Positions 1 to 57,032 are shown, counted from the first letter of the stretch. The stretch is 57,032 bases of DNA from Persicimonas sp. (GCA_046545675.1 JBKGZI010000001.1:1-57032), one strand, 5' to 3'. Notes: a model not told the origin generated them from the letters alone. Translations and numbers: made by a program.

Positions 1-1085
1 CGCTCGATCTGGTCCGCGACGAGGAGCGAAGTGACCGCCTCGTTGCCATGATGCGAAAAGAGGATCAGGCCGAGACCGAGTCGCTGTTGGCCTTCGATCC
101 CGAATCGGCCGGTGGATTGATGTCGCCTGATTATTTCGCCCTCGAGGAGCACACCACCGCGGAAGAGGCGCTCGAGCAGCTTCGACGTGAGGCCGGCGAG
201 GCCGAGATCGTCTTTTACGTCTATGTGGTCAGCGAGCATGGCACGTTGGTCGGAGTCGCCAGCCTGCGTGAGCTGGTGCGCGCCGAGCGCGACCGGCCGC
301 TGCGGGACTTTATGATCCCCGACGTGATCCGGGTCAGCGTAGACACCGACCAGGAAGAGGTCGCCCGGCTGATCGCGCGCTACAATCTGGTGGCGCTCCC
401 GGTCATCGACGACAACAACCGCCTGGTGGGCATCGTCACCGTTGACGATATCATCGACGTCATCCGCTCCGAGGCGACCGAGGATATGCTGTTGATGGCC
501 GGGGCCGGCCAGGAGGATGTCGGTCGGTACAACTCGGTGATGTTCAGCGTCAAGACGCGGCTACCCTGGTTGATTCCGAGCTTTTTGGGCGGGGTGTTGG
601 CGATGCTGGTGGTCTCTTATTATAGCGTCCCGATCGTCGAGATGATCCCGCTGGCCGCGTTCATTCCGGTCATGATCGGCATGGCCGGCAATATCGGCAC
701 GCAGTCGTCGGCCATCGTCACACGCGGCTTGTCGCTGGGAAAATACGACTTCATCGAGCTGGGGCGAGTCGTGCTCAAAGAGCTGGTCGTCGGCGGCGTG
801 CTCGGGGTGGCCTACGGCGTATGTCTGGCGGCGCTGGCGAGTTTGCTGTTTTGGCAGCAATATTCGGTGGAGTTGGTCGGGCCGCTGTGGTTCGGCGCCG
901 CGATGGGGCTGTCGCTGCTGGCCGCCATGGGGGTGGCGGCCAGCGTCGGGGCGTTGGTGCCGATCATCTTCAAGCGGCTCAACCTCGACCCGGCCACCGC
1001 CAGCGGGCCGCTGGTGATCACCACCATCGACGTGCTGGGCGTGTGGATCTTCTTGGCGCTGGCGGTGGTGATTTTGGGGCTCTAA
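1..1085 (+). CDS. mgtE: Magnesium transporter MgtE (5' end lies upstream of the window)
   Basis: Frame 3 is open from base 3 (LDLVRDEERSDRLVAMM...), so the ATG at 48 is internal. A CBS pair (GTLVGVASLRELV, LVALPVIDDNNRLVGIVTVDDIIDVI) is followed by an MgtE-type membrane domain (IPVMIGMAGNIGTQSSAIVTRGL, GPLVITTIDVLGV). TAA at 1083-1085. Confidence 0.85.
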   Translation, partial: LDLVRDEERSDRLVAMMRKEDQAETESLLAFDPESAGGLMSPDYFALEEHTTAEEALEQLRREAGEAEIVFYVYVVSEHGTLVGVASLRELVRAERDRPLRDFMIPDVIRVSVDTDQEEVARLIARYNLVALPVIDDNNRLVGIVTVDDIIDVIRSEATEDMLLMAGAGQEDVGRYNSVMFSVKTRLPWLIPSFLGGVLAMLVVSYYSVPIVEMIPLAAFIPVMIGMAGNIGTQSSAIVTRGLSLGKYDFIELGRVVLKELVVGGVLGVAYGVCLAALASLLFWQQYSVELVGPLWFGAAMGLSLLAAMGVAASVGALVPIIFKRLNLDPATASGPLVITTIDVLGVWIFLALAVVILGL

Positions 1086-1097
1086 ACCCGTGGGGCT

Positions 1098-2363
1098 TCA
1101 ACCCAGCGAGTTGAACTTCTCGGCGAGCGCGCGCGCCTCGAGGATATTGTCCTCGATGGAGCAGTAGGTCCATCCGCCGTAGCGACCGATGGAGTGCACG
1201 CCGCGCAGCGCGAGGATCGAGCTGTAGCGCTCGAACGCCTCACCGGACTGCTCAGTGATGTGAACGTAGGCGGGATCGAGGACCACGTTGTGGTCGGCGA
1301 CCAGCTTGTGGCCTCGGGTGATGCCCGCCTCGTCGAGATCCTCGAGCACCTGCTTCCGCATGGCGTCCACGTCGGGATCGGCGTCCTTGTCGTAGCCGAT
1401 CTCGACGTACAGGCTCATGCGATCATCGTCCATGATATTGTCGTAGAAACCCACCCGATAGAAGCAGTACTTTTTCTCGGGCAGATAGATCCAGTGCACG
1501 CCCTTGGGGCCTTTTTTGTCGAAGCCCAGGTTGAAGACGAGCACCTTGTTGTAGGTGAACGCCTCCGGGTCATGCTCGAGCTGGCTGAGCTCGAGGAGCT
1601 GGTCGAAGGGCGCCGAGGAGATGACATATTCGAAGCTGATCTCTTGGCCGCTCGAGGTGTGGGCGACCTTCGCGTCGAGGTCGAGTTCTTCGAGCGCCTC
1701 GCCGAGCAAGAGGTTGGAGTCGTCGACCTCCGAGGCCAGCGCGTTGACGTACATGATCGCGCCGTTTTTGGGGTAGGTAAACGTCGAGTTATAGGAGACG
1801 TTATCCGGCCGGCGCATATTGCGGATGATGTCTTCGAGGTCGGCGTGCGGAAAGAAGCGGCCCATGGCGTCTCGGTCGAGCTCTTCGAGATCGCAGGCGT
1901 AGAGCTTTTCGTTATAGGGCACCAAGAACTTTTCGCTGATGGCGCGGCCGAACTTCTCGTAGAGCATGCCCTTGAAGCTGTCCGCGCTGAATTCACCGGC
2001 GGACTCTTCGCGAAAGTACAGATCATAGAGACATTCGACGAAGTCTTCTTTGGGAAGCTGGTGGATATTCTTCTGAAACGGGAAGTCCACCAGCACGTCG
2101 TCGTATAAAATCTTGGAGTTCTTCTCGACGGTGATGACCTCGTCGTCGGGCATGCGGTCGCGAAGGTACTGCTCGATGTCGGGATGCTTGAAGTGAAAGA
2201 AATGGCCCGAAAAGTCCCAGACGAAGCCGTTCTTTTTGATCGTCTTGCACCAGCCGCCGATTTCGGGCTCGCGCTCGAGGATTAAATAGTCCTCCGAGTC
2301 GACGAAATTGGCGAAGGCCAGCCCCGACATACCGGCGCCGATGATGAGATACTTCGTATGCAT
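1098..2363 (-). CDS. FAD/NAD(P)-binding amine-oxidase-type oxidoreductase (UDP-galactopyranose-mutase / protoporphyrinogen-oxidase-like fold)
   Basis: ORF track 1098..2444. I trimmed it to the internal ATG that puts the dinucleotide-binding motif at the N-terminus ([18 protein letters not shown]...[10 protein letters not shown]). The 27 upstream codons begin at a TTG and look non-coding. Confidence 0.8.
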
Positions 2364-2501
2364 GATGGGTCTTGATTCGTAGTTTTTTGGTTCTTGGCGG
2401 TGCGTGCTGGGACGCATCTTGGCTGCCAGGGCTCCAAAAAACAAGAACCGGGATCTTTTGCAAGGAGGGCAGGGCGTTGGAGCGTCAGAGTTCGGGAGGT
2501 T

Positions 2502-3182
2502 CTAGAAACGGACCTTGAGACGCGCGGCCGGCGCGCCGTTCATCCAGGCGGGGATGAGTTTGGCTTGAATTCCGGGGCCATCGTGCTCCTGTTTGGCCAT
2601 AAGGACCACGCCGCCGGTGACCATCGAGCCGCCCACGGCGTAGAGCGTGACGACGATCTTGCGGGCCAGGTCGACTTGCTTGCTGACGTCGCGATACTGC
2701 TCTGGGTCGACGGTGGCCGACATGTCTTCAGACTGGTCGTAGAGCTGTCGGCTCTCCATGTGGTACAGCAGCGCGCCGGTGAAGATGGATGCGCCGGTGC
2801 CGGTCAGGCCCCAGGCCAGGTCGGCGGTGTCGTTGCGCCGGCCGTTATCGTAGTTCAGGACCACGGGCGGAACCATCCCCGGCCTGTCGTCCGACGAGCT
2901 TGGCCAGCGTGGTGGGTGCTGGGCGCTCCTATCGTCGGTCATGGTCGAGTGGCGGCCGGAGGCTGAAATGACCCGCTGGTTGTTGAAGCGGAGGTTCGAC
3001 GGGGAGGTCAGGTCGAAGTTGTCGGCACGCGTGGCGCTCTGGTGGCTGTCGCGAAGGCGCAGCGTATCTGCGGGTTGTTCGGCGGTGGCGTTCGACGCAG
3101 AGATCGACAAGACCAGCATCACGCTCAGTCCGGTCAGGACCGAGAGTCGTTCGGCGATACGTGTGAAAGATGCACCAGGCAA
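2502..3182 (-). CDS. Hypothetical exported protein
   Basis: TTG start preceded by GAGGAG. Signal-like N-terminus (RIAERLSVLTGLSVMLVLSISASNATA), one C-proximal hydrophobic segment, and the protein ends ...RLKVRF. No family recognised. Confidence 0.5.
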   Translation of the reverse strand: MPGASFTRIAERLSVLTGLSVMLVLSISASNATAEQPADTLRLRDSHQSATRADNFDLTSPSNLRFNNQRVISASGRHSTMTDDRSAQHPPRWPSSSDDRPGMVPPVVLNYDNGRRNDTADLAWGLTGTGASIFTGALLYHMESRQLYDQSEDMSATVDPEQYRDVSKQVDLARKIVVTLYAVGGSMVTGGVVLMAKQEHDGPGIQAKLIPAWMNGAPAARLKVRF

Positions 3183-3527
3183 CGCGAACTCCTCACGAAA
3201 GCAAGCCAGAGCATGTGCTCGCCGGGAGCATGATGCTCGTTGGAGTGGTCGATTTGTTGCTTAAAATAGCTAAGGCCCATTTTAGCAGACCGCAGCGCCG
3301 TTGTCTCGGGTATAAAAGTCACCGGCGAGACGCTGCGTTGAATCATGATGCCGACAGGCCTGGCTGTGATCTCAAAGTTAAACTTGCAGGAAATGCCGAC
3401 AAGCCGCAGACACTGCTTGTCTGTCGGCGCCCAGTTTTGCTACGACTGCATGGGCGCGCTGGTAGCCGGACGGTAGTCGGGCGCGGTGCGCAGTTTTTTC
3501 GACGATCCCCGTGGCAGGTCCGATGCG

Positions 3528-3950
3528 ATGAATGATCGAGGGCGACATCTCGAAGGCAACCCGCGCACCACGAACCAGCACAACAGAAATAGGCGAGGCT
3601 GGGTCTATCTGATCTTCGGGCTGCTGCTTTTGGCGTTCACCGCCACGCTGCCCGCAGCTTGTGGCGAGGCCGGCGAGGACATCGAGGACTGTGGTCCCGG
3701 CGAGTTCTTCGACGAGGCCAACGAGCGCTGTGAGTCCTGTCCGGCGGTCTCCGAGCCCCAGTGCGAGCCCGGTTGTGGCTTCGAGTTGGACGACGACGCG
3801 CAGGGATGTCCCGTCCTCGAATGTGCCCAGCCATGCAAGTGCTCCTCGGGCGAGTTCTTCAGCGACGAAACGTTGGACTGCGAGGATTGTGCAGCCTCGG
3901 CCGATCCCCCCGCGATTTGCTTTGAAGACGATCAGCAAGACGATGAGTGA
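3528..3950 (+). CDS. Small Cys-rich lipoprotein with two GEFF-x7-C-x2-C repeats
   Basis: Hydrophobic segment plus lipobox (LLLAFTATLPAAC|G). 13 Cys in the 96-aa mature part. Internal repeat CGPGEFFDEANERCESCPA / CSSGEFFSDETLDCEDCAA. Its TGA overlaps the mutY ATG (ATGAGTGA). Start is uncertain (ATG 3528 or GTG 3486). Confidence 0.55.
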   Translation: MNDRGRHLEGNPRTTNQHNRNRRGWVYLIFGLLLLAFTATLPAACGEAGEDIEDCGPGEFFDEANERCESCPAVSEPQCEPGCGFELDDDAQGCPVLECAQPCKCSSGEFFSDETLDCEDCAASADPPAICFEDDQQDDE

Positions 3951-5124
3951 GTCGTCGACCACGACCGGCGCAGCGTCGGGGCCGGCCGCCATCGAGTTCA
4001 CAGACGCCCAGCGCCGCTCGTTTCGCGCTGGGCTGCTGAGCTGGTACCGGCGCCACCGCCGCGAGCTGCCCTGGCGAGGCGTCGAGGACCCCTATGCCGT
4101 CTGGGTCTCGGAGGTCATGCTCCAGCAGACTCAGGTGGCTACCGTCATCGATTATTACCGACGCTGGCTCGAGCGCTTTCCGAGCGTCGAGGACCTGGCG
4201 CAGGCCGAGGTCGACGACGTCCTCGAGATGTGGGCCGGCCTCGGCTACTACCGCCGCGCCCGCTTCTTATACGAGTCGGCGCAGATGATCGTCGACGAGC
4301 TGGGCGGCGAGCTTCCCAAGACCGCCCGTGACCTCCAGAAACTAAAAGGGGTGGGCCCGTATACCGCCGGTGCGGTCGCCTCGATCGCATTTGGCGAGCG
4401 TACACCGGTGGTCGACGGCAACGTCGAGCGGGTCCTGTCGCGGCTGTGCGCCATCTCCGGCGATCCGAAGTCGACGCCGAATCAGAAGCTGTATTGGCGG
4501 TTGGCTGGAGAGTTGGTCGACCCCGAGGCGCCCGGCGACTTCAACCAGGCGATGATGGAGCTCGGGGCGACCGTCTGCACGCCCCAGAACCCTACCTGCA
4601 TGTTGTGCCCGCTAAGAGAATATTGCGAGGGCTTTGCCAGCGGCGAGCCGAGCGCCTATCCGGATACTGCGCGCCGAGCGCGCCAGCGTGCGATGACCGT
4701 GCACACCGCCGTGATCGTGCGCCGAGGTGTCGACGAGAGCGCTTTTTTGATGGTCAAACGTCCATCAGACGGGTTGCTGGCCGGGTTGTGGGAGTTTCCG
4801 ACCGTCGAGGCCGACGACGCCGGTGCGGCCGACGACCCGTTAGATGCCTACCTGAGCGACGACCTCGGCGCTCGGGCCGCCTGCGACGCCGAGCCGGTCG
4901 AACTCGGAGAGTTCGTCCACCACTTCTCACATATCCGCATGACGATCCACGCACAGGTCCGAGAGGTCGGCGCAGACGACGCCGAGCGGGGCCTGGAGCA
5001 CAGCTTGGATAGGCCGGTCGAGTGGGTGGGGCGGGCCGGGCTCGACGAGCTGGCGATGTCGGCGGCCATGCAGAAGGTCCTCTTGCTCTTCGACGAGCGC
5101 CCGTTGGATAGGGGCCCCCGCTAA
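3943..5124 (+). CDS. mutY: A/G-specific adenine DNA glycosylase MutY
   Basis: Real start is the ATG at 3943 (MSESST...); the 94 upstream codons of ORF 3661..5124 are off-frame overlap with the lipoprotein. HhH-GPD core (VWVSEVMLQQTQV, GLGYYRRA, LKGVGPYTAGAVASIAF). 4Fe-4S loop C-x6-C-x2-C-x5-C (CTPQNPTCMLCPLREYC). NUDIX-like C-terminal domain (GLLAGLWEFP). Confidence 0.9.
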   Translation: MSESSTTTGAASGPAAIEFTDAQRRSFRAGLLSWYRRHRRELPWRGVEDPYAVWVSEVMLQQTQVATVIDYYRRWLERFPSVEDLAQAEVDDVLEMWAGLGYYRRARFLYESAQMIVDELGGELPKTARDLQKLKGVGPYTAGAVASIAFGERTPVVDGNVERVLSRLCAISGDPKSTPNQKLYWRLAGELVDPEAPGDFNQAMMELGATVCTPQNPTCMLCPLREYCEGFASGEPSAYPDTARRARQRAMTVHTAVIVRRGVDESAFLMVKRPSDGLLAGLWEFPTVEADDAGAADDPLDAYLSDDLGARAACDAEPVELGEFVHHFSHIRMTIHAQVREVGADDAERGLEHSLDRPVEWVGRAGLDELAMSAAMQKVLLLFDERPLDRGPR

Positions 5125-5134
5125 AGACCATATC

Positions 5135-7750
5135 TCAGGGCGAGAGCGTCTGGAGTTGGAGGGCTGAGTCGGCGTCACCCTGGTCTTGGAGTTGTTCATA
5201 GACCACCACCGGATACTGGCCGTCTGCCTCGACCACTGGGAAGTGCTTGGCGTTCGACGACGCCTCGACGGGCATGCTGGTGCGGGCAGGGGTGAAGTCG
5301 TCATTGAGCCGAGCCATCTTCAAGGACCATCCCTCAGCGCCGAGCGATTCGAAGACGACCGCAGCGCCCTGCGCGTGGTCGAGCAGCGCCGGACGCCAAT
5401 GCCATTGGTCATATGGGGCAGACGCATCGACGAGTTGTGGGTCGTCGAGGACGATCTCACCGTTCCTCGAGAGGTCAAAGCTGCGATAGCCGATACGCGT
5501 CGCCGGTCGTGTGGTGCGGCCTTCGGTCCAGGCGGCCAGGAATTGGCCGTCTCCCAGGGCCCGAATAGTCGGCGTCGAGTTCAGCGCTTCGACCCCCGAG
5601 GGGACGGCGTCGAGACGAGTCGGCGGCGACCAATTCAAGCCGCCATCGGTGCTCACCGCGGCGAGTACCTCCCAGTGTCCATTCTGAAAGTCGAGCCAGG
5701 TCACCGCGAGAGCCATCTCATCGACGGCCAGGCGCGCGTCCCACTGATTGGACCGCAGCGGCGGGCGGCTGCTCGGCCGCGGCTCGACCGGGGTGTCTAC
5801 GGTGAGCTTGGTGAACGGGTCGCGCAGGCTGGTCTGGCCGTAATAGGCGCGGTTGGCCTCGCCGACGCGCTGAATCCAGCTCAAATGAAGGGAATCCTGA
5901 TGGGCGACCAGTGACGGGTGGAACGCCCAGCGGCCTACCAGGCTGGTGTCGATGATCCGCTGGGCGACGAAGTCATTGGCGTCGGGGTCGAACGCCGCGT
6001 AGAACAGCCGGTTTTCGCCGTCGCCGATGAGCTCGGCGACGATGTGGACCGACGTGTGGTCGGCCGCGATCGAGGGGCGTATCAGGTCGTAGCCGTCGAC
6101 CGCAAGGTCGTGGGATTCATCCTGCCCATCGCCCATCAAACGTTGCAGACGCAACTCGCGCTGGCCGACGACCCCGTTGCTCGAGGCCACAAAGAGCGCG
6201 TCGCCCAGTCGGGTCGCGCTGGGGTGGGTCTGCACGCTGCGTCGACGATCGGGGCCGTCGTTGGAGAGTTCGGCCGCCCACATCCCCTCGACATACTCGC
6301 CCTCGATCGGGTCGCCGGAGCCCGGCAGGAGCTTGGCTGCGGTATCCCGAAGCTCTGCGCGGCGGGCTTCGAGGCTCATCTCGGGGTCGGACGCCACCGG
6401 GTCTTCGACGACCCAGGGGCCGATAAACAGATTGCCCGGTACAGGGCCGCGCTGGCCCACGAAGCGATCTCCGGTCGCGTCATCTGACGGAGGCTGTGCG
6501 GCGGCCTTCTCGATCATCTGGATCTGTCCGTCGAAGGGTCGATCCATGAAGTTGCCGGTCATTTGCGCCACAAAGCCGTGAGTGGCGCGCGGCGAGCGTT
6601 GGACGAGATGCCAGGCGCCGAGCATGAAGACATCGGGCTCCCAGCGCGACGCGCTCTGCGAGTCCTCGGGGGGCGGTTGAATCCAGCCGTCGGCGGAGGA
6701 CTCCGGCTGAAAGATCACCTGCGCGCCCAGATCGTCGAGGCGGTCTTGGACGTCAGGCATCCAGGCGGACTCGGAGATGACCACGCCGGTAGCCCCCCAG
6801 GGGGTGCTCATCGTGTGGATATCGCGAAAATCACCGCTGGCTAGATCGAATTGTTCGATCTCGGTTTGGCTGACGTAGGTCTTGAGCGTCTGGTCGACGA
6901 CGGTTCCGTCGGGGCCGAATAAAACTTGGCGGTTTTGTACCTCGGGAGAGGTCGCCTCGTATGCATAGTCGTGGACGGCGTAGTCGAAGTCGCCCAGCTG
7001 GTCGACTCGTCGCGCGTCGGTGGTCTTCTCGAAGTCGGGCAGGTCGACGGTGGTCGAAATATACAGGTCGTAGCGCTCGGCGAGCTGGCCGAAGGTGTCG
7101 TAGGTCGCTCGCACGACCGTATCGGTCATCGCCAGCAGTGATCGGCTGGCAACCGGGGTGTCCGGAAACTTCTCGCCATAGTAGTTGAACGCCGGCTCGA
7201 CGTCGCTGACCAACGAGGTGAACGCGTTGGCCGAATCATCCATCTGTCGGGCTGAGGCGGCCTTGTCGCCGATGAACAGCATGGGGAGTCCCATCGATTC
7301 GGGAAAGACGACCACCGTGGGACGACTGTCGTCGATGCAGGGGACGACCTTTTCATGGATGAGCCTGTGGATATGCTCACGAAAAGCCGCGTGCGAGTCG
7401 AGCACGTCGAGATCGAGCCGGTAGTTGGGCACGAAGACGCGCGCCACGGCCTCGCGCCGGCCCTCGGCGTTGACGACCTCGGTCGAGCAGCTCGACGATG
7501 GCGGGCCGAGATCGGCAAGGGCGGCGTCGTAGCGTCGCAGGTCGGAGGCGTCGGCGCCGGCATCCGAGGCCGTGTCGAATCCAGAGGCGTCTCGGTTCTC
7601 CGCCTCGCCAGTGTCGGCGCCGGCGTCGTAAGCGGGCCGGCCATTGGAAGCATTGGCTTCGAGCGAGTCGTCTGCGCATCCGAGCGCGAAGAGCCCGGCG
7701 ATCATCCAGGCGGCCAGCAAGATTGTCGGGATTCGAAAAAGCTTCATCAT
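5135..7750 (-). CDS. Large lipoprotein: nitrilase/CN-hydrolase-fold domain (nucleophile position is Ser) plus C-terminal Asp-box (BNR) region
   Basis: ATGATG at 7745-7750 preceded by GGAGA. Signal plus lipobox (LLAAWMIAGLFALGC|A). CN-hydrolase landmarks VVVFPE, LKTYVSQTE and GVVISESAWMPD...GAQVIFQPE. One clear Asp-box, STDGGLNW. Confidence 0.75.
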   Translation of the reverse strand: MMKLFRIPTILLAAWMIAGLFALGCADDSLEANASNGRPAYDAGADTGEAENRDASGFDTASDAGADASDLRRYDAALADLGPPSSSCSTEVVNAEGRREAVARVFVPNYRLDLDVLDSHAAFREHIHRLIHEKVVPCIDDSRPTVVVFPESMGLPMLFIGDKAASARQMDDSANAFTSLVSDVEPAFNYYGEKFPDTPVASRSLLAMTDTVVRATYDTFGQLAERYDLYISTTVDLPDFEKTTDARRVDQLGDFDYAVHDYAYEATSPEVQNRQVLFGPDGTVVDQTLKTYVSQTEIEQFDLASGDFRDIHTMSTPWGATGVVISESAWMPDVQDRLDDLGAQVIFQPESSADGWIQPPPEDSQSASRWEPDVFMLGAWHLVQRSPRATHGFVAQMTGNFMDRPFDGQIQMIEKAAAQPPSDDATGDRFVGQRGPVPGNLFIGPWVVEDPVASDPEMSLEARRAELRDTAAKLLPGSGDPIEGEYVEGMWAAELSNDGPDRRRSVQTHPSATRLGDALFVASSNGVVGQRELRLQRLMGDGQDESHDLAVDGYDLIRPSIAADHTSVHIVAELIGDGENRLFYAAFDPDANDFVAQRIIDTSLVGRWAFHPSLVAHQDSLHLSWIQRVGEANRAYYGQTSLRDPFTKLTVDTPVEPRPSSRPPLRSNQWDARLAVDEMALAVTWLDFQNGHWEVLAAVSTDGGLNWSPPTRLDAVPSGVEALNSTPTIRALGDGQFLAAWTEGRTTRPATRIGYRSFDLSRNGEIVLDDPQLVDASAPYDQWHWRPALLDHAQGAAVVFESLGAEGWSLKMARLNDDFTPARTSMPVEASSNAKHFPVVEADGQYPVVVYEQLQDQGDADSALQLQTLSP

Positions 7751-7982
7751 TTCTCCGCCATCCAATCACATCGGGCGCCACGGCAATGGCGCGTAGCCTT
7801 ATTGTGAGTGAAAATGCAAGCCGAGTACAATAACTAGTTCGCGCCCGGAAACCGGGAAGGAGTCGAGGGTTTTCGGGGGCTGACGAATTCACCGCACGCT
7901 ATGGCCGGGCGCACGCCGTGGCAGGTGGGTTTGCTGTGTGCTACATTTTGAATTCATTGGCGCCACGGACTTCCAAAAGAAA

Positions 7983-25398: not shown

Positions 25399-26481
25399 CT
25401 AGGGTAGGTCATCGAGCCTAGATTGGGCAAGGCGCGCTCGAGCCGGGGAGCGCAGCGTCGCCAAGTCATTCGGGCCGGGATCGCCGGGATCGCTCAAAAG
25501 ACCCCCGTCGAGCCGTGTCTGGAGCTTGTCGCGCCGTGGCGCCGTGGGCGGCGGCTCGGGGACACGGTAGACGCCTTCCCACCGGTTCCACTGCAGGACC
25601 TCGGCCTGGTCGATGAGCAGATCGCCGGCGTCGTCGGCCGGAATCCAGCGCACATAATGGTGGGATTTGCCGTGCAGAAACTCGTAGGTTCCGCGGCGAC
25701 GAAGCTCACCGTCCGGGGCCTCGCGTGTGGCGAGCGTCTCTTCGAAGATGCGGCCGACGAACGCGCCGATCACTTTGAACGCCCCCACCTTATAAGCCAC
25801 GTGCCCTTCGTCGTCCTCTTCTCGCCAGTGAAGCAAGATCTGGAGCGTGCCGTCTCGAACCAGCCGCACGGCACGGGGAGTCGTGCGGCCTGAGTCGAGC
25901 TCGAGCTCTTCGAAGGTCGAAGCGTCCCATTCGATATCCAACGGCAGGTGGGCGATGCGCCCATCAGAGCCGTAAAAGGCGAGATCGCGGCCGGCGTGAA
26001 CCACGGCGAGCTCCCGGCCCGCATTCGGGGTGAAGTTACCGGTGAACGCAAAGCCGTCGCCTTCATCGGGCAACTCGATGCCAAACGAGTCCTGGAGTCG
26101 ATCGGATTCATCGGCACCGCTCAGATCGACGCGCGCCTCCTCGACCTCCGGGTCGGCCACCTTCATCGGATCGACCTTCGGCTCCTTCATTTTCTTCTCG
26201 GCGCGCTCGATCTTGCGAAGCGAGGGGGCGTCGTCCGAGTCGGGCAGGGCCTTCTCACGGGCACGAGAGACGGCGCGTTCGGTCTGTTGTTGGGATAACG
26301 CCACCGCTGTCGGTGGCTGATCTTCGCGATCCGTGGGGCAAGATTGCGAGGCGGTCTCTGCCGAACAATCACATACATAGGGTTTGAGCACGCCACGCAT
26401 CGTCTGACAGCCCGACAGGGCGAGGCTGAGCAGCAGCAAGGGCACGCTGAGGCGAAGGTGATGGAGTACTGCGTCGGTCAC
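25399..26481 (-). CDS. Hypothetical lipoprotein
   Basis: ORF track 25399..27030, but its first 183 codons overlap the RlpA-like gene out of frame. The GTG at 26481 gives VTDAVLHHLRLSVPLLLLSLALSGC|Q (signal plus lipobox). No family recognised; no obvious RBS. Confidence 0.55.
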   Translation of the reverse strand: MTDAVLHHLRLSVPLLLLSLALSGCQTMRGVLKPYVCDCSAETASQSCPTDREDQPPTAVALSQQQTERAVSRAREKALPDSDDAPSLRKIERAEKKMKEPKVDPMKVADPEVEEARVDLSGADESDRLQDSFGIELPDEGDGFAFTGNFTPNAGRELAVVHAGRDLAFYGSDGRIAHLPLDIEWDASTFEELELDSGRTTPRAVRLVRDGTLQILLHWREEDDEGHVAYKVGAFKVIGAFVGRIFEETLATREAPDGELRRRGTYEFLHGKSHHYVRWIPADDAGDLLIDQAEVLQWNRWEGVYRVPEPPPTAPRRDKLQTRLDGGLLSDPGDPGPNDLATLRSPARARLAQSRLDDLP

Positions 26482-26665
26482 GGGGCCGGCTCGAGCTCGT
26501 GAAACTGAGAATCCGTGCGCGCGAATCGATAATCGATGCGATCGGGCACGCAAGCGTACGTATTTATCGGATGAATCGGCTGGGTTCTCAAGAAAAAATA
26601 TCGATCGGGCCGCCGAGAAACATGAGGCAGCCCTTAACTTAGTGTGAATTCTACTCGTGTGAAAT

Positions 26666-27151
26666 TCACGGGTTGAGGACGGCGAGGTCGAAGCGGGCGT
26701 CTTCTTCGCGCGCCCAATAGCGAAGCCGGACCTGTTGTAGGCCGACCTGGGTGGTGCCCAGCTCTTCGGCTGTGGCGACCGACATATCGAGGATGCCGCG
26801 CCAATTTTCGTCGCGCGAGCTGGATACTTTGAAGGTCCAATTGCCGTCAGAGGTCTGCAGGCCGTAGGGGCCGCGGTCGTTGATGCGGCACCAGACGCGC
26901 CGGTCGTTGGACATATTTTCGATGAGCACGACGGTGTTGAAGGGCAGCCAGCGGTGGGCACAGGTAAACCGCGACGGATCGAAATCTTCGCCGTTGGCCG
27001 TGATATCACCGTGCCAGGCGCCGTTGCCATACCAGGAAGCGAGCCCGACCTGTTGGACGGGGGGAACCTCGATCTGGGGCATGTCGACGTCGCCCTGCGC
27101 CTGAAACTGGGCGGCCATCGCGGTCAGAACCATTAATTTGACTACAGACAT
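26666..27151 (-). CDS. RlpA-family double-psi beta-barrel (DPBB) lytic-transglycosylase-like protein
   Basis: ATG at 27151 preceded by AAAGGTGAAG. Signal MSVVKLMVLTAMAAQFQA. DPBB core ASWYGNGAWHGDITANGEDFDPSRFTCAHRWLPFNTVVLIENMSNDRRVWCRINDRGPY. No SPOR domain. Confidence 0.8.
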   Translation of the reverse strand: MSVVKLMVLTAMAAQFQAQGDVDMPQIEVPPVQQVGLASWYGNGAWHGDITANGEDFDPSRFTCAHRWLPFNTVVLIENMSNDRRVWCRINDRGPYGLQTSDGNWTFKVSSSRDENWRGILDMSVATAEELGTTQVGLQQVRLRYWAREEDARFDLAVLNP

Positions 27152-27629
27152 AGCTTCACCTTTCGAAGCGGTCATTCATTGGCAACCTATTGGGCAAGCA
27201 ACTGCATTTCAAGTGCCAGACGAATGTTTTTGTGCCAGCGACGGTGATCATGTCACAGAAGCTTCGCTGACCGGTGTATCACTCAACCAAGTCACCCCCG
27301 CCTCGAAGTCAAGCGCGGGTGAAGGTGCCCCCCGTTAGCAGACTGACACAAGAAGGTAAAATGTCTTTTCGGAGGTGATCTCGGCCTATACGGCGGCTAT
27401 TTGAGAGCAATTATTGCCCGTAGAGCCACGTTTTTGGCGCGATCGCCGCCTGCGACTAGCAAATGAGCCGTGACACTGAAGATCGTCTCTCAGCACCGTT
27501 TCGTGCGGTTATGAGGCGGGTGGATGAGTTTTTGGACGATCGTCGGAATAAGACGTGACTTGACAGTGACCACCACTTTAACGATGTATTTACCACCAAG
27601 AAAACACGCTGGTTCAGCGAGACCAGCCG

Positions 27630-27645
27630 TGGCATGATTCTTGAA
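27630..27645 (+). promoter_or_regulatory. Weak sigma-54-type promoter candidate TGGCATGATTCTTGAA
   Basis: Spacing after the GG is correct, but the -12 element reads GA instead of GC. About 100 nt upstream of the metalloprotease ATG, inside a 570-bp gene-free, lower-GC region. Confidence 0.25.
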
Positions 27646-27746
27646 CACTACAGATCTGTAAGAATGTGATCACGGCGCTCGCTCATTGACGATACACGAG
27701 ATGGTATGAGCACGAATGGCTCATGCGCTCGAGAAAGGAGGATTCT

Positions 27747-30700
27747 ATGCGCAATATTGGTGGATGGCCCAAGGCCGTGTGCCTGTTCGTCTCCGTCATC
27801 ACATGTGCCGCCCTGGCTTCAGGGTGCGCACAAGATGTCGAAGATATCGACCGCACGCAGGCCGACAAGATCGAAAAAGATCTCTTCGAGAACGACGATG
27901 AGTGGTACTTCCGCCAGACGGTGGTCGACACCGGCACGGAAGGCTCGTCGATGATCTTCGAGGCGTATGAAGGCCCGTTGCACCGGATTCGCTGGGAAAT
28001 CGAGCACGGTACGCTCTATGCTTATTCGACGGTGCCGCTGGCAGACGGCATCGAAGACCGCAACTCCAGCGAAGAGGATCGTCGCCTGGGTGCCGTCGCA
28101 GCCTTCGACATCACCGATCACTTCGACGTCATCCGCCAATACAACGCCACCACCGGTGAGCAATCCAACGTCATCGTCGAGGACCGCAACGACCGGCCCT
28201 GGTACGAGCGCGACTATATGCGCGTCAATTGGTCGGCCAATACCATCGAGGGCCTCGACCTCTTTCGCTTCGGCATGCTCAGCGGCGTCGAGACGACCAT
28301 CAACCAGGACCGAGAGTTCGTCGAACCCGACCGCGCCCGCATCACCGAAGACTATATCGACGTGACCACCGAGTATAACTTCGAGCCGGACATCTACGCG
28401 TGCGTGCTCAACGTCGGCTCGCTCGACACCATGAGCTCGTGCGCCGGTTCGCGGGTTCGGGTACGGAATTCGTTTGTGCGCGTGCCGAAAGAGAAGACCT
28501 ACGAGCCCTTCGAGATGACCGACACCAAGGACATCGTCGAGGACGACGGCAGCGCCGTGTATACCACCAGCATTCAAGACCCGGTCTCGCGCCAGTATAT
28601 GGAGGTCGAGTGTAACGATCACACCAAGGACTTTCTGCGCGAGGAGTACGGATCGACCGACGAGCAGTGCTCGACGGCTTCCTTCGGCCTCTTCGACCGG
28701 TTCGGTTATTTCCGCACCGAGCGGATGGCCTGGAACGAGCGACGCCCGGGCACCGAGTCCGACCGGCGATACTACGCCAACCGCTGGAATATCTGGCAGA
28801 CCGCCTACGACGAAGACGGCGAGCGTTTGGACCTGAAAGACCGGACCCCCAAGCCGATCGTTTATCATCTCAACGCCGAGTATCCCAAAGATATGATCCC
28901 GGCGGCCAAAGAGGTCGAGCGTCAGTGGGACGAGGCTTTCTTGGATACGGTTCGCATCGCCAAAGGCTACGACTCCATCCAAGAGGTGCGCGACGAGCTC
29001 GCCGCCGAGTACGACGGCGACACGCGCATGTACAAGATCGAGCCCAACAACTGCATGCCCGAGCAGCTCGCCTCTTGGAAGAGTGAGTTCGGAGACCAGC
29101 GCGACGCCGATCGTTCGAGCGTCGACGGCATCTTCGACAAGCACCTCTCCAGCCCCTCGAATCTGGTCGGCGCTCTGTGGGACATGCCCACCGAGGACCG
29201 CATCCAGTTGTGCGCCGAATTGGAGTACGCCACCGAGACGCGCTCTGACGCCGATGCCCGGTTTACCTGGCAGCGCGTGGGCGACCTGCGCTACAGCTTC
29301 TTTAACTGGGTCGAGGAGTTCAACGGCTACTGGAGTGGCTATGGCCCGTCGGCCGCCGACCCGCTGTCCGGGGAGATCATCTCGGGTAACGCCAACTTCG
29401 CCGGCACCCCGCTGCGCAGCTATGCGACCCGCGGCACAGACACCGTCCAGTACATCACCGGTGAGTTGAGCGACAGCGACATTCGCCTCGGCGACCACGT
29501 GCGCGAGTACCTCCATGACCTTCGCGACGGCCGTCGCACCCAGGCCCTCGACCCCGAGATGCCCGCCGAGGGCCAACGAGAGCTGACCCGCCGCGCCGGC
29601 CACCAGCCGAGCTCGGTCAGTCCCACCGATTTCGAAGAGCCTCCGAGATTCGAAGACCAGGACAACTTCTTCAAGAGGTGGGGCGACGACCGGCTCCCGC
29701 GCGAAGCCGATCGCCTCTCCGAGGCCATCACTGAGGCCAAGGCATCCGACACTCGCGTCGTCGAGTTCTACGAGAAGCCGCGGGTCAAGCAGTTTATGCT
29801 CAGCGACGCCGACTTCCAGCTATCCGTCAAGGCGCTTGCCAACGAAACGTTCGGCCCCGACCCCTCCGACGACGAGATGCACCAGGCTTACCTGGAGCTG
29901 GCCACCCCCAAAGACGTGCTCAAGCGCAACAACCGCTTCAACCGCTTTTTGTCCGAGCAGAATATCTTCGCGACCGAAAACCTCGACCGCGCCCTCAGCA
30001 GCCTGGTCACCTATGAAGGTGTCGCCGGCGCATTCGAGGGTATGGACCGCGAGCAAATCCGCCGCTACCTGATGGACAACGCCTTTATCGGCACCCAGCT
30101 CCACGAGGTCGGCCACACCATCGGACTTCGCCACAACTTCAGCGCGAGCATGGACGCGCTCAACTACCACGACGGTTTCTGGCAGATTAAGCAAGACGTC
30201 CTCGAGGGGGAGCTTCAAGACGGCAACGGCGTCGAGATCAGCGAGCGGGGCGCGGTGCACATCACCGACCCCGAGCTGGCCAGCCAGTACAGCAACCAGG
30301 ACAACGTCGACTACGTCAGCACCACCGAGATGCGCCTGGGTTCGATCATGGACTATACCGGCGACATGACCGGCCGCTTCGCTGGCCTGGGCAAATACGA
30401 CAAGGCGGCGATTAACTTCGCCTATGGCGAGCACGTCCAGCAGTGGAAAGAGGACATCGAACTGCCCAATATGCTCTGGTACGAGCAGTGGGTGCGCGAC
30501 TACACCGCGCTGCCGTCCATCTACGGCAACGATCCGACCAGCATGGACGCCGAAACTCAGCGCCAGGGCATCGACGTGATGCTCAACCAGCGTGAGTGGG
30601 TCTCCATCTCCGACGCCCTCGACGAGCGCCGCGAGGGTATCAAGGCCAATACCACGGCCTGGGCCGACGGCGAGATCGGGTTGGACAACCAGCCCTATGT

Positions 30701-31964
30701 CGACCGCACCGTCCCCTACGAGTTCTGCTCGGATGATTATCGTGACTCGCGGCTGGGCTGCGATGTCTTCGATTGGGGCGCCAACCAGACCGAGGTCGTC
30801 AACCACGCCTTCGATCAATACCGCTTCTTCCAGCCCTTCTGGCGCTACGCCGGCCACCAGAACGACCGGTTGATGAACACCTACTCGAACTATATCAACC
30901 GGGTGATGAGCACCTTCCAGATCGCCGAGCGGCCCTTCCGCTACTACTCAATTTATCAGTGGTGGGACCTGGGTTCGTATACCGACGACCTGCAGCGTGC
31001 CTCGATGGACTCGCTCAACTTTTACGCCGAGGTGCTCGCCACTCCGCAGCCGGGGACGTACTGCATGTACGGCTCGGGCGCCGTCCAGGACAACTCGGGC
31101 TGGTTCTTCAACCTCAACAACAAATATATCCCCAACGGATGGTTGACCGACGGCACCACCTGCGCGAACTCCTTTGAGGTCGAGCGCGGCCAAGGCCAGT
31201 ACTACGGCTTCGACTTCACCGACGAGTATCACTACCGCATCAAGCGCGTCGGCGCTTATGTCGACAAGTCGCTGGCCACCCAGGCACTCTTCGACATCAG
31301 CGCGAACTACGCGTTCAGCAGCTTCTTCACCGACCAACGCGCGAGCAACATCTCGTATTGGACCCTCTTCGAGGATGAACTCAACGACTACCTGCGCGGA
31401 GTTATCCTGGGCGATTACGCCGGATTCAGCGGCGTATACGATCGCAACACTCAGTCCTATGAGCCGCCGGTCGTCGTCGACCCGAAGACCTTCGCCACCG
31501 GACTCGACCACCCGCAGGACAATATGGAGCGGGTCTACAGCCAGGTCGGCCTCAACGAGCAGTTCAACGCCCTTGCCTTCGGCATGCTGTACAACAGCAC
31601 CTGGCAGGACCGCTCGACCGACTTCTCCAACTACGTCAAGGTTGCAGTGACCAACGAGGAGCTGCAGCCGCTCGCCGACTGGGTCGAGGTCGCCGAGCTG
31701 GAGCACCCGACCACCGGCCAGGTCTACTACGCACCGCAGACCGCCGACGGCAAGTCGATCTCGTACGACTTGGTCGAATGGGCCAACAACCTCAAGGACG
31801 CCATGCTCGAGGCCCAAGAGGACCTCGCCCAGGCCGAGCCCGATACCGAGGCGTATGAAAACGCCTGGGACGAGGCCAGCCTGGCTGAGCGTCAATTCGA
31901 GGACGTCGTCGCCAAGCTGGAGATGATTCGCTTCGTCTTCGACGCCGGCGGCATCAACCGCTGA
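27747..31964 (+). CDS. Very large (1405 aa) metzincin-type zinc metalloprotease lipoprotein
   Basis: ATG at 27747 preceded by AAAGGAGG. Signal plus lipobox (VCLFVSVITCAALASGC|A). HEVGHTIGLRHNF (HExxHxxGxxH) encoded at about 30102-30140. No other domain recognised. Confidence 0.85.
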   Translation: MRNIGGWPKAVCLFVSVITCAALASGCAQDVEDIDRTQADKIEKDLFENDDEWYFRQTVVDTGTEGSSMIFEAYEGPLHRIRWEIEHGTLYAYSTVPLADGIEDRNSSEEDRRLGAVAAFDITDHFDVIRQYNATTGEQSNVIVEDRNDRPWYERDYMRVNWSANTIEGLDLFRFGMLSGVETTINQDREFVEPDRARITEDYIDVTTEYNFEPDIYACVLNVGSLDTMSSCAGSRVRVRNSFVRVPKEKTYEPFEMTDTKDIVEDDGSAVYTTSIQDPVSRQYMEVECNDHTKDFLREEYGSTDEQCSTASFGLFDRFGYFRTERMAWNERRPGTESDRRYYANRWNIWQTAYDEDGERLDLKDRTPKPIVYHLNAEYPKDMIPAAKEVERQWDEAFLDTVRIAKGYDSIQEVRDELAAEYDGDTRMYKIEPNNCMPEQLASWKSEFGDQRDADRSSVDGIFDKHLSSPSNLVGALWDMPTEDRIQLCAELEYATETRSDADARFTWQRVGDLRYSFFNWVEEFNGYWSGYGPSAADPLSGEIISGNANFAGTPLRSYATRGTDTVQYITGELSDSDIRLGDHVREYLHDLRDGRRTQALDPEMPAEGQRELTRRAGHQPSSVSPTDFEEPPRFEDQDNFFKRWGDDRLPREADRLSEAITEAKASDTRVVEFYEKPRVKQFMLSDADFQLSVKALANETFGPDPSDDEMHQAYLELATPKDVLKRNNRFNRFLSEQNIFATENLDRALSSLVTYEGVAGAFEGMDREQIRRYLMDNAFIGTQLHEVGHTIGLRHNFSASMDALNYHDGFWQIKQDVLEGELQDGNGVEISERGAVHITDPELASQYSNQDNVDYVSTTEMRLGSIMDYTGDMTGRFAGLGKYDKAAINFAYGEHVQQWKEDIELPNMLWYEQWVRDYTALPSIYGNDPTSMDAETQRQGIDVMLNQREWVSISDALDERREGIKANTTAWADGEIGLDNQPYVDRTVPYEFCSDDYRDSRLGCDVFDWGANQTEVVNHAFDQYRFFQPFWRYAGHQNDRLMNTYSNYINRVMSTFQIAERPFRYYSIYQWWDLGSYTDDLQRASMDSLNFYAEVLATPQPGTYCMYGSGAVQDNSGWFFNLNNKYIPNGWLTDGTTCANSFEVERGQGQYYGFDFTDEYHYRIKRVGAYVDKSLATQALFDISANYAFSSFFTDQRASNISYWTLFEDELNDYLRGVILGDYAGFSGVYDRNTQSYEPPVVVDPKTFATGLDHPQDNMERVYSQVGLNEQFNALAFGMLYNSTWQDRSTDFSNYVKVAVTNEELQPLADWVEVAELEHPTTGQVYYAPQTADGKSISYDLVEWANNLKDAMLEAQEDLAQAEPDTEAYENAWDEASLAERQFEDVVAKLEMIRFVFDAGGINR

Positions 31965-31990
31965 GTCCGCGTCTGGGCTCCGAGTAAACC

Positions 31991-32032
31991 AGAGGCCGCG
32001 TCCGGAACATCGGACGCGGCCTCTGTCTTTGT
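31991..32032 (+). terminator. Rho-independent terminator after the metalloprotease gene
   Basis: Perfect 14-bp stem AGAGGCCGCGTCCG / CGGACGCGGCCTCT (31991-32004 and 32011-32024) with loop GAACAT, followed by GTCTTTGT. Confidence 0.8.
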
Positions 32033-32069
32033 GCCACTATTCATTTCTGCCAGACCCCACGAGGCTGCC

Positions 32070-32726
32070 ATGCCGCGCGCCAACCGACTCCTGACCACAA
32101 CGCTCGCCGCGGCGCTGCTCTGCGCCCCAGCATGCTCCTCAGACGACACCAAGGCCGCCGACGCCGGCACCTCCGGCCCCCGCGGCGACGCCTCCACTCG
32201 AGACACCGGCCTCGACGCCGACCCTGAAGCCGACGCCCGGCCAGACGCCCAAGCCTCCATCGACGCTCCAACAGACACGGCCGCAGATACGAGCACCGAC
32301 ACCGAGCCCGCCGAGCGCCCGTTGCTGCCCGACTTCGCCTACTACCGCCAGGACCTCGGCTGCGGCGGCTCGACCTGCATCGACGGCGTCGCCGTCAACA
32401 TCATCGGCGGCATCGTCGAGAAGACCGAAAACGGCCACGCCCGCCACGAAGACCTCCAAGACCACGAGATCCGCTTCCTCCAAGACTTCGTCCTCACCGA
32501 CGACACCTACCAAAAGATGCTCGACGGCTGGTCCTGCGGCCCCGACACCGACCTCGACGGCGTCAAGTGGTCCTTCGACGCTCGCGTCTTGGTCGACGGC
32601 ACCTACCAACGCACCGTCCAAAACATCTCCGGCTGCATGGCCCAAGACGCCGACCACGACGACACCACCGAAGTCCGCGACCTCATCGACATGCTCGACG
32701 AGGTGCGCGACGATCATTTTGAGTGA
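32070..32726 (+). CDS. Hypothetical acidic lipoprotein
   Basis: ATG at 32070 with GAGG 6 nt upstream. Signal plus lipobox (LLTTTLAAALLCAPAC|S). D/T/A-rich linker, then a ~140-aa globular part. No family recognised. Confidence 0.5.
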   Translation: MPRANRLLTTTLAAALLCAPACSSDDTKAADAGTSGPRGDASTRDTGLDADPEADARPDAQASIDAPTDTAADTSTDTEPAERPLLPDFAYYRQDLGCGGSTCIDGVAVNIIGGIVEKTENGHARHEDLQDHEIRFLQDFVLTDDTYQKMLDGWSCGPDTDLDGVKWSFDARVLVDGTYQRTVQNISGCMAQDADHDDTTEVRDLIDMLDEVRDDHFE

Positions 32727-32741
32727 GGGGGGGCGGACGCC

Positions 32742-33527
32742 TCAGGAGAACTCTCGGCGCTCGAAGATCAGACACGCAAGGAAGAGCAGGATGCCGGTGT
32801 AGGTAAGCGCGTAGCTCGACGCGACGGTGAGATATTGCGCCGAAATCGGAAGGCTGTGCGTAAGCTCGAAGGACAAGTTGAGCTTTTCGATGTCCGGCAA
32901 AATAAAGACGGCTGCCTCGGCGACGTACCGGGCCGGGTTGTCTTGTTTGGCGAAGAAGGCAATCGCCTCTTGTAGCTGCGGGGTGAGACTTCCGCCGATG
33001 AACACTCCGATCGTGAGCAGGGCGCTAAGCAGCGGGCTCGAGAACGAGCTGAAAAGAATCGCCAGCCCCACCACGATAGCCAACTGCAGAAAGGCCGTGT
33101 AGTACGCCCACAACCAGTTGAGGTCGATCTCGAAGCCCATCACCAACGCCGCGCCGACCTTGAGCGCCACGATGATCAACAGGGCGATGAAAATTGCCAA
33201 TAACGAGCCCAGATACTTTCCGATGACGAAGATCGTCGGCGAGACCGGTTTGGAGAGGACGGTAAAGATCGTGTGTGTTTCGACCTCGTGTTGCATGGCG
33301 CGAACACCCTGATAGGTCGCCAGACCGGCCAAAAAGACCGTGCTGAAAAAGAGCACCAGGTCCCTGAATACGCGCTCTTCCTGGTGGAGGCTCATCGCCC
33401 CGAATAACCCGGTGCTTGCTAGGACGAGCACCCCGAAGAGCAGGACTCCGTAGAGGAGTTTGTTTCGCACCGCTTCGAGCAGTGTATTCCTCATCAACAT
33501 GCCAAATTGTCGAACGAGCACAGGCAT
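32742..33527 (-). CDS. ABC-2-type transporter permease (position of M. xanthus pilI)
   Basis: About six hydrophobic helices. Starts 13 nt after the stop of the upstream ABC ATPase gene. Synteny with the pilG-pilH-pilI module downstream of pilA in Myxococcus. Confidence 0.75.
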   Translation of the reverse strand: MPVLVRQFGMLMRNTLLEAVRNKLLYGVLLFGVLVLASTGLFGAMSLHQEERVFRDLVLFFSTVFLAGLATYQGVRAMQHEVETHTIFTVLSKPVSPTIFVIGKYLGSLLAIFIALLIIVALKVGAALVMGFEIDLNWLWAYYTAFLQLAIVVGLAILFSSFSSPLLSALLTIGVFIGGSLTPQLQEAIAFFAKQDNPARYVAEAAVFILPDIEKLNLSFELTHSLPISAQYLTVASSYALTYTGILLFLACLIFERREFS

Positions 33528-33539
33528 TGCTTGGCTCTC

Positions 33540-34508
33540 CTAATTTACGACTTCTTGGGTGGATTGAGCGGCTTCGGCCGACGTCGATGTATCTCGCACA
33601 AAAACGTCCTCGAGAGATTCCTTATGGGGCTGGAAACTCTCGACGCGTACTTCCAGCTCTGCCATACGCGCCAACAGCCGATCCGGGTCGGCGTCGCCCG
33701 CTAGCTGCAGGCGGGTCAACTCGCCGACCTGAACAGCCTCGAGAAGCTCCGCGTCCAGCTTGGCGGCATGCTCCTGCTTCCAATTGCGCAGATAGATCTC
33801 GTAGTACAGGACCCCCGAGCCGATTAGTTCGTGCAGATAGCCGATGTCGCTGATCTCGCCGCGGTTCATAATCGCGACGCGATCACAGATATCTTGGACA
33901 TCGGGGAGGATGTGGCTGCAGAACAAGATGGTCTTGCCGTCGCGCCGAAGCGCGAGCACGAGGTCCCGAATCTCGCGGCGGCCGACCGGATCGAGGCCCG
34001 ATTGCGGCTCGTCGAGGATGACCAGGTCGGGGTCGTTGATCAGCGCCTGAGCGATGCCGGCGCGCTGCTTCATCCCCTTGGAGAACCCGGAGACGGGCCG
34101 ATCGAGGGCGTGGCCGAGACCGACCATCTCGAGTAACTCGTGGGCGCGCTCTCGACGCTTGGACTTCGCATATCCGAAAAGCCCGCCGTAAAAGTCGAGC
34201 AATTCGATGGCGTTGAGGTGCTCATAGAGCATCGGGTTTTCGGGCAGATACCCCAACCGCTCACGCAGCGAGACATCGTCGGCGCGTTGATCGAAGAGCC
34301 GGATCTCGCCTCGGTCCGGACGCACGAGGCCCAACAGCATCTTGATCGTCGTCGACTTGCCTGCGCCGTTGGGCCCCACAAGGCCGAAGATCTCACCGCG
34401 GCGAATCGAAAAGCTCACCGAACGCACGGCTTCGACTTTTTTGCGCCAGAATCCCGTGCGAAAGGTCTTGGCGATGTCGTCGACTCTCAATACTTCGTTG
34501 CTGCTCAT
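33540..34508 (-). CDS. ABC transporter ATP-binding protein (position of M. xanthus pilH)
   Basis: Walker A GPNGAGKST, Q-loop, signature SKGMKQR, Walker B LVILDEP, H-loop CSHIL. Confidence 0.85.
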   Translation of the reverse strand: MSSNEVLRVDDIAKTFRTGFWRKKVEAVRSVSFSIRRGEIFGLVGPNGAGKSTTIKMLLGLVRPDRGEIRLFDQRADDVSLRERLGYLPENPMLYEHLNAIELLDFYGGLFGYAKSKRRERAHELLEMVGLGHALDRPVSGFSKGMKQRAGIAQALINDPDLVILDEPQSGLDPVGRREIRDLVLALRRDGKTILFCSHILPDVQDICDRVAIMNRGEISDIGYLHELIGSGVLYYEIYLRNWKQEHAAKLDAELLEAVQVGELTRLQLAGDADPDRLLARMAELEVRVESFQPHKESLEDVFVRDTSTSAEAAQSTQEVVN

Positions 34509-34530
34509 TGGACCGGATTCCGGAGGTAGC

Positions 34531-35439
34531 TCAAGGCGCGGTTAGTGGCGTGGCGGGGGCATCGACCTGATTGAATAGTGAAGGTGGCAGATAATTGAGG
34601 CGAGACGCGCGCCAGTGACCGTCGAATTCTCTGCGAAACTCGCGAGCTCGCTCCGCGACCTGTTCAGTGCTGCCGGCTTGCTCGAGGCGAGACTCGACCA
34701 ACGAGCGCACGTGTTCTGACTCGGTCGACAGATACAAGCGCGACAGCATGTCGATGTCCTCGTCAGATAGCTCGATTTCGACCTGCTCGTTCTCGTCGTG
34801 GCCGCTCTGCATGCGAGCGTACTTTTGCTGAAACGACGAGGCAAGCAGCCCGAGCACTTCGGGGGCGCCCTCGATCATCGATCCTTTGATCGCGTGATCA
34901 CGAGCGTCTTTGACCTGCTCCATGCGCTTTGCGCGGTCGAGGTGGCTCGCATAGGGGAAGCCGATATAATTGGCGGTCACTTCATAATGCAGTCGCCAGT
35001 TTTCCGGGAAATATCGCAGCCCCGTCTCGAGCAATTCGTTGGCGGCCTCGATATCCTCGAGCTGAGGGTTCCCGGCCAGAGCAATGCGCGCGGCGCTATG
35101 CCAGGTGTAGACCTTCGAAAAATAGGGGTCGATTTCCGTGATGGTCGTGGCATATCTCGTGACGTCACGCGGAGCGCGTTTTGCGACATAACTCGCGCCG
35201 ACGGATTGCACGCCAGACAGCCACACCATATCGGCGGCCGCCGTTTTGTGGTTGAGTGTACTGGCCGAGATGACGTCCGAAGTGGGCAGCAAATAACGGT
35301 TGTCGTAGACATGCGGACGCTTGTTGCGCTCGAGCTCCAACGATAGACGCACGTGCAGAAAAGTCACCGCCAGCAACAGCAAGGCGGCTGGAATCAACAC
35401 ATACTGCTTGAGGATGTTCCAATGGATGCTTGGCACCAT
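34531..35439 (-). CDS. Membrane-anchored hypothetical protein (position of M. xanthus pilG)
   Basis: Single N-terminal TM helix (YVLIPAALLLLAVTFL) and a helical soluble part. 23-nt gap to the ABC ATPase gene and 3-nt gap after the GT-C/TPR gene. Assigned by gene order only. Confidence 0.6.
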   Translation of the reverse strand: MVPSIHWNILKQYVLIPAALLLLAVTFLHVRLSLELERNKRPHVYDNRYLLPTSDVISASTLNHKTAAADMVWLSGVQSVGASYVAKRAPRDVTRYATTITEIDPYFSKVYTWHSAARIALAGNPQLEDIEAANELLETGLRYFPENWRLHYEVTANYIGFPYASHLDRAKRMEQVKDARDHAIKGSMIEGAPEVLGLLASSFQQKYARMQSGHDENEQVEIELSDEDIDMLSRLYLSTESEHVRSLVESRLEQAGSTEQVAERAREFRREFDGHWRASRLNYLPPSLFNQVDAPATPLTAP

Positions 35440-35442
35440 TCT

Positions 35443-37416
35443 TCAGTCGCTGGTCGTCGGTGTCGACAGCCGCCTGTCGAGCTCTTCGATCAGCCGCTTC
35501 TTGTGGTCGTCGAATTCTTCGCTCTGTCCCGCGATCTCTTTGGCTCGCTCGAGATACCCACGGGCGGTCGAGCGCGAATCAGCCCCGTATAGATTAGCCG
35601 CGAATAGCAAGGAATCCAAGCGGTCTTCCCTGATAGCGAGGGCTTGTTGGATGTGCCGTTTGGCTGCATCTGCCTTCTGGAGGCGATGCAAAGCGACGGC
35701 CGCGAGGTAGTGAAAACGGGCGACCTTGGGCTGGCCGGCCAGTAGCCGCTGGGCAACCGAGAGCGCGCCTTGAGCTTGGTTCAGCTCCAAGTAAACGCTC
35801 GCCAGCGGCTCGAGCCCATTCCGATCGTCGGGATGGTACTGCGTGTACTCCTCGAGCAGTTTCCGCGCCAACCGAGGCTTGCCGTTGCGCGCATAGTAGC
35901 GGCCGAGTACTCGCAAGACATCGAGCCGAGCCGAACCCTGAAACTCGGTGCCGAGGACGAATTCGAGGTGGGGACGGGCGGCGGCGAGACCCTCGGTATT
36001 CAACAGCTCGATGCCCAGGCGCGTCTGACCGCGCACACTCTCGGGATACCAACGCACCGTCGCCTGTGCGTTATCCCTTTCGCTTTGATAATCGTAGCTC
36101 CGGAGGTGGCTTCGCACGCCGAGAGCGACCAAGATCGCGAGCGCTCCGAGGACAATTGGTCGCCGACGAGTGGGTGTCCCTGACTCTCGCTCGGCCACGC
36201 GCTCCAGCAGGCTCGCGCCAGCCAGTACGAGGCCGAAAAGCGGCACATACAAATAGTGTTCGGCGACCATCTCGTGGTGCGCAATGATCTGGCTGACCGG
36301 GAGCATGGTCACCAAATACCACCCGATGCCGAACGCTTCCCGATACCAGCCCCTACGGAAGCTCCAAGCGGCTCCCGTCAGCAGCGCAGCGAGCCAGACG
36401 AGACCGGCGAGCGGCATCACAGCGAGGAGGCTATCGGGCACCATCATCGCTGGCGGCGAGTAATCACCGGCCAGGCGAATCGGGACGAAGATGAGTTCGA
36501 CGTATTTGGCATGCACTGCGAGGATCGTAGCCAGGTGAGTCGAGAGGCTTCCTCCCCACAGTTGATCCGCCACGGTGCTGATCGGCTTGAGAAAGCCGCG
36601 ATAGGCAATCATCGCCAGGCAGATGCCCATAGCCGGGACGATAAACCACGCGTAGCCGCGTAGACGCTCGAGCAGACCGGCGAGCGGCGAGCGGCCGCCG
36701 CGCAGGCCGGAGAACCCACCGATGAGGACCAGCGCGCCGACCGTGGCGATCATCGTGACCGCCATCTCCTTGGTGAGCACCGCGAGTGCCATTGCTCCCA
36801 ATGCTGCGACGAGCCACACAGCGCGACGTATCGCTGAGAGGGAAGGGCGCAAGCCGCGCCCCGCGAAGAAGACGCCTGCGAAGTACAGCAGCCCCATCAG
36901 GACGTCGCGTCGACCGGAGATATAGCCGACCGAGTCGACCTGGACGGGGTGGAAGGCAAAGACAGCACAGCCAAAGAACGACCAAGTCCGGCCGACTCCC
37001 ATCTTGCGCAACAGACCAAAGACCAACCCGGAGGCCAGAAGGTGCAGCCAGAGGCTGGTCAGATGGTAGCCCAGCGGCTCGAGCCCCCACACGATGTGGT
37101 CGAGTGTATATGAAACAAAGCGCATCGGCCGGTAATTACACCGGCCGGCGTCGTGGGTCAGAATTGCCCACAAGTCGCCGAAATCGCGAGCGCAGTCCTT
37201 TTGGACGACGAGCAGGAGGTCGTCGCCAAGCCAGTCGCCTCCAATCGTTGGAAAGTAAATAAAGAGCAATCCGACCGCGCCAAGCGATGCGGCGAGCAGC
37301 CAAGCCAGTCGTTGCTCTTGTCGTGTTTTCCGATCCGTGTTCATGAAGGCTTTGGCCAAGAAAGAGAAATGCCGCGATGACATGGTACCATCGCGGCATC
37401 TTCCCGAAAACGTCAT
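35443..37416 (-). CDS. TMTC/PMT_2-like GT-C membrane glycosyltransferase with C-terminal TPR domain
   Basis: Multi-TM N-terminal half with DUF1736/TMTC-type motifs (YRPMRFVSYTLDHIVWGLEPLGYHLTSLWLHLL, FAFHPVQVDSVGYISGRRDVL). The C-terminal ~230 aa are TPR-like. Start is ambiguous (ATG at 37416, 37383 or 37344; none has a good RBS). Confidence 0.7.
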   Translation of the reverse strand: MTFSGRCRDGTMSSRHFSFLAKAFMNTDRKTRQEQRLAWLLAASLGAVGLLFIYFPTIGGDWLGDDLLLVVQKDCARDFGDLWAILTHDAGRCNYRPMRFVSYTLDHIVWGLEPLGYHLTSLWLHLLASGLVFGLLRKMGVGRTWSFFGCAVFAFHPVQVDSVGYISGRRDVLMGLLYFAGVFFAGRGLRPSLSAIRRAVWLVAALGAMALAVLTKEMAVTMIATVGALVLIGGFSGLRGGRSPLAGLLERLRGYAWFIVPAMGICLAMIAYRGFLKPISTVADQLWGGSLSTHLATILAVHAKYVELIFVPIRLAGDYSPPAMMVPDSLLAVMPLAGLVWLAALLTGAAWSFRRGWYREAFGIGWYLVTMLPVSQIIAHHEMVAEHYLYVPLFGLVLAGASLLERVAERESGTPTRRRPIVLGALAILVALGVRSHLRSYDYQSERDNAQATVRWYPESVRGQTRLGIELLNTEGLAAARPHLEFVLGTEFQGSARLDVLRVLGRYYARNGKPRLARKLLEEYTQYHPDDRNGLEPLASVYLELNQAQGALSVAQRLLAGQPKVARFHYLAAVALHRLQKADAAKRHIQQALAIREDRLDSLLFAANLYGADSRSTARGYLERAKEIAGQSEEFDDHKKRLIEELDRRLSTPTTSD

Positions 37417-37449
37417 ACGAGCTTCAGTTGGTGCGCAGCTCGCAGACCA

Positions 37450-38091
37450 TCACTCGAACTCATCGTAAGTGACGCCATTGTAGCACTCGACGCCCTTGGT
37501 CGCGGCCTCGACTGAGCAGGACGCTTCGAATGTGTGCACACCGGCTTCACCATTCATGCACCCGCTCACGTTCCCACCACCGGTCTTGTTAAATCCATGA
37601 CAACCCCACGCCGTCATCGAAGCACCGTCGCCCTTTCCGTCTGCGGCATAGCCGTAGCCAAAGTACATCGGATCAGATAACTCGAGGTTGAGCTTGTTGG
37701 AAGCAGCCAAAGCGGTGTCTGCGAGATCGTTGAAATCTTGGCTCTTGGCCCCACCGAAGGGGTAGTTCGCCATCGTCTCAAACGACGCATCGGATCCGGT
37801 CCCACCGGGAAACGTCTTATCTTGAAATTCGACGATCGTGCCCTTCTTGTTCGCATCGTGCCAGGGCTCAGCAGAATTCTCGGCATCATTATACACTTGA
37901 TCCGATTCAAAATAACCCTTGGCGCCGTCCTGCATCTTCTTGACGATGCCCGGAGCCTCACTGGCCTTCGAGCGCTTAATATACTTGATGAACGCCGGGA
38001 TGGCGATCGCGGCGAGGATGCCGATGATCGCGACGACGATCATGAGCTCGACGAGGGTAAAACCTTTATTGTCTCTAATTTTCTTCAACAT
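37450..38091 (-). CDS. pilA: Type IV major pilin PilA (213 aa prepilin)
   Basis: ATG at 38091 preceded by AAAGGAG. Class III leader [10 protein letters not shown]|[24 protein letters not shown] (G-1, F+1, E+5). Four Cys in the C-terminal region. Sigma-54 promoter upstream. Confidence 0.9.
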
Positions 38092-38176
38092 GCCTGCTCC
38101 TTTCGCAGTTTCGGTCGTGGTGATGGGACAACCAGTTACACGAAGTAACGGGATTTCATTGTCGCTTCTTAGTTTA

Positions 38177-38192
38177 TGCAACCTGCTTGCCA
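38177..38192 (-). promoter_or_regulatory. Sigma-54 (-24/-12) promoter of pilA: TGGCAAGCAGGTTGCA
   Basis: The minus strand reads TGGCA-AGCAGG-TTGCA with exact GG-N10-GC spacing. About 87 nt upstream of the pilA ATG. A PilS/PilR (sigma-54 activator) pair is encoded just upstream. Confidence 0.65.
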
Positions 38193-38327
38193 AGCAGTAA
38201 AGAAAATTCGTTTTTTATTTCGATCCGCGCCTTGCGGCTCCTGACGGGCGTTTGTCGACTCCGCCGCGGCTTGTAGCTATGAGAGTCACGCCGTTCTGGG
38301 TCGCGAGACTGCCGCAAATTGTCGGCG

Positions 38328-38344
38328 GTGACAATTTTTGTCAC
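38328..38344. promoter_or_regulatory. Perfect palindrome GTGACAA-TTT-TTGTCAC (candidate PilR-type upstream activating site, or a hairpin at the minor-pilin stop)
   Basis: Read directly. Centre is about 145 bp upstream of the -24 element. Flanked by further TGTC motifs (ATTGTCGG, CACTGTCC). Overlaps the stop codon of 38341..38850. Confidence 0.35.
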
Positions 38345-38850
38345 TGTCCTTCGTTGAATAGCATCGGGTTCTCGAGCTCACTGTGGAGGACGACGGTGGT
38401 CGGGTCGTTGCCATCGTCTCCATCCAGGTCTTGAGTGACCCGAACCGCATACCAAACGCGGTCGAAAGATGGATTGACATCCTCGCAGATATTACACGAG
38501 GTGTCGGAGCTGTCGCCGGCAATCGTGTCGATTTCAACCGTCTCTTGCAGGGTGTCCTTCGAAAATCCCAATAGTTGCTCCCAGCGCTTCTCGTCGTCGC
38601 CGGTCGTGCTGTGTGTATAAGTGGCGCCGTCTAGATCGAGGTAGCCGCTGTTCTGCGACTTATACTGCTCCTGGGCGGTGGCCACTTCAGCGGCATATTG
38701 CTCGAGCTTGGCGACCTTGGAACTCTTGATATACTTTGTGTACGAGACCCCTCCGATCGCGGCCAGAACACCCACGACGGCCACGACGATCATCAATTCG
38801 ACCAATGTCATGCCGCGTTGTTGCGACAGCGATACTTTGAGCGCTTTCAT
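38341..38850 (-). CDS. Pilin-like protein with prepilin-type N-terminal cleavage/methylation domain
   Basis: ATG at 38850 preceded by GGAGGA. Leader MKALKVSLSQQRG|[21 protein letters not shown]. Acidic C-terminal domain with a CNIC motif. Confidence 0.8.
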   Translation of the reverse strand: MKALKVSLSQQRGMTLVELMIVVAVVGVLAAIGGVSYTKYIKSSKVAKLEQYAAEVATAQEQYKSQNSGYLDLDGATYTHSTTGDDEKRWEQLLGFSKDTLQETVEIDTIAGDSSDTSCNICEDVNPSFDRVWYAVRVTQDLDGDDGNDPTTVVLHSELENPMLFNEGQ

Positions 38851-38948
38851 GGCGTTATTCCTCCGCTAAACAGGGACCAAGCGTTATTGTTGGAAGCTGA
38901 GACTATGCGCTTCATGGTAGTGTGTGAGCAATATCTACGCCAGCGCCG

Positions 38949-40394
38949 TTACTCCTCATCGCTCATCGCATACTTTTTGAGTCGGTAGCGCAGGCTGCGA
39001 AACGAGATGCCCAGTAGCTCGGCGGCGTCCTTTTTGACCCCGTCGGCGCGCTCGAGCGCCTTGTTGATGAGTGAGCGTTCGAGTTGTTCGACGAGGCCCT
39101 CGAGATCAATGCCGTCCTCGGTGACCTCGAGCTCCTCGGCCATCCGGGAGAACGACTCCTCCTGGAGGTGAGGCGGCAGCACCTCGGTCGTGATCATCTC
39201 GCCGCGTGTGAGCGTGACGGCACGCTCGATGATGTTTTGCAGCTCGCGCACATTGCCCGGATACGGGTAGTTGAGCAGGACGCGCATGGCGTCGGAGTCG
39301 ACGCCGGCGATGTCCGCGCCCATGCGCTCGGCGAATTGCTCGACGAAATGCTCGATGAGCAATTTGACGTCGCCCTGGCGCGCGCGAAGCGGTGGCAACT
39401 CGATGGGGATGACGTTGAGTCGGTAGTAGAGGTCCTCTCGGAAGCGTCCCTCGGCGACCTCTTCGCGCAGGTCGCGGTTGGTGGCGGCCAGGACTCGGCA
39501 ATCGGCGTCGACCTCGTGGGCGCCGCCGACCGGCTTGACCTTGCGCTCCTGGAGCACCCGCAGGAGCTTGACCTGGGTGTTTTGCGGCAGCTCGCCGACC
39601 TCGTCCAAAAACACCGTGCCGCCGCGGGCGGCCTCGAAGAGACCCTCTTTGTCGGCGCTGGCTCCGGTAAACGAGCCCTTTTTGTGGCCGAAGAGTTCGC
39701 TCTCGATGAGGTTTTCGGGGATCGCGCCGCAGTTGATCGGCATAAACGGCTTGTCGGCCCGCGCGCTGTGCTCGTGGATGGCGCGGGCGACGAGTTCTTT
39801 GCCCGTGCCGGATTCGCCGCTGATGAGGATGGTGGTCTGGCTGTCGGCGACCCGCGAGATCATCTCGAAGACCTGGCGCATCGGTTTGGAGTTGCCGAGC
39901 ATCTCGGCGAAGCCCTGCTCCTCTTCGAGCGTCTTCTTCAGATAGAGGTTTTCACTGACCAGGTCGAATTTCTCGAGCGCCCGGCCGACCACGACCCGCG
40001 CCTCGTCGACCTTGAAGGGCTTGGTGATATAGTCGTAGGCGCCTTCTTTGATCGCCGAGATCGCCGTCTCGGGGGTGGCATACGCGGTCATGACGACCAC
40101 CTGGCAGGCCGGATCGAGCTCTTTGACACGACGCAGCACATCCAGGCCGCCGACGCCGGGCATCTTCAGATCGGTGATCACCAGGCTGAACCGCGCGCCG
40201 TCTTCGAGCCGTTCGAGCGCCTCCTCGCCGCGGGTGGCGACCTCGACGGTGTGGTCCTGCTTTTTGAGCATGATCGACAGAAACTCGCGCATACTCTGCT
40301 CGTCGTCGACGACCAGGATCGGGCGCGCGGGTTGCTCGGTGGATGGCTCCGCGAGACCTTCGGCGGATTGTTTGTCAGGGGCGTCGTCGCTCAT
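38949..40394 (-). CDS. pilR: Sigma-54-dependent response regulator PilR
   Basis: Receiver domain (ILVVDDE...VITDLKMPG). AAA+ sigma-54 activator core (ILISGESGTGKELVARAIH, GSFTGA, VFLDEVGEL, RFREDLYYRL). C-terminal HTH. ATGA overlap with pilS. Confidence 0.9.
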   Translation of the reverse strand: MSDDAPDKQSAEGLAEPSTEQPARPILVVDDEQSMREFLSIMLKKQDHTVEVATRGEEALERLEDGARFSLVITDLKMPGVGGLDVLRRVKELDPACQVVVMTAYATPETAISAIKEGAYDYITKPFKVDEARVVVGRALEKFDLVSENLYLKKTLEEEQGFAEMLGNSKPMRQVFEMISRVADSQTTILISGESGTGKELVARAIHEHSARADKPFMPINCGAIPENLIESELFGHKKGSFTGASADKEGLFEAARGGTVFLDEVGELPQNTQVKLLRVLQERKVKPVGGAHEVDADCRVLAATNRDLREEVAEGRFREDLYYRLNVIPIELPPLRARQGDVKLLIEHFVEQFAERMGADIAGVDSDAMRVLLNYPYPGNVRELQNIIERAVTLTRGEMITTEVLPPHLQEESFSRMAEELEVTEDGIDLEGLVEQLERSLINKALERADGVKKDAAELLGISFRSLRYRLKKYAMSDEE

Positions 40395-42160
40395 GCTTCG
40401 ACCATACTTTGGTTTTGGGTATCGAGCGAGTTTCTTTCGTCGTCATCTTCGTCGTCGTGCTCGGCTGCGCGCGGCAATTCCACCTCGAAGCGCGCTCCGG
40501 AGAGTTGCTGGCCCTCATCGACGCGAATTCGGCCGTCATGCTGCTCGATGAGCCTGTGGATGGTGGCCAGTCCCAGGCCGGTGCCCTTTTCTTTGGTGGT
40601 AAAAAACGGCTCGAAGACACGTTCGGCGACCTCGTCGGCCATTCCCGGGCCGTTATCCTCGACGCTCAATACCCACCCGGTGTCGCTTTCGGTGACCTCG
40701 ATGAGGATGCGTCGCGGTGTGTCCACATCTTCCATGGCCTCGCTGGCGTTGTTGAGCAGGTTCCAGACGATCTGGCGAAATGCCTCACGGTCGACCCGAG
40801 CAGGGGCCTCTTGGAGTCCGTCGGCGACTTCGAAGTCGACGTCCAACTCCGGTTGATTGCTGCGCCGGCCGAAGAGGCCGAGCACCTCGCCGGTCAACTC
40901 CAGTAGGTCGGCGCGCCCGAGCTCGAGCGCCCGCGGCCGACTATAATTCAGGAAGCTGGTGATGAGGTTGTCGAGCCGGTCGACCTCGCGCACGACGATA
41001 TTCATCAGCGCTGCGTCGTCGCTGTCCAGATCGGCCATCGCCTCGAGCATCTCCACGGACCCACTGATCGAGGCCAGGGGATTGCGAATCTCGTGGGCGA
41101 TCGCCGCGGCGAGCTCGCCGACCGCGGCGAGTCTCTCGGAGCGTTTCTTCTCGCGCTCGAGCTTTTTGACCTCGCTGAGGTCCTGAAAGATGACGATGCG
41201 GCCGGCGGCGCGCCCGCGCGAATCTCGCAGCACGGAGACCGAAAAACCCAGGAAAACCTGTTCGCCATCGGGGCGCCGGTAGACACTCTCGAGCCGTGGG
41301 TCCTGGGGAGTCGGCTGGGGAGGCGGTCGGTGTTCCGAGATGATCTTCGGTCCGGCCTCCTCGAGGCGGCGGGCGAGGGTTGGGAAGACGTCCTCGAGGG
41401 GCCGGCCGTAGACGTCCTCGGCCGAACGCCCGGTGATCAACTCGGCGGCGTGATTGAAGAAGATGATCTCACCGGAACGGTTGACCGTCAAGAGACCGCT
41501 GTTGAGGCTGGCCAAGATATTGGCGTTGAGCGCCCGGAGCTCCTCGATGCTCGATTGCTGGCGCTCGAGCTCACCGGTGACCTCGCCGAGGCGTTGAGCC
41601 AGGTAGCCGGCGAGCACGGCGATGAGGTAGGCCGCCACCGAGTTCAGGCCGACCTCGTAGAGCAGGGAGCCGACGGAACGCGAGGTCCGCGCGGCTTCAA
41701 TGCCGGTAAGATCGACCACGCCCCAGGCGACCAAGGCCAGTACTACGAAGGTTCCGGCCGTGGCTGTGGCCATAAGAAAGGCTGCTCGCCGCCCGGTCAC
41801 CACCGCTGCGTTGATGATGTTCAGGTAAAATAAGAATAAAAAGAGACTGTCGAGGCCGCCGGTGGCCAAGACCAGAACCACGGTGACGAATAAGTCTCCG
41901 GCGATCTGCAGTTGGGCGAGCAAGTGCAGATTCGACAGCTTTTTGAGACCCACTGCGTAAAGAATCGTCAGCAGATAAGTGCCGACGATCAGCGACAGCA
42001 ACGTCAGGTTTTTGGGGTTGGAGAGGCTCGACAGCGCCTGGGCGTCGATGGCTACCGAACTGCCCAGCAGGACCGTGACGATGACGACCCGAAAGGCCAT
42101 CAGGCCCTCGAGCCGCTCTCGCAGCGAGATTTCAGCGTGCTCTCGCGGGTTGTCGGTCAT
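40391..42160 (-). CDS. pilS: Sensor histidine kinase PilS
   Basis: Six hydrophobic N-terminal helices and a PAS-like segment. HisKA H-box (AAIAHEIRNPLASI). HATPase N/G boxes (NLLNNASEAM, DNGPGM, GTGLGLA). Confidence 0.85.
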   Translation of the reverse strand: MTDNPREHAEISLRERLEGLMAFRVVIVTVLLGSSVAIDAQALSSLSNPKNLTLLSLIVGTYLLTILYAVGLKKLSNLHLLAQLQIAGDLFVTVVLVLATGGLDSLFLFLFYLNIINAAVVTGRRAAFLMATATAGTFVVLALVAWGVVDLTGIEAARTSRSVGSLLYEVGLNSVAAYLIAVLAGYLAQRLGEVTGELERQQSSIEELRALNANILASLNSGLLTVNRSGEIIFFNHAAELITGRSAEDVYGRPLEDVFPTLARRLEEAGPKIISEHRPPPQPTPQDPRLESVYRRPDGEQVFLGFSVSVLRDSRGRAAGRIVIFQDLSEVKKLEREKKRSERLAAVGELAAAIAHEIRNPLASISGSVEMLEAMADLDSDDAALMNIVVREVDRLDNLITSFLNYSRPRALELGRADLLELTGEVLGLFGRRSNQPELDVDFEVADGLQEAPARVDREAFRQIVWNLLNNASEAMEDVDTPRRILIEVTESDTGWVLSVEDNGPGMADEVAERVFEPFFTTKEKGTGLGLATIHRLIEQHDGRIRVDEGQQLSGARFEVELPRAAEHDDEDDDERNSLDTQNQSMVEA

Positions 42161-42224
42161 GGAGTCTCAGGCACAGACTGCGGAGGAGCAACCGTGAGAG
42201 CATGCTCTTTCAAACAGCCCTTGC

Positions 42225-43430
42225 TTAGGCTTTGATGTTGTCTGCCATCGTGAAGATCGGCAGGTACATCGCGATGAGCATGCCGCCGACGACGATACCC
42301 AAAAAGACCATCATGATCGGCTCGAGCATCGCGGTGAGGTTGTCGACGGCGACGTCGACCTCGTCTTCGTAAAAGTCGGCGATCTTGGTCAGCATCGTAT
42401 CCAGCGCGCCGGTCGATTCACCGACGCCGATCATCTGGACGACCATGGAGGGGAATACACCGGTCTCCATCAGTGGGTCGACCATATTCTGGCCCTCGCT
42501 GATGCGCTCACGCACATGCATGATCGCGTCTCGGACGGTCATATTGCCGGCGGTATTAGCGACGATTTCGAGGCTGTCGACGATCGGTACGCCCGACGAA
42601 ACCATCGTACCCAGAGTTCGGGTGAAGCGTGCGACGGCGCTTTTTCGGACGAGGGGGCCAAATAGAGGTGCCTTGAGCAGCATCTTGTCGAAGACCGCTC
42701 GAGTGGGCTCGTAGCGCAGGATGAAGATGATCAGGCCGGTCACGGCCATCAGGCCGCCGACGATGAACAGGAATTGGCTCTGGACGAACTCGGAGATGTC
42801 GATGACGATCTGTGTCGGGGCCGGCAGCTCGCCGCCGCCCATATCTGCGAACATCGCCTCGAAGGTCGGGATGACCTTGTAGAGCAAAAGCAGCACGACG
42901 AGAATCGCGATCACGAAGACGATGACCGGATAGGAGAACGCCGAGCGGATCTTTCGGCGCAGCTTGTCGGCCTTCTCGAGTTGGTTGGCCAGCCGGTTCA
43001 TGATCGTGTCCAGGATACCGGCGACCTCGCCGGCCTCGATCAGGCTGACGTATAGATTGTCGAAGGCGCCCGGGTGCTTTCGCATGGCGTCGGCCAGCGT
43101 CGAGCCCGACTCGATGTCGGACTTGACCTGCAAGATGATCTTCTTGAAGCCCTTGTGGGGCTCCGCGCCGCCGAGGAGCTCGAGACATTGCACCAGCGGC
43201 AAGCCCGCGTCGATCATCGTGGCGAACTGCTGGGTGAAGACGACGAGGCTCTTGAGCGGCACGCCGCCGCCGAGGCTGAATCCCTTGGAGGTCGACTTCT
43301 TCTTGACCTTCGAGGGATTGATATCCTGGCGCCGAAGCCGGTCCTGGACCTCATCGGCGTCGGTGGCCTTCATTTCACCGGACTTTTCTTCCCCACCGGG
43401 GGTGGTTCCTTTCCAGACGAAAACGGGCAT
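42225..43430 (-). CDS. pilC: Type IV pilus platform protein PilC (GspF family)
   Basis: Duplicated GspF-type domains (FTQQFATMIDAGLPLVQCL, FTRTLGTMVSSGVPIVDSL) and three TM segments. Confidence 0.9.
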   Translation of the reverse strand: MPVFVWKGTTPGGEEKSGEMKATDADEVQDRLRRQDINPSKVKKKSTSKGFSLGGGVPLKSLVVFTQQFATMIDAGLPLVQCLELLGGAEPHKGFKKIILQVKSDIESGSTLADAMRKHPGAFDNLYVSLIEAGEVAGILDTIMNRLANQLEKADKLRRKIRSAFSYPVIVFVIAILVVLLLLYKVIPTFEAMFADMGGGELPAPTQIVIDISEFVQSQFLFIVGGLMAVTGLIIFILRYEPTRAVFDKMLLKAPLFGPLVRKSAVARFTRTLGTMVSSGVPIVDSLEIVANTAGNMTVRDAIMHVRERISEGQNMVDPLMETGVFPSMVVQMIGVGESTGALDTMLTKIADFYEDEVDVAVDNLTAMLEPIMMVFLGIVVGGMLIAMYLPIFTMADNIKA

Positions 43431-43512
43431 GTTTCAATCCTGCATGACTGTCTGACGTACGAACATCAATGAGTTCAACATGGCGAAGCACGTCTGTCAA
43501 AAAAGCAGTGGC

Positions 43513-44646
43513 TCAGGTGTAGCGGATCTTGCTATTTCGGCCCCCGCGCGAGTCTCGGCCGGAGCGCTTCTTGTTGACGCCGCCGCCTTCATCGATCATC
43601 GAACGCAGCTCGTCGGCGTCGGTGCTGCGGTTGATGGCGTCCTGAAGGGTGATCTCGTTGTTGCGATAGAGCTTGTACAGCGACTGGTTCATCGTCTGCA
43701 TATAACTCTTGGCCTGGCCGACCTGCATCGAGCTGTAGATCTGGTGGACCTTGTCCTCACGGATCAGGTTGCGGATGGCCGGCGTGGGGACCATGACCTC
43801 GACGCCCAGCGCGCGCCCATTGCCCGAAGCGTGGGGGATGAGCTGTTGGCTGACCACGCCCTCGAGCACAAACGATAGCTGAGCGCGCACCTGCGCCTGC
43901 TGATGGGACGGAAACGCGTCGATGATGCGGTTGATGGTCTGCACACAGCCGTTGGTGTGCAGCGTCGCAAAAGCCAGGTGGCCGGTCTCGCTGATGCTCA
44001 ACGCCGCCTCGATCGTCTCCAGATCGCGCATCTCTCCGATGAGCACGACGTCGGGGTCCTGGCGAAGCACGTAGCGAAGCGCGGTCTTGAAACCCGAGGT
44101 ATCTGCGCCGACCTCTCGCTGATTGACGATGCAGTTTTTGTGCGGATGCAGATACTCGATGGGGTCTTCGACGGTCAGGATATGCAGGCGCTTCTCCTCG
44201 TTGATCTTGTTGATCATCGAGGCGAGGGTGGTCGATTTGCCCGAGCCGGTCGGTCCGGTCACCAGCACCAGGCCGCGCGGCGCATCTGCCAGCGTGCCAA
44301 CCACCGGTGGGAGGCCGAGCTCTTTGAAGTCCAGAATCTCGAAGGGGATTTTTCGAAAGACCCCGGCGACCGCGCCGCGCTGCATGAAGATATTGCCGCG
44401 AAAGCGGCTCAATCCCTTGACGCCAAACGACAGGTCGAGCTCGTTGTCGGTCTCGAACTTCTGCTTTTGGGCGTCGGTCAGGACGCTGTAGCAGAGCTGG
44501 CGAGTCTCCTGGGGGGCCATCTTTTTGGTCTTCAGCGGCACCAACGTCCCGTCGATGCGAAGCTGGGGCGCAGAGCCGACCGTGACGTGCAGGTCACTGG
44601 CGCCCTTGTCGACCATGATCTTCAATAATTGATGTAGGTTCGCCAT
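43513..44646 (-). CDS. pilT: Twitching-motility retraction ATPase PilT
   Basis: Walker A GPTGSGKST. Asp/His boxes. PilT signature AIRNLIREDKVHQIYS. Size of about 377 aa. Confidence 0.9.
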   Translation of the reverse strand: MANLHQLLKIMVDKGASDLHVTVGSAPQLRIDGTLVPLKTKKMAPQETRQLCYSVLTDAQKQKFETDNELDLSFGVKGLSRFRGNIFMQRGAVAGVFRKIPFEILDFKELGLPPVVGTLADAPRGLVLVTGPTGSGKSTTLASMINKINEEKRLHILTVEDPIEYLHPHKNCIVNQREVGADTSGFKTALRYVLRQDPDVVLIGEMRDLETIEAALSISETGHLAFATLHTNGCVQTINRIIDAFPSHQQAQVRAQLSFVLEGVVSQQLIPHASGNGRALGVEVMVPTPAIRNLIREDKVHQIYSSMQVGQAKSYMQTMNQSLYKLYRNNEITLQDAINRSTDADELRSMIDEGGGVNKKRSGRDSRGGRNSKIRYT

Positions 44647-44681
44647 AGAATCTGCCGTTGGGTTGAATAAGCAAGCGACAA

Positions 44682-46406
44682 TCAGCCGCCGTCGGGAGCC
44701 GTGTTTCGCGCGACTTCTTCGGGGGTGGTGACGCCGGCGAGCATCTTGTTGATCCCCGCCTGACGCAGGGTGTCCATCCCCATGCGCACGGCCTCGCCTT
44801 TGAGTTCGGCGGTCGAGTAGCCCTGCAAGATATATTCTTTGAGTTCGTCGTTGCAGCGCAGGATTTCGTAGAATGCCACGCGGCCCCTATAGCCACTGTC
44901 GCCGCAGGCCGAGCAGCCCTTGCCGTGGTAGATGGGCTGGTCGAGCTTGTCCTCGGGGACCTGCATGTCGATGAGCGTCTTCTTGGGAACCTCGATACGC
45001 TCTTTGCACTCCATGCAGATGCGTCGGGCCAGACGCTGAGCGACGATGACGTTGAGCGCCGAGGTGACCAGAAACGGCTCGATGCCCATATTGAGCAGGC
45101 GGTTGATGGTGCTCGGGGCGTCGTTGGTGTGCAGAGTGCTCAGGACCATGTGGCCGGTCAGCGCAGCCTTGATGGAGATCTCGGCGGTCTCGAAGTCGCG
45201 AATCTCACCGACCATGATGATATCGGGGTCCTGGCGCAAAAATGAGCGCAGCGCCGCGGCGAAGTTAAGCCCGATCGACTCCTGCATCTGGCACTGGTTG
45301 ATGCCGTCGAGGTTGAATTCGACGGGATCTTCGGCCGTGGAGATATTCTCGGTGACCTGGTTGAGCTCGCTCAGCGCCGAATAGAGCGTGGTCGTTTTGC
45401 CGGAGCCGGTTGGGCCGGTGACCAGGCACATCCCGAACGGCTGGTGGATGGCGGTCTTGAACCAGCTCAGCGGTTCGGGCTCGAAGCCCAGCTTGGTCAT
45501 GTCGAGCTCGAGGTTGGACTTATCGAGCAGGCGCATGACGATCTTTTCGCCGAATAGCGTCGGGAGCACGCTGACGCGAAAGTCCATCTCCTGGTTTCGG
45601 CCCATGCGCAGCTTGATACGCCCGTCCTGGGGCAGCCGGCGCTCGGCGATGTCCAGGCTACTCATAATCTTGATACGCGAGGTGATCGCGTTTTTGAGCT
45701 TGGCCGGCGGTCGCATCACCTCGTCGAGGACGCCGTCGACGCGAAAGCGCACCCGGAAGTCCTTTTCGTACGGCTCGATGTGAATGTCGGAGGCGCCGCG
45801 CTTGATGGCGTCGACCAAGATCAAGTTGACCAGTCGAATGACCGGGGCATCTTCGGAGGCCGACGCCAAATCACTTACGTCGACGGCACCGTCGTCGTCT
45901 TCGACATAATCGACCTCGTCGATGTCGAGATCGCCCAGGATCTCGTCATAGTCGTAGTCCATCTCATCTTGGACGCCATAACTGTCGTTGATGGCGTCTT
46001 CGATGGCCGACTCGCTGGCGACGACCACCTCGATATTATAGCCGGTCATGAACTTGAGGTCGTCGATGGCGTAGATATTCGACGGGTCGGCCATCGCGAC
46101 CACCAGCGTCGCCCCGGAGCGGTTGACCGGCATGCATTGATGCCGCTCAGCCACCTCGCGCGGGATGAGCTGGATGATGTTCTCGGGGATGTCGATATCG
46201 GCCAGGTTGACCGAGGGCACCCCGTAGTGCTTGCTCAGAAACGAGGTCAGATCTCCGGCATCAACGTAGCCCAGCCGGGTCAATTCGTAGCCGAGCCGGC
46301 TGCCTTGGCGCTGGGAGCGCTGTTGAGCTTTTCGGAGTTGGTCAGGGGAGATGACCTTTTCGCGGACGAGAAGTTCGCCGAGACGGTCCTTCGAATCGTT
46401 CGACAT
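44682..46406 (-). CDS. pilB: Type IV pilus extension ATPase PilB (GspE family)
   Basis: N-terminal GspE_N domain (LGELLVREKVISPDQL). Walker A GPTGSGKTTT. Tetracysteine motif (CMEC...CSAC). Confidence 0.9.
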   Translation of the reverse strand: MSNDSKDRLGELLVREKVISPDQLRKAQQRSQRQGSRLGYELTRLGYVDAGDLTSFLSKHYGVPSVNLADIDIPENIIQLIPREVAERHQCMPVNRSGATLVVAMADPSNIYAIDDLKFMTGYNIEVVVASESAIEDAINDSYGVQDEMDYDYDEILGDLDIDEVDYVEDDDGAVDVSDLASASEDAPVIRLVNLILVDAIKRGASDIHIEPYEKDFRVRFRVDGVLDEVMRPPAKLKNAITSRIKIMSSLDIAERRLPQDGRIKLRMGRNQEMDFRVSVLPTLFGEKIVMRLLDKSNLELDMTKLGFEPEPLSWFKTAIHQPFGMCLVTGPTGSGKTTTLYSALSELNQVTENISTAEDPVEFNLDGINQCQMQESIGLNFAAALRSFLRQDPDIIMVGEIRDFETAEISIKAALTGHMVLSTLHTNDAPSTINRLLNMGIEPFLVTSALNVIVAQRLARRICMECKERIEVPKKTLIDMQVPEDKLDQPIYHGKGCSACGDSGYRGRVAFYEILRCNDELKEYILQGYSTAELKGEAVRMGMDTLRQAGINKMLAGVTTPEEVARNTAPDGG

Positions 46407-46596
46407 ATATCAGTTGCCGTATGCGGGCTTAGAATAAAGCAGAAACCACAGATCCGCGCTCGCTGAGCGCCACCGGTTGGCGACGGCTGAGGGCGATGCG
46501 TCGAATCCATCACGGGTTGTGGGCAGAAGCCGCTAACTGTGGTCGAGCCTATCAGCCGCCCCCCAACGTGTCAATTTGCTAGCCGTTGACGACTAT

Positions 46597-47409
46597 CTAT
46601 TTACCGTCTACTGACGCCAGCACAAAGAAGAGATGGCTAAAAATATAGCGCAGCGCGCGGGGTACCGGGGCGCTTTCGATTCGGCTGAGCCATTTCATCA
46701 GCGGCGGCAGCTGACCGCGCGCATAAAAGTCGGCGATGGGCGCGCTCCACTCGAAGATGTCCACATCGTCGCCGCCATTGAGGTGCAGGCGTACATCCCG
46801 AAATCCCGGCGGGTCCGGCCAGCCGGGCATGTCGAAGAGCCCGAAGTCGCAGGGAGCAGCGCCCGCGTCTCGATAGGCGGCGCGGACCCGATGCGGCCAG
46901 AAATAGTCGGTCTCACCGTGCGTCCACTCCAGGCCGAGCGCCCAGTGCAGGAAGTGATGCCACGGGTAGCCCAGGTTGTAGGCGTTGCAGTGGACCGTCA
47001 GAACATAGCGTCCGGACAGGCGGACCATCTCCGCCAAGACTTGCTCGAAATCGCTGCGAAATCCGACGCTTACGAAGTTCCACACCAGATCCCACCGGCC
47101 CGTGTCCAGCTCGGACTGGCTCAATTGGTCGACCTCGACGACCTCGATGCGGTCCTCGAGGCCGAGTCTTCGCCAGACGTCGACGCCCTGGGGGGAGGGG
47201 TTGACCAATGTAATGTCGCAGCCAAGCGCGCCCAGGGCGAGGCTATAGATCGACGGCATGGCTTTGGCGCCTTCCGCCGGATATTCGAGCACCGTTTGGA
47301 TCGGGTAGCGCGAGAGCAACTGCTCGAAGACGCGATCGAGGCGCAGCCGATCGTAGGTGATTCCGTAGGGTTCGCGTTCGTGGCGGGTCGGGGCGGACGT
47401 GTCGTTCAT
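46597..47409 (-). CDS. Methyltransferase-fold hypothetical protein (motif I not canonical)
   Basis: Rossmann-like beta-alpha pattern (VLEYPAEGAKAM..., DITLVNPS, WDLVWNFVSV, GRYVLTVH), but the G-x-G-x-G position reads YPAEGA. Last gene of the radical-SAM/GT operon. Confidence 0.5.
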   Translation of the reverse strand: MNDTSAPTRHEREPYGITYDRLRLDRVFEQLLSRYPIQTVLEYPAEGAKAMPSIYSLALGALGCDITLVNPSPQGVDVWRRLGLEDRIEVVEVDQLSQSELDTGRWDLVWNFVSVGFRSDFEQVLAEMVRLSGRYVLTVHCNAYNLGYPWHHFLHWALGLEWTHGETDYFWPHRVRAAYRDAGAAPCDFGLFDMPGWPDPPGFRDVRLHLNGGDDVDIFEWSAPIADFYARGQLPPLMKWLSRIESAPVPRALRYIFSHLFFVLASVDGK

Positions 47410-47436
47410 AAATGAGGGCCGAAGGGGACGTGAGGC

Positions 47437-48528
47437 TTATGATGAGATCGAGTCGAGCGCCTCGGGCGATGAGATCGAATCGAGCGTCTCGGAGACCGGC
47501 TCGGGCTCGTCGATGCTCGGGCTACGATCTGAGCGGAGAGCGGCCAACGCCTGAGCTGAGCGGCTTTGGTCCTTGGGGGTTACCTTGTAATTTGCCTTTC
47601 TGGCGTGCTGCGAGCGCGCGATCATTTCTCCAACCAGTCCCGTGCTCACCAGCTGGATGCCGACGAGCACGAGCAAAATCCCCAGAAATAACAGTGGCCT
47701 ATCGCCCAGTGGGATGCCATAAGCCAGCTTGAGTACGCTTAAATACAGCAAGACACCTGTTCCGCCGCCGGCCAAGATCAGACCCACGCCGCCGAACGCA
47801 TGAAGAGGGCGCGTCGCATAGCGGGTGAGCAAGACCACGGTCAGCAAGTCGAGGAAGCCGCGGGTAAATCGCTCCGGGCCGTATTTGGATCGGCCAAAGC
47901 GCCGGGGGTAGTGCTGGACGGCGATTTCGGTGACCCTAAACCCTTGGTGGTGTAGAAGGACCGGGATGTAGCGGTGCAGTTCACCGTATAATTCGAGTTC
48001 ATCGAGCGTTTCGCGTCGGTAGGCCTTCAGCCCGCAATTATAATCGTGCAGTGGAATGCCGGAGACGCTGCGAAGCGTCAGGTTGAACAGCCAGGAGGGC
48101 AGTTTCTTGGTCCAGGGATCCTTGCGCTCCTTCTTCCAGCCGCTGACCACATCGTAGCCATCGGCGAGTTTTGCCAAGAGGGCGGGGATCTCGTTTGGGT
48201 CGTCCTGTAGATCGCCGTCGATGGTCACCACGACCTCGCCGGTTGCCCGCTCGAAGCCAGCGCTCAACGCGGCGGCCTTCCCGAAATTTCGGCGAAATGA
48301 GACGACCCGCACGCTGGAGTTGGCCTCTTCGATCTGCGCGAGCGCCTCGCTGGTACCGTCGGTGGAGCCGTCGTCGACGAAGATGATCTCGAAGCTTCCC
48401 GTCGTCCCGCAAAGCTCTTCGAGAACAGAACGCAGCTTGGTGGTGATCAGCGGCACGTTGTCCACCTCGTTAAAACAGGGGACAATCACCGAGATTAGAG
48501 ACTGATCAGATGTGGAGTCATCACGCAT
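47437..48528 (-). CDS. GT2 polyprenyl-phosphate glycosyltransferase (DPM1/ArnC/GtrB-like) with C-terminal TM helices
   Basis: ATG at 48528. ISVIVPCFNE, FVDDGSTDGT, and DxD in TIDGDLQDDP. Two C-terminal TM helices. Tandem-duplicated tail (ETLDSISS/EALDSISS). Confidence 0.85.
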   Translation of the reverse strand: MRDDSTSDQSLISVIVPCFNEVDNVPLITTKLRSVLEELCGTTGSFEIIFVDDGSTDGTSEALAQIEEANSSVRVVSFRRNFGKAAALSAGFERATGEVVVTIDGDLQDDPNEIPALLAKLADGYDVVSGWKKERKDPWTKKLPSWLFNLTLRSVSGIPLHDYNCGLKAYRRETLDELELYGELHRYIPVLLHHQGFRVTEIAVQHYPRRFGRSKYGPERFTRGFLDLLTVVLLTRYATRPLHAFGGVGLILAGGGTGVLLYLSVLKLAYGIPLGDRPLLFLGILLVLVGIQLVSTGLVGEMIARSQHARKANYKVTPKDQSRSAQALAALRSDRSPSIDEPEPVSETLDSISSPEALDSISS

Positions 48529-48634
48529 CGATATCGCTACTGCATGCAGGGGCTTCGATGGTAGGTGAGTCCAGCGAGGCTGTCCACTTTCCGGCGCAAC
48601 CAACTGCGGCGGCCATGGAGCTGTTCTCGCCGCT

Positions 48635-49696
48635 TCAATCGTTTAGCTGCCCGTCTCGCACATAGCCCACATAGGTCGGCCCGAGCATGTCGAAGAGGTC
48701 TTGGACCTGCGGGTCGAAGCCGAGCTCACGGCGAGCCTTGGCAACTGAGATGCGCCGGTCGGCCAGGAAGAGATCGAGCCTGCCCGGCGTGATCGGCGGA
48801 TTGAACGAACCCACCACCCCCGCGAGGGCCTCAAAGACGTGTGCCACACCACGCACGGGCAACACTGGTACGGGTACTCCGCTTCGGCCGGAGCCGACCA
48901 GCCGTCGGGCCACGTCCAAGATCTCATCGAGGGTATGACCGGCGTCCGAATGGATGAGGTAGATCTCGCCGGCGCGTCCTCGCGTCAGCGCAGCCGTCGC
49001 CGCTTGGATGACATCACGTACGTCGATGAGCGGCTTCGTCTGGTTCATCTGACCGCCAATCTTCGGGAAAAGCCCCCAGCGCGCCAGACGAAAGAGCTCG
49101 AGCGGCTCACCGCCGTCCTTGCCGGGCCCCAGGATCAAGCACGGTCGCAGGATGACGACGTCGAGCCCGTCGCGCTCGTGCATCTCGAGGAGCGCTACTT
49201 CGGCTCGACGCTTGGAGATCTGGTAGGGCGCTTTGGGTATGCAGGTGGTCGTCTCGTCGACCTCTGTGGCGGTGACCGGCCCCATCGCGGCGGTCGAGGA
49301 CAGGTGGACCATACGGATGCCTGCCTGGGCAATCTCACCGGCCAGATTGCGCGTGCCGTCGACGTTTACCCGAATGAAGATCTCTTGTGACTCTTGGGAT
49401 TCGTCGAAGGTGCCTTTGACCGCGCAGGCGCAATGAATGACTGCGTCGACGCCTTCGCAGATTCCCTGGAGCGATGCCTGCTGCGTCAGATCACCCTCGA
49501 AGAGTTCGACGTCGCCAGACTCTTTGGCCAGCGCATCGCGTACGTTCGACGGGAGCCTGTCGAGGTTGCTGCTCGGGCGCACTAAAAGGCGTAGATCGAC
49601 GCCGTCTGTGCATAGTGCGGCTGCAATACGGCCGCCTACAAAGCCCGTAGCGCCCGTGACGAGCACGCGTTTGGGAGATGTCAGGTCGTTTGTCAT
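48635..49696 (-). CDS. NAD-dependent epimerase/dehydratase-family (extended SDR) protein
   Basis: VLVTGATGFVGGRI at the N-terminus and a YxxxK-type catalytic region (APYQISKRRAE). Confidence 0.85.
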   Translation of the reverse strand: MTNDLTSPKRVLVTGATGFVGGRIAAALCTDGVDLRLLVRPSSNLDRLPSNVRDALAKESGDVELFEGDLTQQASLQGICEGVDAVIHCACAVKGTFDESQESQEIFIRVNVDGTRNLAGEIAQAGIRMVHLSSTAAMGPVTATEVDETTTCIPKAPYQISKRRAEVALLEMHERDGLDVVILRPCLILGPGKDGGEPLELFRLARWGLFPKIGGQMNQTKPLIDVRDVIQAATAALTRGRAGEIYLIHSDAGHTLDEILDVARRLVGSGRSGVPVPVLPVRGVAHVFEALAGVVGSFNPPITPGRLDLFLADRRISVAKARRELGFDPQVQDLFDMLGPTYVGYVRDGQLND

Positions 49697-49741
49697 GAGT
49701 CTCGGGGAGTGGTTGCCAGGGAGATCGGGATCGAAGACATA

Positions 49742-50851
49742 TTAGGATGAACCGAGCAGAGCGTCGACCAGCGGTTGCCATCCGGCATTATTGGCGGCGA
49801 CCGGCGGGGCCTCAGTAGGGTGACACAACACGCGGCGTAATGAGTCGGCGAGAGCAGCGGGATCTTCCGGCGTGAACCACTCGATAGCTTCATCTGCGAA
49901 GGCATGCTCCAAGGTGGGGAGCCGGCTCATGAGGACCGGTACGCCGCAGGCCAGGGCGACGTTGGCCGCGCCGCTTCCGGTCGCCTGTCGGTAGGGCAAA
50001 ACACACGCATCCGCGGCGCGAAACAGCACCGGCACCTCCTCGTTGGGCACGTAGCGGTTTTCGAGTCGCACACGCTCCTCGAGATCCAGTCGCTCTATCT
50101 GGCGGCGGTAATCCTCTTCGGAGCCGTATATCTCACCGGCGACGATGAGTTCCCAGTCGATATCGTCGGGTAGTGTACTCGCCGCTTCCAGGAGTACGTC
50201 GACTCCTTTGTAGGGGCGGACGAGGCCGAAAAAGAGCAGAAGATGTCGAGCCTCGACCCCGTAGCGCTGGCGTGCCTCGGCGCGTGTGCACGACGCTTCG
50301 AGCTCGGTGAAGATATCGTAGCGCGGGTGGGCGGCGACCGTGATCGGCCTTCGAGTTCCGATGAGCTCCTCGAGCCGCTCGCGCTCCGCCTGCGACTGCA
50401 CCACGAAGCGCGAGGGGAGGGCGTAGGCCAGCCGCAACAGCGTGCGATCGACGGGCGTCGACTCGTGGGGTTCGACGTTGTGGCACATCATCACCACTTC
50501 GCAGCCGGCCAGCCGCGCCAGCGTTGCCACCGCCGCGTAGCCCGGCGCGAAAAATGGATGCCACCACTGTAAAATGACGCGATCCGGACGATCGGTACGA
50601 AGCCGCCGGCCAACCTCGAGCCAGCTACGGGGATCGAGCGGGTCGTAGATCCGCTTTGCCGGCGCCGCAAAAGCGTGCTCGCTGTCGTCGAGCTGGCTCT
50701 TCCCCGGAAAGAAGATCTCGAGATAGAGGCGTCGAAAGTTAAACAGCGTCACGCGGTGCCCCTGACGGACCAGTTCGGCGTGCAGGCTCGCCGTATGGTG
50801 GGCGATGCCCCCGCGCCAGGGATGAGTGGGGCCGAGGATGGCGATGTACAA
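49742..50851 (-). CDS. GT4-family (GT-B fold) glycosyltransferase
   Basis: TTG start with GGAG upstream. C-terminal GT1/GT4 pattern (LLFFGLVRPYKGVDVLLEA..., VLPYRQATGSGAANVALACGVPVL). Confidence 0.8.
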   Translation of the reverse strand: MYIAILGPTHPWRGGIAHHTASLHAELVRQGHRVTLFNFRRLYLEIFFPGKSQLDDSEHAFAAPAKRIYDPLDPRSWLEVGRRLRTDRPDRVILQWWHPFFAPGYAAVATLARLAGCEVVMMCHNVEPHESTPVDRTLLRLAYALPSRFVVQSQAERERLEELIGTRRPITVAAHPRYDIFTELEASCTRAEARQRYGVEARHLLLFFGLVRPYKGVDVLLEAASTLPDDIDWELIVAGEIYGSEEDYRRQIERLDLEERVRLENRYVPNEEVPVLFRAADACVLPYRQATGSGAANVALACGVPVLMSRLPTLEHAFADEAIEWFTPEDPAALADSLRRVLCHPTEAPPVAANNAGWQPLVDALLGSS

Positions 50852-50869
50852 CGTGGCTCCGGTGATTGC

Positions 50870-52261
50870 TCAGGACTGGGCGGCGTGGCTGGCGTTGGGG
50901 CCGGTGGGCGCGCGAAGCTCGCCGACGGGTCGTTCGGGCTGCTCGGGGCCGGGCAAGGGCGTGCCGAACGTGTCGATGACTTCACCGCGCGCCATGCGCA
51001 CCAGGTCCGGATGGGCTTCATCAAAGGGGTGAGGCTCGTTACGCGTGACGTCGGCTTGCTCAGCGCGCTCCATCGGCGCTGTCTCGTCGTCGAGCACGCC
51101 AACTCTGCGGCCGATCGCTCTAAGCTTGGTCCGCGCCATGAGCGCAAACGTCTCGACCATCTTCTCGGGAGACAGCAGCATATTGGCGTAAGCCTGGTTG
51201 GCCAGCGGACAATCACATTCGCCGCGCTTGATACTCCCGCGCACCTCAGCGGCGCGATCTGAATGCCACACCGACCAGAAGTCATAGTCGTGGTCTTTGA
51301 CGTTCCCCATCGAATTACTGTCGGCGAGCACTGCACACGGCCAGACTTCGCCGTAGGGATTTATATGCACGTTGGTGACGCCCGCATAGCAGGGGATGAC
51401 CTGCTCGCGCTTCTCCAGCCAATCGGCCGTCAGGTCGTAGTAGACGTGGCGCATGGCCTGGGTCAGAAGCTCCAAGCCCCCGAGTTTCTCCATGCGCTTT
51501 CGGGTCGAGCGTTGGAACGGCGAGATAGCTACGCGGTAGCGCTCGTGATCTGGAGTGATGCCCGTCGAACTATTTCGCATCTCGAGGCGCTCTTCGGCGA
51601 CCTCCGAGATGTAGGTGTCGACGTCGAGCTCCTCGGCGGCACGGATCGTCTCGGGCAGCTTGTGGATATTCATCGTCGAGATGACCGTACCGACGCCTAC
51701 GCCCAAGGTGGGCCAGTCGTCTTGGAGCTGTTGTAGCCCGCCGACCGTTTTGATGAGCTTCTCCCAATTCCCCTTTACGCCGCGCACCCAATCGTGGTCG
51801 GTGCCCACGCCGTCCATGCTCGGCTTGAGGGTCAGCTTCACGTGGCCAAAGCCGGCATCGCGCAGGCGGCGCAGGATCTCCTCGGTCCGGCGAAGCACTC
51901 GCCGAGGCATCAAGGCGTTGGTCGGGATATGCACCACGTTCGGGTCGAGGTGCTCACAAGCGAGCAGGATGATGTCGACGAGGTCCCCGCGCAAAAACGG
52001 CTCGCCACCCGAGATATTGAAAAAGTAGACCGGCCCGATGGTCTCGAAGAGTCTTTCAATCTCATGGAGGCTCAACTCGTCGGCGAGACGCTCGCGCTCG
52101 GCTGGATAGATCTTCCAGATATCACAGGATCGACAGCGCGAATTGCACTTATTGGTCACCGAATACGTCAAGTTGATCGGTGCTGGCGGACGGCCCAGGC
52201 CGCTGTGGCTGAGCTTGGCCTTTGCCAGCCGAGGCAGAATTTCGCGCAGGAGTCGGATCAT
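50870..52261 (-). CDS. Radical SAM enzyme with Cys-containing C-terminal (SPASM/twitch-like) extension
   Basis: CxxxCxxC (TNKCNSRCRSCDIW), GGEPFL, and C-terminal Cys cluster (IPCYAG...WPCAV...GECDCPL). I prefer the ATG at 52261 (MIRLLREI); the ORF is open up to 52339. Confidence 0.85.
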   Translation of the reverse strand: MIRLLREILPRLAKAKLSHSGLGRPPAPINLTYSVTNKCNSRCRSCDIWKIYPAERERLADELSLHEIERLFETIGPVYFFNISGGEPFLRGDLVDIILLACEHLDPNVVHIPTNALMPRRVLRRTEEILRRLRDAGFGHVKLTLKPSMDGVGTDHDWVRGVKGNWEKLIKTVGGLQQLQDDWPTLGVGVGTVISTMNIHKLPETIRAAEELDVDTYISEVAEERLEMRNSSTGITPDHERYRVAISPFQRSTRKRMEKLGGLELLTQAMRHVYYDLTADWLEKREQVIPCYAGVTNVHINPYGEVWPCAVLADSNSMGNVKDHDYDFWSVWHSDRAAEVRGSIKRGECDCPLANQAYANMLLSPEKMVETFALMARTKLRAIGRRVGVLDDETAPMERAEQADVTRNEPHPFDEAHPDLVRMARGEVIDTFGTPLPGPEQPERPVGELRAPTGPNASHAAQS

Positions 52262-52304
52262 ATCAGCCCCATTGTCCAGTTGATGCCCGTGATTGGCAAG
52301 AGCA

Positions 52305-52319
52305 TCCGGTCCTACCGGA
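52305..52319. promoter_or_regulatory. Palindrome TCCGGT-CCT-ACCGGA between radical-SAM operon and marR (candidate MarR operator)
   Basis: Read directly. Sits in the 135-bp divergent region if the radical SAM gene starts at 52261. Confidence 0.25.
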
Positions 52320-52396
52320 CCCGATGGCTTGACGCCCACGGCGTGCAGGCTACTTTGGTCGGGCGAGTCTTACGCATTCTCAGGCCATTGGATCCC

Positions 52397-52861
52397 ATGC
52401 CAACTCATTATAAGGGCAGCGAAGGTGAGCGCCGCGCGCTCGATACGTATATTAAATTTGTGCGGGCGGCCGAGTCGGTTATCGCGCATTTGTCGGGCGC
52501 GTTGTCCGAGTATAATTTAACGTTGAGCCAGTTTGGTACCCTGGAGGTCCTCTACCACCTGGGGCCGCTGTGCCAGAAGGCCATCGGCGAGAAGCTGCTC
52601 AAAAGTGGCGGAAATATCACGATGGTGGTCAATAATCTGGAGGACCGTGACCTGGTCAGCCGCAGTCGGCTCGAGAGCGATCGCCGCTATGTGTCGGTCG
52701 ATCTCACCGACAAGGGCCGTGAGCTCATCGAGGAGGTCCTCCCCGGCCACGTCGACAAGATCGTGGATATCTTCGGGGTGCTCTCGGACGAGGAGCAGGT
52801 CGAGCTCGCTGGGCTGAGCAAGCGTGTGGGGATGCACGTGATCGGAGAGGACGGCTCGTGA
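52397..52861 (+). CDS. MarR-family transcriptional regulator
   Basis: ATG at 52397 (MPTHYKG); the upstream 201 codons of ORF 51794..52861 are antisense to the radical SAM gene. Winged-helix region (LSQFGTLEVLYHLGPLCQKAIGEKLLKSGGNITMVVNNLEDRDLVSR...DRRYVSVDLTDKG). Confidence 0.85.
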   Translation: MPTHYKGSEGERRALDTYIKFVRAAESVIAHLSGALSEYNLTLSQFGTLEVLYHLGPLCQKAIGEKLLKSGGNITMVVNNLEDRDLVSRSRLESDRRYVSVDLTDKGRELIEEVLPGHVDKIVDIFGVLSDEEQVELAGLSKRVGMHVIGEDGS

Positions 52862-53874
52862 GTGCGCGTTACGACGACGATTATATCTTGTCGGTCCAAA
52901 ATGTCACCAAGCGCTACGGGGATCTGACGGCGGTCGACGACGTATCGCTCGACATCGTGCCGGGTGAGATTTTTGCGCTGCTCGGGCCCAACGGGGCGGG
53001 CAAGACGACGCTCATCGGCTGTATTACGGGGATGATCACCCGCTTCGGCGGCGACATCACCGTGGCCGGCTATGACGTTCGGGACGACTACCGGATCACG
53101 CGGCGCCTGGTGGGACTTGTGCCCCAGGAGCTCAACTACGACTCGTTTTTCAACGTGCGCGAGGTCCTCAAATACCAGGGCGGCTACTTCGGCAAGCGCG
53201 TCGACTACGAGCGCATCGACGAGCTGCTCGAGCAGTTCTCGCTGGCCGACAAGGTCGACCAGAATACCCGGTGGTTGTCCGGCGGCATGAAGCGCCGGCT
53301 GATGATCTGCAAGGCGCTGATGCACGAGCCGGTGCTGCTGTTTTTGGACGAGCCGACCGCCGGCGTCGACGTCGAGCTTCGCGAGGAGTTGTGGGATTAC
53401 GTCCGACAGCTTCGCGACGGGGGCACCACCATCGTGCTGACCACCCATTATATCGAGGAGGCCGAGGAGTTAGCCGACCGGGTGGGTATCATCAGCCACG
53501 GCCGGCTTTTGCGCGTGGCCCCGCGCGAGCAGTTGATGAGCGAATTCGGCACCCGGCGCGTCGACGTTTGCCTGACCGAGGAGGTCCCCCGGGGCTTTGT
53601 GGAGAGCCTGGGCGAGCTCGACGTCGAGCAGGTCGAGGCGGACCGTCTGGCGGTCGTCGTCGAGGAGCGCGAGGTCCACGCCCCGGGCGCCTCGCCGGTC
53701 GAAAAGCTGCTTCGCGCGGTGCTCGATGCCGGCCTCGGCATCGACTACGTCGAGGGCGGGCGCACCTCGCTCGAGGAGATTTTCCGTGAGGTCGTCAACG
53801 CCGACGCCGACGCCGAGGCCGAATTGGTCGGCGCGGACAAGGAGTTGGTCGGGGCAGACAAGGAGGAGGCGTGA
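52858..53874 (+). CDS. ABC transporter ATP-binding protein
   Basis: GTG start overlapping the marR stop (GTGA). Walker A GPNGAGKTT, signature LSGGMKRR, Walker B LLFLDEPT. C-terminal tandem ELVGADK repeat. Confidence 0.85.
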   Translation: MSARYDDDYILSVQNVTKRYGDLTAVDDVSLDIVPGEIFALLGPNGAGKTTLIGCITGMITRFGGDITVAGYDVRDDYRITRRLVGLVPQELNYDSFFNVREVLKYQGGYFGKRVDYERIDELLEQFSLADKVDQNTRWLSGGMKRRLMICKALMHEPVLLFLDEPTAGVDVELREELWDYVRQLRDGGTTIVLTTHYIEEAEELADRVGIISHGRLLRVAPREQLMSEFGTRRVDVCLTEEVPRGFVESLGELDVEQVEADRLAVVVEEREVHAPGASPVEKLLRAVLDAGLGIDYVEGGRTSLEEIFREVVNADADAEAELVGADKELVGADKEEA

Positions 53875-54788
53875 GTACCGCAGAGGACTCATCACAGCCA
53901 CACTCATCGGGGCCACGTCGGGCCGGTCTGCCGCCCGCCGGGGCCGAGCAGGCCGCCCGCGAGCGCATCCCTCAGATCGCCGACGTCGCCGAAAACCAGG
54001 GCTGGTACGGCGCGTGGATGCTGTTTCGCAAGGAGATCAAGCGCTTCTGGAATATCGCCGGCCAGACGGTCATCAGCCCGGTGGTGACCACGATGCTGTA
54101 TTTTCTGGTCTTCGGCTACTCGCTCGGCGATAGGCTCGCAGAGGTCCAGGGCATCCCCTATGTCGACTTCTTGGTGCCCGGCCTGGTCATGCTCTCGCTG
54201 ATCAACAACGCCTTTATCAACTCGGCGTTCTCGTTCTTCATCAACAAGATCCACGGCACGCTCGTCGACATCCTGGTCACGCCGCTGACCCACGCCCAGT
54301 TGATGTTCGGCTATACCGCCGCCTCGATCGTGCGGGCGGTGCTCATCGGGGCGATCATCTGGGTGGTTGCGGTGGCGATGGGCGCCGATCAGGTCATCGC
54401 CACGATGACCGGGCCCGGCGCGTTCCTACACCTGGGCATCACGCTGTCGTTTATGGTCCTGACGGCGCTGGCGTTCGCATTCATCGGCCTGGATATCGCC
54501 ATCGTCGGCGAGGACTTCGACCACATCAATCTGCTGCCGAACTTCCTGATCACGCCGCTGACTTTTCTGGGCGGCGTCTTCTACTCCATCGAGATGCTGC
54601 CCGAGCCCTGGGACTTGGTCTCGAAGTTCAACCCCATCCTCTACATGGTCAACGGGCTGCGCTACGGCATGACCGGCGTGAGCGACGTGCCCCTTTGGCA
54701 CGGCTACCTGGTCGTCATCGGTCTGAACGTGGTCTTCGGGTCGATCGCGTGGTGGCTGTTGTCGACCGGTAAGAAGATTCGCGAGTGA
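53871..54788 (+). CDS. ABC-2-type transporter permease
   Basis: GTG start overlapping the upstream stop. Six hydrophobic helices typical of ABC-2 exporters. Cytoplasmic N-terminal extension. Confidence 0.8.
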   Translation: MSTAEDSSQPHSSGPRRAGLPPAGAEQAARERIPQIADVAENQGWYGAWMLFRKEIKRFWNIAGQTVISPVVTTMLYFLVFGYSLGDRLAEVQGIPYVDFLVPGLVMLSLINNAFINSAFSFFINKIHGTLVDILVTPLTHAQLMFGYTAASIVRAVLIGAIIWVVAVAMGADQVIATMTGPGAFLHLGITLSFMVLTALAFAFIGLDIAIVGEDFDHINLLPNFLITPLTFLGGVFYSIEMLPEPWDLVSKFNPILYMVNGLRYGMTGVSDVPLWHGYLVVIGLNVVFGSIAWWLLSTGKKIRE

Positions 54789-54795
54789 ACCCGGC

Positions 54796-55386
54796 TTACC
54801 AGTTCATCGGCTCGGCCGGGCGGCGTGTGGCTAACTCAGCAATGAACTCGTCAGAAGCTCCCTTGAGGGTGAAAGTGCCCTGGGAATGACCCACTGCGCG
54901 AAGGGACGGGTTAGCGAAGTAGAACGTCGCGATCAGCGCGACCACGAAGGTGACGCCGCTGAGCGTGAAGATCGGCATGCTATCGAGATACCCGCTAAGG
55001 ATCGTCCCCAACATTGCGACTACCGTGACCCCTGCGGCGATCCAGACGCGTTTGCTGCGTTCGGCCACGCAGTTTCGGCATAGCGAATAAGTCGCCTCCA
55101 ACTTCTTTCTGAGCACTAAGTGCAAGATGATCAAAATGAACAGATTGAGGAAGATGGTCAGTAAAATCCACTTGGGCGCGTAGTAGATCTTCTTTTCGTA
55201 CTTCTCGGCGCCCTCGTCATGCGAGCCACATGTCAGGCAAAGAGTCGATGGGAGGATGACTGGAGACGTCGCGTGGAGTTTGCCGGCTACGACTTCAAAA
55301 TTCAGGCCCTTCGAGTCAGCCGCAACGTCGGTGACCGGTGCGCTGGGCGGGGCGTAAAAATTATCGTCCGGCACGATGAACCTCAC
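54796..55386 (-). CDS. Hypothetical membrane protein with CxxC...CxxC pair
   Basis: GTG start. CLTCG ... CRNCV flank the first of three hydrophobic helices. Visibly lower GC than neighbouring genes. No family recognised. Confidence 0.5.
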   Translation of the reverse strand: MRFIVPDDNFYAPPSAPVTDVAADSKGLNFEVVAGKLHATSPVILPSTLCLTCGSHDEGAEKYEKKIYYAPKWILLTIFLNLFILIILHLVLRKKLEATYSLCRNCVAERSKRVWIAAGVTVVAMLGTILSGYLDSMPIFTLSGVTFVVALIATFYFANPSLRAVGHSQGTFTLKGASDEFIAELATRRPAEPMNW

Positions 55387-55601
55387 GGCATTGGGAGAAC
55401 GTGCCGGCGGACAGGAAAGGCCAGTCGGTCAGCCGAAAAGAGTCCCCGCAATGGTGCACGTCGAGAAGTCGTTTATTGATTTTTACTGGGCGGGCGCGGT
55501 TCTCGTCAACTGGAGCGCAATCGAAACGTCTTGGTACTTCTCTTCGGAGCCAGCCCATTAGGGCGGAACTCGTTGCACAGCGGTAGGGCCGCGGTAAAAC
55601 A

Positions 55602-55698
55602 CAAGACCCCTGCCGGTTTATCCGGCAGGTGAACCAGCTTGAGCGGGCTACCCGCAGCCGGCCCACCCCCCAACCCCCTGCCGGTTTATCCGGCAACC
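55602..55698 (-). repeat. Hairpin-repeat pair A1/A2 (68-bp period); the minus strand reads GGTTCACCTGCCGGATAAACCGGCAGGGGTCTTG
   Basis: A1 is 55602-55635, with a perfect 7-bp stem CTGCCGG/CCGGCAG and a 5-nt loop. A2 is 55671-55698 and shares CCCCTGCCGGTTTATCCGGCA exactly. The CTGCCGG starts are at 55610 and 55678. Confidence 0.8.
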
Positions 55699-56065
55699 TC
55701 GTCAAAAAAGTCAGAATTCTCCCCAACTGACCCACCATGGGATCCGAAATCCCGCCCCCAAAAACCAACCAAGACATACCTCAGCAGGGCCTCCGCTACC
55801 CCCTCTCGTGTGCCTTCTGGAGGGGTTGGCCAGGCCGGGGTAGTCGTCTGATACGGTGCGCAGTCCGTGAGGCTCACTTGTTTTAATTGCACGCGACGCT
55901 GGGTGAGACGTCACGTGTGGAACTCGCGTCGCGTGTTTGTGCGAGGCGAGCCTTCCCTGGAGCCCTCATTATAGTTATCGGGGATTTCGGCAAATCGTTG
56001 CGAAATATTTTGAAAATCGCACCGTGAGGAGGTGCGAGAGGGGGCTCGCGCTGTAGCTCATTCAA

Positions 56066-56213
56066 GCGTATTCACCGGCGGGATAAACCGCGCCGGGGCC
56101 TTGAGGGACGGATCTGACCACTAGCTTAGCCAGGCGTATTCACCGGTGGGATAAACCGCGCCAGGGTCTTCCGGGCAGCCAGGCGGAGATGGTCCGGCAC
56201 CGGTTATCCGCGC
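56066..56213 (+). repeat. Hairpin-repeat pair B1/B2 (68-bp period) plus a truncated third copy; homologous to A1/A2 in inverse orientation
   Basis: B1 is 56066-56103, GCGTATTCACCGGCGGGATAAACCGCGCCGGGGCCTTG. B2 is 56134-56171, GCGTATTCACCGGTGGGATAAACCGCGCCAGGGTCTTC (34/38 identical). The truncated copy CACCGGTTATCCGCGC is at 56198-56213. Confidence 0.8.
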
Positions 56214-56385
56214 TCAACCGACTGGTTTCGATTGCTCACCGTCACCTGGAGTTGACCGAGGCGGTTGTGTGGCCAGTGATTGATGTCTAGTTTCTGGCAG
56301 GCAGTAGGTTTGTCCGATACGCTCGAAATACACAATCGGTGGGCGACGCAACGCTGCCCACGTCTTAGATAAGAGGTCCCCGAAT

Positions 56386-56760
56386 ATGAAACTCTCGATC
56401 CTTTTGACTCTCGTCGGCGGTCTGTTGCTCCTGGGCCTGGTCGGCTGCGAGAAGTCGCGCGCCGATTACCGCGATGACATCGCCGGGTCGGTTTGCGACC
56501 AGATGCGCGACTGCGAGGCGTTCGGCCCCGACGGCGAATTCGCCGACTACGACGATTGCCTGACCGAAGTGAAGAGCACCTACAACGATATGTGGCCGGC
56601 CGACGAGTGCGGCGGTGGGCGTATCGACGCGCAGGCCTTTGAACAGTGCAAGAGCCGGGCGGTGGCCAACGCCTGTGACGAGAATATCCTCGACGCGCTC
56701 AGCTTTCGGCTCGAGTGCGGCGCCGACGATGTCTGCACCGCCGAGCCCAAAGAGAAGTAG
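56386..56760 (+). CDS. Small Cys-rich lipoprotein
   Basis: ATG at 56386 with AAGAGG upstream. Signal plus lipobox (LTLVGGLLLLGLVGC|E). 8 further Cys. Followed by a strong terminator. Confidence 0.6.
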   Translation: MKLSILLTLVGGLLLLGLVGCEKSRADYRDDIAGSVCDQMRDCEAFGPDGEFADYDDCLTEVKSTYNDMWPADECGGGRIDAQAFEQCKSRAVANACDENILDALSFRLECGADDVCTAEPKEK

Positions 56761-56794
56761 AACCATCGACGAGAGCCACACAAGAACGAAAAAA

Positions 56795-56829
56795 GCCGCG
56801 CCGAAATGAATCGGCGCGGCTTTTTTTTT
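56795..56829. terminator. Bidirectional Rho-independent terminator
   Basis: AAAAA-GCCGCGCCGA-AATGAA-TCGGCGCGGC-TTTTTTTTT: a 10-bp GC stem flanked by an A-tract and a T-tract. It sits between the plus-strand lipoprotein gene and the 3' end of the minus-strand tRNA. Confidence 0.85.
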
Positions 56830-56833
56830 GCAG

Positions 56834-56907
56834 TAGCGGGGGCAGGATTCGAACCTGCGGCCTTCGGGTTATGAGCCCGACGAGCTACCTGGCTGCTCCA
56901 CCCCGCA
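56834..56907 (-). tRNA. tRNA-Met (CAU), initiator type
   Basis: The reverse complement folds as a cloverleaf: TGCGGGG-TG-GAGC-AGCCAGGTA-GCTC-G-TCGGG-CTCATAA-CCCGA-AGGCC-GCAGG-TTCGAAT-CCTGC-CCCCGCT-A. Initiator hallmarks are three G:C pairs closing the anticodon stem, A11:U24, and an unpaired 1:72 (U/U). CCA is not encoded. Confidence 0.9.
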
Positions 56908-56979
56908 ACAAGACCCCGAAGGGTCTAATTCTGTATAATTTTCAAAGAGATGCGGACGCTGTCAAAACAGCGTGCTGAG

Positions 56980-57032
56980 TAGCGGGGGCAGGATTCGAAC
57001 CTGCGGCCTTCGGGTTATGAGCCCGACGAGCT
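56980..57032 (-). tRNA. Second, identical initiator-type tRNA-Met copy (5' part cut by the window end)
   Basis: The 53 nt from 56980 are identical to 56834-56886. The two copies are separated by a 72-bp spacer. Confidence 0.85.

Follow-up and report, generated by a model that had tools for sequence, protein, structure and literature searches.

The 57,032-nucleotide stretch of Persicimonas sp. DNA analysed here (the window, taken at its full length) carries four related hairpin units at 55595-56177, two per strand, outward-facing and 68 nt apart, and the question is what kind of element such a locus represents. An earlier interpretation (the sequence-only reading) likened it to a pair of CRISPR arrays and named a REP/REPIN-type element or a structured RNA as alternatives. 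Comparison with other genomes makes it likely that the locus is one copy of a ~620-nt non-autonomous composite element belonging to a REP-like repeat family, which has a REPtron-like arrangement in relatives. The feature is real but of an ordinary kind, namely REP-type repeat DNA, selfish or domesticated, and is not a CRISPR.

The four copies originally reported were correct in sequence and position on rechecking. Exact GGATAAACCG matches occur four times in the window, all at 55614-56158 and two per strand, and their same-strand spacing of 68 nt in both pairs agrees with the exact period first described. The surrounding region was also rightly called free of credible ORFs, as 55387-56385 contains mechanical ORFs only, none of which is kept in paralogous copies. 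The repeat itself had been drawn too short, at about 36-38 nt. Similarity reaches ~20 nt further in the 5' direction (TAGC-N5-6-[CA]A[AG]GC); positions 56054-56107 align to 56122-56175 between the two plus-strand units, B1 and B2, over 54 nt of the 68-nt period with 83% identity, and the same extension (TAGC, 5-6 nt, CAAGC) precedes A1 on the minus strand as an inverted repeat. The repeated unit occupies ~55-60 nt of each 68-nt period, and the ~32 nt of unique sequence formerly assigned to every period is reduced to a variable linker of 10-15 nt.

In the composite, a non-coding centre separates two minus-strand type-1 units from a plus-strand pair of type-2-like units, both pairs facing outward. 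A1 (55595..55653, minus strand) is a full type-1 unit with a GTAGC tag, a CAAGCT box, a TTCACC foot, a hairpin with the loop ATAAA and the tail GGGGTCTTG; the hairpin (55605-55629) has 10 bp with one A.G mismatch near the foot, and its core TTCACCTGCCGGATAAACCGGCAGGGGTCTT is identical in units of PVC, Planctomycetota and Bradymonadales MAGs. A2 (55671..55698, minus strand) is a 5'-truncated type-1 unit that has lost its TTCACC foot and tag but keeps an intact hairpin, TGCCGG-ATAAA-CCGGCA (55679-55695); the second unit homologous to it is complete in two related loci (L079 and L005). On the other side of the centre, B1 (56051..56109, plus strand) represents the second hairpin type, with the stem CCGGCGGG/CCGCGCCGG, a conserved 1-nt bulge, the loop ATAAA and a TAGC tag, and B2 (56119..56177, plus strand), 68 nt downstream, is a degraded version of B1 whose stem has two mismatches. 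The units were scored with a covariance model trained on 64 sequences, drawn from other genomes together with A1, B1 and B2, which placed A1 at 62.2 bits (E 1.2e-16), B1 at 48.4 bits (E 1.6e-12) and B2 at 31.2 bits (E 2.3e-7), these scores being partly circular since all three units were in the training set, while A2 gave a partial match of 19.4 bits (E 8e-4). A scan of the whole window with this model returned nothing significant beyond A1, B1, B2 and the A2 hairpin. The supposed truncated terminal copy at 56198-56213 had no model match and dissolves into a right-end extension (56178..56215, plus strand) that aligns with L005 only. The A1 fold is more stable than its own shuffles, and the other single-sequence folds were uninformative.

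Beyond the window, the motif proved to be a dispersed repeat. The pattern TTCACC-N4-GGATAAACCG-N4-5-GGG, with the stem bases left free, was searched in one genome per species for 185,579 species; the exact-pattern scan matched 109 stretches, of which ~17 were chance matches inside genes of unrelated bacteria and ~90 are family members. The family hosts are MAGs and comprise two PVC-group bacteria, Ca. Erginobacter, Ca. Euphemobacter, two Lentisphaerales, two Thermoguttaceae, other Planctomycetota, several Verrucomicrobiota and one Bradymonadales MAG (CAYLTX01), with single pattern matches in one Thermodesulfobacteriota and one Armatimonadetes MAG. There are 6-9 tiles in each of several PVC/Planctomycetota MAGs and five in the Bradymonadales MAG, a dispersed, multi-copy distribution in relatives of the window's genome, and one Lentisphaerales MAG holds ~30 copies of a ~370-nt element with one unit each, most of them at contig ends. 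Many family loci sit at contig ends, which is expected of repeat DNA that breaks assemblies. By crude gene calls ~85% of units are intergenic; some stand alone, others form inverted pairs that combine two stem types, and others again are arrayed head to tail. A scatter of single units and inverted pairs was the outcome that the sequence-only reading had set in advance as speaking for its REP/REPIN alternative and against a CRISPR.

In all family members the free stem positions are complementary, and the flanks are conserved as well, with the consensus [G/C/T]TAGC-N5-6-GAACT-N2-3-TTCACC-stem-ATAAA-stem'-GGGGTCTTG. The skeleton consists of a GAACT-like box, a 6-bp variable stem and a 5-nt loop that is ATAAA or, in other lineages, RCRAG. 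Among 64 distinct units in ungapped register, compensatory double changes were observed in six of nine pairs, and 92.5% of cells were paired versus 80% in shuffles, none of 500 shuffles reaching the observed value. The stem is 9-10 bp long, and compensatory variation of this kind is expected of a REP hairpin. Same-strand neighbours lie 61-74 nt apart (284 units located by a generic hairpin finder), so the exact 68-nt period of the window is the normal unit-plus-linker length of the family. In 170 of 275 units a TAGC tag precedes the hairpin foot by 16-19 nt, and a Lentisphaerales variant has CAGCC in its place. The type-1 unit is near-identical across phyla; REPs are generally lineage-specific, and near-identity of this extent is unusual.

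These observations bear on the CRISPR interpretation, according to which the locus would be an orphan or decaying pair of type I-E/I-F-like arrays with a central leader in common. Its attraction lies in the regular 68-nt period, in the two pairs facing out from an AT-richer centre, and in the words GTrTTC and GGATAAACCG, which are shared with type I-E repeats; the claimed likeness holds for these short words and the regular period, but for nothing beyond them. In type I-E repeats ATAAA is the single-stranded 5' handle, whereas in the units described here it forms the hairpin loop and is not a handle, nor is it a 3' handle. With only two units per strand and 54 of 68 nt belonging to the repeat, the supposed spacers are mostly repeat. 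Three identical 68-mers in one locus of the Bradymonadales MAG (L097) show that the inter-unit segments repeat too, and linkers recur in L019, L036, L059 and L066. The AT-rich, leader-like stretch at 55969-56018 does exist, but it belongs to the conserved centre of a multi-copy module and is no leader specific to this locus. The recommended comparison of the spacers with mobile DNA gave no match when 55560-56260 was searched by blastn against phage and plasmid collections. The absence of cas genes from view, which had already been recognized, was confirmed: a Pfam scan of 20 ORFs at 32.7-55.8 kb (covering the 24 kb leftward of the locus), which encode pilus, two-component, ABC transporter, glycosyltransferase and radical SAM proteins, revealed no Cas families, and there is none among the families listed in window-wide PADLOC and Pfam summaries, 0.8 kb being visible rightward. 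Across ~100 loci, a search for a recurrent neighbour protein found only repeat translations and a syntenic phosphomannomutase, with nothing cas-like. As unique spacers, cas genes in the sequence scanned and matches to the phage and plasmid collections are all missing and the motif is dispersed as singlets and inverted pairs in many genomes, a CRISPR origin is scarcely credible.

It is not the single units alone that recur, but the entire arrangement. The segment 55602-56171, centre included, shows 70-80% identity to three loci of the Bradymonadales MAG (L079, L005 and L046), the range holding also for the conserved non-coding centre taken separately (55699..56050, no strand assigned), and another locus (L042) is a contig-end fragment of the same module. 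Type-1 units, a centre and bulged type-2-like units on the opposite side make up the shared architecture. The module copies adjoin unrelated genes: that of L079 has trpA on one side and an unrelated lipoprotein gene on the other, with no homologue of the window's neighbours, and none of the MAG copies proved orthologous to the window locus. Such recurrence at unrelated sites identifies the window module as a non-autonomous composite element, which, judging from the sequences, probably exists in multiple copies in the manner of a REPIN, BIME or MITE, with the unit tails as its putative ends. The paralogous modules are 20-30% diverged, and analogous composites (type 2, centre, type 1) show 85-94% identity within and between PVC MAGs.

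The centre contains an invariant minus-strand TATAAT (plus-strand ATTATA, 55970-55975) and several GC-rich hairpins. A small ORF was considered, but every reading frame is interrupted in at least one of the four copies. A decayed transposase gene was likewise rejected, the one short WxGWP-like match being confined to one copy and out of frame elsewhere. The most conserved 21-mer of the centre gave, in the JGI metagenome collection, two chance matches in coding DNA only.

In a second interpretation, the units would be repeated small-RNA genes or 5'-leader hairpins of the two divergent flanking genes, and the centre a bidirectional promoter or a non-coding RNA gene. The invariant TATAAT, the covariation of the hairpin, G.T pairs in some unit stems, a terminator-like score of A1, and the position of the unit pairs, which point at the outward-transcribed flanking genes from ~215 nt upstream of each start, are compatible with a function in RNA. 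Nevertheless, a sigma-70-type promoter scan of the region was empty, and covariation in the centre is negligible among the four sequences available: either strand yields five compensatory pairs, and the covariation term is unfavourable. Rfam at the gathering threshold found only two tRNA-Met genes in the window, and at E up to 10 gave two chance-level matches in 55350-56400, neither of them credible. The orientation of ~140 units relative to neighbouring genes is mixed and follows no fixed rule, contigs break at the units as expected for multi-copy repeat DNA, and units flank a transposase gene in seven loci, as described below. A link to tRNA genes was also considered and dismissed, as a tRNA is present in six of 40 related loci and in none within 200 nt of a unit. 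It appears quite improbable that the locus is primarily a functional RNA, and a secondary function of the units in the leaders of the divergent genes (54796-55386 and 56386-56760) is conceivable but speculative. Secondary exaptation at the RNA level is known for E. coli REPs and could apply to these units too.

The REP-like interpretation also draws on the association of the units with a transposase gene. A link to RAYT-type genes had been put forward as worth checking, and one was found: arrays of units flank a Y1/HUH gene in seven independent loci. In L097 a 278-aa ORF (2399-3235, minus strand) matches Pfam Y1_Tnp (E 2e-18) and an NCBIfam IS200/IS605 transposase model; its stop codon falls within a unit's ATAAA loop. 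Downstream of the ORF there are three units in its own orientation, and upstream, on the opposite strand, three 68-nt units in perfect tandem. The bulged hairpin of the B1 type is also present beside this RayT-like gene. A protein search yielded 798 homologues of 262-316 aa, many of which are named "REP element-mobilizing transposase RayT" by JGI, a COG-level label, and many of their contigs are ~1 kb and hardly exceed the gene in length. Four of the homologues, taken from other lineages (L110, L112, L115 and L116), have no ATAAA loop nearby, yet on both sides of each gene the same skeleton recurs in inverted arrays, with a period of 63-82 nt and the loops ACGAG, GCGAG and GCAAG. Searching the pattern-hit loci by tblastn revealed two more genes, in Ca. 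Erginobacter (L019) and in a PVC MAG (L033), each followed by the exact type-1 unit of the window in sense orientation and preceded, on the other strand, by a second hairpin type with the stem GGCGGG and the loop ACAAG, ACGAG or GCGAG. Thus all seven genes examined (L097, L110, L112, L115, L116, L019 and L033) are flanked by inverted unit arrays. Most unit loci are gene-less: only three of ~90 family loci contain the gene, there is none among the ~30 unit loci of the Lentisphaerales MAG, and tblastn detected no homologue in the window.

With regard to its classification, both the sequence and the fold of the enzyme place it nearer to IS200/IS605 TnpA than to class-2 RAYTs. Its best-matching families are the IS200/IS605 equivalog and the generic Y1_Tnp, and not the RAYT clade; it carries the motifs DHLH and Y-x3-Q (YIxxQ), not YxxNP. 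A class-2 RAYT motif regex had no match over the loci, because the family carries IS200-type motifs. The AF2 model (pLDDT 91) matches the TnpA proteins of ISDra2, IS608 and IS200, and E. coli RAYT (4er8) more weakly, with target-normalised TM-scores of 0.7-0.79 for IS608/ISDra2 TnpA versus 0.49 for 4er8. Two ferredoxin-like units make up the model, and the best PDB matches cover just one half. The invariant Y120-x3-Q124 is located in the N-terminal half, which is without HUH, and the invariant H211-x-H213 in the C-terminal half, which is without the tyrosine helix. Profile comparison of the two halves gave a weak match (E 0.09), although in register, and together these features suggest that the Y1 fold has been duplicated within the enzyme.

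This affinity of the enzyme suggests a third interpretation, that the repeats are PATE- or MITE-like derivatives of a bona fide IS200/IS605 element, with an ordinary IS transposase, the two hairpin types as left and right ends, and the window locus as an internal-deletion copy, in place of a domesticated system of the REP/RAYT type. Consistent with it are the NCBIfam assignment of the protein to the IS200/IS605 family and its Y-x3-Q motif, the transposase fold, for which IS608 and ISDra2 TnpA are the best structural matches, the presence of two distinct hairpin types beside the gene, and the fixed, asymmetric module architecture in unrelated contexts. In the IS200/IS605 group, subterminal hairpins are recognised as single-stranded DNA, and cleavage occurs at a distance on the 5' side, ~19 nt away at the left end of IS608. 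However, IS200/IS605 elements have one same-strand hairpin per end, whereas the genes described here are bounded by inverted multi-unit arrays, and in the fetched loci the gene-less units vastly outnumber the genes. Nor was a second transposition gene or a TnpB partner called beside the genes examined, so that neither single same-strand end hairpins nor tnpB, which would mark an IS200/IS605 element or a PATE, were observed. The modules, with their 20-30% divergence, are not recent IS-like copies, and their centre has no credible similarity to a transposase gene. Derivation from an ordinary insertion sequence is accordingly unlikely.

The REP-like reading, by comparison, can be set against well-described systems. 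REP or BIME sequences together with RAYT (TnpA-REP) genes constitute the REPtrons of E. coli, Pseudomonas and Stenotrophomonas (PMC3733652, PMC3479197, PMC3116915), and inverted REP arrays flanking a Y1 gene are the defining REP-RAYT arrangement (PMC3733652, PMC3116915, PMC6006769). The family described here resembles REPtrons in its short GC-rich covarying hairpin, to which an unpaired (G)TAG-containing tag may belong, in its extragenic, multi-copy distribution as singlets, inverted pairs and clusters, and in the inverted arrays around a Y1/HUH gene that is far outnumbered by gene-less copies. It differs from them in that 16-19 nt separate the tag from the hairpin foot, against 0-2 nt in REPtrons, that two hairpin types occur per system, that the type-1 unit is nearly invariant across phyla, and that the enzyme is ~270 aa long, with an apparent Y1 duplication and Y-x3-Q in place of class-2 motifs. 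Furthermore, head-to-tail arrays with a tight period of 61-74 nt are common, whereas head-to-tail dimers are rare in classical REP families (PMC3733652).

Among other Y1 systems, Quentin et al. 2018 describe class 3 TnpA-Y1 proteins, mainly from Planctomycetes, as intermediate between IS and REPtrons (PMC6006769). They have a Y-x4-Q-type motif, and several atypical, possibly high-copy hairpins flank their genes; their length is ~178 aa, with the motifs NHVH and YV[VI]xEQ and a CnGA foot (PMC6006769). The present family (262-316 aa, DHLH and YIxxQ, motif order permuted across two domains) differs from class 3 as published. GTAG-tagged REPs are known in the PVC superphylum (PMC3733652), but the unit described here is absent from the text of PMC3733652 and PMC6006769 and from the supplements examined. 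A full-text literature search for the core sequence found nothing relevant, and both the repeat family and the enzyme variant seem to be undescribed.

For the composite itself a parallel is offered by the REPINs, which Bertels and Rainey in 2011 reportedly described as inverted REP pairs with a conserved spacer that replicate as a non-autonomous unit. The composite modules likewise recur within a genome, but REPINs are said to be short, near-symmetric hairpins, while the window composite is ~620 nt long, with a ~350-nt centre and doubled, non-identical end units.

A mechanism for the spread of such elements may be proposed by homology to IS608/ISDra2 TnpA and E. coli TnpA-REP. The transposase would recognise the hairpin when the DNA is single-stranded and cleave at a fixed distance from it, a plausible candidate for the cleavage site being the conserved TAGC 16-19 nt on the 5' side of the foot; this position is presumably comparable to the IS608 left-end cleavage site, ~19 nt 5' of the hairpin. 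Cleavage would allow gene-less units and composites to be mobilised or amplified in trans, and the 61-74 nt head-to-tail arrays could arise by insertion beside an existing unit, by tandem duplication or by slippage. What the data show directly is that the units are homologous and dispersed, that their hairpin covaries and that they accompany a transposase gene; recognition of single-stranded DNA, the cleavage site, mobilisation in trans and any host role, for instance as hairpins in mRNA 5' leaders, are inferred.

A more comprehensive proposal, which we regard as tentative and on the whole doubtful, combines three features: a cross-phylum, undescribed REPtron-like system with two hairpin types in 61-74 nt arrays, an enzyme that is a fused pseudo-dimer, and a cargo-bearing composite. 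In the predicted structure, the single-chain enzyme would have one composite active site, with the catalytic tyrosine of Y120-x3-Q124 supplied by the N-terminal half and the HUH metal site (H211 and H213) by the C-terminal half. The composite, ~620 nt long with a 350-nt core, would be mobilised in trans and would carry a functional promoter or a non-coding RNA as cargo.

The finding adds neither a new defence system nor a new RNA class, but it has practical consequences for the analysis of these genomes. The repeat mimics the geometry of a CRISPR, with a ~36-nt hairpin repeat and a period of 61-74 nt, and false mini-arrays in the output of CRISPR detectors are to be expected in Planctomycetota, other PVC-group phyla and Bradymonadales; the units also break metagenome assemblies at their sites. 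For the biology of the family, REP/RAYT-type systems, which have been studied mostly in Proteobacteria, are extended to Planctomycetota, PVC-group bacteria and Bradymonadales, in a form that departs from the classical one in tag position, head-to-tail regularity, the number of hairpin types and the enzyme. The latter stands between IS200/IS605 transposases and RAYTs and is apparently a fused two-domain form of a normally dimeric enzyme, which, if true, would be of interest for the study of HUH endonucleases, single-stranded DNA transposition and transposase domestication.

The core of the type-1 hairpin units, TTCACCTGCCGGATAAACCGGCAGGGGTCT, which lies at 55605-55635 in the window, is identical in MAGs labelled as PVC group, Planctomycetota, Bradymonadales, Thermodesulfobacteriota and Armatimonadetes, being found at L013, L025, L032, L044 and other loci of these genomes. 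Such identity across five labels implies either horizontal spread of the unit system or very strong constraint upon it. The units are also organized into larger structures. Pairs of type-2 and type-1 units around a centre of 130-250 nt form a conserved composite module in the PVC MAG JAZDIV01 (L001, L018, L050, L060 and L078) and at L070, with copies 85-94% identical inside one genome and ~85% identical between genomes. This multi-copy arrangement of type-2 unit, centre and type-1 unit parallels the composite module of Bradymonadales.

The Lentisphaerales MAG CAYLNH01 carries ~30 copies of a ~370-nt element, each containing one unit and an internal palindrome of ~60 nt (L008, L012, L015, L020, L024, L026, L028, L029, L035, L040, L041, L043, L047, L061, L071, L074, L075, L082, L085-L087, L089, L090, L094, L100 and L102). 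Most of the contigs that carry it stop immediately 5' of the unit, and thus the ~370-nt repeat breaks up the assembly.

Units were also observed beside other genes. On a Thermoguttaceae chromosome, divergent units flank an IS630-family transposase (L010:5307-6493) with HTH and DDE_3 domains in two overlapping frames, which may have inserted into a unit cluster. A divergent unit lies immediately upstream of a phosphomannomutase gene in two different MAGs, PVC or Auribacterota-like (L039:3599-3690 and L072:4186-4211), which may be an insertion site kept across species.

In the window, the hairpin locus is flanked on one side by a minus-strand gene (54796-55386) for a predicted membrane protein of 196 aa with a CxxC motif and no match in Pfam. 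The GC content dips to 0.49-0.50 inside this gene (55000-55300), against ~0.60-0.62 in the flanks, and the gene may be a recent acquisition. On the other side lies a DUF6184 cysteine-rich lipoprotein gene (56386-56760). After it come a strong GC hairpin that bears a T-run (56790-56830) and then two tandem minus-strand tRNA-Met (CAT) genes (56833-56907 and 56980-57032), the second cut by the window end. Elsewhere in the window, the hairpin AGCCGC-ATAAA-GCGGCT (15595-15611; covariance model E 0.039) shares the loop of the units; their flanking boxes are absent around it, and it is probably a chance match.

For the RayT-like family, represented by a minus-strand ORF outside the window (L097:2399-3235, a Bradymonadales MAG locus) and homologues P0001-P0120, Y120-x3-Q124 is invariant in the N-terminal half and HUH is missing there; in the C-terminal half, H211-x-H213 is invariant and there is no canonical Tyr helix. 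The family looks like two Y1/HUH domains fused in tandem, with the catalytic residues split between the halves. If so, the RayT-like protein would be a pseudo-dimer made of a single chain and would have one composite active site.
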